In this document: piece after piece, positions 1-64,000 of the stretch | How positions within the stretch are numbered: the first letter of the stretch is position 1 | How the letters are laid out: each line of letters starts with the position of its first letter | NCBI GenBank assembly: GCA_016787225.1 | Contig: JAEUUY010000026.1 | Location: 172,414-236,413, forward strand | Source of the DNA: Chitinophagales bacterium | GTDB taxonomy: Bacteria > Bacteroidota > Bacteroidia > Chitinophagales > JADJOU01 | Reading direction: 5' to 3' | DNA: 64,000 nt | Notes under the pieces: model-generated | What the model was told of the DNA's origin: nothing | The model's input: only the letters and a program-made list of their open reading frames with translations | Databases searched by the model: none | Made by a program: the position numbers and the translations under genes

Positions 1-803
1 GGCTGAGAAACTATCATACCTCTCTGACCTTTTCCTATAGGAGTGAATAAATCCATTATACGACCCGTTACTTTTTTAGGATCATTATCTATGGATAGTT
101 TTAGCGATTCGAATGGGAATAATGGAGTGAGATACTCAAAAGGAACTCGGTCCTTGACTGCTTCTACAGCCATACCATTCACTAAAACCGCTTTCTGGAG
201 GGCAAAATAACGTTCTCCTTCTTTCGGCGGTCTAATAGGACCTACAATAGTATCACCGGTTTTGAGACCGAATAGTCTGATCTGAGATGGGGATACATAG
301 ACATCATCAGGTGAAGGCAAATAATGATAGTGGGCTGAGCGCAAAAACCCAAATTGTTCGTTGGTTATTTCTAGTACACCTTCTGCATCTACTTTACCAT
401 CGAGTTCTTGGAGTATGCGATTTTTTTCTTCTACAGAGAGTTTGACCTTATCTTCTGCCTCTTCTACCATTTCATCTTGAGGAAGGCCTTCCATATTGTC
501 CATTTCTGTGATCTCTGGATCCCTTAAGTCTTTCGTTTCCGCACCGCTTGTTTCTTCAACTTCAGAAGAAGCTTTTTCTTCCTCTTTTACTAGAAGCGTT
601 GGTTCAACACTTTCTCCTTTAGCAGGCTTTGTTTTCTTTGGTTTTTTCTTCCCGCTTGACTCTTGATCTATTTTCACAACTATCTTCTCCGATACGACTT
701 CAGAATTAACATCAGCAGCTTCTTTATTAGCTTCTGTTGTCACTTTATTTATACGTTTTCTTTTGGGTTTGTTTTCTTCCTCTAAATTTGGGTTTTCTAT
801 CAT
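1..803 (-). CDS. rho: Transcription termination factor Rho, N-terminal portion; C-terminus lies beyond the window start. Long Lys/Glu-rich N-terminal extension as in Bacteroidetes Rho
   Basis: Manual reverse-strand translation: [10 protein letters not shown]...[43 protein letters not shown]...[21 protein letters not shown]. This shows the Rho N-terminal RNA-binding motif and the Walker A region. Not in the ORF track because it is truncated at the edge. Confidence 0.85.
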   Translation of the reverse strand, partial: [267 protein letters not shown]

Positions 804-1060
804 ACGAAATTATGATTTACAAATAGGTTTAAATAAAAAATTGAATAAACTTCAAGGGTGGGTGAACAATAAGAATATTGGATTTTTTCTTAGAAAATTT
901 GAACTTAGTATAAATACTCTATTCAAATCTAAAGCAAATTTATACTTTAATTTTTAATTACAATATTTTTTTATTGAGAATTACCAAAAAAAATCAAACT
1001 TTGTACCTTAAACGCAGCACTAAAAAGTTCAAACGAATTTAATTTGAAATAGATAAATCC

Positions 1061-2074
1061 ATGGATTGGAGACAGAAAATTCAAGCACTTAGAGAAGAAG
1101 TATCTCAATATAAGATTGAGAAAAAGGAAGATGTAGAGAAGTTTAGGATTGCTTTTTTAGGTACAAAAGGCAAATTAAAAGATGCCATGTCTCTCATAGC
1201 AGAAGTCCCAGCAGAATTGAGAAAAGATTTCGGGCTTCTGGTCAATGAAGTTAAAAATCACGCTGATACCAAATGGAATGAATCAAAAGATGCATTCGAG
1301 AATAGTGATGAATCCAGTAAAGTAGATTTCGACTTAACCGCACCTGCTTTCCATGGTCAACTAGGTGGGCTGCACCCGATAACCAAAACCAAGCGTAAGA
1401 TGATCAGCATATTTGAACGCATAGGTTTTACCATATTCGAAGGTCCCGAAATCGTCGATGACTGGCATAACTTTACAGCACTCAATATGCCTCAGGATCA
1501 CCCTGCTAGAGATATGCAGGATACGTTTTTCTTGACTGAAAATTTAGAGTATCTCCTTCGTACCCATACATCGAGTTCTCAAATATTGGCGTTAGAGACC
1601 CAGAAATTACCATTACGAATCATCACCCCAGGGCGTGTATACAGAAATGAAACGATTTCTGCACGAGCTCATTGTACATTTCATCAAGTAGAAGGACTCT
1701 ATATCGATGAAGGTGTTTCCTTTGCTGATCTGAAACAGTGTATTTATTATTTTGCTAAAGAGATGTTCGGTTCAGAGAATATCCGACTACGACCTTCCTA
1801 TTTTCCTTTTACAGAACCTAGTGCAGAGGTGGATATCTCTTGCTTTATATGTGATCAGAAGGGATGCCCCGTATGCAAGAAGACCGGCTGGGTAGAAATT
1901 GGTGGCTGTGGCATGGTAGATCCTGCTGTACTTAAAAATTGCAATATTGATACCGAGAAATATAATGGCTTCGCCTTCGGTATGGGAATAGAGCGTATAG
2001 CTATGCTCTACTATCAAATCAATGATTTAAGACTTTTCTGGCAAAATGATATGCGGTTTTTGAGGCAGTTTTAA
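1061..2074 (+). CDS. pheS: Phenylalanine--tRNA ligase alpha subunit
   Basis: FTEPSAEVD and GWVEIGGCGMVDP class II aaRS motifs; length 337 aa. Confidence 0.93.
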   Translation: MDWRQKIQALREEVSQYKIEKKEDVEKFRIAFLGTKGKLKDAMSLIAEVPAELRKDFGLLVNEVKNHADTKWNESKDAFENSDESSKVDFDLTAPAFHGQLGGLHPITKTKRKMISIFERIGFTIFEGPEIVDDWHNFTALNMPQDHPARDMQDTFFLTENLEYLLRTHTSSSQILALETQKLPLRIITPGRVYRNETISARAHCTFHQVEGLYIDEGVSFADLKQCIYYFAKEMFGSENIRLRPSYFPFTEPSAEVDISCFICDQKGCPVCKKTGWVEIGGCGMVDPAVLKNCNIDTEKYNGFAFGMGIERIAMLYYQINDLRLFWQNDMRFLRQF

Positions 2075-2086
2075 TCAATTTAAAGA

Positions 2087-3154
2087 TCACGTTTTTTCCA
2101 CCATATCTCTATCTCTGCTAAAAATCAAAACAAGAACTCCAATAAAGAGATAGATATAGTAACTCATAAAACGCCATACAAAGGCAGCTGTGCCGCTGAG
2201 TCCGGGCAGTATACTATCACAATAAAATGCCATATACAGTGCTTCTGCTATGCCGCTACTGCCTGGTGTAGAAGGTAAATAAAACATCAACCATAATGCG
2301 TATTGCTTCACATAAACATAAAGCCAATCTATCTGACCACTACTAAATCCATAAACAATAGCGACGCCTACTAAATAACGACCTACCCATGACATGAGTG
2401 TATAGACACAAAGCTGTAACCAAAATCTGAATTTTTTACTACGTATATGGATACTGGTATGATGAATCTCATCTGCAAAATCATCCATCCTCGTCCGCCA
2501 TTTTTTCAACAGTGGGAGTCGCGCTATGGTTTTGATGAATTGCCTGATCCAACTAGGGTAGATAAATATCCCTACAAAAACAATCCCTACAAAAACTAGA
2601 ATAAATATTAACATCAATATGACTGTGTATTCGAGATACTTAATACTTTCTATCCAAGGAATTTTCGCTTTTAAAGCTAGCCAGTCAGGACATTGTGTCC
2701 CCAGATGAAACATCTGCTTGCCAAACAAAAAATAAAATACAGGGAATAGAAGAATGAAAATAAACTCGTCTAGCAGGATAGCAATAAGCACTATCGATGA
2801 CGCCTTCGCCGCAGAGATTTTATTTTTAATGAGTAAATAGATAGCGACGGCTTTCCCTCCTATCATACCCGGAGTAATAGCAGAACCAAATTCCCAAAGT
2901 AAAATAATCTTGACACTTTTCCAGAAACCGATTTTATAATCGCAAAGCAGTCTTAGCCGCAAGACATAACCTAGATCCCTTAATATGAGCATAACTGCTG
3001 CTAGGGCTATTCCCTGTCCCATGAGACCGGTCCACTTCAAGGAAAGGAGTTGGCCAAAATCTAGGGTATTCTTGGTAAAAAAATAGCCTATAAAAAAGAT
3101 GATCAGGAAATAGAATACAATTTTTTGCGCACTAAATGGCTTGCTCTGTTTCAT
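2087..3154 (-). CDS. Polytopic membrane protein, flippase-like / lysylphosphatidylglycerol-synthase TM-domain family (UPF0104-like)
   Basis: Multiple hydrophobic helices with a Gly-rich loop pattern typical of the LPG_synthase_TM family. Assignment is by resemblance only. Confidence 0.5.
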   Translation of the reverse strand: MKQSKPFSAQKIVFYFLIIFFIGYFFTKNTLDFGQLLSLKWTGLMGQGIALAAVMLILRDLGYVLRLRLLCDYKIGFWKSVKIILLWEFGSAITPGMIGGKAVAIYLLIKNKISAAKASSIVLIAILLDEFIFILLFPVFYFLFGKQMFHLGTQCPDWLALKAKIPWIESIKYLEYTVILMLIFILVFVGIVFVGIFIYPSWIRQFIKTIARLPLLKKWRTRMDDFADEIHHTSIHIRSKKFRFWLQLCVYTLMSWVGRYLVGVAIVYGFSSGQIDWLYVYVKQYALWLMFYLPSTPGSSGIAEALYMAFYCDSILPGLSGTAAFVWRFMSYYIYLFIGVLVLIFSRDRDMVEKT

Positions 3155-3911
3155 CTGTATTTTTTAATGAAATCCAGAAATTATTGATTCTTTCACCGAT
3201 GATAATCGCTATACGAGATTCTTGAACCAATTCTAAAATGGCTAGAAAGTGATAAATAGCATGTAGTCGAGTTTCGATATCAGAAAATAGTTCCTCAAAT
3301 TCGATTTTCTCTTTTCGTTCCAACTTGGCAATAATCGTATCCTTTTCTTCTACTATGGAGTATTTAATGTAGGCTATTTCGTGCTTAGTATCATCTTCTC
3401 GCAATTGTTTTTGAATTAATAATTTTTCAAAAACTTTGAAAAGCTTAGAGACGTTGACACTCTCCATTTCAAGCTCCGTTCGATACAAATCCGCAATTTC
3501 CTTAATCTCCGTGATAGCTGCGGGGCGCTTGATTTTCTGATGTTGAGCCTCTTCTAGATTATGCAAATAGTCACTTATCTCTTTATACTGTTTATACTCT
3601 AGAATTTTTTGAATTAATTCTTTTCGGGGATCTATTTCATTTCCTTCTTCGTCGAGTTGTTTTCTGGGGAGAAGCATCTGTGCTTTGATCTTCATAAGCG
3701 TAGCTGCTACGAGAATAAATTCGCTCGCTACTTCGATATTGAACTCGCGCATCTTATGAATATAACCCAAAAAATCGGCAGTGATATTATGTATAGGAAT
3801 ATCATAAATATCTAATTCATCTCGTTCGATGAAAAATAGCAACAAATCAAAGGGTCCTTTGAACTGTGGGAGGGCTATTTCAAAAACTTCATTTTCTCCT
3901 GGCTGACTCAT
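3132..3911 (-). CDS. scpA: Segregation and condensation protein A (kleisin)
   Basis: N-terminus FKGPFDLLLFFIERDELDIYDIPI is the ScpA signature; 259 aa; translationally coupled to pth. Confidence 0.85.
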   Translation of the reverse strand: MSQPGENEVFEIALPQFKGPFDLLLFFIERDELDIYDIPIHNITADFLGYIHKMREFNIEVASEFILVAATLMKIKAQMLLPRKQLDEEGNEIDPRKELIQKILEYKQYKEISDYLHNLEEAQHQKIKRPAAITEIKEIADLYRTELEMESVNVSKLFKVFEKLLIQKQLREDDTKHEIAYIKYSIVEEKDTIIAKLERKEKIEFEELFSDIETRLHAIYHFLAILELVQESRIAIIIGERINNFWISLKNTDETEQAI

Positions 3912-4477
3912 GCGCGCTTTTGATTAAATTTATTCATAGCTATAGGGAATCCTGCTAGAATAGATTCTTCGATAGCTAAGATAGCATTATCGAGATAATT
4001 TGGTAGATTTTTCACCTCTTCTTCTGTCCATTTACCTAAAACATAGTCTACTTGACCTCCTTTATGAAATTCATTTCCTATACCAAATCTCAATCTTGGG
4101 TATTGTCCTGTTTGCAACTCTAGTTCGATATTGCCTAGTCCATTATGCCCACCGCTGCTGCCACTTGTTTTGATTCGAATTTGTCCAAATGGTAAGGCGA
4201 GTTCATCTAGGATAGCCATGGATTGCTCCCTAGGAATTTCGAGTTTATCTAACCAATATTTATAAGCCTTCCCACTGAGATTCATATAGGTGGTAGGCTT
4301 GATGATAGTGACTATTTTATTTTTCAAACGAAATTCAGCCATATCTGCATAACGTTCAGCTTTGAAACTAAAATTATGCTTACTCGCCATTCTGTCTGCG
4401 ACTAAGAAGCCAACATTATGACGGGTGTAGGTGTATTCCGCGCCAATATTACCAAGTGCTACGACTAAAAATTTCAA
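3908..4477 (-). CDS. pth: Peptidyl-tRNA hydrolase
   Basis: [24 protein letters not shown]; 189 aa. Confidence 0.92.
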   Translation of the reverse strand: [189 protein letters not shown]

Positions 4478-4491
4478 GGTTAAATAAAAAT

Positions 4492-5442
4492 TTACAATAC
4501 CGCCTTGGCGATATTGATGACACCATCCGATTTACTCATAGTATAGTAATGAAGCGAGGGTACACCAGCAGCTTTTAATTCTTTACTCTGCATGATACAC
4601 CATTCTTCTCCTACTTTTTTGACATCTGCTTTGGTTTTACATTTTTCTACTTCTTTGGTCAATTCGTCGGGAATCTCCAAGAAAAATCTCGATGGAATAG
4701 ACTTCAATTGATACTTAGCGTCAATTGGCTTCAATCCTGGTATGATAGGCACATGGATACCTTCTTTTCTGCATCGGGCTACAAAATCAAAATACTTTTT
4801 ATTATCAAAAAACATCTGTGTGATAATATAGTCTGCACCGAGATCTACTTTATTTTTTAACCACTTGAGATCCGTGTTCATATTCGGAGCTTCGAAGTGT
4901 TTTTCAGGATAACCAGCTACTCCTATGCAAAAATCTGTTTCCATCTCATTGAGTGTTTCCTCGTGTAGAAATTTGCCTCTATTCATATTGGATACTTGTT
5001 CCACTAATTCACTGGCAAATTTATGCTGATTGGTTTTACCGATTTGCAGGCTATTCTTTTCATCGCCTTTCAAAACCATGACATTTTCTATACCTTGATA
5101 GCAAAGGGAGAAGAGCGCATCTTCTGTCTCTTCTTTACTGAACCCTACACAAACAAGATGTGGCACAGTCTCTACATTATACTTGTACGAAATCGCCGCA
5201 CAAATTCCTACCGTACCTGGTCTCGGTCTAAGTGGCGCCTCTTCTATCAAGCCATCAGGTCTGCGCTTATAAATCATTTCTTCAGGGTGATAGGTAACGT
5301 CTACAAAGGCTGGATTAAACTCCATCAAAGGATTCAACACATCGAAAAGATCATTGATTTTTTTGCCTTTCTGAGGTGGTAAAATTTCGATTGAAAAAAG
5401 GGTTTTTCCCTTGGCTGCCGCTAATTTATCTGTAACTTTCAT
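4492..5442 (-). CDS. metF: 5,10-methylenetetrahydrofolate reductase
   Basis: VAGYPEKHFEA, ITQMFFDNKKYFDF, IIPGLKP and a HYYTMSK C-terminal pattern match the MetF family. Confidence 0.8.
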   Translation of the reverse strand: MKVTDKLAAAKGKTLFSIEILPPQKGKKINDLFDVLNPLMEFNPAFVDVTYHPEEMIYKRRPDGLIEEAPLRPRPGTVGICAAISYKYNVETVPHLVCVGFSKEETEDALFSLCYQGIENVMVLKGDEKNSLQIGKTNQHKFASELVEQVSNMNRGKFLHEETLNEMETDFCIGVAGYPEKHFEAPNMNTDLKWLKNKVDLGADYIITQMFFDNKKYFDFVARCRKEGIHVPIIPGLKPIDAKYQLKSIPSRFFLEIPDELTKEVEKCKTKADVKKVGEEWCIMQSKELKAAGVPSLHYYTMSKSDGVINIAKAVL

Positions 5443-5516
5443 ACTTATTGTCTGATAGACAAATGTACATGAAAATAATTAGTTTATCGGAACGAATACG
5501 TCAAAAAATCTCAAAA

Positions 5517-7355
5517 TTAAGTAGCATTCAACTTATCAAGAACAAAATACATATCCAATTTTAGTCCGTTTTTCACCTCGATGACACCTCTTTTCTCGCA
5601 TTTGAAATAAGGTTCAATATAGTTAAAGGTTGATTGGCTTATATTTATTTTACCAGGAGAACTGCTCGACTCCATTCTTGCGGCAACATTCACAGTATCA
5701 CCCCATATATCATAAGCGTATTTATGAGTACCCACAACTCCTGAGACGATACTGCCTGAATGAATACCTATACGAAACTCAAATGCATACCCAAATTTTT
5801 GCTTGACTACTGCATGCGACTCCGTAACGAACTGAATGATATCATGAGCTGCCGAAACCAGAGACCATGCATGATTTGGAGAATTATTCAACCCGCTAAC
5901 ACATAGATAGGCATCGCCAATGGTTTTTATCTTTTCAATATCATTATAGTTTGAAACAATAGAATCAAATTTAGCAAAATAGAAGTCGAGAATATTGATA
6001 AGTATTTCAGGCTCTAGGCTAGTCGCCAAATTTGTAAATTCCTTGACATCGCAGAACATAACTGTCACAGCTTCGTGTCGCTGAGGAATAGCTTTGCCAT
6101 ACATTTTAAGTTGTTTTACAGTCTTAGCTGGTAGAATATTATGAATCAATGCTTCAGACTTTTGTCTTTCCCTTCTAATAAATATGGATAAAAATCCAAT
6201 AACTAGAAACAAGCCACCAAGCACCCCAGCAGCTATTATGGCCTTCTTGTTGTTTTCTTTTTGACGAACAATTGTATCATTGAGTTGTTTCCGCTCTATT
6301 TCATTCCTATATTTAGAATAGGTCAAAGCTATCTGAGAAGTAATATCCAAGCCTGTAGCTGCATCTTTCAATTCTTGAACCTCCAGTAAGTACTGATGTG
6401 CTTCTTTGATCTTGCCCATTTTGTAATAGATGTCATGTAATAACTGAGCAATAGCTATCTTGTTTCCAGCAATATCATTTGATCCTTTTGAGTTAGAATA
6501 TTGATAGGCCTTTAAACCGTAGTCAAGTGCCTGCGTCAATTTGTTCTCTAAATAGTTGATTTTTGAATACAACGTATAAGCAACGGCAATAGCTGCTGGT
6601 TCATTCCTTGTTTTGTAGTAATTCAAGGATTTAGCTAATAAATTCTCTGCTTTTTTATATTCTTGCTTATTCACAAGCACCTTAGCTATTCCCTGTTCTA
6701 TTTCATGCTCTCTATCCGAGTTAGTATTTTTTTTAACTAAATCTAAAGCAAAGAGAAAATAACGCATTGCTGAATCATATTGTTTTAATTCATAATAACT
6801 CAAACCGCTTAAATATAATGGCACACTACGAAATGATTCCTCGCCTTTCCACCTATTTTTAATTGCTATCTGAAAATATTGAATGGCATCATCATACTTA
6901 TGATTGGCGTAGAAAATAATTCCGAGATAGTTATAAGACTTGGAGATATATTCTTTATTCCCAATTATTTCTGCATATTTCAATGATTCAAAAAAGAATT
7001 TAACAGCCCGGACATCATCCTTTTTCCATACATGTTCTATCTTCCCCAGGCGATAATAAGACATTAATAAACCGTTATAGTCTTTTTTTGATTTAGAATA
7101 TTCTATTAAGTCTAATAAAATTTTCTCTCCTAGGGCGATAGAATCAAATGATTCAGCATAATAAGTATCGTATAAGTCAAGACTATGAATGATAAAATTA
7201 TCTTTTTCTTTTACCGCTGTCTTATTTCTATCTATTTCTATATTTCCATAGCTAGATTGAAATGACAATAATATAACTATTGGAAGATAAATCATAAGAT
7301 TTCGATGCATGAATCTGAGTCTAAAGTATAGAGATAGGTAAATTTCCGTTACCAA
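5517..7355 (-). CDS. TPR-repeat sensor protein with one TM helix and a C-terminal class III adenylate/guanylate cyclase domain. True start is probably the MHRNLMIYLPIV signal peptide near 7310.
   Basis: Multiple TPR-like repeats (YYxxG/LGxIxxxxG), TM segment AIIAAGVLGGLFLVIGFL, then cyclase motifs VTVMFCDVKEFT and KTIGDAYLCVSGL. Confidence 0.8.
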   Translation of the reverse strand: MVTEIYLSLYFRLRFMHRNLMIYLPIVILLSFQSSYGNIEIDRNKTAVKEKDNFIIHSLDLYDTYYAESFDSIALGEKILLDLIEYSKSKKDYNGLLMSYYRLGKIEHVWKKDDVRAVKFFFESLKYAEIIGNKEYISKSYNYLGIIFYANHKYDDAIQYFQIAIKNRWKGEESFRSVPLYLSGLSYYELKQYDSAMRYFLFALDLVKKNTNSDREHEIEQGIAKVLVNKQEYKKAENLLAKSLNYYKTRNEPAAIAVAYTLYSKINYLENKLTQALDYGLKAYQYSNSKGSNDIAGNKIAIAQLLHDIYYKMGKIKEAHQYLLEVQELKDAATGLDITSQIALTYSKYRNEIERKQLNDTIVRQKENNKKAIIAAGVLGGLFLVIGFLSIFIRRERQKSEALIHNILPAKTVKQLKMYGKAIPQRHEAVTVMFCDVKEFTNLATSLEPEILINILDFYFAKFDSIVSNYNDIEKIKTIGDAYLCVSGLNNSPNHAWSLVSAAHDIIQFVTESHAVVKQKFGYAFEFRIGIHSGSIVSGVVGTHKYAYDIWGDTVNVAARMESSSSPGKINISQSTFNYIEPYFKCEKRGVIEVKNGLKLDMYFVLDKLNAT

Positions 7356-7423
7356 ATATAATAATTATAATTAATATTAATTTTTTTATATAATTTTGAC
7401 ATTCACCAAAAAATAATTATCGC

Positions 7424-7798
7424 ATGAAATCTAGCCCAAAGTTATTTCTTTCCCTATTTCCAGGGTTTATTGCAGGAATGATGTTTCAGTATCAATTCAA
7501 CCAAAATCCATCTGAAATCAAGACATCTGAAAAAATGCCTAGGATAGATAAAGATCTGGTAGATCAATCTTGTCAAAGATATATTGATGCTGGCAAAATT
7601 GAATCAAACCAAAAGGTATATGGTGCCACATTTAGTAGGGATGAGGTTATTCAGCTAATTAATGGGGCTACTAAAGATATATATGTTAGAATTGGATTTG
7701 ACAATAAAAAGCAGACACTTTTTATTGGAAATGATGCTGATAGTTACATTACTCCATCTGAGGGTTATTGCCCCACTCACTGTCCGTTTAACAATTAA
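7424..7798 (+). CDS. Hypothetical small secreted/lipoprotein
   Basis: ORF with hydrophobic N-terminus; no recognisable domain. Confidence 0.4.
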   Translation: MKSSPKLFLSLFPGFIAGMMFQYQFNQNPSEIKTSEKMPRIDKDLVDQSCQRYIDAGKIESNQKVYGATFSRDEVIQLINGATKDIYVRIGFDNKKQTLFIGNDADSYITPSEGYCPTHCPFNN

Positions 7799-7828
7799 AA
7801 ATACCTTGAGTAAATGGGCGGTGCATAA

Positions 7829-8398
7829 TTAAATATAATAACCTCCCTTTTCAATTTCAGATCTTATAATTTCTGGAACTAGGTATCTTATGGATTGTTT
7901 CTGTTTCAATCTGTTTCGAATCAAAGTAGAGGAAACTTCCATTAATGGCACATCTAGAAAATGTATATTTTTATGACTAGGGATTTGACTAGTATCACTC
8001 TTAGGGCGCTTATAAATGTAGATACGATAGTTTTCTAGAATCATTTGATAGTTTTTCCACTTCTCTAAATGAATGAGATTATCGCCACCCATCACAAGGC
8101 AAAACTTTTTATCAGGATATTTTTCTTTCAAATATATCAAGGTGTCTATCGTATAGTTTGGTCTCGGTAGGTTAAATTCTATATTGGAAACAAAAAACTT
8201 AGGATTATCCTCTGTCGCTAATTGGGTGAGGTAATACCTAGCACTCTCAGTTAATAGACTTTCTTTGACCTTGAATGGATTTTGTGGACTGATGACAAAC
8301 CATACTTTTTCTATCTCTTGTTCTAAAGCTATAGCATCGGCTATAACAAGGTGTCCAATATGAATAGGATTGAATGAACCGAAGAAAAGAGCTATCAT
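7829..8398 (-). CDS. nadD: Nicotinate-nucleotide adenylyltransferase
   Basis: MIALFFGSFNPIHIGHLVIA (HxGH nucleotidyltransferase motif); 189 aa. Confidence 0.9.
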   Translation of the reverse strand: MIALFFGSFNPIHIGHLVIADAIALEQEIEKVWFVISPQNPFKVKESLLTESARYYLTQLATEDNPKFFVSNIEFNLPRPNYTIDTLIYLKEKYPDKKFCLVMGGDNLIHLEKWKNYQMILENYRIYIYKRPKSDTSQIPSHKNIHFLDVPLMEVSSTLIRNRLKQKQSIRYLVPEIIRSEIEKGGYYI

Positions 8399-8441
8399 AA
8401 TGGCGAATACTGAATAAATAAATTCTTAAAGAATCAAACCT

Positions 8442-8849
8442 CTACTTTGCCATTTCATCTGTAAAAGTAAATAAGGCATTCATAGAATAATTGTAAAACA
8501 TAACTATAAAAACTGCAACCAATTTACTCAAATAGAAATTAAGACGAATCTTGACATTTAACAAGTAAATAATAATACTATTTAAAATTAAGGCAAAACT
8601 AGCAATGGTAATAAATTTCATAAATTGAATTTCAACATCTAGCGCATGGGATTGAAACGTCCACATTCTATTTAATGTAAAATTGATAACAGCACTCATG
8701 AGAAAACCGATAGTGTTGGCAGAAAATTTATTCCACCTTAGTTTTTCCTTAAACAGGTAAGTAAGTCCAAAATCAATAAAAAAGCAAAAAAAGCCAACAA
8801 GGCCAAATTTTAATAAGCGATAAATAAATTCTAACTCGAAGCCGAACAT
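8442..8849 (-). CDS. GtrA-family polysaccharide-synthesis membrane protein
   Basis: Four predicted TM helices, ~135 aa, LLKFGLVGFFCFFIDFGLTYLF N-terminal pattern of the GtrA family. Confidence 0.6.
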   Translation of the reverse strand: MFGFELEFIYRLLKFGLVGFFCFFIDFGLTYLFKEKLRWNKFSANTIGFLMSAVINFTLNRMWTFQSHALDVEIQFMKFITIASFALILNSIIIYLLNVKIRLNFYLSKLVAVFIVMFYNYSMNALFTFTDEMAK

Positions 8850-9938
8850 CTAGTCTATTATGAATTTCCCGTTCTTGTAACACAACTCATCATCTGCATA
8901 GATTTCTCCCGATTTCATATCTGTAATCATATCCCAATGAACCGAACTTTCATTTATACCGTTGCACTGCTTATAGGCATCCCCTATCGCCAAATGAACC
9001 GTACCTCCAATTTTTTCGTCAAATAAAATATTTCGAGTTATCTGCTGTATCTTATAATTAGTACCTATAGCAGCTTCTCCAAATCTTCTGGCGCCTGGTA
9101 TCTCAAAAATCTTGTTTAAAAACTCAGCATTATCCTTTGACTGCCATTTTTCTATATAGCCATCTTTAATGTTTAATTCTATTTCATTGACCGTTTCACC
9201 CATATAGAGTGACGGGAGTGTATACTTGACCCACCCATTCATGCTATTATCTACAGGAGCTGTGTAGACCTCACCAGATGGCATATTGGTTTTCCCATCA
9301 GAATTAATCCATATTCTGCCATTTGTAGTAAAAGTCAAATCACAGTTGGGACCAAGATATCTTATTTTAGATTTACTATTGAGATAGTCCACGACCCTCT
9401 GTTGATTTTTTCCGAAATTTCTCCAGGTTTCAATTGGATTTTCATCAAACAAATTGCAAGCATCAAACACGAATCGCTCATAGTCTTCTAGAGACATGCT
9501 AGCTTCAGCTGCTGAAAATGGAGTTGGAAATTGACACAGAGATCGACGCATACTGCGATCCCCCGTTCGATTCATATAAATTTGTCTAACTTCTTTATAT
9601 GCCTCATTGTGTGCATTTCGCTTATCCATAGGCACTTCTATGCTATCTTTTTTATCATAGGGCGCTCTTATATATAAAAAACAATCGAAGTGTTCATTCC
9701 AATATTTACGCATAGGATTTACCCAGGTTAGCTGTTCTAAATTAGCTTCCTTTAACCAAGCATTGTCAAAATCCTGAATCTCGATATCTACAAAAGGGAT
9801 ACCGCCAGCTTTAGAAATTTCTTTTGATAACTCTACTAAAAGTTTTTCAGAAAGATAGGTCGATTTAATCATTACCTTATCCCCTGGTACTACTTCTAAA
9901 CAATAATTGGTTAATAACTGAGCGTATTTCGTATACAT
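8850..9938 (-). CDS. Aminopeptidase, M29 (AmpS/PepS) family
   Basis: N-terminus MYTKYAQLLTNYCLEVVPGDKVMIKS and 362 aa length are typical of M29 thermophilic-type aminopeptidases. Confidence 0.7.
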   Translation of the reverse strand: MYTKYAQLLTNYCLEVVPGDKVMIKSTYLSEKLLVELSKEISKAGGIPFVDIEIQDFDNAWLKEANLEQLTWVNPMRKYWNEHFDCFLYIRAPYDKKDSIEVPMDKRNAHNEAYKEVRQIYMNRTGDRSMRRSLCQFPTPFSAAEASMSLEDYERFVFDACNLFDENPIETWRNFGKNQQRVVDYLNSKSKIRYLGPNCDLTFTTNGRIWINSDGKTNMPSGEVYTAPVDNSMNGWVKYTLPSLYMGETVNEIELNIKDGYIEKWQSKDNAEFLNKIFEIPGARRFGEAAIGTNYKIQQITRNILFDEKIGGTVHLAIGDAYKQCNGINESSVHWDMITDMKSGEIYADDELCYKNGKFIID

Positions 9939-10078
9939 GACCTAAAAAAACTCAAATGTAAGTAAAATGCTGAAAATTAGATTCATTTTAGCAATTTTAA
10001 TTATCATTTAATCTATCAAAAAAACCTTGATTTACATTATCATTTAGGTATATTTTGCTATATTTGTCTGATAATTAA

Positions 10079-10402
10079 ATGTTAAAAGAGATGTATATTC
10101 AAGGAAAGATTATTCAGGTCTTCGATATTCAATCAGGGGAAAGTCAAAGAGGAAGCTGGAAAAAAAGAGAATTTATTTTAGAGACCTACGCTAAAATTCC
10201 AAAAAAAGTTTGCCTAGTGCTGAAGGGGGAATCTGTAGATAATATTCAAATCAAAACTGGTGATAGCCTCCGGGTAAGCATAGATATAGAGAGTAGAGAA
10301 TATAAAGAAAAGTGGTACACCGAAGTGAGAGCATGGAAGGTAGAACCCGCTGTATTCAATCAAGATGATGCTACAAGTGCTTCTGATGACCACCCGTTTT
10401 AG
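10079..10402 (+). CDS. DUF3127 family protein
   Basis: MLKEMYIQGKIIQVFDIQSGESQRGSWKKREFILET matches the conserved DUF3127 N-terminal pattern seen in Bacteroidetes. Confidence 0.6.
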   Translation: MLKEMYIQGKIIQVFDIQSGESQRGSWKKREFILETYAKIPKKVCLVLKGESVDNIQIKTGDSLRVSIDIESREYKEKWYTEVRAWKVEPAVFNQDDATSASDDHPF

Positions 10403-10476
10403 GCTGCTTTTCTAGCTTATAATATTTTTTCTACTTCTTCGTTTTTTATATTAGAATAAATTTTCAATACTTTACT

Positions 10477-11097
10477 ATGTTTCGTTTCATTGTTACGCTC
10501 GGATTTCTTTATATTTCTATTTGTAGTTACGCTATAGATTTCAAAGTTGGTATTATGGGTGGTGCTAATAGCTCCTTCAATCAATTATATACTTTCGGAG
10601 ATATAAAGAAAGCAGACCCTAAACTGGGGTATAACGCCAATATTTTCGCACGATTCAAGTTTAGCGGTTATATCATTCAACCAGAAGCAGGTTATCTCAT
10701 GAATCGAGTTGGATTCAGTATTTCAGAAAATGGAAGCACACGTGAAGCGAATTTCGGACTTGGACAATTCTATGCTGCCGCCCTCATGGGGTACAAATTG
10801 AGTAAATTAAGATTCTCTGCTGGACCCATGATATCATTTACAGCTAGTCAGAGTTTCGATGCTTTGACCTCTCAAAGCACGCTTATTCAACAAATCAATG
10901 ATGGCAGAGTAAATATAGGCGCTATGATCGATGTAGGTCTAGATGTATCGAAAAGATGGAGCATAGATTTAAGAGCATCCAGAACCTTCACACAATCCGA
11001 GTTTAACACGTTGACCCAAAACAATACATTTAATTTTTCGGGGAATACTGGAGTTATAAGCATAATGATAGGATACACCATATTCAAAACTCCCTGA
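10477..11097 (+). CDS. Small outer-membrane beta-barrel protein (porin-family / OMP_b-brl)
   Basis: Signal peptide, alternating amphipathic beta-strand pattern, C-terminal aromatic-rich strand; 206 aa. Confidence 0.55.
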   Translation: MFRFIVTLGFLYISICSYAIDFKVGIMGGANSSFNQLYTFGDIKKADPKLGYNANIFARFKFSGYIIQPEAGYLMNRVGFSISENGSTREANFGLGQFYAAALMGYKLSKLRFSAGPMISFTASQSFDALTSQSTLIQQINDGRVNIGAMIDVGLDVSKRWSIDLRASRTFTQSEFNTLTQNNTFNFSGNTGVISIMIGYTIFKTP

Positions 11098-11105
11098 CTA
11101 GGTGG

Positions 11106-13238
11106 TTGCTTTCACTTCGTAATATTATGACTTATAAATTTTTTGCCTGCTTCCTGCTGTTGGCAGTTTTCTATACTCAGAATTTAGAAGGGCAAATCGA
11201 TGATTTCAAAATGAGGTACGAGCAGGAGTATGCGCAACTAAAACCTCAAGAAATTGCCCTCATCCCACAAAAAATTTATCGCTTTTCCAGAGAGCATACC
11301 CAGCATTTACATACCAATCTTGCTGACCTTTTAAGCAATCAAACGAGTTTTTATTTAGCTAAACACAGTATTTATCAATCTGAGCTCTACTATCAAAATC
11401 GAAAGACCTCGCCTACAATAGCTATTCACAACGTTGATTTTAGCTCTTCTATATTAGAGAATAATTTTCAAATCATACAAACCTTACCTCCATTTTCATT
11501 TGAAAGTATTCAGGTCAATCAGGGCTATTCTGTTTCTCAGCTTCAATTGAATTCTAGCCAAATAGCATTATATTTTCCTTTACAGCTTGAGAAAAGAGAT
11601 AGCTTTGGTTTACGATTAAAAGCTCTTGCTGGCGGAGGCAATTCGGATTACTCCGGATTCTTTCAGCTAGCTCTTCATCGCAAAAAGTTGAATTACGCTC
11701 TCAATGCATATGGTGGACAGAATTTTCGTTATGAACTTGGAGCTAATCCACAGCCTTCTTTATCATGGCGACGCATTGCCAACACTTTCAATGGAGCTGG
11801 TCTAGGTTCATGGACATTTCGCTCAGATAGCCTAGTGAATACCCAACCACAAGTTTTTCTAGGTATAGATAATTTGATTAATTTAATAACGAACAACCAG
11901 AATGAATGGAACTTTTATCTGCATCTGGAAGGTCGACAACAAACAAACTTAGGTAATACACTTCAAAAGAATTATCGCTATTTGTTAAGTGAATCCAATA
12001 CTTCATTTAATCCCATGATTCTTGCCTTTATTCAAAAAGTAAATTATAGTGAGACTTCCCCATTCTTTACCCAAATGAATATGGCGCTTACCTATCAGCA
12101 CCTCCATAATGAAACAAATAAACGCTACCTTATTCAAGATGATTTGTATCGTCAGCATTATGAAGAAAATAAAATTTCACTACAAGTTAGAGCACATAAA
12201 AATTTTAACGTAAAGCATATTTTATTCTATGGAAGTGAAATTTCCACGACATTTATCAAAAATGAGTTCCATAGAGACGATGCATTTACCAGTTTTTTCG
12301 ACAAACCCATTACGAAATTTACTTCCTACCTAAAATTTGAAAAGCGACAAAGCGCTGATATCTCTTGGTTCATCGGAGCTAAAGGTGGATTTGAAAATAC
12401 GAGCTATCAACATGCACCTTTTGTACCTATAACGCAAACCATGTTCAGACCGCAAGGAGAATTGAATCTATCATGGCAACGACATATCTGCGAAAGCTCG
12501 AACTATTTGATCAATCTATTCCTGCGCAGTAAAGTGCCAGTCTTAGCTGAATTCAATCCTATATACCAAGATATTTTTTTAGTACCCAATCCCAACCTAA
12601 AAAATGAAACGGAATTGTTATTCGAATCTCATTTGTATAGAAAATTTGAAGACAAATTTGAGGTGCACCTAAGTCCTTATTTTAGATACAGCTGGAATAC
12701 GATTCTGCTTAAAGACAACTATGGCAATCCTAACGAAAAGCTCACCTATGGACTTAATGAATATTTTACTCAGCAATATATCAATCAATCTCATCTCAGT
12801 GAAGGCGGTGCGCATTTAGAATTGCGATATAATATTTCTAAAAAAATACTGGCTTATCATCAAATCAGTTTCCAACAGGTCTGGACTCGTTTAGATTCCA
12901 ACTTATTTTACCCAAGTCTGCCACTATATGGAAATGTGGGAGTTAAATATAAATCAGCAAATCTCTTTCTGCATACTTGGTTGCATTTTAATGGAGGACG
13001 CTCTTTTTCAGATTCTGCGCGCTCTCAATATATTCAATTCTATGCTGATCAAACTAGAGCAAAAAAAGAATTCTCAACCTATTTTGACTTGAATTTAGCT
13101 ATTCAATATTTATTTGCAAAAAACCTTTCCGCTCAATTGAATATTGAAAATATATTCGATCAAAATAGTCTTAATTTTCTATCCACTTTACCTCTCCAAG
13201 GTAGGAGGTTTAGATTACAGTTGATGTATAGACTTTAA
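11106..13238 (+). CDS. Large secreted outer-membrane-type protein of unknown function
   Basis: Signal peptide, 710 aa, Asn/Tyr/Phe-rich beta-type composition, C-terminal barrel-like strand RFRLQLMYRL. Confidence 0.45.
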   Translation: MLSLRNIMTYKFFACFLLLAVFYTQNLEGQIDDFKMRYEQEYAQLKPQEIALIPQKIYRFSREHTQHLHTNLADLLSNQTSFYLAKHSIYQSELYYQNRKTSPTIAIHNVDFSSSILENNFQIIQTLPPFSFESIQVNQGYSVSQLQLNSSQIALYFPLQLEKRDSFGLRLKALAGGGNSDYSGFFQLALHRKKLNYALNAYGGQNFRYELGANPQPSLSWRRIANTFNGAGLGSWTFRSDSLVNTQPQVFLGIDNLINLITNNQNEWNFYLHLEGRQQTNLGNTLQKNYRYLLSESNTSFNPMILAFIQKVNYSETSPFFTQMNMALTYQHLHNETNKRYLIQDDLYRQHYEENKISLQVRAHKNFNVKHILFYGSEISTTFIKNEFHRDDAFTSFFDKPITKFTSYLKFEKRQSADISWFIGAKGGFENTSYQHAPFVPITQTMFRPQGELNLSWQRHICESSNYLINLFLRSKVPVLAEFNPIYQDIFLVPNPNLKNETELLFESHLYRKFEDKFEVHLSPYFRYSWNTILLKDNYGNPNEKLTYGLNEYFTQQYINQSHLSEGGAHLELRYNISKKILAYHQISFQQVWTRLDSNLFYPSLPLYGNVGVKYKSANLFLHTWLHFNGGRSFSDSARSQYIQFYADQTRAKKEFSTYFDLNLAIQYLFAKNLSAQLNIENIFDQNSLNFLSTLPLQGRRFRLQLMYRL

Positions 13239-13347
13239 CCGCAAAGACCTCGAAGACTCAGCAAAGAAAATTAAATGACATATAGAAAACTTCGTGGAAC
13301 TTTGTGCTCAAACTTTGAGAAACTTAGTGCTACAATCACCAGCAAAA

Positions 13348-13722
13348 CTATCCCTTCACAGCCACCAATTCAAAACTCGTATCCGAAACCTTGCCATTCA
13401 ATGGAGGTTCTAATTTTTGGATATAGACCCTTACTTTCGTCAACGGAAATTTTAATGAAAATATGCTCTCCATAATCTGCTGAGCTGCAGCTTCTATGAG
13501 ATTTCCTCCTCGGTTTAACACCTCGTGTGCTATATCGAAAACCAGTTGATAATCCAGGGTATCTTGAAGTTCATCGGAGTTCATAGACTTTTGATAATCA
13601 CCCCATAGGTCTACAGAAACTAAGAATTTATTCTGATTCTTTTTTTCAAAATCAAAGACCCCTATTGGAGCTTCTATTTCGATATTGTGAATAGAAAGAC
13701 ATTGCGAATTTAATTTCCACAT
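13348..13722 (-). CDS. folB: Dihydroneopterin aldolase
   Basis: IEIEAPIGVFDFEKKNQNKFLVSVDLW ... LNRGGNLIEAAAQQIM; 124 aa. Confidence 0.8.
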   Translation of the reverse strand: MWKLNSQCLSIHNIEIEAPIGVFDFEKKNQNKFLVSVDLWGDYQKSMNSDELQDTLDYQLVFDIAHEVLNRGGNLIEAAAQQIMESIFSLKFPLTKVRVYIQKLEPPLNGKVSDTSFELVAVKG

Positions 13723-13907
13723 AGACTAGGTAAAATGATGTCCTCAAAAATGAGTTTTTTTTGACAATTCACAAAAAAATATAGTTTATTCACAGGAATT
13801 CCCACTATCTTTATAGGTAAAATGAAAGGTATCCACATGGTGCTTGGATATCTATCCAAATTATATCAAAACGAGGCGATATATTTGCCGTCAAAAGAAA
13901 AAAAATC

Positions 13908-15521
13908 GTGATAGAAAGACCAGAAATAGCGAAAAAAACACCCCTCAATTTACTTACCAAACGCATAGATGAAGTAGATTTAGGGAGGAAAGCTCCACAA
14001 AGTATCGAAATGGAGAAGGCTATTTTGGCAGCTATTATGATAGACAAAGACGCTATAGATACCGTCAGAGAAATATTGACGGAGAGCTCGTTTTATCTGC
14101 CTTCGCATCAAAAAATTTACACCGCTGCGCTGAAAATTTCTTCGAGAAATGAGCCAGTAGATATTGCCCTCCTCGCAGAGCAGTTATCCAAAGATGGTGT
14201 GCTGGAAATGTGCGGAGGACCTGGCTACCTCATAGAATTATCCAATACCATAGCCAGTAGTGCCAATGTGGAGTTTCACTCCCGTATCGTAGCTCAAAAA
14301 TTTATTCAACGTGAATTGATACGACTGGGAAACGAAGTCATCAAGGGTGCGTATGATAATACCAAAGATGTGTTTGAAACCTTAGATGAGACCGAGTCAA
14401 AAATTTACCAATTATCAGAAAACTATACCAGCGAAGATCCGGTCAATACTTCCGAAGTACTAGGCGATGCTTTATCTGACTTACAGTTGAGAATGGACAA
14501 AAGTCTCAACAATGAACTACAAGGTGTAGAGACAGGATTTAAGCAACTCAACGAACTCTCTGGTGGTTGGCAAAAAGGGGATTTGATTATCGTAGCAGGT
14601 CGTCCGGGTATGGGTAAGACCGCCTTTACTCTTTCTCTGGCTCGCAATGCCGCTGTGATGGCCAATCAGACTGCGGTATTCTTCTCGCTGGAAATGCCTA
14701 CGAATCAGCTGATGATGCGTTTGATATCTTCAGAGGCGGAGATAGAACAAGAAAAAATTCGACGAGGAACTATCAATCAGGCGGAGTTGGCTCAGATCAC
14801 TTCGAAAATGGATAAGCTGAATAAAGTGAATCTATTCTTTGATGACACACCGGGATTGAGTATCATGGATTTTAGAAAAAAGGTGAGAAAAATAAAACGA
14901 GACCACGGACTAGGCTTGATAGTCATTGACTACTTGCAGCTGATGACAGTCAACATGGTGGAAGGCAATGGAAAAATTATCTCCAATCGTGAACAGCAAA
15001 TTGCTTTTATTTCTCGCTCCTTAAAATCTATCGCTAAAGAATTAGAAGTGCCGATCATAGCACTAGCTCAGCTCAGTCGTCAGGCAGAGAATAGAGGATC
15101 GAGCACCAAGCCCTCGAAGCCCATGCTCTCTGACCTGAGGGAATCCGGATCTATAGAGCAAGATGCCGATATGGTTATCTTCCTTTTCAGAGAGGCCTAT
15201 TATGACAAAGAAGCCAAAGATGCTGATGGCAATAGCTTAGAAGATGTAGCCACCATAAGTGTAGCGAAAAATAGAAATGGACGAACGGATAGCTTCAATG
15301 CACGATTTATAGGAAAATACGTCAAGTATTGTGACTGGGATGAGAGTGGACTATCTAGCAATACGATGCGGTATGCCAATATCACGAACAAACAAGCAGA
15401 CGACTTCGGCGATACGCCGAGTATGACCGTACCATCTAAGATGAATCAAATCGATAGAGAAGATTTCTTTAAAGATGATGAACCCAATCAAGGTATGGAT
15501 GATTTTGATGATTTGGATTAA
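13908..15521 (+). CDS. dnaB: Replicative DNA helicase
   Basis: N-terminal PQSIEMEKAILAAIMID, Walker A GRPGMGKTAFTLSLA, IIALAQLSR, and an acidic C-terminal tail. Confidence 0.93.
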   Translation: MIERPEIAKKTPLNLLTKRIDEVDLGRKAPQSIEMEKAILAAIMIDKDAIDTVREILTESSFYLPSHQKIYTAALKISSRNEPVDIALLAEQLSKDGVLEMCGGPGYLIELSNTIASSANVEFHSRIVAQKFIQRELIRLGNEVIKGAYDNTKDVFETLDETESKIYQLSENYTSEDPVNTSEVLGDALSDLQLRMDKSLNNELQGVETGFKQLNELSGGWQKGDLIIVAGRPGMGKTAFTLSLARNAAVMANQTAVFFSLEMPTNQLMMRLISSEAEIEQEKIRRGTINQAELAQITSKMDKLNKVNLFFDDTPGLSIMDFRKKVRKIKRDHGLGLIVIDYLQLMTVNMVEGNGKIISNREQQIAFISRSLKSIAKELEVPIIALAQLSRQAENRGSSTKPSKPMLSDLRESGSIEQDADMVIFLFREAYYDKEAKDADGNSLEDVATISVAKNRNGRTDSFNARFIGKYVKYCDWDESGLSSNTMRYANITNKQADDFGDTPSMTVPSKMNQIDREDFFKDDEPNQGMDDFDDLD

Positions 15522-15821
15522 AATACTCAGCGGATGGATATAATTCGATCCTAGGTATTTATATTAACCTTATTGAAAGACATTACAAAATATAATGCCG
15601 ATCTTGAATTTTCTTAGTGAGGAACGAACTTAGAAATATTCGGTTCGGTATAACATATTTATACGTATATAACGACATAAATAAAAATAATACTATTAAA
15701 AAATATAATGAATTCGCAAACTGGAATATATGCTAAAAGTGCAGCAATCTTAGATTTAAAAATTAATTTACTAAACCAAAATTAATTTTGTAAAGCTGCG
15801 AATATTTAAGAGTTATCAACA

Positions 15822-16484
15822 ATGTTAAGCGAAAATAAAACTTACTTTTTGTTGTTAATAATTGCTTTCTTAAGTTGTGATCAAAATTGCATAAAAGATA
15901 GCAAAGTACTTAACGGAAAAGATCCAAAATCAGTGCAATACGAATGCGAAATAGATACTTCTGTTATAAAAGAAGATGACAATTTTTATCAAGTTATTAA
16001 ATTATCTGACACAAGTAGCTATTTAAAATGGGGAAACAAAGAAACTACATTCTATAGTAAAACTGAAATTGACAATTTTTATTTAGAAAAAGAAAGACTT
16101 CATTTTCAATGGATAAACAAAAAATTTATTTGTTTAGGAAGAAGCAGTGGAAGTGATATATGGTTAAATATTATTCTCCCATTAAAAGAAGATGCAAAAC
16201 CTAAAATTTATGAAAATGCCTTAGCATTTGACAAAGAAAATGGTCTTGTTATTTGTGAAGGATTTATTCACAAAGAAGCCCCATTAAAAGCAGAAAACAT
16301 TTATACTGGAGAAACGGAAATTCTAGGCAAAAACTGGACAAAATGTGATGCATGTTCTTTTTATCATTATTGTATCGATAGTATTAGTATAAAAAATAGA
16401 GAACTCTATGTAAAATGGGCAACACCTCATAAACTCGTAGAAAAACCAAAGTTTGAAACTAAAAGAGTAAAGTTAAAAATTTAG
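15822..16484 (+). CDS. Hypothetical lipoprotein (AT-rich ORFan cassette gene A)
   Basis: Lipobox-like LLLIIAFLSC; very AT-rich coding sequence; followed immediately by the AGATAACTG repeat element. Confidence 0.5.
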   Translation: MLSENKTYFLLLIIAFLSCDQNCIKDSKVLNGKDPKSVQYECEIDTSVIKEDDNFYQVIKLSDTSSYLKWGNKETTFYSKTEIDNFYLEKERLHFQWINKKFICLGRSSGSDIWLNIILPLKEDAKPKIYENALAFDKENGLVICEGFIHKEAPLKAENIYTGETEILGKNWTKCDACSFYHYCIDSISIKNRELYVKWATPHKLVEKPKFETKRVKLKI

Positions 16485-16671
16485 ACACAGCAGATAACTG
16501 CTGGTTCTCTAACAGCGAAGATGTATGAATCAGTCGCTCTAATAGAAGGACGACAAATTAGTTATTTACTATTCTTGAAATTATACGAAATAAAATCTGA
16601 CCTTTTCATTCCTAATAAGTTTATATTTGGTGTAAAAGAGAGCGTTATATTCTAATTTAATCGAAGACAGA

Positions 16672-17322
16672 GTGAAAATAGAAAGACCATTATCTGACAA
16701 GGAAATCAAAATTTTAAAACAAGACTTAAAACGAATTGACAAGCGAAAGTCTTTTCAAATTAGGGTTCTCGTTGTTTGGATACTTCTTGCAGTTATTATA
16801 GGGACATTTGTTTACTATAGACTTGAAATAACTAATGAAATATACCTATTAATTGGAACAGTTGTAATTTACATATTGATAGGCATTTGGAGTTTTATGG
16901 AAAACTATTTGAAAGAAAAGAAAGCAAGTAAGAATATTGATTTCGTTTTTGAGACAAACAAAGTAAAGTCAATTAAGGTGATGTCAAATGATTATATTGA
17001 ATTATCAGAAGTGGAAGACGAAGGGATAAATTACTTATTTCAAATTAATGACAATAAAATACTTTCTTTTGGTGGTCAGGACTTTTATACAACAACAAAC
17101 TTTCCGTCTGACAATTTTGAAATAGCAGTTTGTAACGGTCAACAGGGCGAAGTAGTGCTATTAGAAATCTACAATTACGGAAAGAAGATAAAACCGAAGA
17201 GGAAAATAACTGGAAAACAGAAATGGGACTTGATAGGAAGTGCTAATTATCCTGACCCAGAAAAGTTTGCTATTATAGACGGACAACTTGACAATATTGA
17301 AGCAATTATACGTGGAAAATAG
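16672..17322 (+). CDS. Hypothetical membrane protein (2 TM)
   Basis: Two hydrophobic helices after a Lys-rich N-terminus; no known domain. Confidence 0.45.
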   Translation: MKIERPLSDKEIKILKQDLKRIDKRKSFQIRVLVVWILLAVIIGTFVYYRLEITNEIYLLIGTVVIYILIGIWSFMENYLKEKKASKNIDFVFETNKVKSIKVMSNDYIELSEVEDEGINYLFQINDNKILSFGGQDFYTTTNFPSDNFEIAVCNGQQGEVVLLEIYNYGKKIKPKRKITGKQKWDLIGSANYPDPEKFAIIDGQLDNIEAIIRGK

Positions 17323-17373
17323 AATAACAGCACTTACCCAAAAATTGGAAATTCTTGCTTCTATAACAATGAA

Positions 17374-18096
17374 GTGCTTCGAAATCGGCACCTTCGGGTA
17401 ACTTTAAACGGTTATTATAATATAATGAGCAGTAGTGCACTCAAAGAAACGGATCCTTTAGATATTGACGAAGCAATAGAATGTATTGAAAAATCCTTCG
17501 GCATTCAGTTTATTGAAAGTGATTTGAAAACTATTAAGACGTTTGGCGAATTCTGCGAGTTAGTCAATAAAAAAACTAATTCTCACGATATGCAAGATTG
17601 TACAACTCAACAAACTTTTTATAAACTAAGACATGCATGTGAACTACTTCCGCTTAATTTATCTGAAACTATAAGTCCTAAAACAGAGTTAAAAATAGTA
17701 TTTCCTAAAAACCAGAGAAAAGACTTAATAAATAAATTTCAAGAAAAATTAGGACTGAATCTTGACATTTTACACCCTCCTGAGTATCTAGAAGTTGCTT
17801 TACTGATTTCAATTCTCGTTGGATTCGTTTTGTTATTTTTTACCTTTAAAATAGGTTTAGCCATATTTCTAAGTTCTTATATTGGCTTGTACATAGCGAA
17901 AAAACTAGGAAACAATTTTAGAATAGTGACCTTCGGTGATTTAGCGAACAAAGTAAAAAATGAAAATTACACCAGGTTTCGTAGCACTCCTCACACAACT
18001 AACAAACATGAAGTGCAGGACACAGTGAAACAAATATTTTGTACTAAATTAGGACTAAAAAGTGAGGATCTTAACGACGAAGCAAGTTTCGTTTAA
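17374..18096 (+). CDS. Hypothetical membrane protein with ACP-like N- and C-terminal segments (Pro at the carrier-Ser position)
   Basis: N-terminus DPLDIDEAIECIEKSFGIQF aligns to the ACP [20 protein letters not shown]. C-terminus VKQIFCTKLGLKSEDLNDEASFV aligns to the ACP helix I [23 protein letters not shown]. Central TM hairpin. Confidence 0.45.
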   Translation: MLRNRHLRVTLNGYYNIMSSSALKETDPLDIDEAIECIEKSFGIQFIESDLKTIKTFGEFCELVNKKTNSHDMQDCTTQQTFYKLRHACELLPLNLSETISPKTELKIVFPKNQRKDLINKFQEKLGLNLDILHPPEYLEVALLISILVGFVLLFFTFKIGLAIFLSSYIGLYIAKKLGNNFRIVTFGDLANKVKNENYTRFRSTPHTTNKHEVQDTVKQIFCTKLGLKSEDLNDEASFV

Positions 18097-18331
18097 TAAT
18101 ACAGCTAATTTTTAAAATGAGTTACACCATTTTAAATCCGCTAGAGATATAAACATAATGCCTAGGAAATATTTGATAGTCTTCTGAATGAGAGAGTAAC
18201 GGCGTTAAAATAAATTGCAGGATGGTAGAGAAAGATTTATCTTTGACAAAAAGTAGTCTAGCTAAGCCGCTCATTCCTTTGTTCAGAAGGCTACCGTGCG
18301 TTAGCATCAATTTTAAAGCGACACATCTCAA

Positions 18332-19243
18332 ATGAAAAAAAGACTTTCACTATTGTTCCTATTTTTGGGACAAATCTCATTTGGACAGACAGAAAAGCAT
18401 ATAAAAGTTCAAGGGACGAAATGTAGTATAATTCCCCCTAGTGGTTTTGCGACAGCGACAACTTTTAGCGGTTTTCAAAATACAGAAACAGGAGCTTCAA
18501 TAATGATTAATGAAATTCCAGGATCTTATCAATCTATAGTTGAAGGATTTACAGCGGAGGCCTTAAAATCAAAGGGTATGAAATTACTTACTAAACAAAT
18601 AATTGATTTTAATGGTTCAAAGGCTAATCTCCTTAGCCTTATACAAACTGCGTATGGGACAACTTATTTGAAGCAAATGTTAGTTTTTGGAGACACAATA
18701 GTTACCGTTTTAGTAAATGGAATTTATCCTGAAGCATCGAAAGACCTAGAACAAAAAATTAAAGACGCTATACTATCGACAGTATATAATAACTTACAAG
18801 ATGATAATCCAATTGAAGCTGCAACTTTTACAATAGACATCAAAGACACGGAATTCAAACTTATAAAGTACATGTCAGGTGGTTTGCTTTATTCGACAGA
18901 TGGGAAAATCCCAACTGAAAAACCTACATTGATTGTTGGGAATTCAATTGCAAAAGTTTCATCACAAAATTACAAGAAATATTCAGAGGAAAGACTTAGA
19001 AAACTACCTAGAGGCGAATTCAATGTAATCAAAGAAATCAATGAAGTAACTATAGATAATTTAAATGGCTTTGAAATTGTTGCTAATGGAAAAACTAAAG
19101 ACGAAAAAGTAGAATTGATTTATCAAGTAATGCTATTTAACGATAAAGGTGATTACTACATTATTGTTGGAAAGACTTCAGTTGACTTTGACAAATATTT
19201 GGAAAACTTCAAAAAGATAACAAAAACTTTCAAACGTAAGTAG
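18332..19243 (+). CDS. Hypothetical secreted protein
   Basis: Signal peptide MKKRLSLLFLFLGQISFGQ; 303 aa; no recognisable domain. Confidence 0.5.
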   Translation: MKKRLSLLFLFLGQISFGQTEKHIKVQGTKCSIIPPSGFATATTFSGFQNTETGASIMINEIPGSYQSIVEGFTAEALKSKGMKLLTKQIIDFNGSKANLLSLIQTAYGTTYLKQMLVFGDTIVTVLVNGIYPEASKDLEQKIKDAILSTVYNNLQDDNPIEAATFTIDIKDTEFKLIKYMSGGLLYSTDGKIPTEKPTLIVGNSIAKVSSQNYKKYSEERLRKLPRGEFNVIKEINEVTIDNLNGFEIVANGKTKDEKVELIYQVMLFNDKGDYYIIVGKTSVDFDKYLENFKKITKTFKRK

Positions 19244-19332
19244 ACAAAACTGCTACCATTATCAGTTTTGTAAAAGTTGGACAAATCAAATTGTCTACTT
19301 TCTCGTTCTGAGTACTAAAGCTAAGATGGTAT

Positions 19333-20334
19333 CTAAATTAAATCTTTTAATATCTCCTTTAGGGGTCGTATAGATTTTACATACTCGATAGAAGGGCCGG
19401 CGCACCAGACTGTTTCATAGGTGGATTTAAAGGTCGACTTTTCTATGGCTCGCATACCTTTCAAGGCAAGAATCATTTTAATGTATTTCTTTAACCACTT
19501 ATTTTTATGAAGTAATCGTTCTAAAAAACTAGCTTTTGTTCCTAGTGACTGCACGTAAGGGGTATTGATTACAGTTAAATGTGAACCCGACATTTTTGTG
19601 GTCAAAACGATATCTTTGGCGTGATAATCAATCAGAGCTTGTTTATAGTCGGGAGATATTTTGGCTTCTTCACATGCTAGAAAAATAGTCCCTACAGATA
19701 CACCAATAGCTCCATGTTTCATAACCTCTTCAATCTGCGCCTTAGTACCAATGCCTCCTGCCGAAATGATAGGAACTTTGCAAACAGCTTGAATATTTTC
19801 AATCAAGGTTTTCTCAGATAGATTCCCACAATGACCTCCCGCTTGGTTGTTAACCGCTATCACCGCATCGGCACCCATAGCTTCTACCTTCTTTGCATAA
19901 TTAGCATCAATGACATCACAGAAAACTTTTATCCCCAGTGGTTTGCAGGCTTCGATAGTTTCCTTCGGATTTCCAAGTGATGTAATAATAAAGGCGACTT
20001 TCTCTTCTAAAATAACTTCGAGTTGACCTTTGAATTTCACATTGGATTTATTCACGATTAGATTAATTCCGAATGGTTTCTCAGTTCGGGATTTAATTCT
20101 TCGAATGACATTTCGCAGATCATCTAGACTCCGATAATTCAAAGCAGGAAAAGCAGCAGTGGCTCCACCTTCACAGGCAGCTACCACCATGTCTTCATTG
20201 GATACCAGGAACATGGGAGCTACTATAATGGGGTAGTCAATATTTAAAAGCTCGGCTAAGTTTTTCAATTTAAAATTTTTTGTGGGTATATGACAACGTA
20301 GGAAAGATTTCGAAAAGTATGCAAGTGTTATCAT
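19333..20334 (-). CDS. Nitronate monooxygenase / 2-nitropropane dioxygenase family (FabK-like FMN oxidoreductase)
   Basis: IIVAPMFLVSNEDMVVAACEGGATAAFPALNYR and GGIGTKAQ FMN-binding patterns. Confidence 0.8.
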   Translation of the reverse strand: MITLAYFSKSFLRCHIPTKNFKLKNLAELLNIDYPIIVAPMFLVSNEDMVVAACEGGATAAFPALNYRSLDDLRNVIRRIKSRTEKPFGINLIVNKSNVKFKGQLEVILEEKVAFIITSLGNPKETIEACKPLGIKVFCDVIDANYAKKVEAMGADAVIAVNNQAGGHCGNLSEKTLIENIQAVCKVPIISAGGIGTKAQIEEVMKHGAIGVSVGTIFLACEEAKISPDYKQALIDYHAKDIVLTTKMSGSHLTVINTPYVQSLGTKASFLERLLHKNKWLKKYIKMILALKGMRAIEKSTFKSTYETVWCAGPSIEYVKSIRPLKEILKDLI

Positions 20335-20395
20335 TTAAGAGCCAAGCTCTTTATCAGAAGAGACACAAATAGTATACTAAAATTGTATCAATTAA

Positions 20396-20752
20396 TTAAT
20401 CATCATAATCTTCCCAATCTCTATCTTGAATAACCTGAGATGAACCACTAGTCGTCTTACTAGCTGCAATTTCTTTTTTGCGCTTAATTTGTCTTTTGAG
20501 ATCTTCTACAGCCTCATCGGTAGCCTCTTCAAAGGTCTTGGCCTTGGCCTCTACAAATAGATTGCTATTCGGTATATGGCAGAGAATATGTACGATTTTA
20601 TCTTTAATTTTTTGATGACTATCTGTCTTGAGTTTGACATCAATATCAATAATTTTATCAAAAAAGGTAGTCAGTTTGTCCGTCTTGGCTTCAATAAAAT
20701 CTACCAATTTCTGATCTACAACGAATCCGTCTGCTTGAATTTTTCTGTTCAT
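20396..20752 (-). CDS. hpf: Ribosome hibernation promoting factor / RaiA (short form)
   Basis: MNRKIQADGFVVDQKLVDFIEAKTDKL; 118 aa. Confidence 0.8.
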   Translation of the reverse strand: MNRKIQADGFVVDQKLVDFIEAKTDKLTTFFDKIIDIDVKLKTDSHQKIKDKIVHILCHIPNSNLFVEAKAKTFEEATDEAVEDLKRQIKRKKEIAASKTTSGSSQVIQDRDWEDYDD

Positions 20753-20758
20753 ACTTTT

Positions 20759-21658
20759 TTATGATTTAGGGTGAGATAATTTATGTATATGTTTTAATTT
20801 TTCAATGCTGTTATGAGTATACACTTGGGTAGAAGCCAAAGAGCTATGACCGAGCAATCCTTTGATAGCATTGAGTTCTGCTCCTTCATTAAGCAGGTGG
20901 GTAGCGAAGCTATGTCGCAGGCTATGTGGACCAATGCCTTTTTGAGCGGTTACTTCTCCCAAGTATTTTTTTATAGTTCTATATACAAAATTGGGGTATA
21001 ATTTCTTGCCATTGTCTAGTACAAATACACTTCCATTTTCAGCTATGATGTCTCGACTACAAATGGCTGATTTGTATTCGTTCAACAGTTGTATCATCTG
21101 TTTACTTAATGGCACTAAGCGTTGCTTTTTGCCTTTGCCTAATACTGAAATCTCTTTTTTATGAAAATCAATATGGTCCCATTGCATTTCTATGAGTTCG
21201 CTTCGTCGGATACCACATTGATAAAAGGTCATGAACATGGCATAGTCTCTGTGAGATTCAAAACTTTCATCTGCTTTATTGATTTCTAATTTGTCTTTGA
21301 CATCAACTAATTTATGTTCAGCGATATCCTTTGGCAATCGCTTAGGTGCTTTGGGTCTAATAATTTTAGAAGTAGGATTCAGCGCTACCGTCCCATTTTT
21401 CAATTGAAATTTATAAAATGATTTGAGGCAAGATATTTTGCGATTTACTGTGGTAGCTGCATCTTGCTTTTCTATAAGTGATATCGTCCATGAACGAATC
21501 ATACTCGCATTGACAGTCAATAAATCCGTATGCTGAAAGTTTGCTTCTATAAAGGAATAAAACTGATTTAAGTCTTGTTCATAAGCAAGAAGTGTATTCG
21601 ATGACAGTCTTTTTTCATACTGTATATAGTTCAAAAATCGCTTTCTCACATCATCCAT
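20759..21658 (-). CDS. Tyrosine site-specific recombinase, XerC/XerD family (housekeeping; xer next to hpf is typical Bacteroidetes synteny)
   Basis: C-terminal HSLRHSFATHLLNEGAELNAIKGLLGHSSLASTQVYTH (R-H-R-Y catalytic box). Confidence 0.85.
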   Translation of the reverse strand: MDDVRKRFLNYIQYEKRLSSNTLLAYEQDLNQFYSFIEANFQHTDLLTVNASMIRSWTISLIEKQDAATTVNRKISCLKSFYKFQLKNGTVALNPTSKIIRPKAPKRLPKDIAEHKLVDVKDKLEINKADESFESHRDYAMFMTFYQCGIRRSELIEMQWDHIDFHKKEISVLGKGKKQRLVPLSKQMIQLLNEYKSAICSRDIIAENGSVFVLDNGKKLYPNFVYRTIKKYLGEVTAQKGIGPHSLRHSFATHLLNEGAELNAIKGLLGHSSLASTQVYTHNSIEKLKHIHKLSHPKS

Positions 21659-21703
21659 CGGAGAACTATTTGTCTAAGGTCGGTAATTAATACAACAGAT
21701 TTT

Positions 21704-23356
21704 CTAGAATAAAATTTCCATGTTTTTAGAATTTTTATTACCTACCTGATCCGTAACTTCAAGTAAAGCCTTGAATTTCTTTCCTTTATCAGCTGGAATT
21801 ATGTTGTAAATTAATTGATTATTTTTTTCATCATAATAAAGTCTTCGCCACATACCTTCTACATACAGTTGATAGTCAGCGATTCCAGATTCAACGTCTT
21901 TTACCGTAAAAATCACTTTATTGGGTTTGCGTATCAGATCAGGACTAATCACAGGATTTTTTTTATCATATTTTATAGTCATGAGACCGTAATTTTTCAA
22001 CTTTGGAAAGGTTAAGACATTCGACTCTACAATACCTTGATAGGTTTTTAATTTATTATCAACCCTAGACTCAAGATATAACTTGGTATAATCGGCCATA
22101 TCTTTAGGTATAAAATAGGATAGCTGATATGGCTTAAGTGCTGCTACCGATGAGTCTAGTATATTTAGTTTAAACACTTCATTCGGATTCAATTTTTGTA
22201 TAGTATAGTTCAAGTTATAATTTTCAGCCAATCCTTTTGCAGGTATTATCAACTGAAAGCTATTGCCATCTGTCAGTACTTGCTCTTGAAGGCAATTTAT
22301 TTGTGAAGACTTATCTGTAACCAAATCCGCAGTGGTAGTAAGATTAAATTCTGTCGAATTTGAATTGCCTTTAAAATCATATACTTCAAGTCTTATCAGT
22401 TTGTTTTCACCCTTGTTTATAGAAATGATGCCATTCATGGAGCCACTATCCGAAAGGTTAAAGCTACAATTTTCGAAGAAACCTTTATATACATCATTCA
22501 TCTCTAAGCCATAATCGCTGGCCGCCTTGATATGACTTTGCCACCTAAAATCAAGGCTATCTAACTTAAATTGATATTTTAGTATATTATCTTCAAAAAC
22601 TCTCAATGCATAAAGACCAAATACATTAGGAGTGCTATTCATTTTATCTCGAGCAGATACAGCTATCCCAATGCTACCAGAATTAAATTCTAAGGTCTGC
22701 TTTTGTACCTCATCTTTAGAAAAACTTTGAATAAAAACAGATTCCCCTTCGCAATGATAGAACAAGACTTTATCTAAAATTGGTGCTATGGTATCTTCTA
22801 TCTGAGGATAATACCTGAGAGGATTCAAGGTTTTTTCGGTCAGCAAATTTCTGATTTCAAAGTGCAAATGCGGAGCTTCAGAACTACCCGTGTTGCCTGA
22901 AAATGCTATATGTTCTCCTTTTTGTACATAGAATAGTGGTCGTGGAAAAATAGTATCTATCACATTCACTTTCTTTGAATTTTGGGTTTGACTCATCCAC
23001 CATTCGAGGTCAGGTCTAAATGCATTGAGGTGAGCGTAGACTGTCGTGAGTCCAATTTGAGGGTGATGAATATATAGCGCCTTCCCATATCCATTGGGAG
23101 ATATGACCATACGAGAAATATAGCCATCTTCAACGGCAAGTATGCGAATGTTTTCCAGATTGTCAGTACGAAAATCAAGTCCCATATGAAAATGATTCTT
23201 TCTTAACTCTGCATAGTTTCCAGACAGGGATATTTTAGGATAATCTATGGGAATAGCCAGAAATTGAGCATTGATAATGAATTGCAACTGACAAATGATA
23301 AAGACAAGAATGTATTTGTTCTTCATTCTGAATTCTGTTTCTACAAATTTAAACAA
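21704..23356 (-). CDS. M23 family metallopeptidase with a large C-terminal beta-rich extension
   Basis: HFHMGLDFRTD and GNTGSSEAPHLHFEIR (HxxxD / HxH LytM motifs); signal peptide. Confidence 0.8.
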   Translation of the reverse strand: MFKFVETEFRMKNKYILVFIICQLQFIINAQFLAIPIDYPKISLSGNYAELRKNHFHMGLDFRTDNLENIRILAVEDGYISRMVISPNGYGKALYIHHPQIGLTTVYAHLNAFRPDLEWWMSQTQNSKKVNVIDTIFPRPLFYVQKGEHIAFSGNTGSSEAPHLHFEIRNLLTEKTLNPLRYYPQIEDTIAPILDKVLFYHCEGESVFIQSFSKDEVQKQTLEFNSGSIGIAVSARDKMNSTPNVFGLYALRVFEDNILKYQFKLDSLDFRWQSHIKAASDYGLEMNDVYKGFFENCSFNLSDSGSMNGIISINKGENKLIRLEVYDFKGNSNSTEFNLTTTADLVTDKSSQINCLQEQVLTDGNSFQLIIPAKGLAENYNLNYTIQKLNPNEVFKLNILDSSVAALKPYQLSYFIPKDMADYTKLYLESRVDNKLKTYQGIVESNVLTFPKLKNYGLMTIKYDKKNPVISPDLIRKPNKVIFTVKDVESGIADYQLYVEGMWRRLYYDEKNNQLIYNIIPADKGKKFKALLEVTDQVGNKNSKNMEILF

Positions 23357-23405
23357 ACTAGATTAAATTTGGACTTTGAATTACTTAGTATAAAGAATCT
23401 ATCGT

Positions 23406-24194
23406 TTGAAGGAAATTAGCAGTACACAAAACCAATTGGTAAAGACAATAGTTGAATTAAAGTATAAAGCTGCTAAACGAAAGGAGCAAGGGTTGTGTGT
23501 TATTGAGGGACAAAAAGAGCTGGAGATAGCAGTAGCTTCTGGACTAGTGATTGAAAAATTGCTCTTAGAGAAAAATATTGAACTCAGGAACCCCGCCCTC
23601 AGAAATGCGGCTAAAGAGGTATTTGAATGTTCTACTGAGGTCATGGAAAAGATAGCCATTCGAGATACCAAGACCTCTATAATAGCTGTAGCCAAAACCA
23701 AATATCTAACACTAGCAGATGTAAAATTGAGCGCTATTCCTTTTGTGCTTATTCTAGAAAATATAGAAAAGCCAGGGAATCTGGGATCGCTCTTTCGGAC
23801 TGCAGACGCTGCCAATGTAGATCTCATACTATGTACTGATATGCAAACGGATATATATAATCACAATGTGGTACGAAATAGTCTGGGATGCGTTTTTTCC
23901 AAACAAATTGTGAGCTGCACCAATCAAGAAGCCCTTGATTTCTGCAAACAACTTGCCATTCATATTTTCCCTACCTATTTACATACAGATGATTATTACT
24001 ATCAATGTGATTTCACAACGCCTACTGCTATTGTATTTGGCACGGAGAGTACAGGCATTTCCGACTTTTGGCTCACAAACTCAGACCGACAAATAAAAAT
24101 ACCTATGCTAGGGAAAATTGATTCGATGAATGTATCGAACAGTGCCAGTATATTATTATATGAGGTGGTGAGGCAGCGATTATCAAATTTGTAA
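23406..24194 (+). CDS. TrmH/SpoU-family RNA 2'-O-methyltransferase
   Basis: PGNLGSLFRTADAANVD, IVFGTESTGIS and MLGKIDSMNVSNSASI SPOUT motifs. Confidence 0.8.
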   Translation: MKEISSTQNQLVKTIVELKYKAAKRKEQGLCVIEGQKELEIAVASGLVIEKLLLEKNIELRNPALRNAAKEVFECSTEVMEKIAIRDTKTSIIAVAKTKYLTLADVKLSAIPFVLILENIEKPGNLGSLFRTADAANVDLILCTDMQTDIYNHNVVRNSLGCVFSKQIVSCTNQEALDFCKQLAIHIFPTYLHTDDYYYQCDFTTPTAIVFGTESTGISDFWLTNSDRQIKIPMLGKIDSMNVSNSASILLYEVVRQRLSNL

Positions 24195-24199
24195 AAACG

Positions 24200-24715
24200 A
24201 TGAATTCTCTCAAAAAAATCGGTACTATACTCAAAACAAAAGGCTTCGATGGCACAACTATCGTAGCATTTGACTTCCCGATAATCAATTCAGATTTGAA
24301 AGCCTTATTTATTTCCAAAGGCACTATGCATCAACCATTATTAATTGAAAAAGTAGAACAAACCAATGATTTTAGTTTATTGATAAAATGGAAAAATTAC
24401 AACTCCAAAGAAGAGGCTCAGCTGCTTCACAATAAAGAATTATTTCTCGACGAGAAACTCATTCCAAATTATTTTGACGAAGAAGAACTTGATGATTTCA
24501 TAGGATACGAAGTCTATAATGGGGAAGGAAAACTAGGGGAAGTCATCGATTTGTATCAAACGAATCAACAGGAAACTCTAGAGGTAAGATTAGCAAATGG
24601 GCAAAAGCTTTTAGTTCCGCTGATAGAGCTATATGTGATTACCATAGACGATGAAAAAGAAACCATTTATTGCAATTTGACCGAGGAATTTATAAAAATG
24701 TTTACTAGTAGGTGA
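24200..24715 (+). CDS. rimM: Ribosome maturation factor RimM
   Basis: KIGTILKTKGFDGTTIVAFDFP N-terminal RimM pattern, PRC-barrel-like C-terminus, located upstream of trmD. Confidence 0.75.
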   Translation: MNSLKKIGTILKTKGFDGTTIVAFDFPIINSDLKALFISKGTMHQPLLIEKVEQTNDFSLLIKWKNYNSKEEAQLLHNKELFLDEKLIPNYFDEEELDDFIGYEVYNGEGKLGEVIDLYQTNQQETLEVRLANGQKLLVPLIELYVITIDDEKETIYCNLTEEFIKMFTSR

Positions 24716-24869
24716 GTAATAGGTGATAAATATTAGAAGTGAGAAGTTAGAAGTGTTATGTAGTGATTAAGGATTAGTTGATAAAAATTTTATATTGTTT
24801 AGAAGTAAAGTAGTAACTGACAACAAATTTCTATTTAGAATTTAGAATTAAGAATTTAAAATTAAAACA

Positions 24870-25544
24870 GTGCATATAGATATTATAAGCGTTTTACCAG
24901 AATTGATGGATAGTTTTCTATCGCACTCTATACTGAAGCGTGCGCAGGACAAAGGTTTATTGACGGTGCGTGGGGTATCTCTAAGACCTTATGGAATTGG
25001 AAAATACAAACAAATCGATGACTACCAATATGGAGGTGAAGCGGGCATGGTCATGATGTGCGAGCCATTAGCGGCTTGTATCGAAGAATTGAAAAAAGAT
25101 AGAGATTATGATGAGATTATATATCTATGTCCCGATGGCAAAACTTATAATCAAAAATTAGCCAATGCTCTCTCTCTCAAAGAAAATTTATTGCTTATAT
25201 GCGGACATTATAAAGGTATAGACGAACGTATTCGAGAAAAATATGTAACTCTAGAAATCTCAATAGGGGACTATGTCCTATCTGGCGGAGAACTGGGTGC
25301 TGCAGTGCTGATTGATAGTATTGGCCGCCTCATACCAGGGGTGCTCAATGATGAAACTTCTGCACTTTCGGATAGTTTTCAAGACGGGCTTTTAGCACCT
25401 CCCGTTTACACTCGCCCTGAAGAATGGCAAGGATTGCGTGTTCCAGAAGTTCTGCTCTCAGGAAATCATAAAAAAATAGAAGAGTGGAATTATGAACAAG
25501 CACTTAAGCGAACAGAAGAACGAAGACCAGATTTATTGACCTAA
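24870..25544 (+). CDS. trmD: tRNA (guanine37-N1)-methyltransferase
   Basis: [31 protein letters not shown] ... [21 protein letters not shown]. Confidence 0.92.
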
Positions 25545-25559
25545 TATTAGAAATAAGAA

Positions 25560-27617
25560 ATGAGATTTTTAAAAAATGTTTTATTGGTGACTCTGTTATA
25601 TCCAAAAATACTAACGTGCCAATTCAATAACACGATGTCCGATGCCAAAGAAATGCTCAAGACAATAGCCAAGCTCCACGTGGATTATAAAGAAATAGAT
25701 ACACCTACTTCTGAATATATATTCCACACTATGCTGACAAGTATCGATCGCTATGGCTTATTTTTCACTTCAGAAGATATTGAAAAGCTTCAAAAATATA
25801 AACAGGTTTTAGCGGATGAAATAGAAAACGAATCCACTCATTTTTTAGACGAAGTTAAAGTCATTTATAAGCAAAGACAACTTGAAGTCAAAGATATAGT
25901 CCTTGGGATGAAAGACAAGAATTTTGAGTATGAATCAATGGATACTTTTTACTATTCTGAAAAGAATCCCTTTGTAAATAAAACTAAGATTCCGCATAAA
26001 TGGCAGAAGTGGATGAAGTTAGTAAGTCTCAATGATTATGAAGAGTCCCTCGATTCTACTAATAAGAAGTCTAGTTTAAATATGGCTAAAATGCGTTCAA
26101 TTATAGATAGCAATATCGATGAACAAATTAAAATGCAAGAACAAAGAATTGAAAGCAAAGATTTCGTTCATACCCGAATAAAGAATAGTTTTCTCTCTGC
26201 TATAGCCCGATCATTTGATCCACATACAGATTATTTCTCACCAGGAGAACGACAGGAATTTGAAGAGAGTTTGTCTGCAAATAAAAATACTTTTGGATTA
26301 GACATAGAGTTAAACAACGAAAATGAAATAGAAATTACAGCCATCACACCTGGCAGTGCAGCATGGAACTCCGATGAATTTGAGATCGGTGATATCATCG
26401 TTTCATTTAAACCTAAAGGAAAAAAGGAAATTGATTTTACCAATATTACGTTGTCCAAAGCCAATGGATATTTACATAGCAACAATGTAGAAGAAGGAAA
26501 ATTCAAATTGAAAAAAAAGAGTGGCCAAGAAGAAAATATAGATTTGGTAAAAACGCTTATCAGTAATGACGACAATCTAATTAATAGTTATATTTTGGAG
26601 TCTTCACAGAAGATGGCCTATCTAGCCCTTCCTAGTTTTTATTTCAATAGAGAAACGGGGAATGGTTGTGCAAATGATATCGCACGCGAACTTATTCAAT
26701 TAAAAAAAGAAGGTATCGAAGGACTTATTTTCGACTTGAGAGGCAATGGCGGAGGCTCTATGGATGAGGCTATCAAACTTTGCGGTATGTTTATTAACTA
26801 CGGGGCATTGTTTATATATCAATATCGAGAAGGAGACCCCGCTACAATCAAGGATATGAATAAGGGTATCGTATATGATGGACCTATGATCGTGCTTGTG
26901 GATAAAAGTAGCTGCTCAGCAGCAGAGCTCTTTGCAGCAGTTATGCAAGATTATAATCGCGCAGTTATCGTAGGGAGCAATACCTATGGAAAATCCACTA
27001 GCCAAACCATCTTACCTTTAAAAGCGAATAGTATCTCCGAGGATGCGGATTATACGAATCCTGGTAAGGGTTTTATAAAACTCACTATTGGTAAAATGTA
27101 TCGCTGTACAGGTAAGTCCTATCAAAAGGATGGCGTGAAAGTAGACGTTTCCTTACCTGATATTTTCGATCATTTAGAATTAGGAGAAATACACGAACCT
27201 CGGGCACTTCAAGCTAAAACAATAGATAAAAAAACGTATTACTTTCCTTTATCGAACTTACCAATAGAGGAGTTGAAAACAAAAAGTAAACAGAGATTAA
27301 TGGATAATAATAAATACAAAGAACTAGAAACTCATAACTCCCAACAAGCTGTCTATATTGCTAAAAAATGGATTCCCGTAGATTATAATGGATTCATTCG
27401 ATACAAGAATTTTATGGATAAAATGACCGATGTAGATACTAACAAGGATAAGCCTTTCCTAGAAGTAAAGCTACCAGAATATGTTCAAAGTCTAGGTAAG
27501 TTGCCTGAAGCTACTAAAATGCTAAGAGAAAAAAGATGTAAGAATATTAGCAGAGATATTAATTTAAATGAAGCCTATTACATTTTAAGTGACTTATATT
27601 TGCTCACAAAAAAATAA
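25560..27617 (+). CDS. S41-family C-terminal processing (tail-specific) peptidase
   Basis: IFDLRGNGGGSMDEAIKLCGMF, VLVDKSSCSAAELFAAVMQD; 685 aa. Confidence 0.85.
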   Translation: MRFLKNVLLVTLLYPKILTCQFNNTMSDAKEMLKTIAKLHVDYKEIDTPTSEYIFHTMLTSIDRYGLFFTSEDIEKLQKYKQVLADEIENESTHFLDEVKVIYKQRQLEVKDIVLGMKDKNFEYESMDTFYYSEKNPFVNKTKIPHKWQKWMKLVSLNDYEESLDSTNKKSSLNMAKMRSIIDSNIDEQIKMQEQRIESKDFVHTRIKNSFLSAIARSFDPHTDYFSPGERQEFEESLSANKNTFGLDIELNNENEIEITAITPGSAAWNSDEFEIGDIIVSFKPKGKKEIDFTNITLSKANGYLHSNNVEEGKFKLKKKSGQEENIDLVKTLISNDDNLINSYILESSQKMAYLALPSFYFNRETGNGCANDIARELIQLKKEGIEGLIFDLRGNGGGSMDEAIKLCGMFINYGALFIYQYREGDPATIKDMNKGIVYDGPMIVLVDKSSCSAAELFAAVMQDYNRAVIVGSNTYGKSTSQTILPLKANSISEDADYTNPGKGFIKLTIGKMYRCTGKSYQKDGVKVDVSLPDIFDHLELGEIHEPRALQAKTIDKKTYYFPLSNLPIEELKTKSKQRLMDNNKYKELETHNSQQAVYIAKKWIPVDYNGFIRYKNFMDKMTDVDTNKDKPFLEVKLPEYVQSLGKLPEATKMLREKRCKNISRDINLNEAYYILSDLYLLTKK

Positions 27618-28677
27618 ATTAAACGAAACCATTTTTATCATGTTAAAATTTACACGATTTACATTTATTATCTTCGCAGTGACACTTATGAATATATCTC
27701 ATGCTTTGGGTCAGGGTAGTGCCGTAGAACACATGAAAACTATTTCTGAAATACTAGAAAAATCCAAAGATGAGACCTTTTCCTACCTCAAAGCCATTAC
27801 AAAGGGACGTAGTGCTAGAAAAATAGAAAACAAAAGACAAAATCTTTTGACACAAATAAGATCAGAAATAGGTCAAATAAGGGGTTTAGGCAGTTATAAT
27901 GGGGATAATAGTCTCAAAGAAGGATGTCTCGTTTATTTAAATATACAAAAAACCATTTTAGCTGAGGATTATGAAAAAATTATTAATCTAGAAGAAATCG
28001 CTGAAAAATCCTATGATGATTTAGAGTTGTATCTCAATTTGCAGGAAAAAGTCAATGAAAAACTACAAGCTGCCTCTGATAGTTTTGATATCGTTTACAA
28101 AGAGTTTGCAGCTAAATATGAAATTACTTTAATCGATGGAGAAGTGGATAAAAAGAGTAAGAGAATTAAAAAAATGTCAGAAACCTTGGATTATTACCAC
28201 GAGGCTCTTCTCCTTCAGCTCAAATGCGCCTATCAAGAAAGAAAAATTGTAGAGGCATTAGATAAAGGAGATGTCAATGCAGCGCAACAAGGACTAAGCG
28301 TTTTAACGACTATAGCCGATGAGAATCTTGTGAAGCTTGACGCTTTACAACCCTATGAAGGTGATTTTAGCCTGATAGGAGCTACTAGAAAGTTAATTAA
28401 TTTTTTCAAGCGAGAGGCCGAAGGTGATTTTACCAAAATGCTAGATTATCATATTACAAAGGAAAATTTTGAAACTGTCAAAAAGAACTTTGATGCTAAA
28501 TCAAAAAGTGAACGCGACCAAGAAGCTATCGATGAATACAATAAAGCTGTAAATGATATGAATGCCGCAGTAAAGACATTCAACGAATTAATCAATAGAG
28601 TCAATAAAGAGCGTGCCAACCAAAATAAAGCCTGGGAAGACGTTGCGAATGAGTTTAATCAGAATCATTCGAAGTGA
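27589..28677 (+). CDS. Hypothetical all-helical secreted protein; likely start at MLKFTRFTFIIFAV near 27640
   Basis: Signal peptide then Glu/Lys-rich helical repeats; no known domain. Confidence 0.45.
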   Translation: MTYICSQKNKLNETIFIMLKFTRFTFIIFAVTLMNISHALGQGSAVEHMKTISEILEKSKDETFSYLKAITKGRSARKIENKRQNLLTQIRSEIGQIRGLGSYNGDNSLKEGCLVYLNIQKTILAEDYEKIINLEEIAEKSYDDLELYLNLQEKVNEKLQAASDSFDIVYKEFAAKYEITLIDGEVDKKSKRIKKMSETLDYYHEALLLQLKCAYQERKIVEALDKGDVNAAQQGLSVLTTIADENLVKLDALQPYEGDFSLIGATRKLINFFKREAEGDFTKMLDYHITKENFETVKKNFDAKSKSERDQEAIDEYNKAVNDMNAAVKTFNELINRVNKERANQNKAWEDVANEFNQNHSK

Positions 28678-28731
28678 TAATATATTGATTGACGAATTCA
28701 ATGATGATCTAACTCGACAATAATACGCTCT

Positions 28732-29436
28732 ATGAACTCAAAGCTTTTATTTCTAACTTTTAGTTTGACAACTTTTTTTTTCTCTGGATACTCTCAAAAA
28801 CTCCAGGCTCCTAATTATATTGAAATAGAAAAAAACTGTAACCATCCAAATTCATACTACCATTTTGATAAATTATTTAAAAAGTATCAAGATGGAGATT
28901 CTATGATGAATTTAGAAGAAAAGAGACATTTGTATTATGGTTTTCAATTCACAGATAAATATTCTCCATATGGTAGCGGTAAATTTAGCGACAGCTTAAG
29001 AAAACTTTTTGATCAGGAAGGCTTTACAGATGAGCACGCGATTCTAGCTATTCGATACTGTGATTCCATATTAGACAATAATCCCTTTGATTTCAAGACC
29101 TTAAATACTGCCATTAATCTTTATAACAAGCAAGGTAATTTTGAGAAAAAAGCTCTTACTCGAACTAAGCTAAATATTTTACTGGATGCCATTTTAAGTT
29201 CAGGAGATGGTTTGACAGATAGCACTGCTATTTATGTTATAGCTGTCCCTCATGAATATTTTATTATAAAAGTTTTAGGATTAAAACCAGGTGGCATGCA
29301 AAGACTGATTGGAAAGAATGACTACATCAAACTTGAAGAAAATAATGATAATATAGCAGGATTATATTTTGATGTTACAGCCTCATTCGGTTCTTTGTCC
29401 AGAATGTTCGGCGATAAAAAGAAAAAAAAGAAATAA
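28732..29436 (+). CDS. Hypothetical secreted protein (possibly DUF4919-like), poly-Lys C-terminal tail
   Basis: Signal peptide MNSKLLFLTFSLTTFFFSGYSQ; 234 aa. Confidence 0.45.
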   Translation: MNSKLLFLTFSLTTFFFSGYSQKLQAPNYIEIEKNCNHPNSYYHFDKLFKKYQDGDSMMNLEEKRHLYYGFQFTDKYSPYGSGKFSDSLRKLFDQEGFTDEHAILAIRYCDSILDNNPFDFKTLNTAINLYNKQGNFEKKALTRTKLNILLDAILSSGDGLTDSTAIYVIAVPHEYFIIKVLGLKPGGMQRLIGKNDYIKLEENNDNIAGLYFDVTASFGSLSRMFGDKKKKKK

Positions 29437-29463
29437 TAGAAAGATTCAATTAAATTATTACCA

Positions 29464-29658
29464 ATGAAACCAATCACAAAAAAAACAATAAAAATATCTT
29501 TAATCTCTGGACTTAGCTATGCATGCTTGAATACTGGTATAGATTATTTGAGAGAGATGGAAATTAGTTGGTCAAAATTTGTTATTTCTGGATTAGTTTT
29601 TGGATTTTTTAGTGCTATTTTAACTTGGTATAACCATAGAAAAATTGATTCTCAGTAG
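29464..29658 (+). CDS. Small two-TM membrane protein
   Basis: 64 aa, two hydrophobic segments. Confidence 0.3.
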   Translation: MKPITKKTIKISLISGLSYACLNTGIDYLREMEISWSKFVISGLVFGFFSAILTWYNHRKIDSQ

Positions 29659-29729
29659 CCATTAGTAAACCTTTAAACTTAACTTAATTAATTTTTTATA
29701 CTGTTGAATAAACGTTTTAATAATATAGA

Positions 29730-30662
29730 GTGAATTTTAGTAAAAAAACTTGGGCATTAATTCTGACAACTGCAATATTAGCTTCAGCTATTACAATTTT
29801 CCAGACTGAATATTGGGGGAGTTATGGATTTGTAACTTTTTTATTTGTTCCCTTATTGATAGGTTTAATTCCGATTTATTTTCTAGATGAAAATGAACCT
29901 ATAAGAAAAAGTCAAGTTGTTATAATTGGGCTAACTACGCTTAGTATTTTTTCTATAATACTTGTTTTAATAGGAATTGAAGGAATGATTTGTATTGCAA
30001 TGGCTGCCCCAATCGGAACGATAATTACTTTGTTTGGAAGTTTTATAGCATACATTTTACGCAAGAATAGAAAAAAAGAAAAAGGATTAACTACTACACT
30101 TATAATGCTAACAACTTTGTCATTATTTTCATATGTAGACAAAAATTCAACACTAAGTCTAAATGAGGCAAAAACATCTATAGTAGTCGAAGCTAACATA
30201 AACACAGTTTGGAATAACGTTATAACATTTCCTAAGCTATCCGAACCTAAAGAATATCTTTTCAAAGCAGGTATTTCATACCCTATTGAAGCAACAATTG
30301 CAGGAAAAGGGAAAGGGGCAATTCGATATTGCAAGTTTAACACAGGTGACTTTATAGAACCTATTACTGAGTGGAACGAACCAAATCTCTTAGCTTTTAA
30401 TGTTGATCAACAACCTTTACCTATGAAAGAACTAAGCATGTATGATATTGACGCACCTCATTTACATGATTATTTCCTATCTAAAAAAGGTCAGTTTAAA
30501 TTAACTAAACTCTCGAATAACAGAACTCTTTTAGAGGGAACAACTTGGTATACGCATAATATAAGACCAGAATTTTATTGGAAACTTTGGAGCAACTATA
30601 TTATTCACAGAATACACTTAAGAGTCCTTGAAAATATAAAAAGCAATTCCGAAAAAAACTAG
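29730..30662 (+). CDS. Hypothetical membrane-anchored protein (4 TM plus a soluble C-terminal domain)
   Basis: N-terminal TM helices; C-terminal domain of unknown fold. Confidence 0.45.
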   Translation: MNFSKKTWALILTTAILASAITIFQTEYWGSYGFVTFLFVPLLIGLIPIYFLDENEPIRKSQVVIIGLTTLSIFSIILVLIGIEGMICIAMAAPIGTIITLFGSFIAYILRKNRKKEKGLTTTLIMLTTLSLFSYVDKNSTLSLNEAKTSIVVEANINTVWNNVITFPKLSEPKEYLFKAGISYPIEATIAGKGKGAIRYCKFNTGDFIEPITEWNEPNLLAFNVDQQPLPMKELSMYDIDAPHLHDYFLSKKGQFKLTKLSNNRTLLEGTTWYTHNIRPEFYWKLWSNYIIHRIHLRVLENIKSNSEKN

Positions 30663-30684
30663 ACAAGATAGCCTGAAAAAATTT

Positions 30685-30810
30685 ATACCGTAAACGTATT
30701 AGTAATAGTCCAATGACGCATGGCTCATTGCACTAAACAAATACAGCTACGGCATTTACCATAGCAAGGTTTTAAAATGGGTTGGACCATTTTAACACCG
30801 CTATTGGTAT
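30685..30810 (+). repeat. Copy 1 of a ~126 nt dispersed repeat (MITE/sRNA-like); internal hairpin AAAATGG-GTTGG-ACCATTTT
   Basis: ~94% identical over ~126 nt to 46910..47035 by hand alignment (8 mismatches). Confidence 0.8.
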
Positions 30811-30815
30811 TACAC

Positions 30816-30850
30816 AAAAAAGCCCCACATTTCTGTGGGGCTCAAAAAAA
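30816..30850 (-). terminator. Rho-independent terminator for the flotillin gene (hairpin GCCCCACA-TTTC-TGTGGGGC followed by a T-run on the minus strand)
   Basis: Perfect 8 bp GC-rich stem at 30822-30829/30834-30841, flanked by A-runs (T-runs on the minus strand). Confidence 0.7.
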
Positions 30851-30859
30851 ATATAAAGT

Positions 30860-33142
30860 TTATTCTTGATTTGTGCTCGATTGAGAATAATTCTTCCCTG
30901 TCAATTTTTCCAAGAGTAGAACTCCCATCATATTTTCCAAATTGCCTCCACCAGCACCACCGCCACTGATAAGCGTTTCAGGAATGAGCTTCATTTGGTT
31001 TTGAGCTATTTGCTCTATGATTTTGAGCTGACCGAAGTTATCCTTGCCCATAGCATCCACTTGTAGTTTGTAAGATTCTGCTGTGGACTTACCTTTTTCG
31101 AGGATTATACCAGCTTCTGCGAAACCTGTTTTCTGAATAGCCTCTGCATCCGCACTAGCTTTAAACTTAATTCCTTCTGCGTTGGCAGCTGCTTGTAGTT
31201 TGACTGCTTCTGCTTCACCTTCTGCTTTACGTATGGCAGCATCTGCTAGGTTTTTCGATATATCCACACCTCTTTCAGACTCTACCACTTGCTTTTGCAT
31301 GTCGGCCTGTGCAGTAGCATTTTCGAGTCGCTTACGCTCTTCTTGTGCTTCCATTTGGGTTTTAAAGGTGGCTTTTTCTTGCGTTGCGATTTGTCTATCC
31401 GTCACTGTTTTGGTCAGTTCTACAGGCAGTACCACATCGGCTATCATGGTATCCTTGCTTTCAATATGATGAATCTTCAATACGTTTTGAATATGCTCCT
31501 TCGCCCTTTGCTGAATCTCCGAACGCTTGGTATAGAGCTCCAAGGCTTGTACTGCCTGCGCTGCATTCCTAAAGTGTGAACTAATGGCTGGCTCCAATAC
31601 CTGTGAAATCATATTGTCTACCGAACCTAGGTTTGCGACTACCTTAGGTGCATCGGCCATGGCTATATGAATAATCACGCGAACATCCATATTGACATTA
31701 AAGGCATCTGCAGTACGAAGGGTAATGGTTTTCAAATTGGCATCAAAGCGATGTGCACTGGATTCATCATTAGCCCAGCTCAGTAATATCTGTGTGGTAG
31801 GGACAATATCTACCTTGCAAATTTCTAAGTTGAGGGCATGTTTACCCGGACCCAAAGGATCTCTCCATATGCCTCGCAATCCATTTTCTACGATCTTGGC
31901 ATTTACATTGATATCAGAAGTATCCGTTCCTTCTTCACCTACGAAGTTAGTTACTACAGCACATTCACCTATTTGTACCTCTACCATTTTTTGCTTTTTT
32001 ACCTGAGCAAACCATGGATTGATAGCATAAGCACCGGCGCGCAATACGGGAATCTGAAGACCTTTTTGACCACCATTTTTTAAGAAAGCATCGGTATCTT
32101 GGAAATTTTGATGTATTCCCAGTTCTACTTCATCAGCGGCTATCTTACTAGGATCTGAAATTGGTTTACCTTCCAGAATTGTCACGATACCTACTTCATC
32201 CGATTCAATTTTTGTCCATGGCATAGGTTCACTGATTTTGAACAGATTGGTATTGATACGATAGGTACCTGGCATCAAGTGTTGAATTTGGCGACCTTTC
32301 TGACCTCCATTTTGAATAAACACTTCGCCTTTTTCAAAATTAGAATGACCTTCTACCTTATCTGCTAATAATCGTCCATCTGGGAGCTGAGTTCCATCCA
32401 TAGCCGTCACGAGGCAGATATGTCCACCGGGCACTACGGTAGCTTTTTTGACCTCTACGAGAAATAAGTCCGTATTGATACGATACATACCCGGGGTGAG
32501 AATCGCTATTTGCGGACCTTTCTGACCACCGTTTTTGAGAAATTGTTCTCCATTTTGATAAAGATTACAGTCCACTGGATTTGCAAAAATTCTACCCACT
32601 TCCATAGGCTCACCTGCTATAGCTTCTACCATGGCTATTTCATCATCTCCTACCGATACCGCATTGACTACTTTTACATTGAACAAGTGTGGATTGATTC
32701 TATGTTCGCCCGGAGGAATGATACTCACCTGAGGCCCTTTCTGACCACCATTGATAAGAAATTTTTCTCCATCTTGATAGAAATCAGAATCCACCGATGT
32801 AGCCATAAACTGCCCTTGAGGAATAGGACGACCTGTGATAGCATAGACGATACCCACTTGATTATTTTTTATCACCAAATATTTATGCTTAGTAGGTTTA
32901 AAAATAAAGGGAATTAGAAAATGTAATCCTGGTCCCAAAATACGAGCCTGCACACCTACCTCGCCAGCGAGTGCTACGGTACGCCCATCGGGCATTTCCT
33001 TGCCTATCCATCTGCGCTCGAGGGTGGCGAGTTCGTCACCGCCTACATTGACGATAGAATGGTACAAAACAAAAAGAACTAAAAATACTACGATTAGAAT
33101 AGCTAATGTAGAGCCTGAAAATAAGAATGCTAGTATTCCCAT
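30860..33142 (-). CDS. Flotillin-family (SPFH/band-7) membrane protein with four N-terminal ~80 aa tandem repeats
   Basis: N-terminal TM; repeats each carrying NGGQKG(P/R/L)Q...PGxYRIN; SPFH core; C-terminal Ala/Glu-rich coiled coil AEGEAEAVKLQAAANAEGIKFKA and a GGGAGGG tail. Composition clearly more GC-rich than the neighbours. Confidence 0.8.
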   Translation of the reverse strand: MGILAFLFSGSTLAILIVVFLVLFVLYHSIVNVGGDELATLERRWIGKEMPDGRTVALAGEVGVQARILGPGLHFLIPFIFKPTKHKYLVIKNNQVGIVYAITGRPIPQGQFMATSVDSDFYQDGEKFLINGGQKGPQVSIIPPGEHRINPHLFNVKVVNAVSVGDDEIAMVEAIAGEPMEVGRIFANPVDCNLYQNGEQFLKNGGQKGPQIAILTPGMYRINTDLFLVEVKKATVVPGGHICLVTAMDGTQLPDGRLLADKVEGHSNFEKGEVFIQNGGQKGRQIQHLMPGTYRINTNLFKISEPMPWTKIESDEVGIVTILEGKPISDPSKIAADEVELGIHQNFQDTDAFLKNGGQKGLQIPVLRAGAYAINPWFAQVKKQKMVEVQIGECAVVTNFVGEEGTDTSDINVNAKIVENGLRGIWRDPLGPGKHALNLEICKVDIVPTTQILLSWANDESSAHRFDANLKTITLRTADAFNVNMDVRVIIHIAMADAPKVVANLGSVDNMISQVLEPAISSHFRNAAQAVQALELYTKRSEIQQRAKEHIQNVLKIHHIESKDTMIADVVLPVELTKTVTDRQIATQEKATFKTQMEAQEERKRLENATAQADMQKQVVESERGVDISKNLADAAIRKAEGEAEAVKLQAAANAEGIKFKASADAEAIQKTGFAEAGIILEKGKSTAESYKLQVDAMGKDNFGQLKIIEQIAQNQMKLIPETLISGGGAGGGNLENMMGVLLLEKLTGKNYSQSSTNQE

Positions 33143-33769
33143 GTTAGAAAAAATTTAATTGGTTAATAAAAAAGATTGGCAAAATGTTTTATACCGACGA
33201 TACATACTAAAAAGACGAATATAAAATTTCGTATCCTATGTATGTCGGCATTAAACCACAATATTTTTTGCCTAAATTTGATTTGTAAATGGTTTTACCT
33301 GAGTAACAGACCCTAAGTGTAAATCTTAAGAGGTAAAAATGTCTGTCGAATGTTCATAGCATGTAACAATTCGAATGCTAAAAATTAGGTTTTCTTGATG
33401 ACGTTAAATTTAATGAAAAGATTAACATAAGGTGATTTTGAAAAGTTCGAACAGTATGTACGAATTTACTAAATTTAACACCTTTAGCTTTATTTTATCA
33501 TATATAGTTCGTAGTACAAAACAAAGGAGTATTTAATACAACTTAAATAGCTAATCACCAAGAATATACACAAAATGCGAAAGTATCAATTATAAATATA
33601 TACACAAAATATGAAAGCGGTAAAATTTCTCTTTTTAGGATTTTATTTATTCATTATCTTTATCTTAAAATTAAAAACTTAAAATATACCGAAATTAGAA
33701 CTTTCGTATATTTGTCAATTGTATGCAAGCCTATTGACTACCACACTCCGACAAACAGGCAGACAAAAA

Positions 33770-34741
33770 CTAACCGATAAACAGCTGATTTGTGAAAAGA
33801 GAATGTGGAGCGGACACCAAATTAATATCAAACTTTAATGACGGCTCAATTCGGGAACTTGCATTGTGAATACGAAAAGAAATTTGCCAACCTTCATTCA
33901 AAGTGACCAACAAAGTTGTTTTCGAATTTTCTTGATAGACGACTTCAATTAAGCGACTTGGTAATTTCAGCTTTGGAACTTTTGCTTTTGGCTTGATATT
34001 TTCAAAAGGCAAATTCAAAGTTCCGTGTAAATTATATGCCTGAATTTCGACTTTATTACTGCCTTTTATGACTTTGTAGAAGTCTTGGTTTCCAATTAGA
34101 TATTCAATCAATTTTTCTGCAACAACACCAGTATTTTCAGCATCAAGACGCAACAACTCTTTTTTAAATGCATTTAAAATCGGGACATAAACAGACGTAT
34201 GATAATCTCCTAATGTATCCCATTTTTGAGTTGCCTTACTAGCGATTCTTAGCTTCGCTAAATTATCAAATACTGGCTTGACTTCATTGAAATATTCAAC
34301 CGAACAAGGAAAGCCCAACCACTTTTTACCAAAATCAATATCATTTGACAATCGAGAATGTTTAACGGCTCTATGATTATTTTTAGCAGAAATTCCAATC
34401 TCCCATTTCTGTAATGACCTAATCGCTAAAACATCACGAACATCGCCAGTTTGACCCACTTTATCAGACACGATTTCAAGTTGTAAAATATCTTTATCAC
34501 TTATTCCATTTGATAACCGCGGCTCAATATCAAGTAAAAAATTGACAGCAAAACTTGCTATCAAACTGTAATGACTTCTATCCTTTTCGCTAAAACTTAA
34601 AAAACATTTCAATGCAGTTTTGTAAGGGTCATTTTCAACAACCAAAACGGTTGTAAAGGCTTTCAGCCGTTCTAAAAACTCTTTCAATAACGCATATTCA
34701 AAGGCTTTTCCATTTATAGTTTGACTTGCAACTTTTGCCAT
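33770..34741 (-). CDS. Putative type II restriction endonuclease (cognate of the adjacent C5-MTase)
   Basis: 323 aa ORF whose ATG overlaps the MTase stop (TAATG) on the same strand; no recognisable motifs; assignment by context. Confidence 0.4.
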   Translation of the reverse strand: MAKVASQTINGKAFEYALLKEFLERLKAFTTVLVVENDPYKTALKCFLSFSEKDRSHYSLIASFAVNFLLDIEPRLSNGISDKDILQLEIVSDKVGQTGDVRDVLAIRSLQKWEIGISAKNNHRAVKHSRLSNDIDFGKKWLGFPCSVEYFNEVKPVFDNLAKLRIASKATQKWDTLGDYHTSVYVPILNAFKKELLRLDAENTGVVAEKLIEYLIGNQDFYKVIKGSNKVEIQAYNLHGTLNLPFENIKPKAKVPKLKLPSRLIEVVYQENSKTTLLVTLNEGWQISFRIHNASSRIEPSLKFDINLVSAPHSLFTNQLFIG

Positions 34742-35832
34742 TATGCTGTAATACTATTTACTATTTTATTCATTTTTTCACGGACAAGATTTCCATTAAG
34801 AGCATTTGCAAAACCATTAACAGCAATCTTTTTAGACGGCTTTATACTTTTTAAGTCGTCAAGAATTTTTCGTCCCAAAACTTCAGCCATCTTAACTGGG
34901 ACAGCATTCCCAATCATTTTATAACCAGCTACTACACTATTATAATGAAAAACAAAATCATCTGGAAAAGTTTGTATTCTGGCACATTCACGAACACTTA
35001 ACCTTCTATATAAACTTTCTTTTCCCTTTACAAACTCTCGAATATTTTGCTCAATAAATTTCATTTTTGGGGCTTGTGGGTGTAAAGGAGCGTGGCGACC
35101 ACCTGCTTGAATTGTAAAAGAAACTTCATCCCAAGACCTAACTCTATTTCTTGACATAAAAATAGACGAGAAACCACCAATCATATATTCGTGATTTGCG
35201 ACTTTACATTTATTTCCATTGGAATAATTACCTTCCTTTGCCGGCAAGACGTTATCTTTCAAATCGCTGATGACTTTATCAAGTGTTACTTTATTCCCAA
35301 GTGTTGTAGGTTTTGGAAACTCGAATTTTATTCCCAAGTCTTTTCTATAGCCAATAAAGAAAACACGTTTTCTATCTTGTGGGACACCATAATCCGAAAC
35401 ATTCAGTAACTCAAACGACAAATCATAACCAATGTCAGTAAACATTTGCTTTATGTTCGACAACGCTTCTTTGTGTGCAGGCAACAACATTCCCGACACA
35501 TTTTCAGCCAAGAAAAATTTCGGTTTTTTATCCGCAAGTATTCGCATAAACTCATAAAACAACTGACCCCTTTTATCAGCTATTCCACGTTTTGAACCTG
35601 CTTCTGACCAACTTTGACAAGGCGGACCCCCAATTATACCATCGCAATCAGGAACTTCACTTGACGGAATATCAACAATACTTCTTCTATCTAAGACAGT
35701 TTTTATATGGTTTTTCTCAAACGTCTCCCAAATTTCTTTATCGTATTCGTTTGCCCAAACGACATCAAAGCCAGCATTTTTAAAGCCTAAATCTAGACCG
35801 CCAGCACCTGCAAAAAATGAGACTATTTTCAT
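34741..35832 (-). CDS. DNA (cytosine-5)-methyltransferase, M.HaeIII-like
   Basis: Motif [13 protein letters not shown], motif [14 protein letters not shown], motif VI FLAENV, plus [33 protein letters not shown] and [11 protein letters not shown]. Strong resemblance to M.HaeIII (GGCC) from memory; not verified by search. Confidence 0.85.
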
Positions 35833-36080
35833 TTACAATTAACTTAAAGTTATGTTGACAAATTTAATTTATTTTGGCTAAATTTCGACCAGTAAAAATG
35901 AATAATTATCAACGGACGACAGAAAGGAGACCAGCTTATAACTGACAGTTTCGTGAAAGTGTGGGTGACGGAGTTCAAAAAATATGCATTATGGTTATGA
36001 AAGTTTGTATATTTGAGTAAAATTCAGTTTGGTTATGCCACACCTTCACGAAGCATGCCGGACGATAGCTGAGATTTATT

Positions 36081-36920
36081 ATGAAACAGCAGACCTTCAA
36101 ATTAGTATTTATTTTATTCCCATTTTTTCTAGGTTGTGGTAATGAAAAACCAAATTCCGAAAACGAGGAATCAATAAAAGCGATACAAACAGAAATTCCT
36201 CTGAGTGTAAAAGAAATGATTACTGAACCCGAAATTTTAAATTCAAATCTTGCAAAAGTTTTTAACCCAGACAGTATTGTAGGAGAAGAACAAATGATTA
36301 AAAGAAGTGTCCTTGGTTTTATAGGAAGTAACTTCCAAAGATTTGAAATTCATTTTACGTCGTTTGAAAAATCAAAAACAGACAACAGAACGTATTTTTT
36401 AAAAGGTAAAACAAGAGTAAAGAATAATATTTGTAATTTTACCGGTGAGTTGAAAATTTCAAACATTGAAATTGGCAAAGATTCCATTCGTCTTTTAGAT
36501 GAAATGGAATACTCAAAAAATCACACACTAATTACAATTACTTCAAAAATCATAATTAAAGAAAGTCCGAATGAAAAACATAGTGGTTACATTGAAGGAA
36601 CTTTATCTACAAGCGCGTTTGCTGACTCAACGAACGAAATTCATTATAACTCATTAGAATTCTTTTCTGATGGCTTCATCAACAATGCTTTTGAAGGCAA
36701 GTGGATTAAGTATAACTCAACCGAAACGAAAATCTGCAATTGGGGAGATTTTAGGATTCCAAAATCTGGTGATCTAGATATTGGGGCAGGTGAATTTAGC
36801 ATAAATGATAAGTATCTTAAAAACGGATGGGAAACATACCGATTACAATTCTATGTAGAGCCAAATAGTAAAGAAATGATAAATGCCCAGATAAGAGAAA
36901 ATGATAAATGGTGGGAATAA
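36081..36920 (+). CDS. Hypothetical lipoprotein (cassette-like ORFan)
   Basis: FILFPFFLGCGNE lipobox; flanked 5-prime and 3-prime by AGATAACTG-type repeat elements. Confidence 0.5.
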   Translation: MKQQTFKLVFILFPFFLGCGNEKPNSENEESIKAIQTEIPLSVKEMITEPEILNSNLAKVFNPDSIVGEEQMIKRSVLGFIGSNFQRFEIHFTSFEKSKTDNRTYFLKGKTRVKNNICNFTGELKISNIEIGKDSIRLLDEMEYSKNHTLITITSKIIIKESPNEKHSGYIEGTLSTSAFADSTNEIHYNSLEFFSDGFINNAFEGKWIKYNSTETKICNWGDFRIPKSGDLDIGAGEFSINDKYLKNGWETYRLQFYVEPNSKEMINAQIRENDKWWE

Positions 36921-37017
36921 AAAAACCTCAGATAACTGGCAGTTTGAAAAAATGCTTGGTGCAGTTTTTTATCGAAGTGTCTGAATTCTAATTATATTTG
37001 TATTTAAGCGAAAAGTC

Positions 37018-37848
37018 GTGCTTCCAAAAACACACTTCTTCAAGCTGCCGAAACGCTTTATCTACAAGCATTTGTGTAACCCCGAAAAAACTATGAATAA
37101 ACTAAAATCTCCAAAATATTTAAGTCTATCTATCGCTCTAATTGGAGTAGTAATTTTATGCTACTCTTTAACTCTTGATTTTTATACAGACCAAAAAGCT
37201 AAAGAAAAACTTGACTCAAGTGCAGAACTATCTACTGATGAAAACGTTTGGAAAGAAAAGTATTACAAAGAAGTAGCAAAACTAGAAACAAGCAAAAGAA
37301 AATTAATGGATATTGGAAGTGGTCTTACAATGTTTGGTTTATCATTACTTATATTCTTTATGCTTAAAAAGTCCGAAAGCATTAGCGATCTAAAATTCAT
37401 ACTAACGTTCTCAAAACTAAAAACTTTCATTCTTGCAAATCTAGTATGGAGTTTAATGCTTCCAGGAACATATTTCTACTATTATTTTCGCGGTATGAGA
37501 AATGATTATCCTTGGTTTGTAGACAGTATTGGCATTCCGATTATGTACCAAACAACAAGTATATTGATGGCATTTATTCCACTCAACATTGTCTTATTCA
37601 TTTCACTTTACAAAACCATACTGCCAACAAATTTGTTTAAAGAACTAACAGCAAAAAGCATATCAGAAAAAGTGTGGGAAGGCTTTTGGGCTTTATTACT
37701 CTTCATAAACATTATAGCATTGATAAGTTTCATTGCCGATGGAGACCATATTTCTATTCCGATAAACTTATTCTTTACATATATAATTCTAACATTAAGA
37801 GCAGGTAAAAAAAATTACTTTCAAATAAACAACAATGCCTGTAGATAA
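37018..37848 (+). CDS. Hypothetical polytopic membrane protein (cassette-like ORFan); true start probably MNKLKSPKYL near 37093
   Basis: Several TM helices; its stop codon TAA lies inside the repeat AGATAACTGCTGGTTTGAAG. Confidence 0.5.
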   Translation: MLPKTHFFKLPKRFIYKHLCNPEKTMNKLKSPKYLSLSIALIGVVILCYSLTLDFYTDQKAKEKLDSSAELSTDENVWKEKYYKEVAKLETSKRKLMDIGSGLTMFGLSLLIFFMLKKSESISDLKFILTFSKLKTFILANLVWSLMLPGTYFYYYFRGMRNDYPWFVDSIGIPIMYQTTSILMAFIPLNIVLFISLYKTILPTNLFKELTAKSISEKVWEGFWALLLFINIIALISFIADGDHISIPINLFFTYIILTLRAGKKNYFQINNNACR

Positions 37849-38087
37849 CTGCTGGTTTGAAGAAAGTCGGGCGGTGTGCTTCAAATAAAATCATGTCTTT
37901 ATGTGAAACTTTATATTTTTGAATAATCGTTATCTATGTGCTTATTTTTGAGGTAATATAAGTTTTTAGACGAACTAAAAACCTAAGAACATAAAACTTG
38001 TAATTATGCAAGTTAAAAGCACCCAGATTAATAAGTGCCTTAAGATTCGTAAGTACAATTATCAATTAAAATTTTTAATATAAAAGC

Positions 38088-38960
38088 ATGGGAACTCCTC
38101 CTTTTTCTAAACTTGTAGCTGGCACCATGTCATGGGGCAGCTGGGGAAAAAACTTAAACTCAAATCAGATGATTCAGCTCATGAATTGCTGTTTGGAAAA
38201 TGAGATAACTACATTTGATCATGCGGATATTTACGGCGGCTATACCACAGAGGCTTCATTTGGAAAGGCATTAAGTGAAAGTAATATCGACCGATCTAAG
38301 ATTCAACTTATTTCAAAGTGCGGTATTCAACTAGAATCCAATGAAAGAGGAAACAAAGTCAAACACTACAATTATTCTAAGCAATACATTATTTGGTCTG
38401 TAGAACAATCCCTTAAAAACCTTGAAACGGACTATCTCGATTTGCTTTTATTACATCGTCCTAGTCCTTTGATGCTTGCAGATGAAATTGCAGAAGCTAT
38501 TGAAGAACTTAGAAAAGATGGAAAAATATTGGATTTTGGCGTTTCTAATTTTACACCGTTTCAATCAGATTTGATAGAGACGAAAATAAAAATAAGTTAT
38601 AATCAAATTCGATTTTCTCTCACTCACTTCGAAGCAATGTTAGACGGAAGTATAGATCATATGCAAGTTCACAATATAAGACCCATGGCGTGGTCACCAA
38701 TGGGGAATATTTTCAAAAATGAAGATGAGAAAGCGAAAAGAGCAAGCAAAAAAGCAAAAGAACTTTCTATAAAATATGATGTACCGATAGAAGTTTTACT
38801 TCTAGCTTGGATTTTAAAACATCCTGCTCGAATATTGCCAGTTTTTGGTACGACCGACCACATGAGAATTAGTCAATTGATGAAAGCAACGACTTTAAAA
38901 TTAGAGGAACAAGATTGGTTCACTTTATGGTCAGAAAGTGCAGGAGTTAGAGTTCCATAA
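38088..38960 (+). CDS. Aldo/keto reductase family oxidoreductase
   Basis: GTMSWGSWGKN...FDHADIYGGYTTEASFGKAL and LHRPSPL patterns of the AKR family. Confidence 0.8.
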   Translation: MGTPPFSKLVAGTMSWGSWGKNLNSNQMIQLMNCCLENEITTFDHADIYGGYTTEASFGKALSESNIDRSKIQLISKCGIQLESNERGNKVKHYNYSKQYIIWSVEQSLKNLETDYLDLLLLHRPSPLMLADEIAEAIEELRKDGKILDFGVSNFTPFQSDLIETKIKISYNQIRFSLTHFEAMLDGSIDHMQVHNIRPMAWSPMGNIFKNEDEKAKRASKKAKELSIKYDVPIEVLLLAWILKHPARILPVFGTTDHMRISQLMKATTLKLEEQDWFTLWSESAGVRVP

Positions 38961-39114
38961 TCTATAGACTAACCATAAAGAAGTTGATATTAGTTGCTAT
39001 TAAAGGCTAGTATGCATCTATATAGTTGACAAGTTGAGGCGGTATATCAAGACTACGAAATGTAAATACCGAAATAGAGTGATTGAAACTGACTACCGAC
39101 TACTAATAACTAAA

Positions 39115-40386
39115 TCACTTCATCGCTTTCCATGTCTGTTCTCCTATAATTTTTCCCATGCGTTCGCCTTCACGCAGAGCTGTATGGATGTGTATGCCTC
39201 CGTAGAAACGTGAAATGGAAGCTTCCTTAGCTGCTTGTCGGAAATTAAGAAAGCTACGCGGTTTCATGCCCAGCATTTTTTGAGAGTTATCGGTAAATTT
39301 TCCAACCTTAGGTATACATAAATCTAAAACGGTAGCTACCGCACCTGATACCGTGCTATGTCCGCTCGTGTATTCTGGAAAAGGTGGAGTCTCTATGAGC
39401 GGTTTAAAGTCTGGGTCTATCAGGCGATGGATGTAGGTCTCTGGTCGAATGGTATTCAACTTATACTTGACATTCCAGCAATTGATAAAAGCGTCATAGG
39501 CAGCTACACATACGCGGGTATAAATAATCGATGACTGTTCATTTGTCATTTTTTTTTTCTGTAGTATCTGACCTGTCAGTTTTAGCCAATGTCCCAATGG
39601 AGAAGGCTTTTTCTCTACATACATCGTATGACCCTTGCTATGGGTTGTGGCAGGATTATCATCCCAGTAGAGGGCTATTTCTTTCTCTTTATCAGTTAAG
39701 GTTTTCCACTTTTGATAGACAGAGTCCATGAGTAGATAACATCTCGATTTTTTATCTTCGCTGTAATAATCATGTTGGCGAAAAGCTATAAATGAATCTT
39801 TAGGCAATACGACCTGTCTAATCATATACCAATTGGGTTCTAAGCCATTTTTGTACTCAGGAGGGGTCTGCTGCCATGCACCAGCACTATCTGATAAGAC
39901 GTAACGCTGCAACGTACGGGTATAGCCATAATTATCTCCTTTGCTCCATTCTATGACATGGGTGGCTACTTTCTCTCCATATGCTATTGAATTTTTTACC
40001 AATTCTTGATCTTGTCTCTTGCCCCATCGAGTCTGGCGTTCACTTATAAAAGCATTTAAAAAATCTTCTGTATAGATATAGCTTATGCCAGTCTTGACAA
40101 AGGCGACTGTAGCTGCAATGTCATAATCAATCTTCTGGATAGGAGCCTCTATTGCAGGCATATGGGAAAATTTAGAAAATGATTTTATATCTTTATTCCT
40201 TTTAGCATAAACCTCATAAGCGGCAGCATTGGCATTGAGGTGAATTCTACTAGCTACAGGCGGAGAGAACAAGTCTTCCATAATCGTTTTTATCAGCACC
40301 TCATTGCACTCTACCATGGTATTCTGTGCTCTCGCATGCAGACTAAGCAGAAATAGAAAAAAGAAATAACATAATTTACTGCGCAT
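39115..40386 (-). CDS. PAP2-like vanadium-dependent haloperoxidase / acid phosphatase family protein
   Basis: PEYTSGHSTVSGAVATVL ... GGIHIHTALREGERMG C-terminal PAP2 motif set; signal peptide. Confidence 0.7.
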   Translation of the reverse strand: MRSKLCYFFFLFLLSLHARAQNTMVECNEVLIKTIMEDLFSPPVASRIHLNANAAAYEVYAKRNKDIKSFSKFSHMPAIEAPIQKIDYDIAATVAFVKTGISYIYTEDFLNAFISERQTRWGKRQDQELVKNSIAYGEKVATHVIEWSKGDNYGYTRTLQRYVLSDSAGAWQQTPPEYKNGLEPNWYMIRQVVLPKDSFIAFRQHDYYSEDKKSRCYLLMDSVYQKWKTLTDKEKEIALYWDDNPATTHSKGHTMYVEKKPSPLGHWLKLTGQILQKKKMTNEQSSIIYTRVCVAAYDAFINCWNVKYKLNTIRPETYIHRLIDPDFKPLIETPPFPEYTSGHSTVSGAVATVLDLCIPKVGKFTDNSQKMLGMKPRSFLNFRQAAKEASISRFYGGIHIHTALREGERMGKIIGEQTWKAMK

Positions 40387-40402
40387 AAACTAATTTTGTA
40401 AA

Positions 40403-43400
40403 TTGATTAATAACACAAAGATAGTAGGAATGAATAAATTCTCTTCAATAAAATACTTTTTTATCTTATTTTTTGTTCCGTTTTTCTCTTATGGGCAATT
40501 GTTTACGCTCATGCCTAAGGAATCTACAGGAATAGACTTTGCGAATCACCTCGTGGAATCTCGCTACCTTAATATATTCACTTACGAGTATTTATTTAAT
40601 GGTGCTGGAACTTGTATAGGTGACATCAATAATGATGGACTCAATGATATTTTCTTTGCAGGCAATATGATGGCTAACAAGCTCTATCTCAATAAAGGCA
40701 ATTTAAAATTTGAGGATATCAGTAAATCCGCATCTATTGATAAAGGGGATGGTTTTAATACCGGTGCCTGCATGATGGACGTGAATGGCGATGGCTGGCT
40801 CGATATTTATGTTTGTAAATCTGCAATAGCGGATCCTAAATACCGAACTCATAACTTATATATCAATAATAAAAATAATACTTTTACTGACCGTATTACT
40901 GAAATGGGACTTGCTGATAGTTCTTATAGCACCATGTCCTATTTTGCCGATTTTGACAATGACGGCGATTTAGATTTATTCCTTCTTAATCACCCTTCTG
41001 CTATGGGTGAAGCTAAGAAAATTGTACTGACCTATGACAAAGATGGGAAGTTAGTGACGAAAAAACCGGAGACCTATCAATTCATATCTGATAGATTTTT
41101 TGTCAATGAAAATGGCAAGTTTGTAGATAAGTCCGAACAAGCAGGGATTCAAGATAATTTTTTCGGGTTGAGTGCAGTCATAGCTGATTTCAATTACGAT
41201 GGTTTTTTTGATATCTTCGTAGCCAATGACTATACGGGCTATGACAGACTTTTTATCAATAATAAAAACAATACATTTACAGATTCAGGTGAACACTATC
41301 TCCCTCACATCAGTTATAATTCAATGGGGTCAGATTTTGCAGATATGGATAATGATGGGCTCGATGACTTGCTAGTTGTAGATATGCTTCCAGAAGAAAA
41401 CTATAGACAAAAGCAGTTTAGACAAACGATGGAGTATGACCAATATGCTAAACTCATAAAGCACAACTACCGTTCACAATTCGTAAAAAATGTATATCAG
41501 AAGCGCATACCCAATAAGCGATTTGCAGATATAGCACACACGGTAGGTCTCGCAAATACAGACTGGAGCTGGGCACCCTTAATGGCTGATTTTGACAATA
41601 ATGGACACAAAGATTTGTATATTTCCAATGGTTATTACCATGATTTTACGGATCAGGATTTTATGAAATTCAAACTAGATTCCATAAAAAAAGAAGCTTT
41701 GAAAGAAGATAATTTGGAAAAAGTAAGAAATCTATTGGCCAATGTACCAACAGTAAGGGTCAATAATTACTTTTTTTCAAATGAGGGCAACCTCAATCTC
41801 GTTCGCAATCCTAAAGGAACAGGGCTGGAATACCCATCTGTTAGTAATAGTGCCGCCTATGGTGACTTAGATAATGATGGTGATTTAGAAATCGTGGTGA
41901 GTAATATCAATCAAGAATGTTTTGTGTTCAGAAATAATTTAATGGAAAATAAAGGTGGTAACTTTATTCGAGTGAAATTAAATTCAAAAAAATCACCCAA
42001 CTCAATTTATCATGCACGAATATTTGCTGAAACCCCTGATGGTAACAAGCAATATTATCGCCACTACCCGATACGCGGATTTATGGGAAGCCATGAACAC
42101 TTTACCCATATAGGGATAGGGAAAAATACAGAAGCTAAAATCAAGGTAGAATTTCTCAATAAGAAAACTTATTTAGAAATTCAAGCTAAAGCCAATGAAG
42201 TTCTCAATATCGACATTGATGAGGCGCAGTATCTACCTATTCCACCTGCTGCTCCGCTGCAGTATAACTTTGTAGACAAAACCGCTAGTTCAAAAATAGA
42301 ACACCTCTGTAGGGATAATGATTATATTGATTACAAACTAGAACCTCTAATTCCACGCAAATACTCCTATGAAGGCCCGACCATTTCTGTAGGGGACATC
42401 AATGGAGATAAATTAGAAGATTTTTTTGTAGGTGGTGCCAAAGATATTCTGGGAGGATTTTTTATTCAAAATACAGATGGGACATTTATAAAGCGCTCTT
42501 ATGAATCCTTCGTAAAAGATAAAATTTATGAAGACTGCGGTTCCGCATTTCTAGATTTTGACAAAGATGGCGATTTGGATATTATCGTCACCTCCGGTGG
42601 AAATGACTTTCCGAATGAACCTAAAAAGTATCCGGTGAGGCTATATGTTAATAAAGACAATAATTTTATAAGGGCAGACAGCACTATATTTCCAAATATC
42701 TATACCAGCTCAAAAGCTATAGCTATTGAGGATTACAACAAAGATGGTTTCCCAGATGTATTTATTGGAGGCATGATTGTTCCTGGTCATTATGGTCGCA
42801 AACCTATGAGCTATTTATTAAATAATATCAATGGGAAATTTGCGATAGATGAATTTTCTAAAAAGAATGAAAAGCTACAGATGATCAATGATGCCAAATG
42901 GATAGACATTGACCGCGATGGGAATAAAGACCTCCTTGTGGTGGGCGAATGGACGGCACCTATGGTCTATAGAAATATCAATGGGCGACTTGAAAATCAA
43001 AACCTATCCCTTGGCAATTTTAGAGGTTGGTGGCGATCGATCACTCTCGCTGATATGAATGGCGATGGCATAGAAGATATCATATTAGGCAATTATGGTA
43101 CCAATAGCCGATATAAAGGTGATAATAATTATCCTCTGACTGCATTAGTCCATGATTTTGACAAAAATGGTTCTACGGATGTAGTCTTATCCACCTATAT
43201 TGATGGAGTAAGCAGACCGATCATGATTCGTGACAATGTTCTGGACCAAATGCCATTTCTTAAGAAGCGATTCAATCGCTATGAAAAATATTCAAAAGCG
43301 ACGACAAATGATCTTTTCACTCCAGAAGAAGTCAAGGGTGCAGATACATTGATTGCCAATTTCATGAGTAGTATGATTATTTTTAATCTACCAAACGGAA

Positions 43401-43726
43401 AATTCAATGCGAAAGTTCTACCATTAGAAGCCCAAGCTTTTCCTATGAATGCAGTTATTCCTTTTGATATCAATAAAGATGGGAAAATGGATTTATTACT
43501 AGGAGGCAATGACTACAATATTGAAATAGAGACTGGTCGACTCGATGCAGGTCAGGGAGTCATACTGGAATCTAATGCAAGCGGAAACTATGTTGTAAAT
43601 CATAGCAACAATTTCAATCTCTGGGGAGACGTTAAAGTAGTTAAACCTATAACTGTAAAAGGAGAATCAATGCTTCTCATCGGAAGAAATAGCGAACCCC
43701 TTCAACTACTTAAAATACCAAAATAA
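40403..43726 (+). CDS. CRTAC1-family protein: FG-GAP/VCBS beta-propeller repeats plus an ASPIC/UnbV C-terminal domain
   Basis: Repeated DxNxDGxxD motifs (INNDGLNDIFFAGN, VNGDGWLDIYVC, FDNDGDLDLFL, LDNDGDLEIVV ...); 1107 aa; signal peptide. Confidence 0.8.
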   Translation: MINNTKIVGMNKFSSIKYFFILFFVPFFSYGQLFTLMPKESTGIDFANHLVESRYLNIFTYEYLFNGAGTCIGDINNDGLNDIFFAGNMMANKLYLNKGNLKFEDISKSASIDKGDGFNTGACMMDVNGDGWLDIYVCKSAIADPKYRTHNLYINNKNNTFTDRITEMGLADSSYSTMSYFADFDNDGDLDLFLLNHPSAMGEAKKIVLTYDKDGKLVTKKPETYQFISDRFFVNENGKFVDKSEQAGIQDNFFGLSAVIADFNYDGFFDIFVANDYTGYDRLFINNKNNTFTDSGEHYLPHISYNSMGSDFADMDNDGLDDLLVVDMLPEENYRQKQFRQTMEYDQYAKLIKHNYRSQFVKNVYQKRIPNKRFADIAHTVGLANTDWSWAPLMADFDNNGHKDLYISNGYYHDFTDQDFMKFKLDSIKKEALKEDNLEKVRNLLANVPTVRVNNYFFSNEGNLNLVRNPKGTGLEYPSVSNSAAYGDLDNDGDLEIVVSNINQECFVFRNNLMENKGGNFIRVKLNSKKSPNSIYHARIFAETPDGNKQYYRHYPIRGFMGSHEHFTHIGIGKNTEAKIKVEFLNKKTYLEIQAKANEVLNIDIDEAQYLPIPPAAPLQYNFVDKTASSKIEHLCRDNDYIDYKLEPLIPRKYSYEGPTISVGDINGDKLEDFFVGGAKDILGGFFIQNTDGTFIKRSYESFVKDKIYEDCGSAFLDFDKDGDLDIIVTSGGNDFPNEPKKYPVRLYVNKDNNFIRADSTIFPNIYTSSKAIAIEDYNKDGFPDVFIGGMIVPGHYGRKPMSYLLNNINGKFAIDEFSKKNEKLQMINDAKWIDIDRDGNKDLLVVGEWTAPMVYRNINGRLENQNLSLGNFRGWWRSITLADMNGDGIEDIILGNYGTNSRYKGDNNYPLTALVHDFDKNGSTDVVLSTYIDGVSRPIMIRDNVLDQMPFLKKRFNRYEKYSKATTNDLFTPEEVKGADTLIANFMSSMIIFNLPNGKFNAKVLPLEAQAFPMNAVIPFDINKDGKMDLLLGGNDYNIEIETGRLDAGQGVILESNASGNYVVNHSNNFNLWGDVKVVKPITVKGESMLLIGRNSEPLQLLKIPK

Positions 43727-43728
43727 CA

Positions 43729-44136
43729 ATGCGTTCTTCGATTACACGTAGAGAAATATTCAATGCCGCTCATCGGCTATTCCGTCCAGAACTATCCGAT
43801 GAAGAGAATATCAAAATTTTCGGAAAATGTGCCTACCCAAACTATCACGGGCATAATTATGAGCTCCATGTTACCTTGACCGGAGAGATAGACCCCTACA
43901 CAGGTTTTGTTTATGACATAGCTGATTTGAAGAAAATAATCAAGGAAGAGGTGACCGAACCATTTGATCATCGCAATCTCAATCTCGATACTCCTGATTT
44001 TCAAAATCTCAACCCTACAGTAGAGAATATTTGTCTGGTGATTTATAATAAAATTAGACCACGAATAGACCATAAATACGACCTTAAGGTCAAAGTATAT
44101 GAAACTATTCGAAATTATTCAGAATATCCAGCCTAG
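43729..44136 (+). CDS. queD: 6-carboxy-5,6,7,8-tetrahydropterin synthase / 6-pyruvoyl-tetrahydropterin synthase family
   Basis: FNAAHRL ... YHGHNYELHVTLTGEIDPYTGFVYDIADLKKII; 135 aa. Confidence 0.8.
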   Translation: MRSSITRREIFNAAHRLFRPELSDEENIKIFGKCAYPNYHGHNYELHVTLTGEIDPYTGFVYDIADLKKIIKEEVTEPFDHRNLNLDTPDFQNLNPTVENICLVIYNKIRPRIDHKYDLKVKVYETIRNYSEYPA

Positions 44137-44252
44137 AATTAATCTATGGTAATCTCTTTTTTAACTCTTCATCTTCATTAAAAATTCTAATTTTTATTGT
44201 CAAGACCTTATATTTGCTATGTTAATTTTTTCTAATTCAAAATTATACGCGT

Positions 44253-45350
44253 ATGAAATTTAATAAATTACACATTATTTACTTTTTTTTTGTTGTTACA
44301 GCTTACTTTACTTTAATATCAAAGAAAGACGGAATTTCAAATGTAAGTTCTACCGGATGTGGTGGTACAGGTTGTCATGGGTCTACCGCCAATAGTGCTA
44401 CAACCATATCCATGGACTTTGATGGCAATTCTAGTCTGACATCGTACACTCCTGGCAAAAAATATGCAGTAGTATTAGAGGTTGCTAATTCTAATCTCAT
44501 CGGAGTAGGCACTGCCAAGGCTGGATTTGACCTAAATTTTTCTGCTGGTACCTTATCAGCTACCCCATCAGGCACTATGCTCATGACACGAGAATTACAT
44601 CATACTACCCCCAAAGCTATGACTAATGGGTCCGCCACCTTCTCTTTTGACTGGACTGCACCGGCAGCAGGTTCAGGAACAGTAACTATCAATATCGCTG
44701 CTAATGGTGTAAATGGCACCGGAGATGCGAATGGAGATGCATGGAATATAAAAACCATTCCCCTAACAGAGTTTATTGCTCCCAAAAAAGCGAATATCTC
44801 TACTATAGCATCTTCCGCTATCACTACTACAACTGCCACTATCTCAGCACAAATCAATGCAAATGGCAATGCAACCAGTGCTGAAGTACAATATGGGACT
44901 ACCACTGCATATGGCGCCACTAAGGCTATGACCCCCGCTAGTATAACAGGATCTGCTAACACTGCTGCTACAGCTGCTCTTACAGGCTTGACACCAAACA
45001 CAACCTATAATTATAGAATTAAAGCAACAAACACGGCTGGAGATTCCCTTTCCGCAAACAGTACGTTTAAAACTAATAGTGCTGGTGCTGCAATTCTCAA
45101 TAATTCAGGCGGCACGATTAATCTATACCCTAATCCAAGTTCTGATTATGCTATCATATCAGGCGATGCTTTAAATCAAGCAAAAGAAATAATTGCAGTT
45201 AATATGTCTGGCATGAGATTTTCACTACCAATCGTATACGCAAAGTCTGACCAAATCAAAATAAATACGAGCGGACTCAGCAAAGGAAAGTATTTCATAC
45301 AAATACCATCTGGCGATAAAACAAGCAATCTACCATTGCTTATAGACTAA
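44253..45350 (+). CDS. Secreted protein with T9SS type-A C-terminal sorting domain; Cys-rich GCGGTGCHG near the N-terminus
   Basis: Signal/TM N-terminus, Thr/Ala-rich Ig-like middle, C-terminal LYPNPSSDYAIISGD...KGKYFIQI por-secretion tail. Confidence 0.7.
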   Translation: MKFNKLHIIYFFFVVTAYFTLISKKDGISNVSSTGCGGTGCHGSTANSATTISMDFDGNSSLTSYTPGKKYAVVLEVANSNLIGVGTAKAGFDLNFSAGTLSATPSGTMLMTRELHHTTPKAMTNGSATFSFDWTAPAAGSGTVTINIAANGVNGTGDANGDAWNIKTIPLTEFIAPKKANISTIASSAITTTTATISAQINANGNATSAEVQYGTTTAYGATKAMTPASITGSANTAATAALTGLTPNTTYNYRIKATNTAGDSLSANSTFKTNSAGAAILNNSGGTINLYPNPSSDYAIISGDALNQAKEIIAVNMSGMRFSLPIVYAKSDQIKINTSGLSKGKYFIQIPSGDKTSNLPLLID

Positions 45351-45355
45351 TTTTT

Positions 45356-46753
45356 TTATTTTTTCTCCAATAATACGATACACTCAATGTGTATCGTATG
45401 GGGAAACATATCTACAGGTTGAACTAGTTTTATTCGATAATTTTCTGTTAAGACCTTTAAATCATTCGCCATGGTTTGGGGGTTGCAGCTGACATAAACT
45501 ATTTTAGGGCAGCCAGAATTGGTTAGTTCATTGACCACATCAGGATGCATTCCTGCACGTGGAGGATCTGTAATAATGACATCTGGACTTCCTATCTTGG
45601 ATATAAACTCAGACTTAAATATATCCTTGATATCGGCAGCATAGTAATCACAATTTTCCATGCCATTAATTTTGGCATTCATTCGTGCATCTACTATGGC
45701 CTCTTCTACGAGTTCGATTCCTACTATCTTTTTAGCTTTTTCAGCAAGATAGATGCCAATACTTCCTACTCCACAATATAAATCATAAATCACTTGCCCC
45801 TCTTTGATTTCTGCCAATTCTCCTACTAATTCATATAATTGAATGCATTGCTCCGTATTGGTTTGAAAAAATGATTTTGGCGTAATTCTAAACTTCTTTT
45901 CCTTGAGGTATTCAAATATAAAATCTTGACCATGATATACATGAAAGTCGAGATCATAAATTGTGTTATTTGATTTTTTATTGATTGTATATTGCAAAGA
46001 GATAATTTCAGGGAACTTCTGCTTAATAGCTTCTAATAGCTTCATAAAATTATCTTCCATTTCATACACCTGTATACATATCATCCACTCATTCTTCACA
46101 TTATTTCGTACTAAAATATTTCGAAGACAACCTTTCTTCTGCATGATATCGTAGAAGGAGAGCTCTAATTGAAATGCTTGGTCTCGGATAAAATTTCTAA
46201 TTTCGTTGTTTAATTCGGGCATATGAAAACATTCATGAATATCCAGAACCTTATCAAACATTCCTACCAGATGAAATCCAATTCCATTCCTATTGAAGGT
46301 GATATCAGAGTGCAACTCTTCATTGGTAAGCCATCGTCTATTGCTGACGGCATAGTCAAGTTTATTCCGATAATGCTCCGTTTTTTCACAGCCTAAGATG
46401 GGTAAAATATTCAGACTTTTAAACCCACCAATGCGCTCCAGTGCATTGATAACCACGCCTTGTTTCCACTGAAGCTGTGTAGCATAGTCTACATGCTGAG
46501 TTTTACAACCACCGCATTGCTCATAATGCTTACAATATGGCTTCATGCGACTTTTCGAAGGGGTTATTACATTTAAAATTTTACCAGTCTCAAAATTTTT
46601 ATGACTTTTCTTGACTTGAATTTTTACAATATCTCCCGTCACTCCTCCTTCTACAAATATTACTTTGCCATCTAGTTTTACTATACCTTTTCCTTCAGAA
46701 GATATGTCTTCCACTGTAACATTTTCTAGTTCATAAAATTTAGTCTTAGCCAA
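45356..46753 (-). CDS. rlmD: 23S rRNA (uracil-5-)-methyltransferase RlmD/RumA family (TRAM + Fe-S + SAM MTase)
   Basis: TRAM domain N-terminus, Cys cluster CKHYEQCGGCKTQH, SAM motif DLYCGVGSIGIYLA, C-terminal catalytic VDMFPHTIHIECI. Confidence 0.85.
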   Translation of the reverse strand: MAKTKFYELENVTVEDISSEGKGIVKLDGKVIFVEGGVTGDIVKIQVKKSHKNFETGKILNVITPSKSRMKPYCKHYEQCGGCKTQHVDYATQLQWKQGVVINALERIGGFKSLNILPILGCEKTEHYRNKLDYAVSNRRWLTNEELHSDITFNRNGIGFHLVGMFDKVLDIHECFHMPELNNEIRNFIRDQAFQLELSFYDIMQKKGCLRNILVRNNVKNEWMICIQVYEMEDNFMKLLEAIKQKFPEIISLQYTINKKSNNTIYDLDFHVYHGQDFIFEYLKEKKFRITPKSFFQTNTEQCIQLYELVGELAEIKEGQVIYDLYCGVGSIGIYLAEKAKKIVGIELVEEAIVDARMNAKINGMENCDYYAADIKDIFKSEFISKIGSPDVIITDPPRAGMHPDVVNELTNSGCPKIVYVSCNPQTMANDLKVLTENYRIKLVQPVDMFPHTIHIECIVLLEKK

Positions 46754-46909
46754 ATCAGTTATTTTTATTTCGACGCCAAAAGTACAAAGATAATTGAGTA
46801 AATTTTTTTTTATTAATTCCCTCTATGATAAGTCCCCAATAATATCATTCTTACTTTAGGGCTTGCTGAATAACGTCAAAACAGTTGAATGATATAGATT
46901 TATAAAGTA

Positions 46910-47035
46910 ATACCGTAAGCGTATTAGTAATAGTCCAATGTCGCATGGCTCATTGCACTAAACAAATACAGATACGGCATTTACCATAGCAAGGTTTTAA
47001 AATGGGTTGGAACATTTTAAAACTGCTATTGGCAT
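46910..47035 (+). repeat. Copy 2 of the ~126 nt dispersed repeat, embedded in a ~285 bp segment bounded by a perfect 16 bp inverted repeat
   Basis: Matches 30685..30810; flanked by GGGCTTGCTGAATAAC (46859-46874) and GTTATTCAGCAAGCCC (47159-47174). Confidence 0.8.
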
Positions 47036-47178
47036 AAGTATGCATTTTAACCCAAAAATATTTGACTACTCAGAAACACACCAACTACTTCGCCATCTGC
47101 ACCTCGCAGTATTATTATACAGCGTCGGCTTGATGGCTCGTATTTGGCGCATTTCTGAGTTATTCAGCAAGCCCTACT

Positions 47179-48144
47179 TTACCTCAAATACTTCACATCT
47201 GTCAAAGTTTGCAGAAATGCTGAGATTTCCTTAATTTCTTCCTCCGTTATTATACTGGGAGGTTTATAATCATAGGTCTGACGTTTTTGTGAAACATGAT
47301 AACGAATTGCATCTTCTAAATCATCAATTCGTCCATCATGAAAATAGGGAGCAGTGATAGCTATATTTCGAAGTGTTGGTGTTTTGAATCGTCCTCGATC
47401 AATAGGAATCAAAGTATTAGCAAATACTCCTAGCCTACCCTTAATAGAATCTTCTAAGCCAAGATTATAATGCTCCGAGTCGGTAAATAATGGGGAAGTA
47501 TGACATTTCTGGCATTTCCCTTTGCCAAAAAATAACCGCATTCCATTCTTTTCCGTTTGTGATAGAATACTAGAGTCTTTACTAGCAAGAAAACGATCGA
47601 ATCTCGAATGAAATGCTATAAGTGATTTCATATAGGCTGCCAATGCCCAGGTGATGGTTCTCCTGTTGAGGGGGCGTCCATATGTATTCATTGAAAGCTT
47701 TTGATATTCTGTAATATATCTAAATTTTTCTTCTAGCTCTATAAAACTTGTATTCATCTCATTCGTATCCAAGAGGGGTATGATAGGTTGTATCTCGATA
47801 CTATGTGAACCTCGGTCAAACATAAACGAGTTCAGAAATCCAACATTTAACAAGGTAGATGAATTGTGTTTCGAGAATCTACCCTCGAATCCCTGACTAA
47901 TTTTCTTTCCATCGGTAAATGCCAGTTCAGGCAAATGGCAGGTCGCACAAGAAACTTTATTATTCTTTGAAAGACGAGTATCAAAGAACAATTTTTCACC
48001 TAGCTCTATAGTTTCTTTCCTTACTGTATCAAAAAAAGTTCTATTTTTTTGTGGGAAATAGCTAGGATAGGTAATGAAAGGTTTTTTATCCTGACAAGAA
48101 TTAATGAAAATAAAAACTAAAGAATATACAAGATGAACTCTCAC
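47179..48144 (-). CDS. Di-haem cytochrome c peroxidase (CCP/MauG/MbnH family)
   Basis: Two CxxCH haem motifs (CATCH, CQKCH); conserved PTLRNIAITAPYFHDG segment. Confidence 0.85.
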   Translation of the reverse strand: MRVHLVYSLVFIFINSCQDKKPFITYPSYFPQKNRTFFDTVRKETIELGEKLFFDTRLSKNNKVSCATCHLPELAFTDGKKISQGFEGRFSKHNSSTLLNVGFLNSFMFDRGSHSIEIQPIIPLLDTNEMNTSFIELEEKFRYITEYQKLSMNTYGRPLNRRTITWALAAYMKSLIAFHSRFDRFLASKDSSILSQTEKNGMRLFFGKGKCQKCHTSPLFTDSEHYNLGLEDSIKGRLGVFANTLIPIDRGRFKTPTLRNIAITAPYFHDGRIDDLEDAIRYHVSQKRQTYDYKPPSIITEEEIKEISAFLQTLTDVKYLR

Positions 48145-48153
48145 GAACAGAGT

Positions 48154-48942
48154 TTACTCTAGACTAAAAGCCTTAGAGAAATTGAGTGCTACCTTATCTG
48201 TCAGTGGTCCATCTGAAGCATCGCCATGAGCTTGAGTTTCGCTATTTTTATAGTCTACATTAGATCCAACTGTAGGATAAAATATTTTCTCAATATTTAA
48301 ATGCAATCCATAGGTCTTAGGATTATTGACATCTAAAACAATGCTCACTGGCAGATTAGCCTGATACTTATAAGTCAAACCTGTATGGAAAGAATAAGGT
48401 ATCACGTTTCCTGCATTAGTTTTTATATTTCCTTCTATAACAACAAACCTATACTTAGACCCCATAGTCCAATACATATTTTTCCATGAACTTAAAGGAT
48501 GAGCCTCTGGATAGTTATTCGGATCGAGACTATTTGTCAAATCTCCCAACCCACACAAAAATGTAATAGTATCAATATTAGTAGGAAGAGACGCGCTTTT
48601 AAACACTAACTTATTCGAAACATTCTTTGTCGAAAATAAAAACACGGTATCGAGTTTTGCAGATTTCCCAGTTTTGTCTTTAAATCCGATACCCTGCATA
48701 TAAAAATCGAGTCTACTTATTAAAATAGAGTCACCATTTTTTAAATGAAAATATTGATTGACCTTTGCTTGAGTTCCATTAATTTGGGGTTTTACCTCCA
48801 TACTAATCTCCTGAGCTGTTCCTGAATTATTAGGCGCTGGATCCTTAGAAGTACATGAAACAAGGAAACCTAGGATAGCAGTAAAAAAAACGAAAAGTCT
48901 CATACTATAAGTTTTAATAATACAAAGGTAGTAAATAATCAA
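48154..48942 (-). CDS. Lipoprotein, possibly an MbnP-family partner of the downstream di-haem peroxidase; likely start MRLFVFFTAILGFLVSC near 48903
   Basis: Lipobox LVSC; ~250 aa Trp-containing beta-rich protein immediately upstream of, and co-directional with, the CCP-like gene (MbnP-MbnH arrangement). Family assignment is an inference. Confidence 0.45.
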   Translation of the reverse strand: MIIYYLCIIKTYSMRLFVFFTAILGFLVSCTSKDPAPNNSGTAQEISMEVKPQINGTQAKVNQYFHLKNGDSILISRLDFYMQGIGFKDKTGKSAKLDTVFLFSTKNVSNKLVFKSASLPTNIDTITFLCGLGDLTNSLDPNNYPEAHPLSSWKNMYWTMGSKYRFVVIEGNIKTNAGNVIPYSFHTGLTYKYQANLPVSIVLDVNNPKTYGLHLNIEKIFYPTVGSNVDYKNSETQAHGDASDGPLTDKVALNFSKAFSLE

Positions 48943-48968
48943 CTACATTTGTTCTTAAAAAGAATAAA

Positions 48969-49547
48969 ATGCTGGTCGTAGATAATCTGCTCGTGAGTGA
49001 AGAAGTATTCGAAAAACAATTTGTCTGTAATTTATCGAAATGCAAGGGAGCATGCTGTGTAGCTGGAGATTCAGGTGCGCCACTGACTAAAGAAGAAGTT
49101 AAAACTTTAGAATTAGAATATGAAAATTACAAAGATTATATAACCGAAGAAGGCAAAGCGAGTATTGCTAAAAATGGCTTTACTGAATTTGACCCAGAGG
49201 ACAAAAAGAACAAAACAGTACTGATAAAAAGTGGTCCGTGTGCCTATATCAATTATGAAAAAAATGGGACTGCTATTTGTGGGATTGAAAAAGCTTATCT
49301 TGAAGGAAAAACAAAGTTTCGCAAACCGATATCTTGTCATCTTTATCCAATTCGAGTATCTAGCATAGGTGAACTCACTGCGGCGAATTATGAAGAATGG
49401 GATATCTGTTCGGATGCATGCACGCTGGGTCAAGAGCTCAAAATGCCTGTCTATAAATTTCTCAAAGACCCTTTAATCAGAGCCTATGGAGAAGATACTT
49501 ATGCGACACTTGATAGCTATTATCAGCAAAACTATAATCAAAAATGA
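48969..49547 (+). CDS. DUF3109-family Cys-rich protein
   Basis: CNLSKCKGACCVAGDSGAPLT and later CxxxC patterns as in Bacteroidetes DUF3109. Confidence 0.55.
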   Translation: MLVVDNLLVSEEVFEKQFVCNLSKCKGACCVAGDSGAPLTKEEVKTLELEYENYKDYITEEGKASIAKNGFTEFDPEDKKNKTVLIKSGPCAYINYEKNGTAICGIEKAYLEGKTKFRKPISCHLYPIRVSSIGELTAANYEEWDICSDACTLGQELKMPVYKFLKDPLIRAYGEDTYATLDSYYQQNYNQK

Positions 49548-50428
49548 AAAAGCAATTACTACTAGCATTGTTTATATCTCTTAGCTCAGCGGTTTCTAGC
49601 CAGAGCAAGATAGATTATCCCATATACTTTGCATATAAAGTGGCAGAAATGGATACTACAGAAGAGAAAAGATTGGGGTTTTTCTTGAAAAATTTCGATT
49701 CATTTACGATTGATAGTCTTAGTATTCGAGCCTATTGCGACGACCGAGGCCGCAAAAAAATCAACGATACACTTTCTCAGAATAGAGCCAATTATATATT
49801 GCAATTTGTTAAGTCCAAAGTACCTTACCCTATTGCAAATACAACTAGTGGCTTAGGAAGTCTTGGCTTAATAGGACAACAACAAATAGATAGTCAGCGC
49901 AGCCTCAATAGACGTGCCGAGTTGGAATTATTTTACAGCATGAAAAAGAGTAAAAACCTAGCTAAGGGTAAAGCACTTGCAAAACCAAAGCAAGACTCTT
50001 TATTGAACAAGTTGCCGCTTTCAAGTCCTGTCAATTCAGAGCCTACCATTCAAGATTTTTTAAAGTCAGCCAAGAAAGGAGAAACTGTGGATTTAAAGAT
50101 ATATTTTGAAGGCTCGAGTAGTGTCATACTAAAGGCTTCTGCCCCTGAAATGGTCAATCTACTAAACTATATGAAAGCAAATCCTGGTCGAAAAATTAAA
50201 ATCACTGGTCATATCTATGATGAAAAAGCTCCAACGGATAAAGATGCCTACGACCTATTCGTCAAGGATAAAAACCTGTCTACCAACAGAGCCAAAAAAA
50301 TATTTACCTACCTTACTAATAATGGCATAGAAGAGAGCCGTGTAAGCTTCGAAGGCATGGCGGCGAAATATCCTCGTGGAGGTAGCCCAGAAGAGGATAG
50401 GCGAGTGGAGATAGAGGTTATAGAGTAG
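49544..50428 (+). CDS. OmpA-family protein (two OmpA-like peptidoglycan-binding modules)
   Basis: NRRAELELF and C-terminal RRVEIEVIE OmpA_C motifs; signal peptide. Confidence 0.7.
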   Translation: MKKQLLLALFISLSSAVSSQSKIDYPIYFAYKVAEMDTTEEKRLGFFLKNFDSFTIDSLSIRAYCDDRGRKKINDTLSQNRANYILQFVKSKVPYPIANTTSGLGSLGLIGQQQIDSQRSLNRRAELELFYSMKKSKNLAKGKALAKPKQDSLLNKLPLSSPVNSEPTIQDFLKSAKKGETVDLKIYFEGSSSVILKASAPEMVNLLNYMKANPGRKIKITGHIYDEKAPTDKDAYDLFVKDKNLSTNRAKKIFTYLTNNGIEESRVSFEGMAAKYPRGGSPEEDRRVEIEVIE

Positions 50429-50454
50429 TCTCAATTATATAAATGGCATTCATG

Positions 50455-53349
50455 TTATCTCAAAAGTAAAAAGTGTCCTTCCCCGCTTGCTCTAGTTCCA
50501 TTTGCATGAATCTTTGCTTCATAGGTATAGAAATAAGTTTCCGAATTTTGAGCCTCGCCTTTATAATATCCATCCCAACCTTCTTCCTGATTATTTGAAA
50601 AATAGAGCAAGGTACCTTGACGATTATAGATTTTGAAGCTAATCAATTCTTTGATTGCATATCCCCGAATATATAACCTATCATTGTTCCCATCTCCATT
50701 AGGAGTAAAAGCTCTTGGCACGTCTATAGTGCAAGAGTTGTGCAATTTAAAGCTATCCTTATACACCTCACATGGGTACTGAATAGTATAGAAAAAATTT
50801 TCAGGAAAGTTTATCATTCGTTTACTTCCAAGGTAGTTATCCCTCCATATATAATTTACCGCTAGACTATCTGATATATCTACTAGAAACGAATCTGCAC
50901 ATCGAATAAAATATGAATCTTTTAGTTTAATAGGATTGGGTTTTGAATGCGCTCTTACCCACTTAGATGAAGAATCTATACAGCCATTATCATTGCGAAC
51001 GATTAGGGAGATTTTTTTGGTCTCATCGCCAGTCAAAGTATATAGTAAGGTACTATCCTTTCCTACAATCGAGTCATTCAATGTCCATAGATAACTTGCT
51101 GACCTAGCGGGCGTCTTATAGTTTATAACAGGCTTTAATAAATTTGAAACACCTTTACAAAACTTTTCAAAGGGAAGTCTAATTTCAGGAAGCGGATATG
51201 CTTGTGGCATTTTCACTACCGTATCTGAGCAGCCAAAACTATCAAATACAATTAGTTTGACAGGATATGTTTTTGTATCTTTAAATTTATAGCTTAAATG
51301 AAAACTAGTGTATATTTCTGTTCCGATTTCCCACTTATATTTTAGTGGAGTTGTTAACCATGTTTGACATGTATTTATAAAATGATAAGTATCATTGATA
51401 CATTTATCTTCATATAAAAAGTCAGACCTCAAATAATTTAAATAAATTCGAAAACTGTCAATGTGTTCTTCACATGGATAGGTAATAGTTACCTTATACC
51501 ATCCCCGTTCATTTAGGTACCTAACAGAATCCCTTACGCCGTCATGCCATTTGTACTTAATGGCATATGGATCACCTATGCCGCAAAGTAAGGTCTCATT
51601 GCACTTGACAAAATAGGAATCTAAAAGCAGAGGCGGGATTGGTTTAGGATAAGTCTTTAATTGGACTTTTTTTTCAAATTGACAACCCTTATCTGTAACA
51701 ATAAATAATTTTACATTTAGTAAAGTATCTCTTATCATGCGATAGGTAAATTTTGATCCATTTACCTCATTATTGAAAGCAATCCATTTACTCGAATATA
51801 TACTATCTGGGTAATCAATATAAACATTAGCCTGAATGGTTTTTTCTTCGCCTAAACAAAACCAAATGATGGAATCTTTAATCATTGGTCTTTGAAATAT
51901 TGTGATTTGAAAATTTGTATCATCCACACAATATTTGCTATCTGTAGCTATTAAGGACACTTTATAATTTCCGCTTTTTAGGTAGACATGCTTTGGGTAC
52001 TGCTGTGTGGAAGATTGTCCATCGCCAAAATTCCACTGCCATTTTTGTGTAACTCCATAGTAACTTGTGGTCAAGTCAGTAAATGACACTGGGGAATCTG
52101 GACAAGCATTATGACCTGTAAACAAAACGCGAAATTTAGGGAATACCCTAACATATCTCGATGTAGAATCTTTGCATGTATCACCTGTTATTCTTACCTT
52201 ATAAGCCCATAGTCTTACAAGAAATACTCCTGTATCCGAATAGGTATGTGAAGGTTCAATTTCTTTAGAGGTATTCAAAAGCCCTGAAGCGGGATCTCCA
52301 AAATCCCATCTATAATGGGTACTATTCGAACTAGTATTTTTAAATTTCACTAAAAAGGTATCACAAAAGTTATACATATAGGCTGCCATTCCTGTATTGG
52401 GGTCCATGGTTCCCGGGAGAAAAGGCATATCTGCTTTAGGAATATCACAGTTGACTACGTTAAACTGAAAATCTCTATTCAATGTATCGATGGGAAGGCC
52501 ATTTCTGTATTCAACAACGATAACCGATACAACAAAGCGTCCGTTTATATTTGGTCTGCAACTCATAAACCCAGTATTCGAATCTATACTTAAAGCTGGA
52601 TTACCACCTAAAACATTAGATAGCGAATAGCTTGACTGCCAGCGGACTCCTTTCACAGGGACTAACGATTGATTGGAAGAAAGGGGTTCCATAGCTGTTA
52701 ACCCGTCTAATGGTGTGGTCAGAAAATAGCGCAAACTATCTCCATCGCTATCGGTAGCTCCATGATCAAAATAAAATGATTGATCTCTACAGATAAATAT
52801 AGGTGGGAATTTTTTGAAAACTGGAGAATTATTAGCGTAGGCTACAATAGGTGGTATAAAACATTTAATAGTGAATCCAGGCATAGTATTGTCATCGCCC
52901 TCGATTGGCTTTATATTGAGAATTGCATCATTTCTACAACACCTCTGATGGATAATGGTGTACCCAATATCATTTCGCGGAAGGTCAATCTCTGTTTCAT
53001 AAACTCCTTCTTCAACACAACTATTATTCGGTTGAAGACAACTATGGACAATAACTGAGTTTAAAGTCCTCTTTGATTTAAGACTTATAGAGCGAAATTC
53101 TGCAGGAAAAGTATTTATTGTCTCTGTACCTTGAAATATTCCAAAATAAAATTTATTGTCAGGATTATTGATGTAGTCTCCATCAAATCGAGTGGTGCTG
53201 CTGCAATCTCTATAAATTAAAAAAGTTAATCTGTATTTAGTTCCCCCTAAATAATTATACTGAATTTCTCCTCCTACAATATGAGAAGCCTGAGCGTGAA
53301 AAATAATCAGAGTGAAAGTCGAGAACAAGATACAGTTAATTCCACACAT
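50455..53349 (-). CDS. Large secreted PKD/Ig-like repeat protein with T9SS type-B (gliding-motility-associated) C-terminal domain
   Basis: C-terminus FTPNGDGNNDRLYIRG...GWDGYYKGEAQNSETYFYTYEA; 964 aa. Confidence 0.8.
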   Translation of the reverse strand: MCGINCILFSTFTLIIFHAQASHIVGGEIQYNYLGGTKYRLTFLIYRDCSSTTRFDGDYINNPDNKFYFGIFQGTETINTFPAEFRSISLKSKRTLNSVIVHSCLQPNNSCVEEGVYETEIDLPRNDIGYTIIHQRCCRNDAILNIKPIEGDDNTMPGFTIKCFIPPIVAYANNSPVFKKFPPIFICRDQSFYFDHGATDSDGDSLRYFLTTPLDGLTAMEPLSSNQSLVPVKGVRWQSSYSLSNVLGGNPALSIDSNTGFMSCRPNINGRFVVSVIVVEYRNGLPIDTLNRDFQFNVVNCDIPKADMPFLPGTMDPNTGMAAYMYNFCDTFLVKFKNTSSNSTHYRWDFGDPASGLLNTSKEIEPSHTYSDTGVFLVRLWAYKVRITGDTCKDSTSRYVRVFPKFRVLFTGHNACPDSPVSFTDLTTSYYGVTQKWQWNFGDGQSSTQQYPKHVYLKSGNYKVSLIATDSKYCVDDTNFQITIFQRPMIKDSIIWFCLGEEKTIQANVYIDYPDSIYSSKWIAFNNEVNGSKFTYRMIRDTLLNVKLFIVTDKGCQFEKKVQLKTYPKPIPPLLLDSYFVKCNETLLCGIGDPYAIKYKWHDGVRDSVRYLNERGWYKVTITYPCEEHIDSFRIYLNYLRSDFLYEDKCINDTYHFINTCQTWLTTPLKYKWEIGTEIYTSFHLSYKFKDTKTYPVKLIVFDSFGCSDTVVKMPQAYPLPEIRLPFEKFCKGVSNLLKPVINYKTPARSASYLWTLNDSIVGKDSTLLYTLTGDETKKISLIVRNDNGCIDSSSKWVRAHSKPNPIKLKDSYFIRCADSFLVDISDSLAVNYIWRDNYLGSKRMINFPENFFYTIQYPCEVYKDSFKLHNSCTIDVPRAFTPNGDGNNDRLYIRGYAIKELISFKIYNRQGTLLYFSNNQEEGWDGYYKGEAQNSETYFYTYEAKIHANGTRASGEGHFLLLR

Positions 53350-53432
53350 ATTTCATTTAGCATTTGATACAAAAGTAGTATGCTTTTTATGCTAAAAAAA
53401 ATAGAAAAAAAAGATTTTGTTAGATAATTTTT

Positions 53433-56400
53433 TTATCGAATCAAAGTAACGTTGCCTGACTTATTATATAATTGGTCTTTACATTTATATTTCAATTTAT
53501 AATTATACACTCCTACTGGAGCTTCGTCGCCTTTGTAATATCCTTTCCATCCCTCTTTATCATCGAAATAATTATATATCAATTCTCCCCAACGATTGAA
53601 CAGTATAAAATCGACTATGTTAATCTTATCAGACTTAACAATAAGTGATAATTTATCATTTACTCCATCGTTATTTGGCGAGAAACCAGTCGGAATTAAA
53701 ATACGATTACATTCATTTAAGGTGTCACAGTTTTTAAAATCGAGATAGATAAATTTTAAGGTATGACAAGTTGTTTTATAATTTGAAAAAATAGTATCGC
53801 TGATAATGGTTGGTAATCGATATACCTTATTTTTATATTCAAAACTATCATCGACACAAATTATAGTATCTATTTGGGTGACTGGCCAGGAATTCACCTT
53901 AACCTTGGTCAAGTGAAAAGAATCACAACCTGAAGACAGTTTAAATGTATCATAGTAGTCGCCCGAAGTTTTCACATACCGATTGAGTATTTTGAGGCTA
54001 TCACCTTGGCAAAACTCATAATTCTCAGCTCCTATAATACGATAAATATGTAAATCCATTTCATAAATGCTATCGCAGCCATTACTTGTTTGAAAGGTTT
54101 TATAATATAGACCAGATATACTATAATTCTGTCCAAAAAATGTCACTGATTTTCCTAAACAGGTAGAAGCTTTTGAGCTGAAAAAATAAGAAGGATTTAC
54201 AGTTAAATTTACTTCTATAGTACTATCACAATTTTTGCCAGATTTGTAAGAGATATTATACTTGCCAGTTTTGGTAAACTTAAAAGTATCAATCTTAAAT
54301 GTATCTCCAGAACAAATTGAGATATTGCGAGAAATAATAACAGGAGTAATAACTGTCAAATAAAAGGTAACTGTCGAGTCACAACCTAATACATTAGTAT
54401 ATTTTGCTACATAAGTACCACTAGAAGTAAGTGTTTGGTTATTAAAAACTCTCGATTCTCCAAGACATATGGTATCATACAAACTTGTGGTACTTGGAGT
54501 AGCTGCTAATACTTTAATATCAAACATTAGTACCGAATCGCAACCAAATCTATTTATTAATGAATCATAATATATTCCTGATTGCGATACAGCTTTTCCT
54601 CTAATATAAATAGTGTCTCCATAGCATAAACTTCTTTTTATCGTATCCAAAGAAGCTGTGAGAAAGCTCAAAGTAGTTTGTACAATTTTTAAACAACCAT
54701 TTTCAACTATAGTATCTTTATACGTACCAGCAGTATTATAAACACTTTTACCTAAACTATAGGTTTGCCCTTGACATTTAATTACAGTATCAAAGTGAAC
54801 TGTTGGATATGGTTTAAATGTTATATTTTCTGTCACTGAAGCTGGAAGACAAACAGAAATTCTAACAATACTTACTTGATACTCTTCACCTTGAGTACCT
54901 GTAAATGTATCTCTTAGTTGACTCGTGTTTAACTTACTCCTTACTATTTCTTGAGTAGACTTTTTTCTCCAAATAAAATCAAAAACAGAACCACTAATCG
55001 TATTAGAAATACTCACTATTGCTTTACTAATACAATCAGAGACTACTGTAGCTGCCACTATTGATGAATCACATGAACTAAAACTAGTTTCCGCAGCAAA
55101 GCCGTGACCAGAAATATAAAGTCTGTTGCTTTTCTTTGAAGCCTTTAAATCATGTACAGGTCTTCCGTTAAAACCATTAAAATAAATTTGTCTTGTAAAG
55201 TTGAAATTAGTCCCATCAAAATTGTAAACTAGCACATTGCCATTATTTCCTCCTATATATACATTATTACAATCATCAGACTCTATACCACCCTGTACCT
55301 TGGAAATATGACTAGCGATTAAAATGGGATAACCCGCAGTATCACCTGTTAAAAGATTAAATGCCTTTAAATGAATACCATCATAATAGAAAAGATATGA
55401 AGCATTAGCTGATAAACAGTTAAAACCATTAGAAATATTTGACCCTGAATCAAGTTTATTATCTGCCTCTTTAAAATCATCGTATCCGCTCCATCTGCTC
55501 CATACATTTCCATTCAATGTAGAATTACATTTGAATATTTTATTGTGAACTTCTGGGGTGGCGGTACGGCTTCCAGCATAGGATGACAACAAAACATATA
55601 ATTCGCCTTTATTGTCAATTGCTGAACCTACTACATCTTGCTGAAAGGTGGTATATGTAGTCACACAGGATGTATTCGTATTACCATTCGTTTTATCTAC
55701 AGTACCCATAGTAAGATTGGAAGAAGTGCTTCCTCCCATCACTATAATATCTCCGTTATTGCAATTAAACTGAAATTCCCAACACTCTAGAAAACCAGGT
55801 ACGACATTAGAAATAAAATTGTCGTAAACTCCATCATTTTTCAATCTAATTGTTTTCGTTCCTGATGAATTAAATGCCTCTCCTGTATAAATTTTATTCG
55901 TATTTTTATCCACAATAAAATTAGATATTCCCTTATAACTTCCTGTATTCCATGAAAATAAACTCATAATACAATTAAACGTCCAAAGTAGTTGACCCGT
56001 GGTGGAGTATTTAGCAATTTTAGTCGGAGCGCTTGAATTGTATAAATTGACACCACCGCCATAAACAAATAGATTTCCATCAGAATCATAATCCACATCA
56101 TAGCCTCTCTGATTCCCATTTCCATCGCCAGTTAAGGTTGTTGTCCCTGCCACCCAAGGATCTATTTCCAGCTCTTCGTTGACCACATCTACCCCTTGAA
56201 CTATAAAGCCAATTTCAGTTTCAGATAGAATATAAACACATGGCAAAAAATGCTTTTCTTGATTTAACTTATTACATTTCAGTCCAAATTCATAAACAGG
56301 AAAAACAGTTTTTTGAAGTTCAAGACCTGTTTCTCCTTCTAGTAAACTGACATCGACATTATGATATTTCATCTTGAGGTCAGAGACCTTAGCTCCTTTG

Positions 56401-56936
56401 TGAAGTAGAATACTATAATGAAATCGGATGTTATCTTCTATAGTATAGACAATATCAATATTTGGATAAATGTTTTTATAGGTTAATTTTTTGTATCCAT
56501 AGGATTTGAATTCTTCTGGTCCGAAGGAAAAATAATGATTTGATTTTTGTTCTTGGATAAGTTTGCAGTTCTGATTGGCGCCTATCCACTCCAGCTGGAT
56601 GGTCTTTTCCATCTGTTCCGCCATAGCGAAATTATACTCTGGCTGCTCATGGATCTTTCTTGGTTTTACTTTTTTCTGATGTATAGAAAATCCATTTTTA
56701 TGAAAAAAGACATTGCCGTATGGCATTTCAGTACTATATAGAATTTTGTGCTTACCTATTTGCTGATAATTAAATTGTCCCCTATTTTCAATAAAATAAT
56801 CTGTTTGGAATATATTATTGCTCACGTAATTTACCTGTGTCTTAACCAAAACAGGTATCAAAAGAGTTAGGAATAGTTGTCTCCCCTTTGACATAATTTT
56901 GTTTTTTTGATTCAAAACAAAGATACAGATATACAA
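53433..56936 (-). CDS. Large secreted protein with T9SS type-B C-terminal domain; start probably MSKGRQLFLTLLIP near 56894
   Basis: C-terminus FSPNNDGVNDKLSLIV...GWKGYYKGDEAPVGVYNYKLKY; Cys/Thr-rich repeated modules; 1167 aa. Confidence 0.8.
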   Translation of the reverse strand: MYICIFVLNQKNKIMSKGRQLFLTLLIPVLVKTQVNYVSNNIFQTDYFIENRGQFNYQQIGKHKILYSTEMPYGNVFFHKNGFSIHQKKVKPRKIHEQPEYNFAMAEQMEKTIQLEWIGANQNCKLIQEQKSNHYFSFGPEEFKSYGYKKLTYKNIYPNIDIVYTIEDNIRFHYSILLHKGAKVSDLKMKYHNVDVSLLEGETGLELQKTVFPVYEFGLKCNKLNQEKHFLPCVYILSETEIGFIVQGVDVVNEELEIDPWVAGTTTLTGDGNGNQRGYDVDYDSDGNLFVYGGGVNLYNSSAPTKIAKYSTTGQLLWTFNCIMSLFSWNTGSYKGISNFIVDKNTNKIYTGEAFNSSGTKTIRLKNDGVYDNFISNVVPGFLECWEFQFNCNNGDIIVMGGSTSSNLTMGTVDKTNGNTNTSCVTTYTTFQQDVVGSAIDNKGELYVLLSSYAGSRTATPEVHNKIFKCNSTLNGNVWSRWSGYDDFKEADNKLDSGSNISNGFNCLSANASYLFYYDGIHLKAFNLLTGDTAGYPILIASHISKVQGGIESDDCNNVYIGGNNGNVLVYNFDGTNFNFTRQIYFNGFNGRPVHDLKASKKSNRLYISGHGFAAETSFSSCDSSIVAATVVSDCISKAIVSISNTISGSVFDFIWRKKSTQEIVRSKLNTSQLRDTFTGTQGEEYQVSIVRISVCLPASVTENITFKPYPTVHFDTVIKCQGQTYSLGKSVYNTAGTYKDTIVENGCLKIVQTTLSFLTASLDTIKRSLCYGDTIYIRGKAVSQSGIYYDSLINRFGCDSVLMFDIKVLAATPSTTSLYDTICLGESRVFNNQTLTSSGTYVAKYTNVLGCDSTVTFYLTVITPVIISRNISICSGDTFKIDTFKFTKTGKYNISYKSGKNCDSTIEVNLTVNPSYFFSSKASTCLGKSVTFFGQNYSISGLYYKTFQTSNGCDSIYEMDLHIYRIIGAENYEFCQGDSLKILNRYVKTSGDYYDTFKLSSGCDSFHLTKVKVNSWPVTQIDTIICVDDSFEYKNKVYRLPTIISDTIFSNYKTTCHTLKFIYLDFKNCDTLNECNRILIPTGFSPNNDGVNDKLSLIVKSDKINIVDFILFNRWGELIYNYFDDKEGWKGYYKGDEAPVGVYNYKLKYKCKDQLYNKSGNVTLIR

Positions 56937-56948
56937 TTAAATTGGCGT

Positions 56949-57944
56949 TTAATTTTCGTACACCGAAATTCCATACCGCTCTCTCATTTCCTCCAGTATA
57001 TCCAATATTTCCTGATAATTCATCGTATTGACCAGGCGGGCGCGGTATTCCTTCACACCATCGAGTCCTTTGAAATAAGCGGCATAGTGCATACGCGTTT
57101 CCAATAAACCTAGAACCATTCCTTTCCATTCGATCGCGCGCTTGAGGTGCTTCTGCACGGCATAAATGCGCTCATGAATATCGGGTGGTGGCAGCTCCGT
57201 TTGATGTTTAAAATAGTGTTTGACTTCTCTAAAAATCCATGGATTGCCTATTGCACCGCGTCCTATCATGATGCCATCTACATTATATTTATTTTTATAC
57301 TCCCATGCTTTCTGCGGACTATCTATATCGCCATTTCCAAATACGGGAATGGTCAAACGAGGGTTATCCTTTACTTTATTAATCCATGACCAGTCCGAAT
57401 GTCCTTTGTACATCTGTACTCGCGTACGTGCATGAATGGATAGTGCTTGCACGCCGATATCTTGCAAGCGTTCTGCCACTTCTACTATATTAATAGAACT
57501 CTCATCCCAACCTAGACGAGTTTTGACTGTCACAGGTAGTGATGTCGCTTTGATGACAGCCTCCGTAAGTGCTATCATCTTGGGGATATTTTTCAAAATC
57601 CCAGCACCAGCTTCTTTGCAGACTACTTTTTTGACAGGACAACCGTAATTGATATCTAGGAGACATGGGTTCGCTGCTTCTACGATTTCTGCCGAACCTA
57701 TCATAGCATCGAAGTCAGAACCAAAAATTTGAATACCAATCGGTCGTTCATCTTCGTATATGTCGAGTTTTTTCACCGACTTATCTGCATGACGAATGAG
57801 TCCATCTGTAGAGATAAATTCTGTATACATCAAATCAGCCCCAAACTCTTTGCATAAAGCGCGAAAAGGTGGGTCGCTCACATCCTCCATAGGGGCGAGC
57901 ATTAGCGGAAATTCTGCTATATTTACGTTTCCTATTTTTACCAT
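56949..57944 (-). CDS. tRNA-dihydrouridine synthase (Dus family)
   Basis: FPLMLAPMEDVSDPPFR, INYGCPVKKV; 331 aa. Confidence 0.88.
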   Translation of the reverse strand: MVKIGNVNIAEFPLMLAPMEDVSDPPFRALCKEFGADLMYTEFISTDGLIRHADKSVKKLDIYEDERPIGIQIFGSDFDAMIGSAEIVEAANPCLLDINYGCPVKKVVCKEAGAGILKNIPKMIALTEAVIKATSLPVTVKTRLGWDESSINIVEVAERLQDIGVQALSIHARTRVQMYKGHSDWSWINKVKDNPRLTIPVFGNGDIDSPQKAWEYKNKYNVDGIMIGRGAIGNPWIFREVKHYFKHQTELPPPDIHERIYAVQKHLKRAIEWKGMVLGLLETRMHYAAYFKGLDGVKEYRARLVNTMNYQEILDILEEMRERYGISVYEN

Positions 57945-57975
57945 CGATTTGCAAAAATAGTCATAATATTGGCAA

Positions 57976-58863
57976 ATGAATTTATCGAATCAACCGAAGA
58001 ATTTTACACTCCTTCTTATTGGCTGTATTATAATAGGAGTCATGGTTGCTGTGACACTATGCGCCATTATTTTAATTCCATTTATCGACATTGCGCATGG
58101 TGATGGGCTTGATATGCTATCACTACCAAGAGAGAAATTGATATCGGTGCAAACTATCCAAATGATAGGTTTTTTTATATTGCCACCAGTTTTGTTTGCT
58201 TTATTTTCAAAAAATGATTTTCTAACTTGTTTCAATTTTGATAAACCAAACGGAGTTACAAAATACTTATTCGCTACCTTTCTTGCTCTCGCTTTATTTC
58301 CTGTATTAATTAATTTTCAATACTGGACTATTCAAGCACCGTGGCCAGAATCGATAAAAATAATAGCCGAAAATCAAAAAGCGCTAAACGAAAAGATTAT
58401 AGGAATATTTTTAAATGAACCTGGACTAGGAAATCTATTATTTATGATAGGTATGATAGGAATAGGAGCAGGACTGACCGAAGAGTTATTTTTCCGTGGA
58501 TTGTTAATGCCATGGATAGAGCGAATTACAAAAAACACTTGGGCAGCCATCATTATGAGTGGTACAATTTTCAGTATGTTTCACTCTAATTTTTATGACT
58601 TTCTTCCTATAGTGGTTGTGGGAATCTTATTTGGCTATATATACTCAAAAACAAGAGACCTCAAACTCAACATATACATACACGCTCTATATAATAGCTC
58701 TCAGGTTATTCTGAATTATTTATATAAGAATAAAATGATAGCAGTTAATTTAGAAGAAATAGAGCAGGTTCCTATTTTAGCATGGGCCATCTGCCTTGCC
58801 GTAGTTATTTTTTTAGTATATAAAATTGTCAAAAACTATGAATACATTTCTGACCCGAGCTAG
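57976..58863 (+). CDS. CPBP (CAAX) family intramembrane metalloprotease
   Basis: EELFFRGLL, FSMFHSNFYDF and HALYN motifs. Confidence 0.75.
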   Translation: MNLSNQPKNFTLLLIGCIIIGVMVAVTLCAIILIPFIDIAHGDGLDMLSLPREKLISVQTIQMIGFFILPPVLFALFSKNDFLTCFNFDKPNGVTKYLFATFLALALFPVLINFQYWTIQAPWPESIKIIAENQKALNEKIIGIFLNEPGLGNLLFMIGMIGIGAGLTEELFFRGLLMPWIERITKNTWAAIIMSGTIFSMFHSNFYDFLPIVVVGILFGYIYSKTRDLKLNIYIHALYNSSQVILNYLYKNKMIAVNLEEIEQVPILAWAICLAVVIFLVYKIVKNYEYISDPS

Positions 58864-59692
58864 TACAGCTATTGTTTTTGCTGTTATCGTCATCGGCGGG
58901 TTGTTATACAATCGCTGGTCATATACCGCTCTGATTATGACTATTCTTATCGGCAGTGTTTTAGAATTTTATCGCATTAGTGCTCCAATGTTTAAAAAAG
59001 ACAAGTCAAAGCTTAGTTTTTACAAAACTATGGTGCTCAGCATGTCTATTATTTGCGCATTCATCTCCTTTGGTGTAGCTTTCGATTATCTCTCTAGTGC
59101 TTATTTATTTTCTATACCACTATTTATTGCTGCTGTTTTCTACACAGAATTAGTTCTTAAGTCTCGCAAACCATTTCGAAGTATTGGTCTAAATCTATTA
59201 GCTTTATACTACATTGCGTTGCCATTAGCACTCACATTTTTTACAGCTAATCTTCAAAGTCAGTTTACGGGTGCCGTCCTACTGGGGGTATTGTTCATTA
59301 TCTGGGGAAATGATAGTGGTGCCTATATAGTAGGTTCCCTCATTGGAAAAAACAAATTGATACCTCATGTATCCCCTAATAAGACTATTGAGGGATTTCT
59401 AGGTGGAGGTCTTTTTTGTGTTATTATAGCTTATCTCAATATTCATGTTTTTAAAAATATTTCTGCCCTTGATGCGTTATCCATAGTGAAGCCAAGTGTG
59501 TGGTATATGATAGCTGGGGTTGTGTTTATTTTTGCTACTATGGGCGATTTAGTAGAGAGTTTGCTGAAAAGAAGTCTTGATATCAAAGACTCGGGTAATA
59601 TTCTTCCCGGTCACGGTGGTTTTTTGGATAGATTTGATGCCTTTTTATTTGTCTTACCTTTTGTAGTGGCCATTATCAAAATTTTTAATTAA
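58826..59692 (+). CDS. cdsA: Phosphatidate cytidylyltransferase
   Basis: C-terminal SLLKRSLDIKDSGNILPGHGGFLDRFDAFLFVLPF signature. Confidence 0.88.
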   Translation: MSKTMNTFLTRASTAIVFAVIVIGGLLYNRWSYTALIMTILIGSVLEFYRISAPMFKKDKSKLSFYKTMVLSMSIICAFISFGVAFDYLSSAYLFSIPLFIAAVFYTELVLKSRKPFRSIGLNLLALYYIALPLALTFFTANLQSQFTGAVLLGVLFIIWGNDSGAYIVGSLIGKNKLIPHVSPNKTIEGFLGGGLFCVIIAYLNIHVFKNISALDALSIVKPSVWYMIAGVVFIFATMGDLVESLLKRSLDIKDSGNILPGHGGFLDRFDAFLFVLPFVVAIIKIFN

Positions 59693-59713
59693 CTTTGTAG
59701 AAAAATTATAATT

Positions 59714-60178
59714 ATGAGTGAGCTCAATATAGACGATGAATTTAAAAAAGTGAATGTCCATAAAGTAATGACCAAGGACATCATAGCTGCAAGCCCTAAC
59801 AATAAGTTTTCTCAAGTGTTTCAATTTTTTAGTGAGCGAAATATAAATCATATACCCGTTTGTGAGGATGGTGTCATCAAAGGAATTATAAGCAACAAAG
59901 ACATGATGCGAATTCTCTACAAATATATTGTATATGGAAAGAATTCAGATATTGCTGCTTTGGATGAGCAAATAAAGATTACGGATATCATGTCTAAAAA
60001 TCCAATGACCATAGATGCTAACACGAATCTAGCTGAGGTCAGGGAGTTATTTTACAAACTTCCGTTTTCTTGCCTTCCGATCACTTATGAGGGTAAACTA
60101 GTAGGCGTTATGACTCCTAAAGATTTTGTAAAATTAAAAATCATCCAAATAGACGGCTCCGAATATGGAGGCTACTAG
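59714..60178 (+). CDS. CBS-domain pair protein
   Basis: Two CBS-like segments (VMTKDIIAASPNN ..., IMSKNPMTIDANTNLAEV ...). Confidence 0.65.
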   Translation: MSELNIDDEFKKVNVHKVMTKDIIAASPNNKFSQVFQFFSERNINHIPVCEDGVIKGIISNKDMMRILYKYIVYGKNSDIAALDEQIKITDIMSKNPMTIDANTNLAEVRELFYKLPFSCLPITYEGKLVGVMTPKDFVKLKIIQIDGSEYGGY

Positions 60179-60247
60179 TACTTAGTGGTTTCAACAAAAA
60201 AAGAAAACCTCAAATAGAATTACTTCACGAGAGTGCAATAATTAAAC

Positions 60248-60294
60248 AAAGGTCTAAGGCGAAAACTATTCAGCCTTTGACCTTTGTTTTTTTT
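60248..60294 (+). terminator. Hairpin AAAGGTC-(loop)-GACCTTT followed by a T8 run; terminator for the CBS-protein transcript
   Basis: 7 bp stem at 60248-60254/60279-60285 then TTTTTTTT at 60287-60294, between convergent genes. Confidence 0.5.
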
Positions 60295-60312
60295 GGCTGT
60301 GTCATATTATTA

Positions 60313-60741
60313 TTACCTGCACCTCCAGCGTCTATTGCCATATCCATAACCTCTATTGGGTCTGTGTCCATACCAATAAGGTCTATAATACATAGGCGGA
60401 GGCGGAGCTATATATACTGGAGCACAATAGCTAGGGGGAGGAGTCACTACAACTACATTTCTTCGGCATGAAGGTGGAGGTGGAGGAGGACAACCTCTAT
60501 AGCCGTAGTTTGTAGGGTAATAGTTAGGGTCTTGATAGGGGTTATCCCAACCGTTCTGACCTCGAGAGGATCCTCTTTGTGATTGATCCCAATTTCTATT
60601 ATCTTGTCGATTCCAATTATTATCCTGATAATCATCCTCATTGCCCAAGGTCTGAGCATCCATGCTCATTGCGATTATGAAGGACAATGTTAAAAGTAAA
60701 TTTTTCTTATTCATATCTTGAAATTTAAAATGAGTAATCAA
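60313..60741 (-). CDS. Small secreted low-complexity protein rich in Pro/Tyr/Trp/Asn/Arg; start probably MNKKNLLL near 60714
   Basis: Signal peptide then PPPPPPS, PPPSY, APPPPMYY, GYGYG tracts. Confidence 0.5.
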   Translation of the reverse strand: MITHFKFQDMNKKNLLLTLSFIIAMSMDAQTLGNEDDYQDNNWNRQDNRNWDQSQRGSSRGQNGWDNPYQDPNYYPTNYGYRGCPPPPPPSCRRNVVVVTPPPSYCAPVYIAPPPPMYYRPYWYGHRPNRGYGYGNRRWRCR

Positions 60742-61095
60742 TTTAATTTTTAGAGATAAACTCGAAAGCTGGGGTTTAATGACTTAACGAAAAATAACAG
60801 ACAACATATTTATCCCGAATTCAGCAATAGAGGTTTGAAAAACCGATTAGTGCTGATTATGAGGGTAATCTCTGACGGAGTCTGATACTCGTCAGAGTCA
60901 TCAGACCCGACATTGCGATTGTTTTCAATTTATTGAATTACAAACACTTCGTCGAATCTGCATTTCTAATGCAGATTTTGGGATTATAGAAGTAGTTAGT
61001 CGCAGTTCTAAATCATAGCATATTGTATCGGTTCATAGTTTCATTGAGAGAAAACATCCTAATATCTGATACTAATAAGTCCCTATATTTGTTGC

Positions 61096-62373
61096 ATGAA
61101 TGTATTATTATTAGGTTCTGGTGGCAGAGAATGTACACTTGCATGGAAGTTAAAACAATCCGCGTTGTTGTCTCGTTTGTATATAACCCCAGGCAATGGG
61201 GGCACTCTTGAATATGGTAAAAATTTAGGTTTTTCTGCAACGGATTTTCCAGCTATTGAAAAATTTTGTTTAGAAAATAATATCCAACTTATCGTTTGTG
61301 GTCCAGAACAACCGGCGGTTGCTGGCATATGGGATTATTTTCAGAAACCAGAAATTAAACATATAAAAGTCGTAGCTCCTTCACAAAAATCTGCCATGTT
61401 AGAAGGAAGTAAAGCTTTTGCGAAAGAGTTTATGGGAAAAAACAACATTCCCACTGCTGACTATTTGGAAATAACTAAGGAAAATATAGAGCAGGCCTAT
61501 CGATGGTTTGAAGAAAAAAATCCACCTTTCGTAATCAAGGCAGATGGTTTAGCAGAAGGAAAAGGGGTGGTATTACCTGAATCTAAGGAAGAGGCAAAAC
61601 GACTAATTGATGAGTTTATTCTCAACGGTAAATTTGGAGCTTCAAGTGAGCGCGTGGTATTGGAAGAATTTTTGGACGGTATAGAATTTTCTGTTTTCGT
61701 ATATACGAATGGAAGTCAATATATACTTTTACCTAATGCTAAAGACTATAAGCGCCGCTTCGAGGGCAACAAAGGTCTTAATACTGGCGGTATGGGTTGT
61801 ATTTCTCCTGTACCTTTTGTAAATTATGAGCTTTTAGATCAAGTAGAAAAGAAAATTATTAAACCTACCATTGCTGGTCTTCAAAATGACCAAATGCCTT
61901 ATACAGGATTTATTTATTTCGGGCTTATCTTAACCGATAAAGGCCCCAAGGTCATAGAATATAACTGTCGCTTAGGTGATCCAGAAACGGAAGTTATCCT
62001 TCCTAGAGCGAATTGTGATTTACTGGCTTTGTTTGAAGCTGGATTTTCAAACCAATTAGACCAATTCGATGTTCAAATTTCGTCTCATTCTGCTGCTACT
62101 ATTATGCTCGTTTCAGATGGTTATCCCGAAACTTATGAAAAAAGCTTCCCAATTACAGGTATAGAGAATGTGCATCAGGCTCTCGTATTTCATGCTGGAA
62201 CTACGATTAAAGACCATCAGCTCATAACTAATGGTGGCAGGGTCATAGCCGTAACAGGTATGGGAGAAACTTTACAGCAAGCTTTGTCTAAATCCTATGA
62301 TGCCATAGAACGTATACGCTTCAAAGGCATGAAGTATCGAACGGATATTGGCTTTGAGTTTGAACATAGTTGA
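61096..62373 (+). CDS. purD: Phosphoribosylamine--glycine ligase
   Basis: MNVLLLGSGGRECTLAWKL, ATP-grasp motifs; 425 aa. Confidence 0.92.
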   Translation: MNVLLLGSGGRECTLAWKLKQSALLSRLYITPGNGGTLEYGKNLGFSATDFPAIEKFCLENNIQLIVCGPEQPAVAGIWDYFQKPEIKHIKVVAPSQKSAMLEGSKAFAKEFMGKNNIPTADYLEITKENIEQAYRWFEEKNPPFVIKADGLAEGKGVVLPESKEEAKRLIDEFILNGKFGASSERVVLEEFLDGIEFSVFVYTNGSQYILLPNAKDYKRRFEGNKGLNTGGMGCISPVPFVNYELLDQVEKKIIKPTIAGLQNDQMPYTGFIYFGLILTDKGPKVIEYNCRLGDPETEVILPRANCDLLALFEAGFSNQLDQFDVQISSHSAATIMLVSDGYPETYEKSFPITGIENVHQALVFHAGTTIKDHQLITNGGRVIAVTGMGETLQQALSKSYDAIERIRFKGMKYRTDIGFEFEHS

Positions 62374-62470
62374 CAAAAGCTTACTTTTTACATTAAACGA
62401 AATTTAACTACAATTTAAGTAACCTTTTAGAGTTATTAGCATCAAATAACCAAATTATCTTTAAGGCAAA

Positions 62471-63532
62471 TTGAATTACATACACAATTTTCTTATCTAC
62501 TGCGCCGGCAGTAACTTTTCTCTTATTCGTAAATCCCCTTCTGAAATCTCTAAGCACGTCGGAATAGGTGGGGTTATTTTTTTTACTGGGCTACTTGCAG
62601 CCTTGTCGAGCGGATATGCATTTTACACCATTTTTGACTCTAAGGTTTTTGCTACCCTCTTTGGAATTATTTGGGGATTGATGATATTCAACCTTGATAG
62701 ATTTATCGTTACTTCTATGCGAAAAAGCGGGACTGCCTTTCGCCAATTTTTCATGGCACTCCCTAGAATGATACTTGCTGGAGTATTAGGTATAGTAATA
62801 GCCAAGCCATTAGAGTTAAAAATATTTGAGAAGGAAATTGACAAGCAACTCAATGTTATCATCAATCGAAATAAAGCCAAGCTACAGAAAGAAATTAAAT
62901 CACGATACGATGAGCAAGGACAATATTACAGTAAAGAAAGAGACTCTATATTGAGTACTGAAAAAAGACTTAAAACAGAGCTCAACGAGGCATCTCTTGA
63001 TTTAGAAAAGGAGATAGTGGGCACGACTACCGAAACCACTACAGGGAAAAAAGGTTATGGCACCAATGCCAAACGCAAGGAAGAGATAAAGAAGCTAAAG
63101 CAGATAGCTTACGACAATTTTATCAAAGAAAATAAAACCAAACTCGATTCTTTGGATTTAATGATAAAAATTGAAAATCTACAATTCGAACAGGAACTAA
63201 AGAATACCGATCCGCTAGAAGATCGATACAATGGTTTCGCTGCACGATTGCAAGCTCTGCAAGAATTAGGTAAGGAATATAAGATTTTAGGAATTGCTAG
63301 TTTATTCATCTCTTTGCTTTTCATACTTATAGAGATGTCTCCTGTTTTAGTCAAACTCATTATGCCTAAAGGGCCTTATGATCATCTACTTGAACTTCAC
63401 GAATATCAATTCAAATGGAGAAATGATGAGGATACTCAAATAAAGTCCTCAATATCGAATGCCAAAGTGGATATACTCAAAGATGAGATAGCATATCTGA
63501 CTAAGAAAAATAAGGATAGAAAGGGTATATAA
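62471..63532 (+). CDS. DUF4407-family membrane/coiled-coil protein
   Basis: N-terminal TM pair then a long Lys/Glu-rich coiled coil and a C-terminal TM segment, as in Bacteroidetes DUF4407. Confidence 0.55.
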   Translation: MNYIHNFLIYCAGSNFSLIRKSPSEISKHVGIGGVIFFTGLLAALSSGYAFYTIFDSKVFATLFGIIWGLMIFNLDRFIVTSMRKSGTAFRQFFMALPRMILAGVLGIVIAKPLELKIFEKEIDKQLNVIINRNKAKLQKEIKSRYDEQGQYYSKERDSILSTEKRLKTELNEASLDLEKEIVGTTTETTTGKKGYGTNAKRKEEIKKLKQIAYDNFIKENKTKLDSLDLMIKIENLQFEQELKNTDPLEDRYNGFAARLQALQELGKEYKILGIASLFISLLFILIEMSPVLVKLIMPKGPYDHLLELHEYQFKWRNDEDTQIKSSISNAKVDILKDEIAYLTKKNKDRKGI

Positions 63533-63657
63533 TTAATTTACAAAAAACTACAATATGTCCATCAACTGGGATTCACAAAAGCACTACAAAAAAAATCAAC
63601 CAAAGAAACAACCGAAAGGAAAATTGGAGAAAATAGTAGCTTGGTTAAAATCGTTAT

Positions 63658-64000
63658 TTAGCTAAGAATTTCCAGGAGCTGTTTAGCTGCATTTTTAGTA
63701 TCAACTTTATCTATCAAATGAGTTACTTTGCCAACCTCATCGATTACAAATGTAGCCCGACTTGTACCCATATACTCTCTTCCCATAAACTTTTTCATTC
63801 CCCAAACACCAAAAGCCTCTACGAGTTTCTTATCCTCATCAGAAATTAACGGAAAGGGCAATTGATGATTTTCGATAAACTTCAAGTGGGATTTGACACT
63901 ATCCACACTGACACCGTATAACTCATAGCCCAATTTTTTAATAGCACTATAACCATCTCTCAAACTACAAGCCTCAGCTGTGCAGCCGGGCGTATTATCC
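63658..64000 (-). CDS. bcp: Thiol peroxidase / peroxiredoxin Bcp; N-terminus runs off the window end
   Basis: Reverse translation: C...ACSLRDGYSAIKKLGYELYGVSVDSV...ATFVIDEVGKVTHLID. Confidence 0.8.
   Translation of the reverse strand, partial: DNTPGCTAEACSLRDGYSAIKKLGYELYGVSVDSVKSHLKFIENHQLPFPLISDEDKKLVEAFGVWGMKKFMGREYMGTSRATFVIDEVGKVTHLIDKVDTKNAAKQLLEILS

Follow-up and report, generated by a model that had tools for sequence, protein, structure and literature searches.

The locus examined here raises the question of whether the short element at 16485-16570, which directly follows a lipoprotein gene and part of which recurs at 37843, is a boundary element of mobile gene cassettes, as a preliminary description had proposed in linking a 15.5-19.3 kb block of ORFan genes to a cassette array at 36-38 kb. 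The window (the whole 64,000-nt stretch of DNA analysed) is an AT-rich chromosome segment (about 35% GC) of an uncultured Chitinophagales bacterium, whose DnaB shares 93-96% identity with the proteins encoded by metagenome-assembled genomes (MAGs) of Chitinophagales, Sphingobacteriales, and Saprospirales. A scan of the window returned no tRNA genes and no Rfam families. We consider it likely that the element is an attC-type recombination site forming the 3' boundary of an integron-type cassette, and that the copies in the window are probably relics. The preliminary reading was right at its core, on grounds different from those originally offered.

The element after the lipoprotein gene

Re-reading of the sequence showed that ACACAGCAGATAACTGCTGGTTCTC lies directly 3' of the TAG stop of the ORF at 15822-16484, that the 15-mer AGATAACTGCTGGTT occurs exactly at 16492 and, as its sole recurrence, at 37843 (both on the + strand, the latter copy overlapping the TAA stop of the preceding ORF), and that a CAGCAG-ATAA-CTGCTG hairpin is present at 16488-16503, all as originally described. 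The proposed inverse pairing of AGATAAC (16492-16498) with a downstream GTTATTT (16561-16567) was also borne out, with a complementarity of 6.5/7. These two boxes delimit a 76-nt attC-like site of the lipoprotein cassette, hereafter L1 (16492-16567, + strand), in which AGATAAC is R'' (inverse core) and GTTATTT is R' (core), with 69 nt from the former down to the latter. L1 folds as one imperfect hairpin closed by the R''/R' boxes.

The local CAGCAG/CTGCTG hairpin, which had been noted with the element, is not the relevant structure, as it is missing at 37843 and is not conserved in L086, a contig carrying a 76% identical orthologue of the lipoprotein gene. It was rejected as a functional unit or terminator, having no T-run and no call in a terminator scan. 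The stable hairpin right after the stop nevertheless provides one argument for a different reading, namely that the sites are ordinary intergenic modules (a terminator hairpin plus a Bacteroidota promoter) which were locally duplicated or arose convergently, with no site-specific recombination. TAnnTTTG promoter-like motifs are indeed present in the intergenic regions, and the long hairpins described below are thermodynamically weak; the hairpin itself, however, has the three shortcomings just given (no T-run, no terminator call, no retention in L086), and further evidence against these modules is given with the model matches and the junctions.

The argument that a 15-mer identity within 64 kb is not due to chance could not be sustained. 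The 15-mer was chosen post hoc from the window, so that any-versus-any comparison is the right null; under dinucleotide shuffling, this null gives 5.8 +/- 1.7 exact pairs, whereas the window has 11 that are in direct orientation and 15 nt or longer, 3 of which derive from a single true 132-nt repeat. An expectation of 0.16 applies to a 15-mer fixed beforehand, and this one was picked after the window had been read. Pure coincidence, with L1 unrelated to the sites at 36-38 kb, has to be weighed, since roughly six exact 15-mer pairs are expected per window and similarity between the copies at 16492 and 37843 does not extend past the 15 nt. Against it, in both copies the 15-mer lies a few nucleotides from where a long ORF stops, and on its coding strand (p~5e-4, estimated for any of the 11 pairs).

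When the match was relaxed, two extra copies of the core ATAACTGNNNGTT were found at 35938 and 36932, which brings the whole-window count to four versus 0.18 expected; every copy is intergenic and on the + strand. This count is partly circular, the pattern having been taken post hoc from these very sites. Two other copies that had been suggested were not upheld. At 30663-30684, where a "degraded copy" had been suspected, the sequence is AGATAGCC; an unrelated structured repeat of 132 nt comes next, and the model finds no match. The "weak copy" at 15720-15760 is unsupported, although an R'-like GTTATCA box is present at 15811-15817.

The 132-nt repeat occurs at 30679-30810 and 46904-47035 (93% identical) and forms two adjacent hairpins on the minus strand (z = -7.1 and -8.0). 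It contains no tRNA, has no credible Rfam match and no AAC...GTT ends, and in both instances is located downstream of genes on the minus strand; a small RNA or a REP-like element is a candidate identity. The second copy is held within a segment of ~316 nt bounded by a perfect 16-bp inverted repeat, GGGCTTGCTGAATAAC / GTTATTCAGCAAGCCC, at 46859-46874 and 47159-47174. This segment looks MITE-like, and since the pairing of the 16-bp repeat runs outward from AAC/GTT, it is not attC-like.

Three attC-like sites and two putative cassettes at 35.9-37.9 kb

The second locus comprises, in order, a minus-strand restriction-modification pair, site S0, the ORF at 36081-36920, site S1, a membrane-protein ORF, site S2, and an aldo/keto reductase gene. 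S0 (35936-36072, + strand) is a 137-nt attC-like site preceding cassette gene 1, with no co-oriented ORF upstream; its R'' reads TTATAAC and its R' is mutated to GATAGCT. Its arms (35950-35964 and 36038-36052), 15 nt long, 73 nt apart, and 93% complementary, are the best pair in the region. Cassette gene 1 (36081-36920, + strand) encodes a lipoprotein of a widespread uncharacterised family with more than 175 homologues across Bacteroidota and metagenomes, and cannot be called an ORFan.

S1 (36930-37063, + strand) is a 134-nt attC-like site with R'' AGATAAC and R' TTTATCT, the latter having lost its G. The arms of S1, GGCAGTTTGAAAAAATG and CACTTCTTCAAGCTGCC, pair at 15 of 17 positions with two A.C mismatches, which corresponds to the design of the metagenomic family described below, and when S1 is folded in isolation both the boxes and the arms pair. 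Cassette gene 2 (37093-37848, + strand) encodes a membrane protein of 251 aa. Its true start is the ATG at 37093 and not the mechanically assigned GTG at 37018, which falls inside S1; public gene calls include a product of 251 aa but none of 276 aa. S2 (37843-37876, + strand) consists of the 5' half of an attC site, R'' AGATAAC plus the 5' arm GTTTGAAGAAAGTCGGGCGG, with no complementary 3' arm following it. An isolated GTTATCT at 37929-37935 lies 86 nt from the AGATAAC of S2, not in attC geometry.

The restriction-modification pair adjoining the cassette cluster (33770-35832, minus strand) is of the HaeIII type and comprises a restriction endonuclease (Pfam RE_HaeIII, 331 bits) and a C5-methyltransferase (NCBIfam dcm, 267 bits). 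It is preceded by a 627-nt AT-rich gap (33143-33769), and could belong to the island of the cassettes or be itself a cassette in reverse orientation.

A metagenomic attC family and its covariance model

Scanning metagenomes with an alignment of the family of ORF 36081 yielded 80 loci (34-48% identity), approximately 30 of which carry an attC site straight after the stop, with a conserved AAACTGGTGCTAAC-N4-5-GTTTGGCAAAAGTGGCGG... sequence. Each of these sites is an imperfect hairpin of ~130 nt that opens with xGCTAAC and a short spacer, continues with a stem of ~18 bp around a variable centre, and, once the complementary arm and 4-5 nt of spacer have been passed, closes with GTTAGSx; R' is often GTTAGGC, a canonical GTTRRRY core. 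RNAalifold predicted no pairs on a MAFFT alignment of 11 sites, in which indels were misplaced, and it was replaced by a bootstrapped covariance model: a first model (R1) was built from 3 near-identical, trivially alignable sites, and from it a second (R2) based on 24 diverse sites (alignment A6). R2 contains metagenomic sites only, without any window sequence, and was run on the window with filters off. R1 was too specific and found nothing in the window.

AAC and GTT do not vary in any of the sites (24/24). Standard pairs occupy 95% of pair cells, a share that falls to 62% in shuffles and to 28-39% when the partners are slid, and double-compensated cells number 148 versus 40 expected. Free stem sequence combined with conserved structure and fixed AAC/GTT is the signature of attC. 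R2 detects 79 sites at E<0.01 in 635 kb of sequence, with primary hits all on the gene strand, in arrays of up to nine sites (L098), seven (L099), and six (L153, L162, and L163). In 21 of 24 sites (p 1e-4) the bottom strand has the greater stability, owing to a conserved A that stands opposite a conserved C in the top strand.

Two such A-opposite-C stem breaks are conserved in A6 (columns 32/191 and 22/200), and become G.T wobbles on the bottom strand. These pairs may serve as a strand-choice device, unlike the extrahelical bases of classical attC sites.

Matches to the model in the window

S1 is the top R2 match of the whole window on either strand, with 16.5 bits and a marginal E~0.09 (a rough calibration), or E 0.003 when the search is confined to the 2.2-kb region. 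S0 is matched over its full length (35936-36070) with 8.5 bits, equivalent to a non-significant E~7 window-wide and E 0.25 within the 2.2-kb region, and for both sites the ends given by R2 are those predicted by hand. In S2 and L1 the model matches the boxes only (3.2 and 1.2 bits, respectively), with ambiguous strand. Comparison of the first 37 nt of each site with an attC of L094, a metagenomic contig carrying a homologue of ORF 36081, gave 23/37 identities for S0 (p=0.001), 24/37 for S1 (p<=0.002), and 27/37 for S2, compared with the attC 5' end (p<0.0005; all relative to shuffles). Homology of these 5' halves to attC sites of unrelated metagenomes is not what intergenic modules of local or convergent origin would be expected to display. 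The 5' half of L1 has only marginal similarity to validated attC sites (p 0.02-0.08), which, together with its failure under the covariance model, favours coincidence for that site.

Searching the close relatives L004-L011 and the contigs L084-L086 with R2 returned no sites, save for a pair of fused boxes in L085. One further match in the window (29764-29827) lies inside the transmembrane coding region of ORF 29730 and was discarded as a false positive. A generic scan for AAC...GTT hairpins was likewise set aside as not discriminating in an AT-rich genome; it placed L1 fifth of 440, beside structures inside ordinary coding regions.

Cargo genes and the strain-variable block

The link between L1 and the attC family is made through its cargo gene. 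The lipoprotein gene (15822-16484, + strand; annotated JNL75_10145 in a MAG) encodes a rare, cysteine-rich protein of 220 aa that matches no Pfam or NCBIfam family and for which just 6 homologues were found. In L172, L173, and L170, attC sites with R2 scores of 21.8-54.6 bits flank homologues that are distant from the window protein (41-44% identity). Sites lie immediately upstream of the homologue in L172 (679-808, 54.6 bits) and L173 (171-302, 47.2 bits), upstream of it in L170 (5815-5986, 25.1 bits), and, in L173, again starting 8 nt past its stop (976-1107, 21.8 bits, E 0.002). The post-stop sequence AC.GC.G.TAAC.GC is invariant after the lipoprotein genes of the window, L086, L172, and L173 (41-76% identical homologues), and in L173 it constitutes the R'' end of the attC validated by R2. 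L1 thus appears to be joined to the attC family by the homology of its cargo gene and not by the covariance model. Given that the lipoprotein family is independently cassette-borne, with the same R'' context after the stop, and that both copies of the 15-mer sit at stops, we regard mere coincidence as very improbable.

The upstream attC of L173 is, moreover, nearly identical to the attC following the ORF 36081 homologue in L094, so that one array of L173 contains the site types of both window gene families. From these sequences, the two families appear to circulate in the same arrays. The proposal that one cassette family links both loci therefore holds insofar as homologues of the lipoprotein and of ORF 36081 occur in the same attC arrays, but within the 15.5-19.3 kb block cassette status could be demonstrated for the first of the four genes only.

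That block (15523-19330) is 3.8 kb in length, has a GC content of 0.29-0.33, and contains four + strand genes between a convergent dnaB and nitronate monooxygenase (NMO) gene. It is strain-variable: in the close relative L007 it is absent and dnaB abuts NMO (blastn), representing an empty site, and in L004 two other, unrelated genes follow dnaB. No attC-like site was detected after genes 2-4 of the block.

Right after the stop of the last of these genes lies a perfect 9-bp hairpin, ACAAAACTG-N10-CAGTTTTGT (19244-19271), whose ends are again ..AAC/GTT... A bidirectional terminator is one possible identity, and a collapsed site resembling the fused boxes of L085 is another.

Junctions and population variation

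Cassette insertion at attC-type sites would place the limits of homology between orthologous cassettes at the boxes. Four nucleotides before the lipoprotein ATG lies the R'-like box GTTATCA (15811-15817, + strand), the presumed left boundary of that cassette, whose counterpart in L086, GATATCA, stands at the same distance from the ATG. It is at this box that the window and L086 begin to match (GAGTTATCAACAATG versus GTGATATCAGCTATG), and the sequences upstream differ. The same was found upstream of ORF 36081, where identity between the window and L085, which carries an 87% orthologue, begins right after R' (GATAGCT|GAGATTTATTATG versus GTTATCT|GAGATTTTTATG) and the preceding attC sequence differs. 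Downstream of ORF 36081, identity extends through R''; in L085, R'' and R' are then almost fused, as AGATAAC-TGGAA-GTTATCGAC (the window R' being TTTATCTAC), and a different gene is next. A third orthologue context has yet another neighbour, and overall the 87-90% orthologues of ORF 36081 have different downstream genes.

As far as can be judged from these alignments, the junctions behave as a cassette model predicts. The expectation of the preliminary description, that genes delimited by the copies should differ between close relatives, is likewise confirmed by the empty site of L007, the other genes of L004, and the varied downstream genes of ORF 36081 orthologues. Because orthologue identity switches exactly at the boxes, and in view of the attC homology of the 5' halves and the defects of the local hairpin, we consider it very unlikely that the sites are ordinary terminator-promoter modules, and retain the attC-type reading.

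Public Logan contigs break at several of these positions. Three independent contigs with the lipoprotein gene (L001-L003) all begin at window base 15624, some 100 nt into the 3.8-kb block from its left end and ~200 nt before the lipoprotein gene, and this common start suggests an assembly-graph branch. The S2 arm at 37852-37876 is the 25-nt overlap of two contigs, one ending at 37876 and the next beginning at 37852, which makes it a branch node in 4 samples, and other contigs from several samples begin ~100 nt before ORF 36081 orthologues. Such breaks at the sites are suggestive, though no proof, of alternative contexts in natural populations.

Two other observations concern the relatives of ORF 36081. 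A "leader" of ~85 nt common to L085 and L086 was considered as a 5' UTR element, is absent from the window, and is now read as the 3' half of the preceding attC. In L084, near a 61% homologue of ORF 36081, a different ~70-nt repeat (TCGCTCGCGCA.CGCTC...GAATCTTAG...) follows two successive genes (~5262-5335 and 5775-5845); repeated promoter-like regions are found there too, and this repeat is not recognised by R2.

Recombinases

Three of the metagenomic arrays adjoin tyrosine recombinase genes, which lie upstream on the same strand in L098 and L140 and divergent from the first cassette in L094. These recombinases score 172-213 bits with the integron-integrase model (TIGR02249), above their XerC/XerD scores and below the cut-off of 265; that of L140 passes NF040815, "tyrosine recombinase/integron integrase". 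The L094 recombinase aligns with Vibrio IntI4 (2a3v) in two blocks, with ~43 residues of the IntI-specific insertion missing. Its nearest relatives are Ignavibacteria proteins of ~273 aa, followed at greater distance by proteins of Kapaibacteriales, Desulfobulbaceae, and Bacteroidia. By these comparisons, the metagenomic arrays are integron-type arrays of the FCB group, of mixed taxonomy, with non-canonical integrases.

No integrase is encoded within the 64-kb window, and no recombinase candidate was found in the relatives L004-L011. The sole tyrosine recombinase of the window (20759-21658) scores 286 bits as XerC versus 108 bits as integron integrase, and was rejected as the cassette recombinase, since it resembles XerC and is also found in synteny in L007, a relative without cassettes.

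Status of the sites in the window

The attributes commonly used to recognise attC sites are present in the window to differing degrees. AAC is found in all four sites, and the GTT of R' is lost in S0 (GATAGCT) and S1 (TTTATCT). Inverted repeats inside the boxes are present at lengths within the accepted range of ~57-141 nt (137, 134, and 76 nt for S0, S1, and L1, respectively), save for S2, which has no 3' arm. The sites lie 3' of co-oriented ORFs with variable neighbours, three of the four copies being at most 12 nt from the stop or overlapping it. The bottom-strand folding typical of attC is absent, the top strand being more stable in S0, S1, and L1. Under DNA parameters all four elements fold no better than shuffled sequences do (z -0.3 to -1.5); for L1, a z-score of -3.1 in a wider RNA window becomes -0.3 and -1.1 with DNA parameters at the exact ends. 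Placed on the same strand and in the space of 2 kb, S0, S1, and S2 have no intI nearby, and so qualify as a cluster of attC sites lacking an integrase (CALIN; at least two attC sites within 4 kb), conditional on S0 and S1 being attC. A complete integron, in which intI stands beside attI and an array, is not seen in the window.

By analogy with established integron biology and the metagenomic family, a functional site of ~130 nt would fold as single-stranded DNA, with its boxes paired, a short asymmetric spacer, a stem of ~18 bp, and a variable centre, and a tyrosine recombinase would cut within R' (G|TT), so that a circle composed of an ORF plus its attC could be excised or inserted. The three copies at 35.9-37.9 kb would then delimit two cassettes of a small integrase-less cluster (CALIN), and the fourth would be a solitary copy, located after the lipoprotein gene in the 3.8-kb strain-variable block. 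Past cassette insertion is the presumed route of arrival at both loci, and the copies are most likely its relics, at best mobilisable in trans.

Alternatively, the sites could be functional as a lineage-specific, AT-rich variant (AGATAAC/GTTATCT) used in trans by a short Xer-like or rAID-type recombinase encoded beyond the window, in which case the poor fit to the model would reflect divergence. The R'' box and spacer are common to all four copies, L085 retains a perfect AGATAAC-N5-GTTATC pair, and the IntI insertion is missing from the array-linked recombinases of relatives, which shows that sites of this kind are served by non-canonical enzymes; in addition, the Logan breaks at the S2 arm, before the lipoprotein gene, and before ORF 36081 orthologues suggest ongoing variation. 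The R' boxes of S0 and S1, however, have lost the G/TT cleavage context, S2 lacks its 3' arm, folding is at background level with the strand bias lost, and neither the window nor L004-L011 offers a recombinase candidate. We therefore regard functional sites as unlikely. The mutated R' boxes, the truncation of S2, the weak folds, the lost strand bias, the lack of an integrase, and the lack of sites after genes 2-4 of the 3.8-kb block favour relic sites.

Comparison with known systems

Both CALIN and solitary attC sites have an established place in the literature (Cury et al. 2016, PMC4889954; Neron et al. 2022, PMC9024848), where single attC sites have been discussed as being in part false positives or possible "genetic degradation of integron cassettes" (PMC4889954, PMC9024848). 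Integrons have been reported in Bacteroidota (PMC8618304), although complete integrons are almost absent from isolate genomes of this phylum and present in Chlorobi and Ignavibacteriae (PMC9024848). The window copies resemble CALIN and solitary attC sites in having ..AAC/GTT.. boxes (with the GTT lost in S0 and S1) and an imperfect dyad over 76-137 nt, in their position 3' of co-oriented, promoterless-looking ORFs with variable neighbours, and in the lack of an adjacent integrase. They differ in their boxes (AGATAAC/GTTATCT versus the RYYYAAC/GTTRRRY consensus), in their host (a Chitinophagales MAG), and in being degraded copies that fail or barely pass a custom family covariance model. What the window adds is a Chitinophagales genome with probable integron-type cassette remnants at two separate loci, in a phylum in which isolate surveys found almost none, and the identification of two uncharacterised families (the lipoprotein and the membrane protein) as putative mobile cassette cargo. 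Direct gains for the window itself are modest, namely a gene start corrected to 37093, recognised island boundaries, and a caution regarding 15-mer identities at chance level.

Vibrio VCR arrays consist of tens to hundreds of near-identical sites beside intIA. The window has four divergent copies and no integrase; as in VCR arrays, its sites share extended sequence (the R'' box, the spacer, and the start of the 5' arm) and not structure alone.

The rAID arrays of Bacteroidales provide a comparison within the same phylum. A tyrosine recombinase heads an array of short genes of low GC content in a common orientation, and the repeats between the genes have been called "reminiscent of integrons" (Ross et al., bioRxiv 10.1101/471110; PMC12247911); the arrays encode orphan immunity proteins, and the mechanism of their assembly is unsettled (bioRxiv 10.1101/471110; PMC12247911). 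The metagenomic arrays of L098 and L140 likewise have an Xer-like recombinase upstream on the same strand, and the window, judged against published descriptions of rAID, has co-oriented short low-GC genes and common intergenic motifs. The window differs in having no recombinase at its sites and in belonging to Chitinophagales and not Bacteroidales; no immunity domain was recognised in its cassette proteins, and it falls outside rAID as defined. The by-product of this analysis may matter more than the window itself, as a covariance model and ~80 FCB-group sites linked to recombinases without the IntI insertion bear on rAID assembly. Tentatively, and as a proposal that we hold to be possible though rather doubtful as a whole, environmental Bacteroidota and their FCB-group relatives may share a large pool of attC cassettes served by short (~273 aa) Xer-like recombinases that lack the IntI-specific domain, with the two conserved A.C mismatches (G.T on the bottom strand) setting strand choice in place of extrahelical bases and cassettes such as those of the window landing at secondary sites (e.g. 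dnaB/NMO), where they decay; such a pool would be the environmental counterpart, and offer a mechanistic explanation, of gut rAID.

What the first reader, a model, noticed from the sequence alone, without database searches (positions are those of the whole stretch)
35900..37940. Array of cassette-like ORFan genes separated by a conserved AGATAACTG-N3-GTTT... element bounded by inverted 7-mers
Three copies of one element lie in direct orientation and bracket two AT-rich ORFan genes (a lipoprotein at 36081-36920 and a membrane protein at 37018/37093-37848). The copies are S4 at ~35934-36000, S3 at ~36929-37063 and S2 at ~37843-37935. Hand alignment gives S4 CTTATAACTGACAGTTTCGTGAAAGTGTGGGTGACGGAGTTCAAAAAAT, S3 CAGATAACTGGCAGTTTGAAAAAATGCTTGGTGCAG, and S2 TAGATAACTGCTGGTTTGAAGAAAGTCGGGCGGTGTGCTTCAAATAAAAT. 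Each starts with (A)GATAAC and ends 55-120 nt later with a near-perfect reverse-complement GTTATCT (S2 exact; S3 TTTATCT; S4 GTTATGA). S2 also holds an inner inverted pair TTTGAAG/CTTCAAA. In S2 the gene's stop codon is the TAA inside the motif; in S3 the motif TAA is in frame just after the stop. An ORF followed by an imperfect palindromic boundary element has the topology of gene cassettes (integron attC-like), but the sequence is not canonical attC and no integrase is adjacent. Cassettes sitting right next to an R-M system suggest a defence/immunity-gene shuffling locus.
Basis: seen in the sequence. Interest (0 to 1): 0.72.

Follow-up and report, generated by a model that had tools for sequence, protein, structure and literature searches.

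The report
Promoter-bearing hairpin repeats between accessory genes
A Flavobacteria-like chromosome carries a small family of 95-165 bp hairpin-forming repeats, each holding a promoter, which sit only between strain-variable accessory envelope-protein genes and mark where gene content changes between strains. They resemble integron sites in shape but do not behave like them.

Summary
ATAACTG-N3-GTTT occurs exactly three times in 64 kb, all at the stated sites and on the + strand. Profile searches add two diverged copies at 16489-16650 and 18165-18306.

Every copy has the same layout:
- a 5' core (AGATAAC, 5 nt, GTT...);
- a loop of 73-126 nt holding a Bacteroidetes -7 promoter box (TAnnTTTG) that faces the downstream gene;
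- in the four copies with a cassette gene downstream, a 3' arm complementary to that copy's own 5' arm (11 pairs changed on both sides; 0/500 shuffles reach the score);
- then a GTTATCT-like end.

All five copies lie in two accessory islets that are absent from related genomes. Strains differ in gene content there, and the breakpoints fall inside the elements.

It is not an integron. The element body does not travel with the upstream ORF. Breakpoints fall in three different conserved blocks. The 7-mers miss the attC consensus, and the only recombinase in the window is Xer-like.

The genes are not ORFans, and no defence role is supported. The family matches nothing in Rfam, plasmids, phages, or the two pattern scans of genomes and metagenomes.

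Best reading: portable promoter-plus-hairpin junction modules that also serve as recombination anchors for swapping single-gene units. How the swapping happens is unresolved.

The parts
16489..16650 (+). S1: family copy between ORF 15822-16484 and ORF 16672-17322. R'' AGATAAC 16492-98; L'' GTTCTCT 16504-10; -7 box TATATTTG 16622-29; L' AGAGAGC 16637-43; R' GTTATAT 16644-50.
   Evidence: (nhmmer E 5.7e-11)
18165..18306 (+). S0: diverged family copy upstream of ORF 18332-19243. The 5' motif has decayed (ATATTTGATAG), but it keeps its own arms: TAGTCTTCTGAATGAG 18177-92 with CTCA 18270-73 plus TTCAGAAGGCTA 18282-93. -7 box TATCTTTG 18238-45; R' GTTAGCA 18300-06.
   Evidence: (E 6.3e-7 with S4 as query)
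35934..36070 (+). S4: copy upstream of the lipoprotein gene. R'' TTATAAC 35936-42; L'' 35948-64; -7 box TATATTTG 36008-15; L' CCACACCTTCACGAAGC 36038-54; the homologous R' is GATAGCT 36064-70.
   Evidence: I13; 0/300 shuffles
36929..37063 (+). S3: copy between the lipoprotein and membrane-protein genes. R'' AGATAAC 36930-36; L'' GGCAGTTTGAAAAAATG 36938-54; -7 box TATATTTG 36993-37000; L' CACTTCTTCAAGCTGCC 37033-49; R' TTTATCT 37057-63.
37842..37936 (+). S2: terminal copy between the membrane-protein gene and the aldo/keto reductase gene. R'' AGATAAC 37843-49; local hairpin TTTGAAG 37856-62 / CTTCAAA 37879-85; -7 box TATTTTTG 37914-21; R' GTTATCT 37929-35. The long-range 3' arm is lost.
36081..36920 (+). 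Lipoprotein gene (279 aa, lipobox FFLGC). It belongs to a widespread Bacteroidota family and has a predicted small beta-barrel fold.
37093..37848 (+). Multi-pass membrane protein gene (251 aa), with 23 homologues. Another strain (L076) has a 199-aa gene in its place.
15822..19243 (+). Islet A: four co-oriented small envelope-protein genes (220-aa lipoprotein, 216-aa and 223-aa membrane proteins, 303-aa secreted protein) with S1 and S0 between them. The whole islet is absent from relative L079, where dnaB abuts the NMO gene.
33770..35832 (-). HaeIII-type restriction endonuclease (33770-34741) and C5 methyltransferase (34741-35832). They belong to the same strain-variable islet B. The block 33717-37129 has a single mismatch between two strains, while its flanks differ by 1-3%.
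15783..15815 (+). Possible degenerate 3' half of a further copy upstream of ORF 15822: -7 box TAATTTTG 15783-90 followed by GAGTTATCAACA just before the ATG.
   Evidence: by eye; not statistically tested
20759..21658 (-). The only tyrosine recombinase in the window. It is XerC/XerD-like and sits next to hpf. This is context only; nothing shows that it acts on S.
   Evidence: XerC model 285.6 bits; integron-integrase model 108 bits against a cutoff of 265

Best explanation
S is a lineage-specific family of portable junction modules. Each module is an imperfect palindrome of 95-165 bp. Its loop carries a Bacteroidetes-type promoter aimed at the gene on its right. Its conserved blocks (the 5' core AGATAAC-TGNNN-GTT, the -7 box, and the 3' GTTATCT-like end) recur at every boundary between accessory single-gene units.

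Shown:
- There are five homologous copies, all on the + strand.
- All five lie inside two accessory islets that relatives lack.
- A -7 box sits at the homologous position in all five.
- In the four copies with a cassette gene downstream, the arms pair in one register and show compensatory changes.
- Gene content differs between strains, and the breakpoints lie inside S.

Inferred:
(1) The loop box is the promoter of the downstream gene, so each unit is expressed wherever it sits.
(2) The arms pair across the promoter, either in read-through RNA or in single-stranded or supercoiled DNA. This would insulate or process transcription arriving from the upstream unit.
(3) Because the same short conserved blocks flank every unit, recombination between S copies replaces, adds or deletes units. 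These copies may lie within one genome or on incoming DNA. The exchange is homology-driven, or possibly uses an unidentified recombinase acting at the 5' core.
For: - Motif statistics.
- Homology of the five copies: nhmmer E 1.6e-8 to 4.3e-17 with the family profile, which was built from these same five copies. Independent support: S4 used alone as the query finds S0 at E 6.3e-7.
- A TAnnTTTG box at the aligned position in all five, 42-166 nt before the downstream start codon. The window-wide density of this box is about 1 per 1.3 kb per strand.
- Arm pairing in register: G11-C in 5/5 copies and T12.G in 4/5; 11 pairs changed on both sides; covariation 0.395 against 0.181 +/- 0.047 in shuffles (0/500); at most 0.252 when the register is slid.
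- Tests of each copy's inverted repeat: S4 0/300, S0 14/300, S3 14/300.
- Islet status: L079 has dnaB next to NMO and trmD next to AKR; L078 has Band7 and AKR 515 nt apart.
- Strain polymorphism with breakpoints in S: L076 against the window from 'TAACTGCTGG'; L057 after 'AGATAACTGG'; L073 after the -7 box of S1; L057's upstream copy is a mosaic of S3-like and S4-like parts.
- Terminal copies with no cassette gene after them (S2, and L078 7004-7127) have lost the long-range helix. The L078 copy has also lost the -7 box. This suggests the helix is kept only where a cassette gene follows.
- It is not a terminator. A canonical terminator exists at about 30817-30853.
- No Rfam family matches.
Against: - No transcription data exist. 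The promoter is a consensus match only, and no clear -33 TTTG is conserved.
- The alignment used for covariation was registered by hand on five sequences, so it is biased toward the structure.
- Copy number and distribution outside this 64-kb window are unknown.
- The pattern scans of GTDB genomes and JGI metagenomes found no other family members. The family may therefore be very small.
- Intergenic regions are where rearrangement breakpoints survive in any case, so finding breakpoints in S could partly be a selection effect.
- A hairpin that encloses its own promoter has no established precedent for the insulating role proposed here.
Confidence: 0.45

Rival explanations
1. S is a true site-specific cassette system, integron-like or rAID-like. 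The 5' core AGATAAC-TGNNN-GTTnnnn is a tyrosine-recombinase core site: two inverted half-sites around a 5-nt spacer. Units of the form [S body + gene + next R''] are excised and inserted there by a recombinase encoded elsewhere, or by the Xer-like enzyme.
For: - The core is the most conserved part of S.
- Its geometry matches the left half of a verified attC. aadA1 attC of R100 reads GTCTAAC-AATTC-GTTCAAG and lies right after the stop codon. S3 reads AGATAAC-TGGCA-GTTTGAA, 8 nt after the stop.
- Two independent strain junctions fall at R''/spacer.
- One assembly starts exactly at position 10 of S2.
- The relative L057 has a minimal palindromic site, GATAAC-TGGAA-GTTATC, at the junction.
- R''/R' show a compensated A-T to T-A change in L078.
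- The structure is conserved while the sequence varies, as in attC (Cury et al. 2016, PMC4889954).
Against: - Other junctions lie at the -7 box (L073) and just after R'. There is therefore no single crossover point.
- The S body does not move with the upstream ORF.
- The right-hand spacer varies from 0 to 12 nt.
- There is no integron integrase. The only recombinase is Xer-like, next to hpf, and convergent with islet A.
- Only five diverged copies are known.
Confidence: 0.2
2. S is purely a cis-acting transcript element. It would be an intercistronic or leader RNA hairpin (a processing, stability or insulation site, or a structured regulatory leader) shared by a set of envelope-protein genes. 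It would have no role in DNA rearrangement.
For: - All copies are co-oriented with the flanking genes and abut stop codons.
- A U.G pair is conserved at position 12 in 4/5 copies.
- The + strand RNA folds better than the - strand in 5/5 copies. For S4 the values are -44.7 and -31.9 kcal/mol.
- The helix has decayed in the two copies that have no cassette gene downstream.
Against: - Inside the helix, G.U-type and A.C-type mismatches are about equally frequent. The strand asymmetry may therefore only reflect base composition.
- S4 has no co-oriented upstream gene to supply the 5' arm in a transcript.
- This reading does not explain why S is restricted to accessory islets, nor why the copies are mosaic.
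- No Rfam family matches.
Confidence: 0.17
3. S is a decayed MITE-like or REPIN-like selfish repeat that happens to carry an outward promoter, like the Correia elements of Neisseria. It would accumulate in dispensable islets.
For: - It has the right size, terminal inverted repeats, an internal promoter and an intergenic location.
- The genome does hold another palindromic repeat family, with copies at 18097-18160, 30743-812 and 46965-47037, two of them about 93% alike.
- De Bruijn contigs break inside or next to S in several samples.
Against: - No target-site duplication was seen by eye.
- The three copies that align without gaps (S4, S0, S2) are only 46-61% identical.
- All five copies share the orientation of their genes.
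- There are none among the roughly 40 core-gene spacers of the window.
- Arms that differ between copies stay complementary, which drift after transposition would not preserve.
- No transposase or RAYT gene lies in the window.
Confidence: 0.1
4. S elements are invertible promoters (invertons). They would give phase-variable expression of surface proteins, as in gut Bacteroidales.
For: - Inverted repeats flank a promoter.
- The downstream genes encode lipoproteins and membrane proteins.
Against: - The invertible segment would be only 73-126 bp.
- The arms carry conserved mismatches and unequal spacers.
- No invertase gene is adjacent.
- The same orientation is seen in every independent assembly fetched (L001, L060, L070-L073, L076).
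Confidence: 0.05

Closest known systems
Integron attC sites and CALIN arrays (clusters of attC sites lacking an integrase)
   Same: - An imperfect palindrome sits directly after the stop codon of co-oriented small genes.
- The outer 7-mers carry the conserved AAC/GTT triplets.
- The left half has the same R''-5 nt-L''(GTT..) geometry as the verified aadA1 attC.
- The inner arms vary in sequence but stay complementary.
- The central region of 73-126 nt is close to the 20-100 nt range reported for the attC variable terminal structure (PMC4889954).
- No integrase is nearby, as in CALINs.
   Different: - The 7-mers AGATAAC/GTTATCT miss the RYYYAAC/GTTRRRY consensus (recalled from my own knowledge) at two positions each.
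- The right-hand spacer is 0-12 nt rather than about 5.
- The centre is largely unpaired and holds a promoter.
- The element body stays with the downstream context rather than travelling with the upstream ORF.
- Breakpoints are not confined to R'.
rAID-1 arrays of Bacteroidales (Ross et al. 2019, bioRxiv 10.1101/471110; PMC12247911)
   Same: - Both occur in Bacteroidota.
- Both are arrays of co-oriented short genes (about 100-300 codons).
- Both have conserved repetitive intergenic motifs that have been described as integron-like.
- Both are strain-variable.
   Different: - rAID-1 is defined by a XerD-family recombinase at the 5' end, co-oriented with the array. Here the only recombinase is a housekeeping-type Xer next to hpf and convergent with islet A.
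- The genes here show no homology to immunity proteins.
- The arrays here are tiny (2-4 genes).
Correia repeat-enclosed elements of Neisseria, and 'putative mobile promoters' (both recalled from my own knowledge)
   Same: - They are intergenic elements of about 100-160 bp with terminal inverted repeats.
- They carry promoter elements and can be co-transcribed with neighbouring genes.
- Homologous promoter DNA appears upstream of unrelated genes.
   Different: - Correia elements are present in hundreds of near-identical copies, in both orientations, with a TA target duplication.
- None of that is seen here.
REP/REPIN palindromes
   Same: - Two inverted units form a long hairpin.
- They lie at the 3' ends of genes.
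- The structure is maintained.
   Different: - No RAYT gene is present.
- The copies are far more diverged than those of active REPIN populations.
- A promoter sits in the spacer.
Invertible promoters of Bacteroides
   Same: Inverted repeats flank a promoter upstream of surface-protein genes.
   Different: - The segment is much shorter.
- No invertase gene is present.
- No alternative orientation was observed.

Membership tests
Integron attC / CALIN | Conserved AAC triplet in R'' and GTT triplet in R' | tested here: met
   R'' ends in AAC in S1-S4. R' begins with GTT in S0, S1 and S2. In S3 it is TTT and in S4 GAT.
Integron attC / CALIN | Full core-site consensus RYYYAAC / GTTRRRY (consensus recalled from my own knowledge) | tested here: not met
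   AGATAAC has purines at Y2 and Y3. GTTATCT has pyrimidines at R5 and R6.
Integron attC / CALIN | R and L boxes separated by short unpaired spacers of similar length on both sides | tested here: not met
   The left spacer is 5 nt in all five copies. The right spacer is 0 (S1, S2), 7 (S3), 9 (S4) or 6 (S0) nt when counted from the L' and R' coordinates, or about 12 nt in S3 if only the 7-bp L box is counted. The verified aadA1 attC has 5 and 5.
Integron attC / CALIN | The L box is complementary within each site while its sequence varies between sites | tested here: met
   11 pairs have changes on both sides; 0/500 shuffles reach the score. The alignment was registered by hand.
Integron attC / CALIN | The site belongs to the upstream ORF's cassette, and the crossover is at R' | tested here: not met
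   The S2 body is unchanged behind a different upstream gene in L076. The element after the lipoprotein gene differs in L057 from position 9 onward. Other junctions lie at the -7 box.
Integron attC / CALIN | Score above threshold with the IntegronFinder attC covariance model; an IntI gene with the extra domain for a complete integron | not testable with these tools
   The attC model is not available here. No IntI lies in the window: the integron-integrase HMM scores 108 bits against a cutoff of 265. The other ORFs are housekeeping genes.
rAID-1 | XerD-family recombinase gene at the 5' end, co-oriented with the array | tested here: not met
   The only recombinase (20759-21658, - strand) is convergent with islet A and 14 kb from islet B. 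It has the conserved hpf/Xer backbone context also seen in L079.
rAID-1 | Two or more co-oriented short low-GC genes with conserved intergenic motifs | tested here: met
   There are four genes in islet A and two in islet B. GC is 30-32% against 33-37% elsewhere. The S motifs are shown.
rAID-1 | The genes are homologues of interbacterial immunity proteins | tested here: inconclusive
   Pfam, NCBIfam and PADLOC give no significant hit. The lipoprotein fold has no PDB match. Dedicated immunity-protein profiles were not available.
Invertible promoter (inverton) | Inverted repeats flanking a promoter | tested here: met
Invertible promoter (inverton) | Both orientations present in populations; an invertase gene nearby | tested here: not met
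   All seven independent assemblies show the orientation found in the window. No invertase gene is present. Read-level data were not available.
MITE (Correia-like) | Terminal inverted repeats with a target-site duplication; many similar copies in both orientations | tested here: not met
   No duplication was seen at the ends by eye. There are five copies, all on the + strand; the three that align without gaps are 46-61% alike. The genome-wide count cannot be tested.
Intrinsic terminator | Short GC-rich stem, small loop and a U tract | tested here: not met
   0 terminator-like sites in 35700-38200. The genome has a canonical terminator at about 30817-30853.
Any Rfam RNA family | Covariance-model score at or above the gathering threshold | tested here: not met

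The most novel reading that the evidence does not exclude
A previously unrecognised gene-cassette system in Flavobacteriales in which the cassette is 'promoter-first'. Each unit would start with a hairpin-forming recombination site that also contains the unit's promoter. Exchange would occur at a tyrosine-recombinase-type core (AGATAAC-N5-GTT) at the 5' edge of the hairpin. It would be catalysed by a host Xer-type or other recombinase encoded elsewhere. This would be functionally analogous to integrons and rAID-1 but built differently.
Probability: 0.2. Interest if true: 0.8.

Novelty: new variant of a known kind. Interest (0 to 1): 0.52.

Why it matters
If the elements are what they appear to be, they show how streamlined environmental Flavobacteria add, express and swap single accessory genes without visible mobile-element machinery. 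Each gene would come with a portable promoter inside a hairpin, and the same element would provide the joints at which units are exchanged.

That would extend the integron and rAID idea of structured junctions between accessory genes to a new design and a new lineage. It would also give a sequence handle for finding hypervariable islets in metagenome-assembled genomes.

If the hairpin instead acts only on RNA, it is a new structured intercistronic element in a phylum whose gene-expression signals are poorly mapped.

Tried and rejected
- A GTDB species-representative scan with GATAACTGNNNGTTTGAARAAA gave 55 single hits. About 35 of them are one orthologous Pseudomonas locus, and the Bacteroidota hits are coding or show no extended similarity. 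The source genome is not in that collection.
- A JGI metagenome scan and an IMG/VR scan with a degenerate pattern covering all three copies gave 5 and 2 hits. The 5 metagenome hits were inspected and look like chance; the 2 IMG/VR hits were not inspected.
- blastn against plasmids and phages found nothing.
- Rfam at gathering and at E-value thresholds found nothing relevant.
- A generic scan for '12-mer inverted repeat flanking TAnnTTTG' is not enriched over shuffles (5 of 97 boxes against about 4 of 80). Only the family-specific test is informative.
- The strand-asymmetry argument for an RNA structure was set aside as weak, because G.U-type and A.C-type mismatches in the helix are balanced.
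- Comparison with dif/Xer sites could not be completed, because no Bacteroidetes dif sequence is available as text.
- Structure prediction of the lipoprotein gave a confident small beta-barrel but no informative fold match.
- More distant homologues of the two genes are not flanked by S. L059 has its own, different repeated intergenic module, and L061 has a plain terminator.
Full report

The exact pattern ATAACTGNNNGTTT occurs three times in the 64-kb window, at 35938, 36932 and 37845, all on the + strand. With one mismatch allowed there are six hits against 2.05 expected, and no shuffle reaches six.

The three intergenic regions align over about 90 nt. In S2, the 7-mers AGATAAC (37843-49) and GTTATCT (37929-35) are exact reverse complements, and the inner pair TTTGAAG/CTTCAAA is present. 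In S3 the pair is AGATAAC/TTTATCT.

However, alignment with a relative's copy places the homologous end at GATAGCT, 36064-70.

**2. The family is larger and has a defined anatomy.**

nhmmer with S4 alone finds a fourth copy at 18166-18306 (E about 1e-6). A 15-nt exact match to S2 pointed to a fifth copy at 16489. A profile of the 5' halves then recovers exactly five copies in the window (E 1.6e-8 to 4.3e-17) and no others on either strand. Those scores are inflated, because the profile was built from the same five copies.

I number positions from the A of ATAAC. Every copy then has the following parts:
- R'' at positions -2 to 5 (AGATAAC);
- a 5-nt spacer (TGNNN);
- an arm L'' starting G11-T12;
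- a loop of 73-126 nt;
- an arm L' ending in GC in the four copies that keep a long-range helix (S2 ends ..ATC);
- 0-12 nt of spacer;
- an R' resembling GTTATCT.

At the homologous loop position, all five carry the Bacteroidetes -7 promoter consensus TAnnTTTG, facing the downstream gene:
- S1 16622-29;
- S0 18238-45;
- S4 36008-15;
- S3 36993-37000;
- S2 37914-21.

These boxes lie 42-166 nt before the next start codon. The consensus itself comes from established knowledge of Bacteroidetes promoters. No transcript data are available.

**3. The arms pair, and they covary.**

In S0, S1, S3 and S4 the 5' arm pairs with that copy's own 3' arm in the same register. G11-C holds in 5/5 copies, T12.G in 4/5, and positions 13-17 pair in all four copies that keep a long-range helix (up to position 20 in S0, S3 and S4, and to 27 in S4), although the arm sequences differ between copies.

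On a hand-registered alignment, 11 of 21 pairs have changes on both sides. The covariation score is 0.395, against 0.181 +/- 0.047 in shuffles (0/500), and at most 0.252 when the register is slid. The registration biases this toward the structure. The 5' arms, however, are aligned by homology without gaps.

The individual inverted repeats score as follows against shuffles: S4 0/300, S0 14/300, S3 14/300, S1 30/300, S2 77/300.

S2 has lost the long-range arm. So has a sixth copy, found in a sister species (L078 7004-7127; reciprocal nhmmer E 4e-4 and 6e-5). Both are terminal copies with no cassette gene after them. The L078 copy has also lost the -7 box. In that copy R''/R' read ATATC/GATAT, a compensated A-T to T-A change.

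**4. What S is not.**

- It is not a terminator. No terminator-like site lies in 35700-38200, while a canonical terminator sits at about 30817-30853.
- It is not a described RNA family.
- It is not on known plasmids or phages.
- It was not found by pattern scans of GTDB genomes, JGI metagenomes or IMG/VR.

**5. Genomic context.**

The window is an ordinary Flavobacteria-type chromosome segment. It encodes pheS, pth, dnaB, trmD, rimM, purD and type IX secretion substrates.

All S copies lie in two islets:
- Islet A (15822-19243) has four co-oriented genes: a lipoprotein, two membrane proteins and a secreted protein. S1 and S0 lie between them.
- Islet B (33.7-37.9 kb) has a HaeIII-type R-M pair, then S4, the lipoprotein gene, S3, the membrane-protein gene and S2.

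Neither 'ORFan' is one. The lipoprotein family has at least 175 members in Flavobacterium, Pedobacter, Mucilaginibacter and others. The membrane protein has 23 homologues. None of the islet genes matches a Pfam, NCBIfam or PADLOC family significantly. The lipoprotein models as a small beta-barrel (pLDDT 83) with no PDB fold match.

The only recombinase in the window (20759-21658, - strand) is XerC/XerD-like. It sits in the conserved hpf-xer backbone and scores 108 bits on the integron-integrase model, against a cutoff of 265.

**6. Comparative evidence.**

- In relative L079 (AKR 79% identical), dnaB directly abuts the NMO gene and trmD directly abuts AKR. Both islets are therefore lineage-specific additions.
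- In sister species L078 (81%), Band7 and AKR are separated by 515 nt with no cassette.
- Within the species, L076 (98%) has a single 199-aa gene where the window has the R-M pair, the lipoprotein and the membrane gene. L076 becomes identical to the window from 'TAACTGCTGG' of S2 onward.
- In L057 (lipoprotein 87% identical), the sequence after the lipoprotein gene follows the window through 'AGATAACTGG'. It then continues 'AAGTTATCG' into an unrelated 319-aa gene. This leaves a minimal palindrome GATAAC-TGGAA-GTTATC.
- L057's upstream copy is a mosaic. Its interior resembles S3 and its last 25 nt resemble S4.
- L073 follows the window through S1 up to the -7 box and then diverges.
- Between the window and L060, the block 33717-37129 (R, M, S4, lipoprotein, S3) has one mismatch, while the flanks differ by 1-3%.
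- Several Logan contigs begin or end inside S. Nine contigs begin inside S4', L001 ends in S2, and L077 starts at position 10 of S2. This fits population-level variation or repeats there.
- No assembly shows an inverted loop.

**7. Interpretation.**

The integron analogy, however, fails on behaviour:
- The body of S stays with the downstream context when the upstream gene changes (L076).
- The element after a given ORF is not constant (L057).
- Breakpoints fall in three different conserved blocks: R''/spacer twice, the -7 box once, and just after R' once.

Geometry is shared only on the left side. The verified aadA1 attC of R100 reads GTCTAAC-AATTC-GTTCAAG...CTTAACT-CAAGC-GTTAGAT and starts directly after the stop codon. 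S3 reads AGATAAC-TGGCA-GTTTGAA...TTCAAGC-(12 nt)-TTTATCT.

I therefore favour a junction-module reading (0.45). Under it, each S supplies the promoter for the unit to its right. Its arms pair across that promoter in read-through RNA or unwound DNA. Its short conserved blocks, repeated at every boundary, act as the anchors at which units are replaced by recombination.

The alternatives are:
- a dedicated site-specific system acting at the 5' core (0.2), which is the most novel reading;
- an RNA-only role (0.17);
- a decayed MITE or REPIN (0.1);
- invertons (0.05).

**8. Novelty and score.**

The closest described systems are integron attC/CALIN arrays and the rAID-1 arrays of Bacteroidales. rAID-1 arrays are defined by a XerD-like recombinase, co-oriented short genes and conserved intergenic motifs (bioRxiv 10.1101/471110; PMC12247911). 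S shares the array topology and the principle that structure is conserved while sequence is not. It differs in having a promoter inside the hairpin, in its association with the downstream unit, and in lacking an associated recombinase.

I rate it a new variant of a known kind, with interest 0.52. The family is real, structured and tied to gene-content variation. It is, however, known from very few copies in one lineage, and its mechanism is unproven.

Noticed in passing
window 30743-30812, 46965-47037, 18097-18160: A second, unrelated palindromic repeat family of about 70 nt (..TACCATAGCAAGGTTTTAAAATGGGTTGGACCATTTTAACACCGCTATTGGTA..). Two copies are about 93% alike and the third is diverged and lies directly 5' of S0. 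The pattern TTTAAAATG-N7-CCATTTTAA gives 3 sites against 0.01 expected. Logan contigs L001 and L060 break inside it. It is REP-like or MITE-like.
   Followed up: partly
window 33143-~33480: About 330 nt of non-coding DNA upstream of the Band7/SPFH gene is strongly conserved, even in the sister species L078 (AKR 81% identical), while the DNA beyond it is variable. It has no Rfam match. It may be a leader or a small RNA.
   Followed up: partly
window 33717-37129 compared with L060: The HaeIII-type R-M pair plus S4, the lipoprotein gene and S3 show one mismatch between two strains whose flanks differ by 1-3%. This indicates a recent transfer or recombination tract ending near S3.
   Followed up: partly
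L076 2986-3585; L078 9486-10000: The site between Band7 and AKR has alternative occupants. One strain has a single 199-aa gene of unknown function. A sister species has an empty 515-nt spacer that nevertheless contains TAGATAAC about 34 nt before the AKR start codon.
   Followed up: partly
L059 4270-4419, 5270-5421, 5780-5860: A more distant relative of the lipoprotein gene (61% identical) is bracketed by a different repeated intergenic module (..CGCTCGCGCAGCGCTC..AATCAC-N14-GTGATT.. plus an A/T-rich promoter-like block). Lineage-specific repeats at accessory-gene boundaries may therefore be a general habit in these bacteria.
   Followed up: no
window 35840-35852: A palindrome TTAAC-TTAAA-GTTAT lies 8-20 nt upstream of the C5-methyltransferase start codon. 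It could be an operator of the R-M system, or chance: TAAC-N5-GTT is expected about 7 times per strand in this window.
   Followed up: no
window 29466-29657: An unannotated small ORF (63 aa, hydrophobic) lies in the 293-nt gap between the DUF4919 gene and the 310-aa membrane-protein gene. This region also differs from the sister species L078.
   Followed up: no
L061-L064 (right ends): Four contigs from different samples that carry a 48%-identical homologue of the membrane protein all stop exactly 99 nt after its stop codon. This suggests a repeat or a variable junction there too. No S motif is present.
   Followed up: no

Follow-up and report, generated by a model that had tools for sequence, protein, structure and literature searches.

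The spacer between two minus-strand genes, a peroxidase gene and rlmD, very probably carries two unrelated non-autonomous DNA transposons (MITEs), one nested within the other. Both lie in a 64-kb stretch of DNA that was analyzed as a whole (64,000 nucleotides) and is referred to here as the window. An earlier note on this DNA had seen a terminator hairpin split by a mobile element; it did not include the two target-site duplications (TSDs) described below, namely the TACTTTA that flanks the arms of the outer element and the TAA or TTA that flanks the inner one. The window proteins are NCBI entries MBL7790196-MBL7790208, and the genes around the spacer are arranged as follows.

45356-46753, minus strand: RlmD-type TRAM/m5U methyltransferase gene (rlmD).
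47179-48144, minus strand: di-haem cytochrome c peroxidase/MauG-family ORF (MbnH/MauG-like), with its stop codon at 47179-47181.
48154-48942: MbnP-family gene, which precedes the peroxidase gene and forms an MbnP/MbnH-like pair with it.

The MbnP-peroxidase pair and the genes for an OmpA-family and an Rv0495c-family (PF11307) protein are kept together in two relatives (L046 and L047). A candidate Bacteroidota-type promoter of rlmD, predicted at TACTTTTG, would fall outside the insertion.

The outer element comprises the following features, in which TIR denotes a terminal inverted repeat and IS a full-length insertion sequence.

46852-46858, no strand: left TSD, TACTTTA; the identical 7-mer abuts both outer TIRs.
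46859-46874, plus strand: left TIR, GGGCTTGCTGAATAAC; the same sequence terminates 202-bp and 192-bp MITEs and 1.65-kb IS5-family IS on metagenome contigs.
46859-47174, no strand: outer IS5-family MITE, 316 bp, or 189 bp minus the nested element and one TAA; non-coding.
47153-47174, minus strand: right TIR, GGGCTTGCTGAATAAC plus TCAGAA on this strand, corresponding to the end that precedes the transposase gene in full-length IS.
47175-47181, no strand: right TSD, TACTTTA, which holds the TAA peroxidase stop codon (47179-47181, minus strand).

The TIRs are perfect over 16 bp: positions 47159-47174 are the exact reverse complement of GGGCTTGCTGAATAAC (46859-46874), and no further match to GGGCTTGCTGAATAAC was detected in the window when up to 3 mismatches were allowed. 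Both this symmetry and the position of the right arm, 4 nt from the stop codon of the peroxidase/MauG-family ORF, had been described correctly before. The peroxidase stop codon survives the outer insertion because it lies inside the duplicated heptamer TACTTTA, and the probability that this repeat would flank both arms by chance is estimated at ~1e-4 at local composition. An alternative in which the TA belongs to the TIR and the TSD is 2-3 bp was considered and rejected, since a TANN(N)TA target is needed anyway and a 6-7-bp duplication is simpler.

To place these ends in a family, the pattern GGGCTTGCTGAATAAC(N0-1)TCARAA was matched exactly against metagenome sequences, where it identified 24 loci. 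Paired TIRs bound thirteen elements of 202 bp, one of 192 bp, and three of 1649-1671 bp. Together with the window copy, these make 18 paired elements, of which 14 are flanked by a 6-bp TANNTA duplication, two (the window copy being one) by a 7-bp TANNNTA duplication, and two, both full-length copies, retain only TA as a duplication. The three long elements (L020, L029, and L040; 1649-1671 bp) are full-length and have the same 15-16-bp ends. Among them, the scan for transposase ORFs covered L020; the 514-aa product of this 1671-bp element reaches 455 bits with the NCBIfam model NF033578 for IS5 family transposases (cut-off, 275) and also matches the Pfam domains DDE_Tnp_1_2 and DUF772. Because a 41% identical transposase at another locus (L022) has the same terminus, this end is characteristic of an entire clade. 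At the DNA level, the closest annotated transposase, ~65% identical, is labeled 'IS5-like element ISAcma17 family transposase', and no relevant literature was found for the TIR string. We identify the 16-bp arms as TIRs of a transposable element of the IS5 family.

The overlap of the outer element with this family elsewhere is confined to the terminal ~22-25 bp, as is usual for MITEs. A second copy of the 189-bp element was found neither in the 64-kb window nor in ~130 kb of related loci, and a tblastn search of the window and the related loci with the L020 transposase gave no match to an IS5 transposase of the source lineage. Within the outer MITE, an imperfect inverted repeat was noted at window positions 47059-47079 and 47139-47159 (ACTCAGAAACACACCAACTAC and GTATTTGGCGCATTTCTGAGT); its left arm resembles CTCAGAAACAC, which adjoins the TIR in the 202-bp family, a hint that the outer MITE may be composite or have been rearranged.

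In relatives L046 and L047, whose peroxidase is 75% identical at the protein level, the MbnP-peroxidase-RlmD order is the same, while the spacer is 61-65 bp long and contains neither TIR nor MITE; at this distance, the exact empty heptamer is not alignable. The window spacer measures 425 bp, or 102 bp after subtraction of the 323 bp taken up by the insertion and its TSD. The outer element has features of an IS5-family-derived MITE: the TIRs of a full-length IS, a TSD like that of the family, and a site that is empty in relatives.

The interpretation given earlier, by which the two 16-nt arms once paired as the stem of an intrinsic terminator of the peroxidase gene, into whose loop a mobile element inserted, is exceedingly improbable. 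As in a Rho-independent terminator, a perfect 16-bp inverted repeat starts 4 nt past a stop codon, and the first copy of the inner element, elsewhere in the window, lies 7 nt from a strong terminator-like hairpin. However, the same 16-22 nt end many MITEs and IS5-family IS in unrelated contigs, and the arms are flanked by a 7-bp direct repeat. Unlike those of a terminator, the arms form an AT-rich stem and stand 284 bp apart; the inner MITE with its TSD explains just 127 bp of that distance, leaving 157 bp. There is no T-run, as TAAAGTAAGAATG follows on the sense strand, and a terminator scan of 46600-47300 returned no terminator-like site. Finally, L046 and L047 lack a palindrome of the type GGGCTTGCTGAATAAC-short loop-GTTATTCAGCAAGCCC after the peroxidase gene.

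Having identified the arms as transposon ends, we turn to the inner element, for which the window contains two copies and one fragment.

30683-30685: left TTA TSD of copy 1.
30686-30809, plus strand: inner MITE copy 1, with 3 differences from the consensus, between the stop codon of a 310-aa ORF (30662) and a bidirectional terminator-like hairpin (~30817-30850).
30810-30812: right TTA TSD of copy 1.
46908-46910: left TAA TSD of copy 2.
46911-47034, plus strand: inner MITE copy 2, with 4 differences from the family consensus, nested in the outer MITE and containing two hairpins.
47035-47037: right TAA TSD of copy 2.
18110-18143, plus strand: 34-nt hairpin located just past a stop codon, matching hairpin 2 of the inner MITE at 30/34 positions.

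The dispersed repeat previously described as a recurring module of ~126 nt is real: positions 30679-30810 and 46904-47035 are 93% identical over 132 nt, and the chance expectation for a 21-mer of the repeat in the window is 0.00. The element proper, however, is 124 bp long (30686-30809 and 46911-47034). It runs from TACCGTAAGCG to CGCTATTGGTA, with ends TACC…GGTA and sharp boundaries in the 19 copies that align in register. Imperfectly inverted ends, which had also been proposed, are present (17/26 positions match in the consensus between TACCGTAAGCG and TACCAATAGCG, the reverse complement of the right end), but GTATTAGTAATAG, which had been taken for the left end, occupies element positions 11-23 and so lies inside the element. 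The reported hairpin AAAATGG-GTTGG-ACCATTTT was confirmed, including the single mismatch in the stem of copy 2. The motif TACC(G/A)TA(A)GC occurs at the left end, at internal position 72, and, inverted, at the right end, with a degenerate inverted copy at ~60-69; the inner element therefore consists of two hairpin units in tandem. It contains no ORF of 40 aa or more and is non-coding. The fragment at 18110-18143 aligned with a score of 48, compared with a best score of 28 among 300 shuffles, and may be either a relic copy or a free-standing related unit.

Two other sets of repeats in the window, four ~54-nt units spaced ~220-234 nt apart at 32052-32780 (in-frame in a 760-aa SPFH/Band-7 ORF) and four FG-GAP-like GATTTTGACAATGACGG units at 40946-42582 (in-frame in a 1098-aa FG-GAP/ASPIC gene), are protein repeats rather than mobile DNA.

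All 16 complete copies of the inner element have matching TTA or TAA on both sides, which constitutes a 3-bp TWA TSD; were the middle base independent on the two sides, agreement in 16/16 copies would have an estimated probability of ~1.5e-5. Outside TWA, only a mild A/T preference was observed, and insertions occur in both orientations at TTA/TAA. A 2-bp TA duplication of the IS630-like type was rejected, as no consistent boundary gives TA on both sides. The proposal that the module targets terminator loops fails on the same comparison: TTA/TAA is the only invariant target, and just one of 16 empty sites is a hairpin loop. In that site (L012), as reconstructed, TATAGATTT and AAATCTATA pair around a loop that contains the TAA. 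Copy 1 does adjoin a strong terminator hairpin, as had been noted, and sits beside it, not inside. As a separate observation, ATAGATT(T/C)A…A(G/C)TAA was seen 12-20 nt to the left of the MITE at three independent insertion sites (window 46894-46910; L012 ~7315-7335; and the left flanks in L002/L006/L013); it may reflect a target preference that extends beyond TWA, or it may belong to another small repeat.

The two subterminal hairpins, the weak terminal inverted repeats, and a size near that of REP/PATE elements would also fit a hairpin element of the single-strand IS200/IS605 type ('PATE'/REP-like), for which a Y1 HUH transposase would take the place of a DDE enzyme. IS200/IS605-type elements make no target duplication and insert in a single orientation beside a specific tetra- or pentanucleotide, whereas a 3-bp duplication accompanies 16/16 copies here, with the middle base co-varying on both sides, and insertion at TTA/TAA takes place in both orientations. 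We consider this origin very unlikely. With its small size, lack of coding capacity, constant TSD, imperfect TIRs, and dispersed copies, the inner element is best described as a MITE; in this respect the earlier description of a MITE-like insertion, with the module as a small non-autonomous mobile element, is borne out by the TSDs and the dispersed copies.

The copy number of the inner MITE extends well beyond the two copies first noticed. An exact-match scan for its 21-mer GGCATTTACCATAGCAAGGTT across 185,579 species genomes (one genome per species) matched one assembly, the metagenome-assembled genome (MAG) Sphingobacteriales bacterium CoA8_V48 (JAJTHM01), 17 times on 13 contigs; the window is not among the loci of this MAG. 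CoA8_V48 thus harbors at least 17 near-identical copies, whose flanks are unrelated. Among the 14 complete MAG copies, eight show no difference from the consensus and the others differ from it at 1-7 positions, compared with 3 and 4 for the window copies. This degree of identity points to recent amplification. Most copies are intergenic, often just past gene ends, although two may interrupt ORFs.

Several searches for the source of transposition were made. A regular-expression search of related sequence for larger elements with inner-MITE ends found none, as all TWATACC(R)(W)A(W)GC ends belong to 124-bp copies, and no autonomous partner was found in ~190 kb of related sequence. Self-BLAST for long repeats revealed no IS-sized repeat among the related loci. 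On the MITE-rich contig L006, ORFs inspected by eye were MurA-like, ATPase, and DUF45-like, with none resembling a transposase. The MITE consensus gave only a chance-level 25-nt match among plasmid records and no match among phage records, and two MITE patterns had no match in viral contigs. No relevant literature was found under the MAG name CoA8_V48.

Other features of CoA8_V48 were recorded alongside these searches. In the L006 copy at 4795-4918, the 6-nt loop of hairpin 2 is exactly inverted (GTTGGA to TCCAAC, element positions 96-101) on an unchanged stem, which looks like a hairpin-loop flip through intrastrand template switching or recombination. A second repeat family of ~230 nt, which starts with gtgctatactcctctga… and contains a CCTCTGAGTC/GACTCAGAGG hairpin, adjoins several MITE copies (L002 1-358; L006 1-358, 4799-5128, and 6997-7242), and 177-nt tandem units occupy L006 194-583.

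The inner element folds as two hairpins, with energies of -36 to -51 kcal/mol on both strands and z-scores of -4.0 to -7.8 relative to shuffled sequences. The strand antisense to the consensus folds more stably and is the one co-transcribed with the peroxidase gene and rlmD. These very stable folds, the frequent location of copies in intergenic DNA directly after gene ends, and the position of copy 1 between a stop codon and a terminator, probably in a 3′ UTR, would be compatible with a module that transposition dispersed but that is now retained for a role at the RNA level, as a functional structured RNA or a cis-regulatory element, for example a 3′-UTR stabilizer, a terminator or insulator, or an sRNA. 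On the other hand, a search of the whole window against Rfam 15 at the gathering threshold returned no match, so that the module belongs to no known ncRNA family. At E≤10, the best sub-threshold match at the locus was to a plant miRNA model, with 26.5 bits where the threshold is 90; this match reflects no more than the presence of a hairpin. Near-identity among the copies leaves no covariation to examine, and the few substitutions seen disrupt pairs instead of restoring them; in the L011 copy (6576-6699), for instance, one predicted pair has both partners, G5 and C65, replaced by A, which leaves an A·A mismatch. Copies face either way with respect to their neighboring ORFs, two of them apparently disrupt ORFs, and the perfect TSDs, like the identity among copies, indicate that the spread was recent and selfish. 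A maintained RNA-level function is therefore unlikely, and the structured sRNA suggested earlier has gained no positive evidence.

A broader proposal would make the 124-bp element the founder of an undescribed bacterial MITE family, built of tandem hairpin units with their own TACC inverted ends, targeting TWA, now active in uncultured Chitinophagales/Sphingobacteriales, and moved by a transposase not yet linked to the element, with its antisense hairpins possibly co-opted as 3′-UTR, terminator, or insulator modules; this combination of claims is unlikely to hold.

The relative age of the two insertions in the peroxidase-rlmD spacer was addressed by comparison with closer relatives. The inner MITE arrived second, because its own intact TSD lies inside the outer element. 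The same nested pair is present in a strain whose peroxidase is 99% identical (L043-45), which indicates that both insertions are older than that split. This strain has an SNP in the outer TIR (AATGAC), so the TIR is not being conserved, and its inner copy agrees with the consensus at two positions where the window copy does not. No empty site was found at a nucleotide-alignable distance, as all strain-level relatives and contigs carry both insertions; at the copy-1 locus, synteny is lost in relative L050. As reconstructed, the empty sites read …GAGGTAAAGTAAGAATG… and, inside the outer element, …TTATAAAGTAAGTATGC….

Short-read assemblies break within these elements. Logan contigs identical to the window stop at 46936, and those of sister strains run 53 and 61 nt into copies of the MITE before stopping. 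Each break falls exactly 30 nt beyond the last copy-specific SNP, as expected of a repeat in a k=31 graph. Window-identical Logan contigs from three samples (L016, L017, and L018) stop at 47097, inside the outer MITE, where no repeat or SNP was seen that accounts for the stop; positions 47097-47126 may recur elsewhere in that genome.

The preferred reading of two nested MITEs entails two steps. In the first, for which the anatomy, the family comparison, and the empty sites in relatives provide the basis, a ~189-bp IS5-family derivative inserted into a TACTTTA that overlaps the peroxidase stop codon, duplicating the heptamer on both sides; the enzyme, acting in trans, was presumably a DDE transposase of the IS5 family similar to the 514-aa protein of the full-length elements with the same ends. 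In the second, based on the anatomy and ~19 copies, the 124-bp MITE, from a different family, entered a TAA inside the first element and duplicated it. Copy 1 (30686-30809) represents an independent insertion at TTA, between a gene end and its terminator. The inner MITE was presumably also moved in trans, by a DDE transposase cutting TWA with a 3-bp stagger, whose putative family is suggested by the TSD. Staggered 3-bp cuts at TWA are typical of IS5/PIF-Harbinger-type ('Tourist-like') elements, and IS3- and IS30-family enzymes likewise make 3-bp duplications. The strong hairpins of the inner MITE are probably a by-product of its palindromic architecture and not a selected RNA function.

Tourist-like/PIF-Harbinger MITEs are eukaryotic families, and their bacterial counterparts would be IS5-family subgroups with 3-bp duplications. 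The inner element resembles Tourist-like/PIF-Harbinger-IS5 MITEs in its 3-bp TWA TSD, small size, AT-richness, imperfect TIRs, and many copies. In contrast, its termini, TACC…GGTA, are unlike the G-rich ends usually quoted for IS5-family elements, and the likeness to Tourist-like elements is one of TSD and anatomy. Hairpin-forming MITEs of bacteria include Correia/NEMIS in Neisseria, ERIC/IRU in enterobacteria, and RUP in Streptococcus pneumoniae. The inner element shares with Correia, ERIC, and RUP a length in the ~100-150 bp range, intergenic location, dozens of copies, strong RNA/DNA hairpins, a short AT-rich TSD, and frequent co-transcription with neighboring genes. It differs from them in that they duplicate TA instead of TWA and form one long TIR-to-TIR hairpin, whereas it consists of two separate hairpin units with their own TACC inverted ends; no sequence similarity to Correia/NEMIS, ERIC/IRU, or RUP was detected, as neither Rfam nor the plasmid and phage records gave more than a chance-level match.

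For the outer element, the closest parallel within Bacteroidota is provided by MITE464/PgRS, MITE239, and BrickBuilt of Porphyromonas gingivalis, which are IS5-family MITE derivatives (PMC4596501). There, IS5-derived MITEs share their TIRs with resident IS and nest mutually, BrickBuilt_18 encompassing a MITE239 copy (PMC4596501). The outer element and its family are likewise short, non-coding, and multi-copy, with the TIRs of a full-length IS5-family IS, short TSDs, and nesting. Unlike in P. gingivalis, the outer TIR is GGGCTTGCTGAATAAC rather than GAGACC… or ACGTCAG…, the outer TSD is 6-7 bp with TA at both ends, and the autonomous partners come from other metagenomes, with none seen in the searched DNA of the source organism.

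In summary, the nested pair is ordinary selfish DNA, neither a split terminator nor a known RNA gene, and neither element changes the current understanding of mobile DNA. The locus serves as a caution that a perfect palindrome past a stop codon can be a pair of transposon ends instead of a terminator, and that a highly structured dispersed repeat can be a MITE instead of an sRNA. A widespread clade of IS5-family elements, MITEs included, is defined by the terminus GGGCTTGCTGAATAAC(TCAGAA) in combination with a TANN(N)TA target. The 124-bp element seems to be both undescribed and recently active. Since many of its copies are 100% identical and its 21-mer occurs in one of 185,579 species genomes, it is useful as a lineage marker, supporting its use in following strain dynamics and its recognition as a known cause of assembly breaks in an uncultured Bacteroidota lineage.
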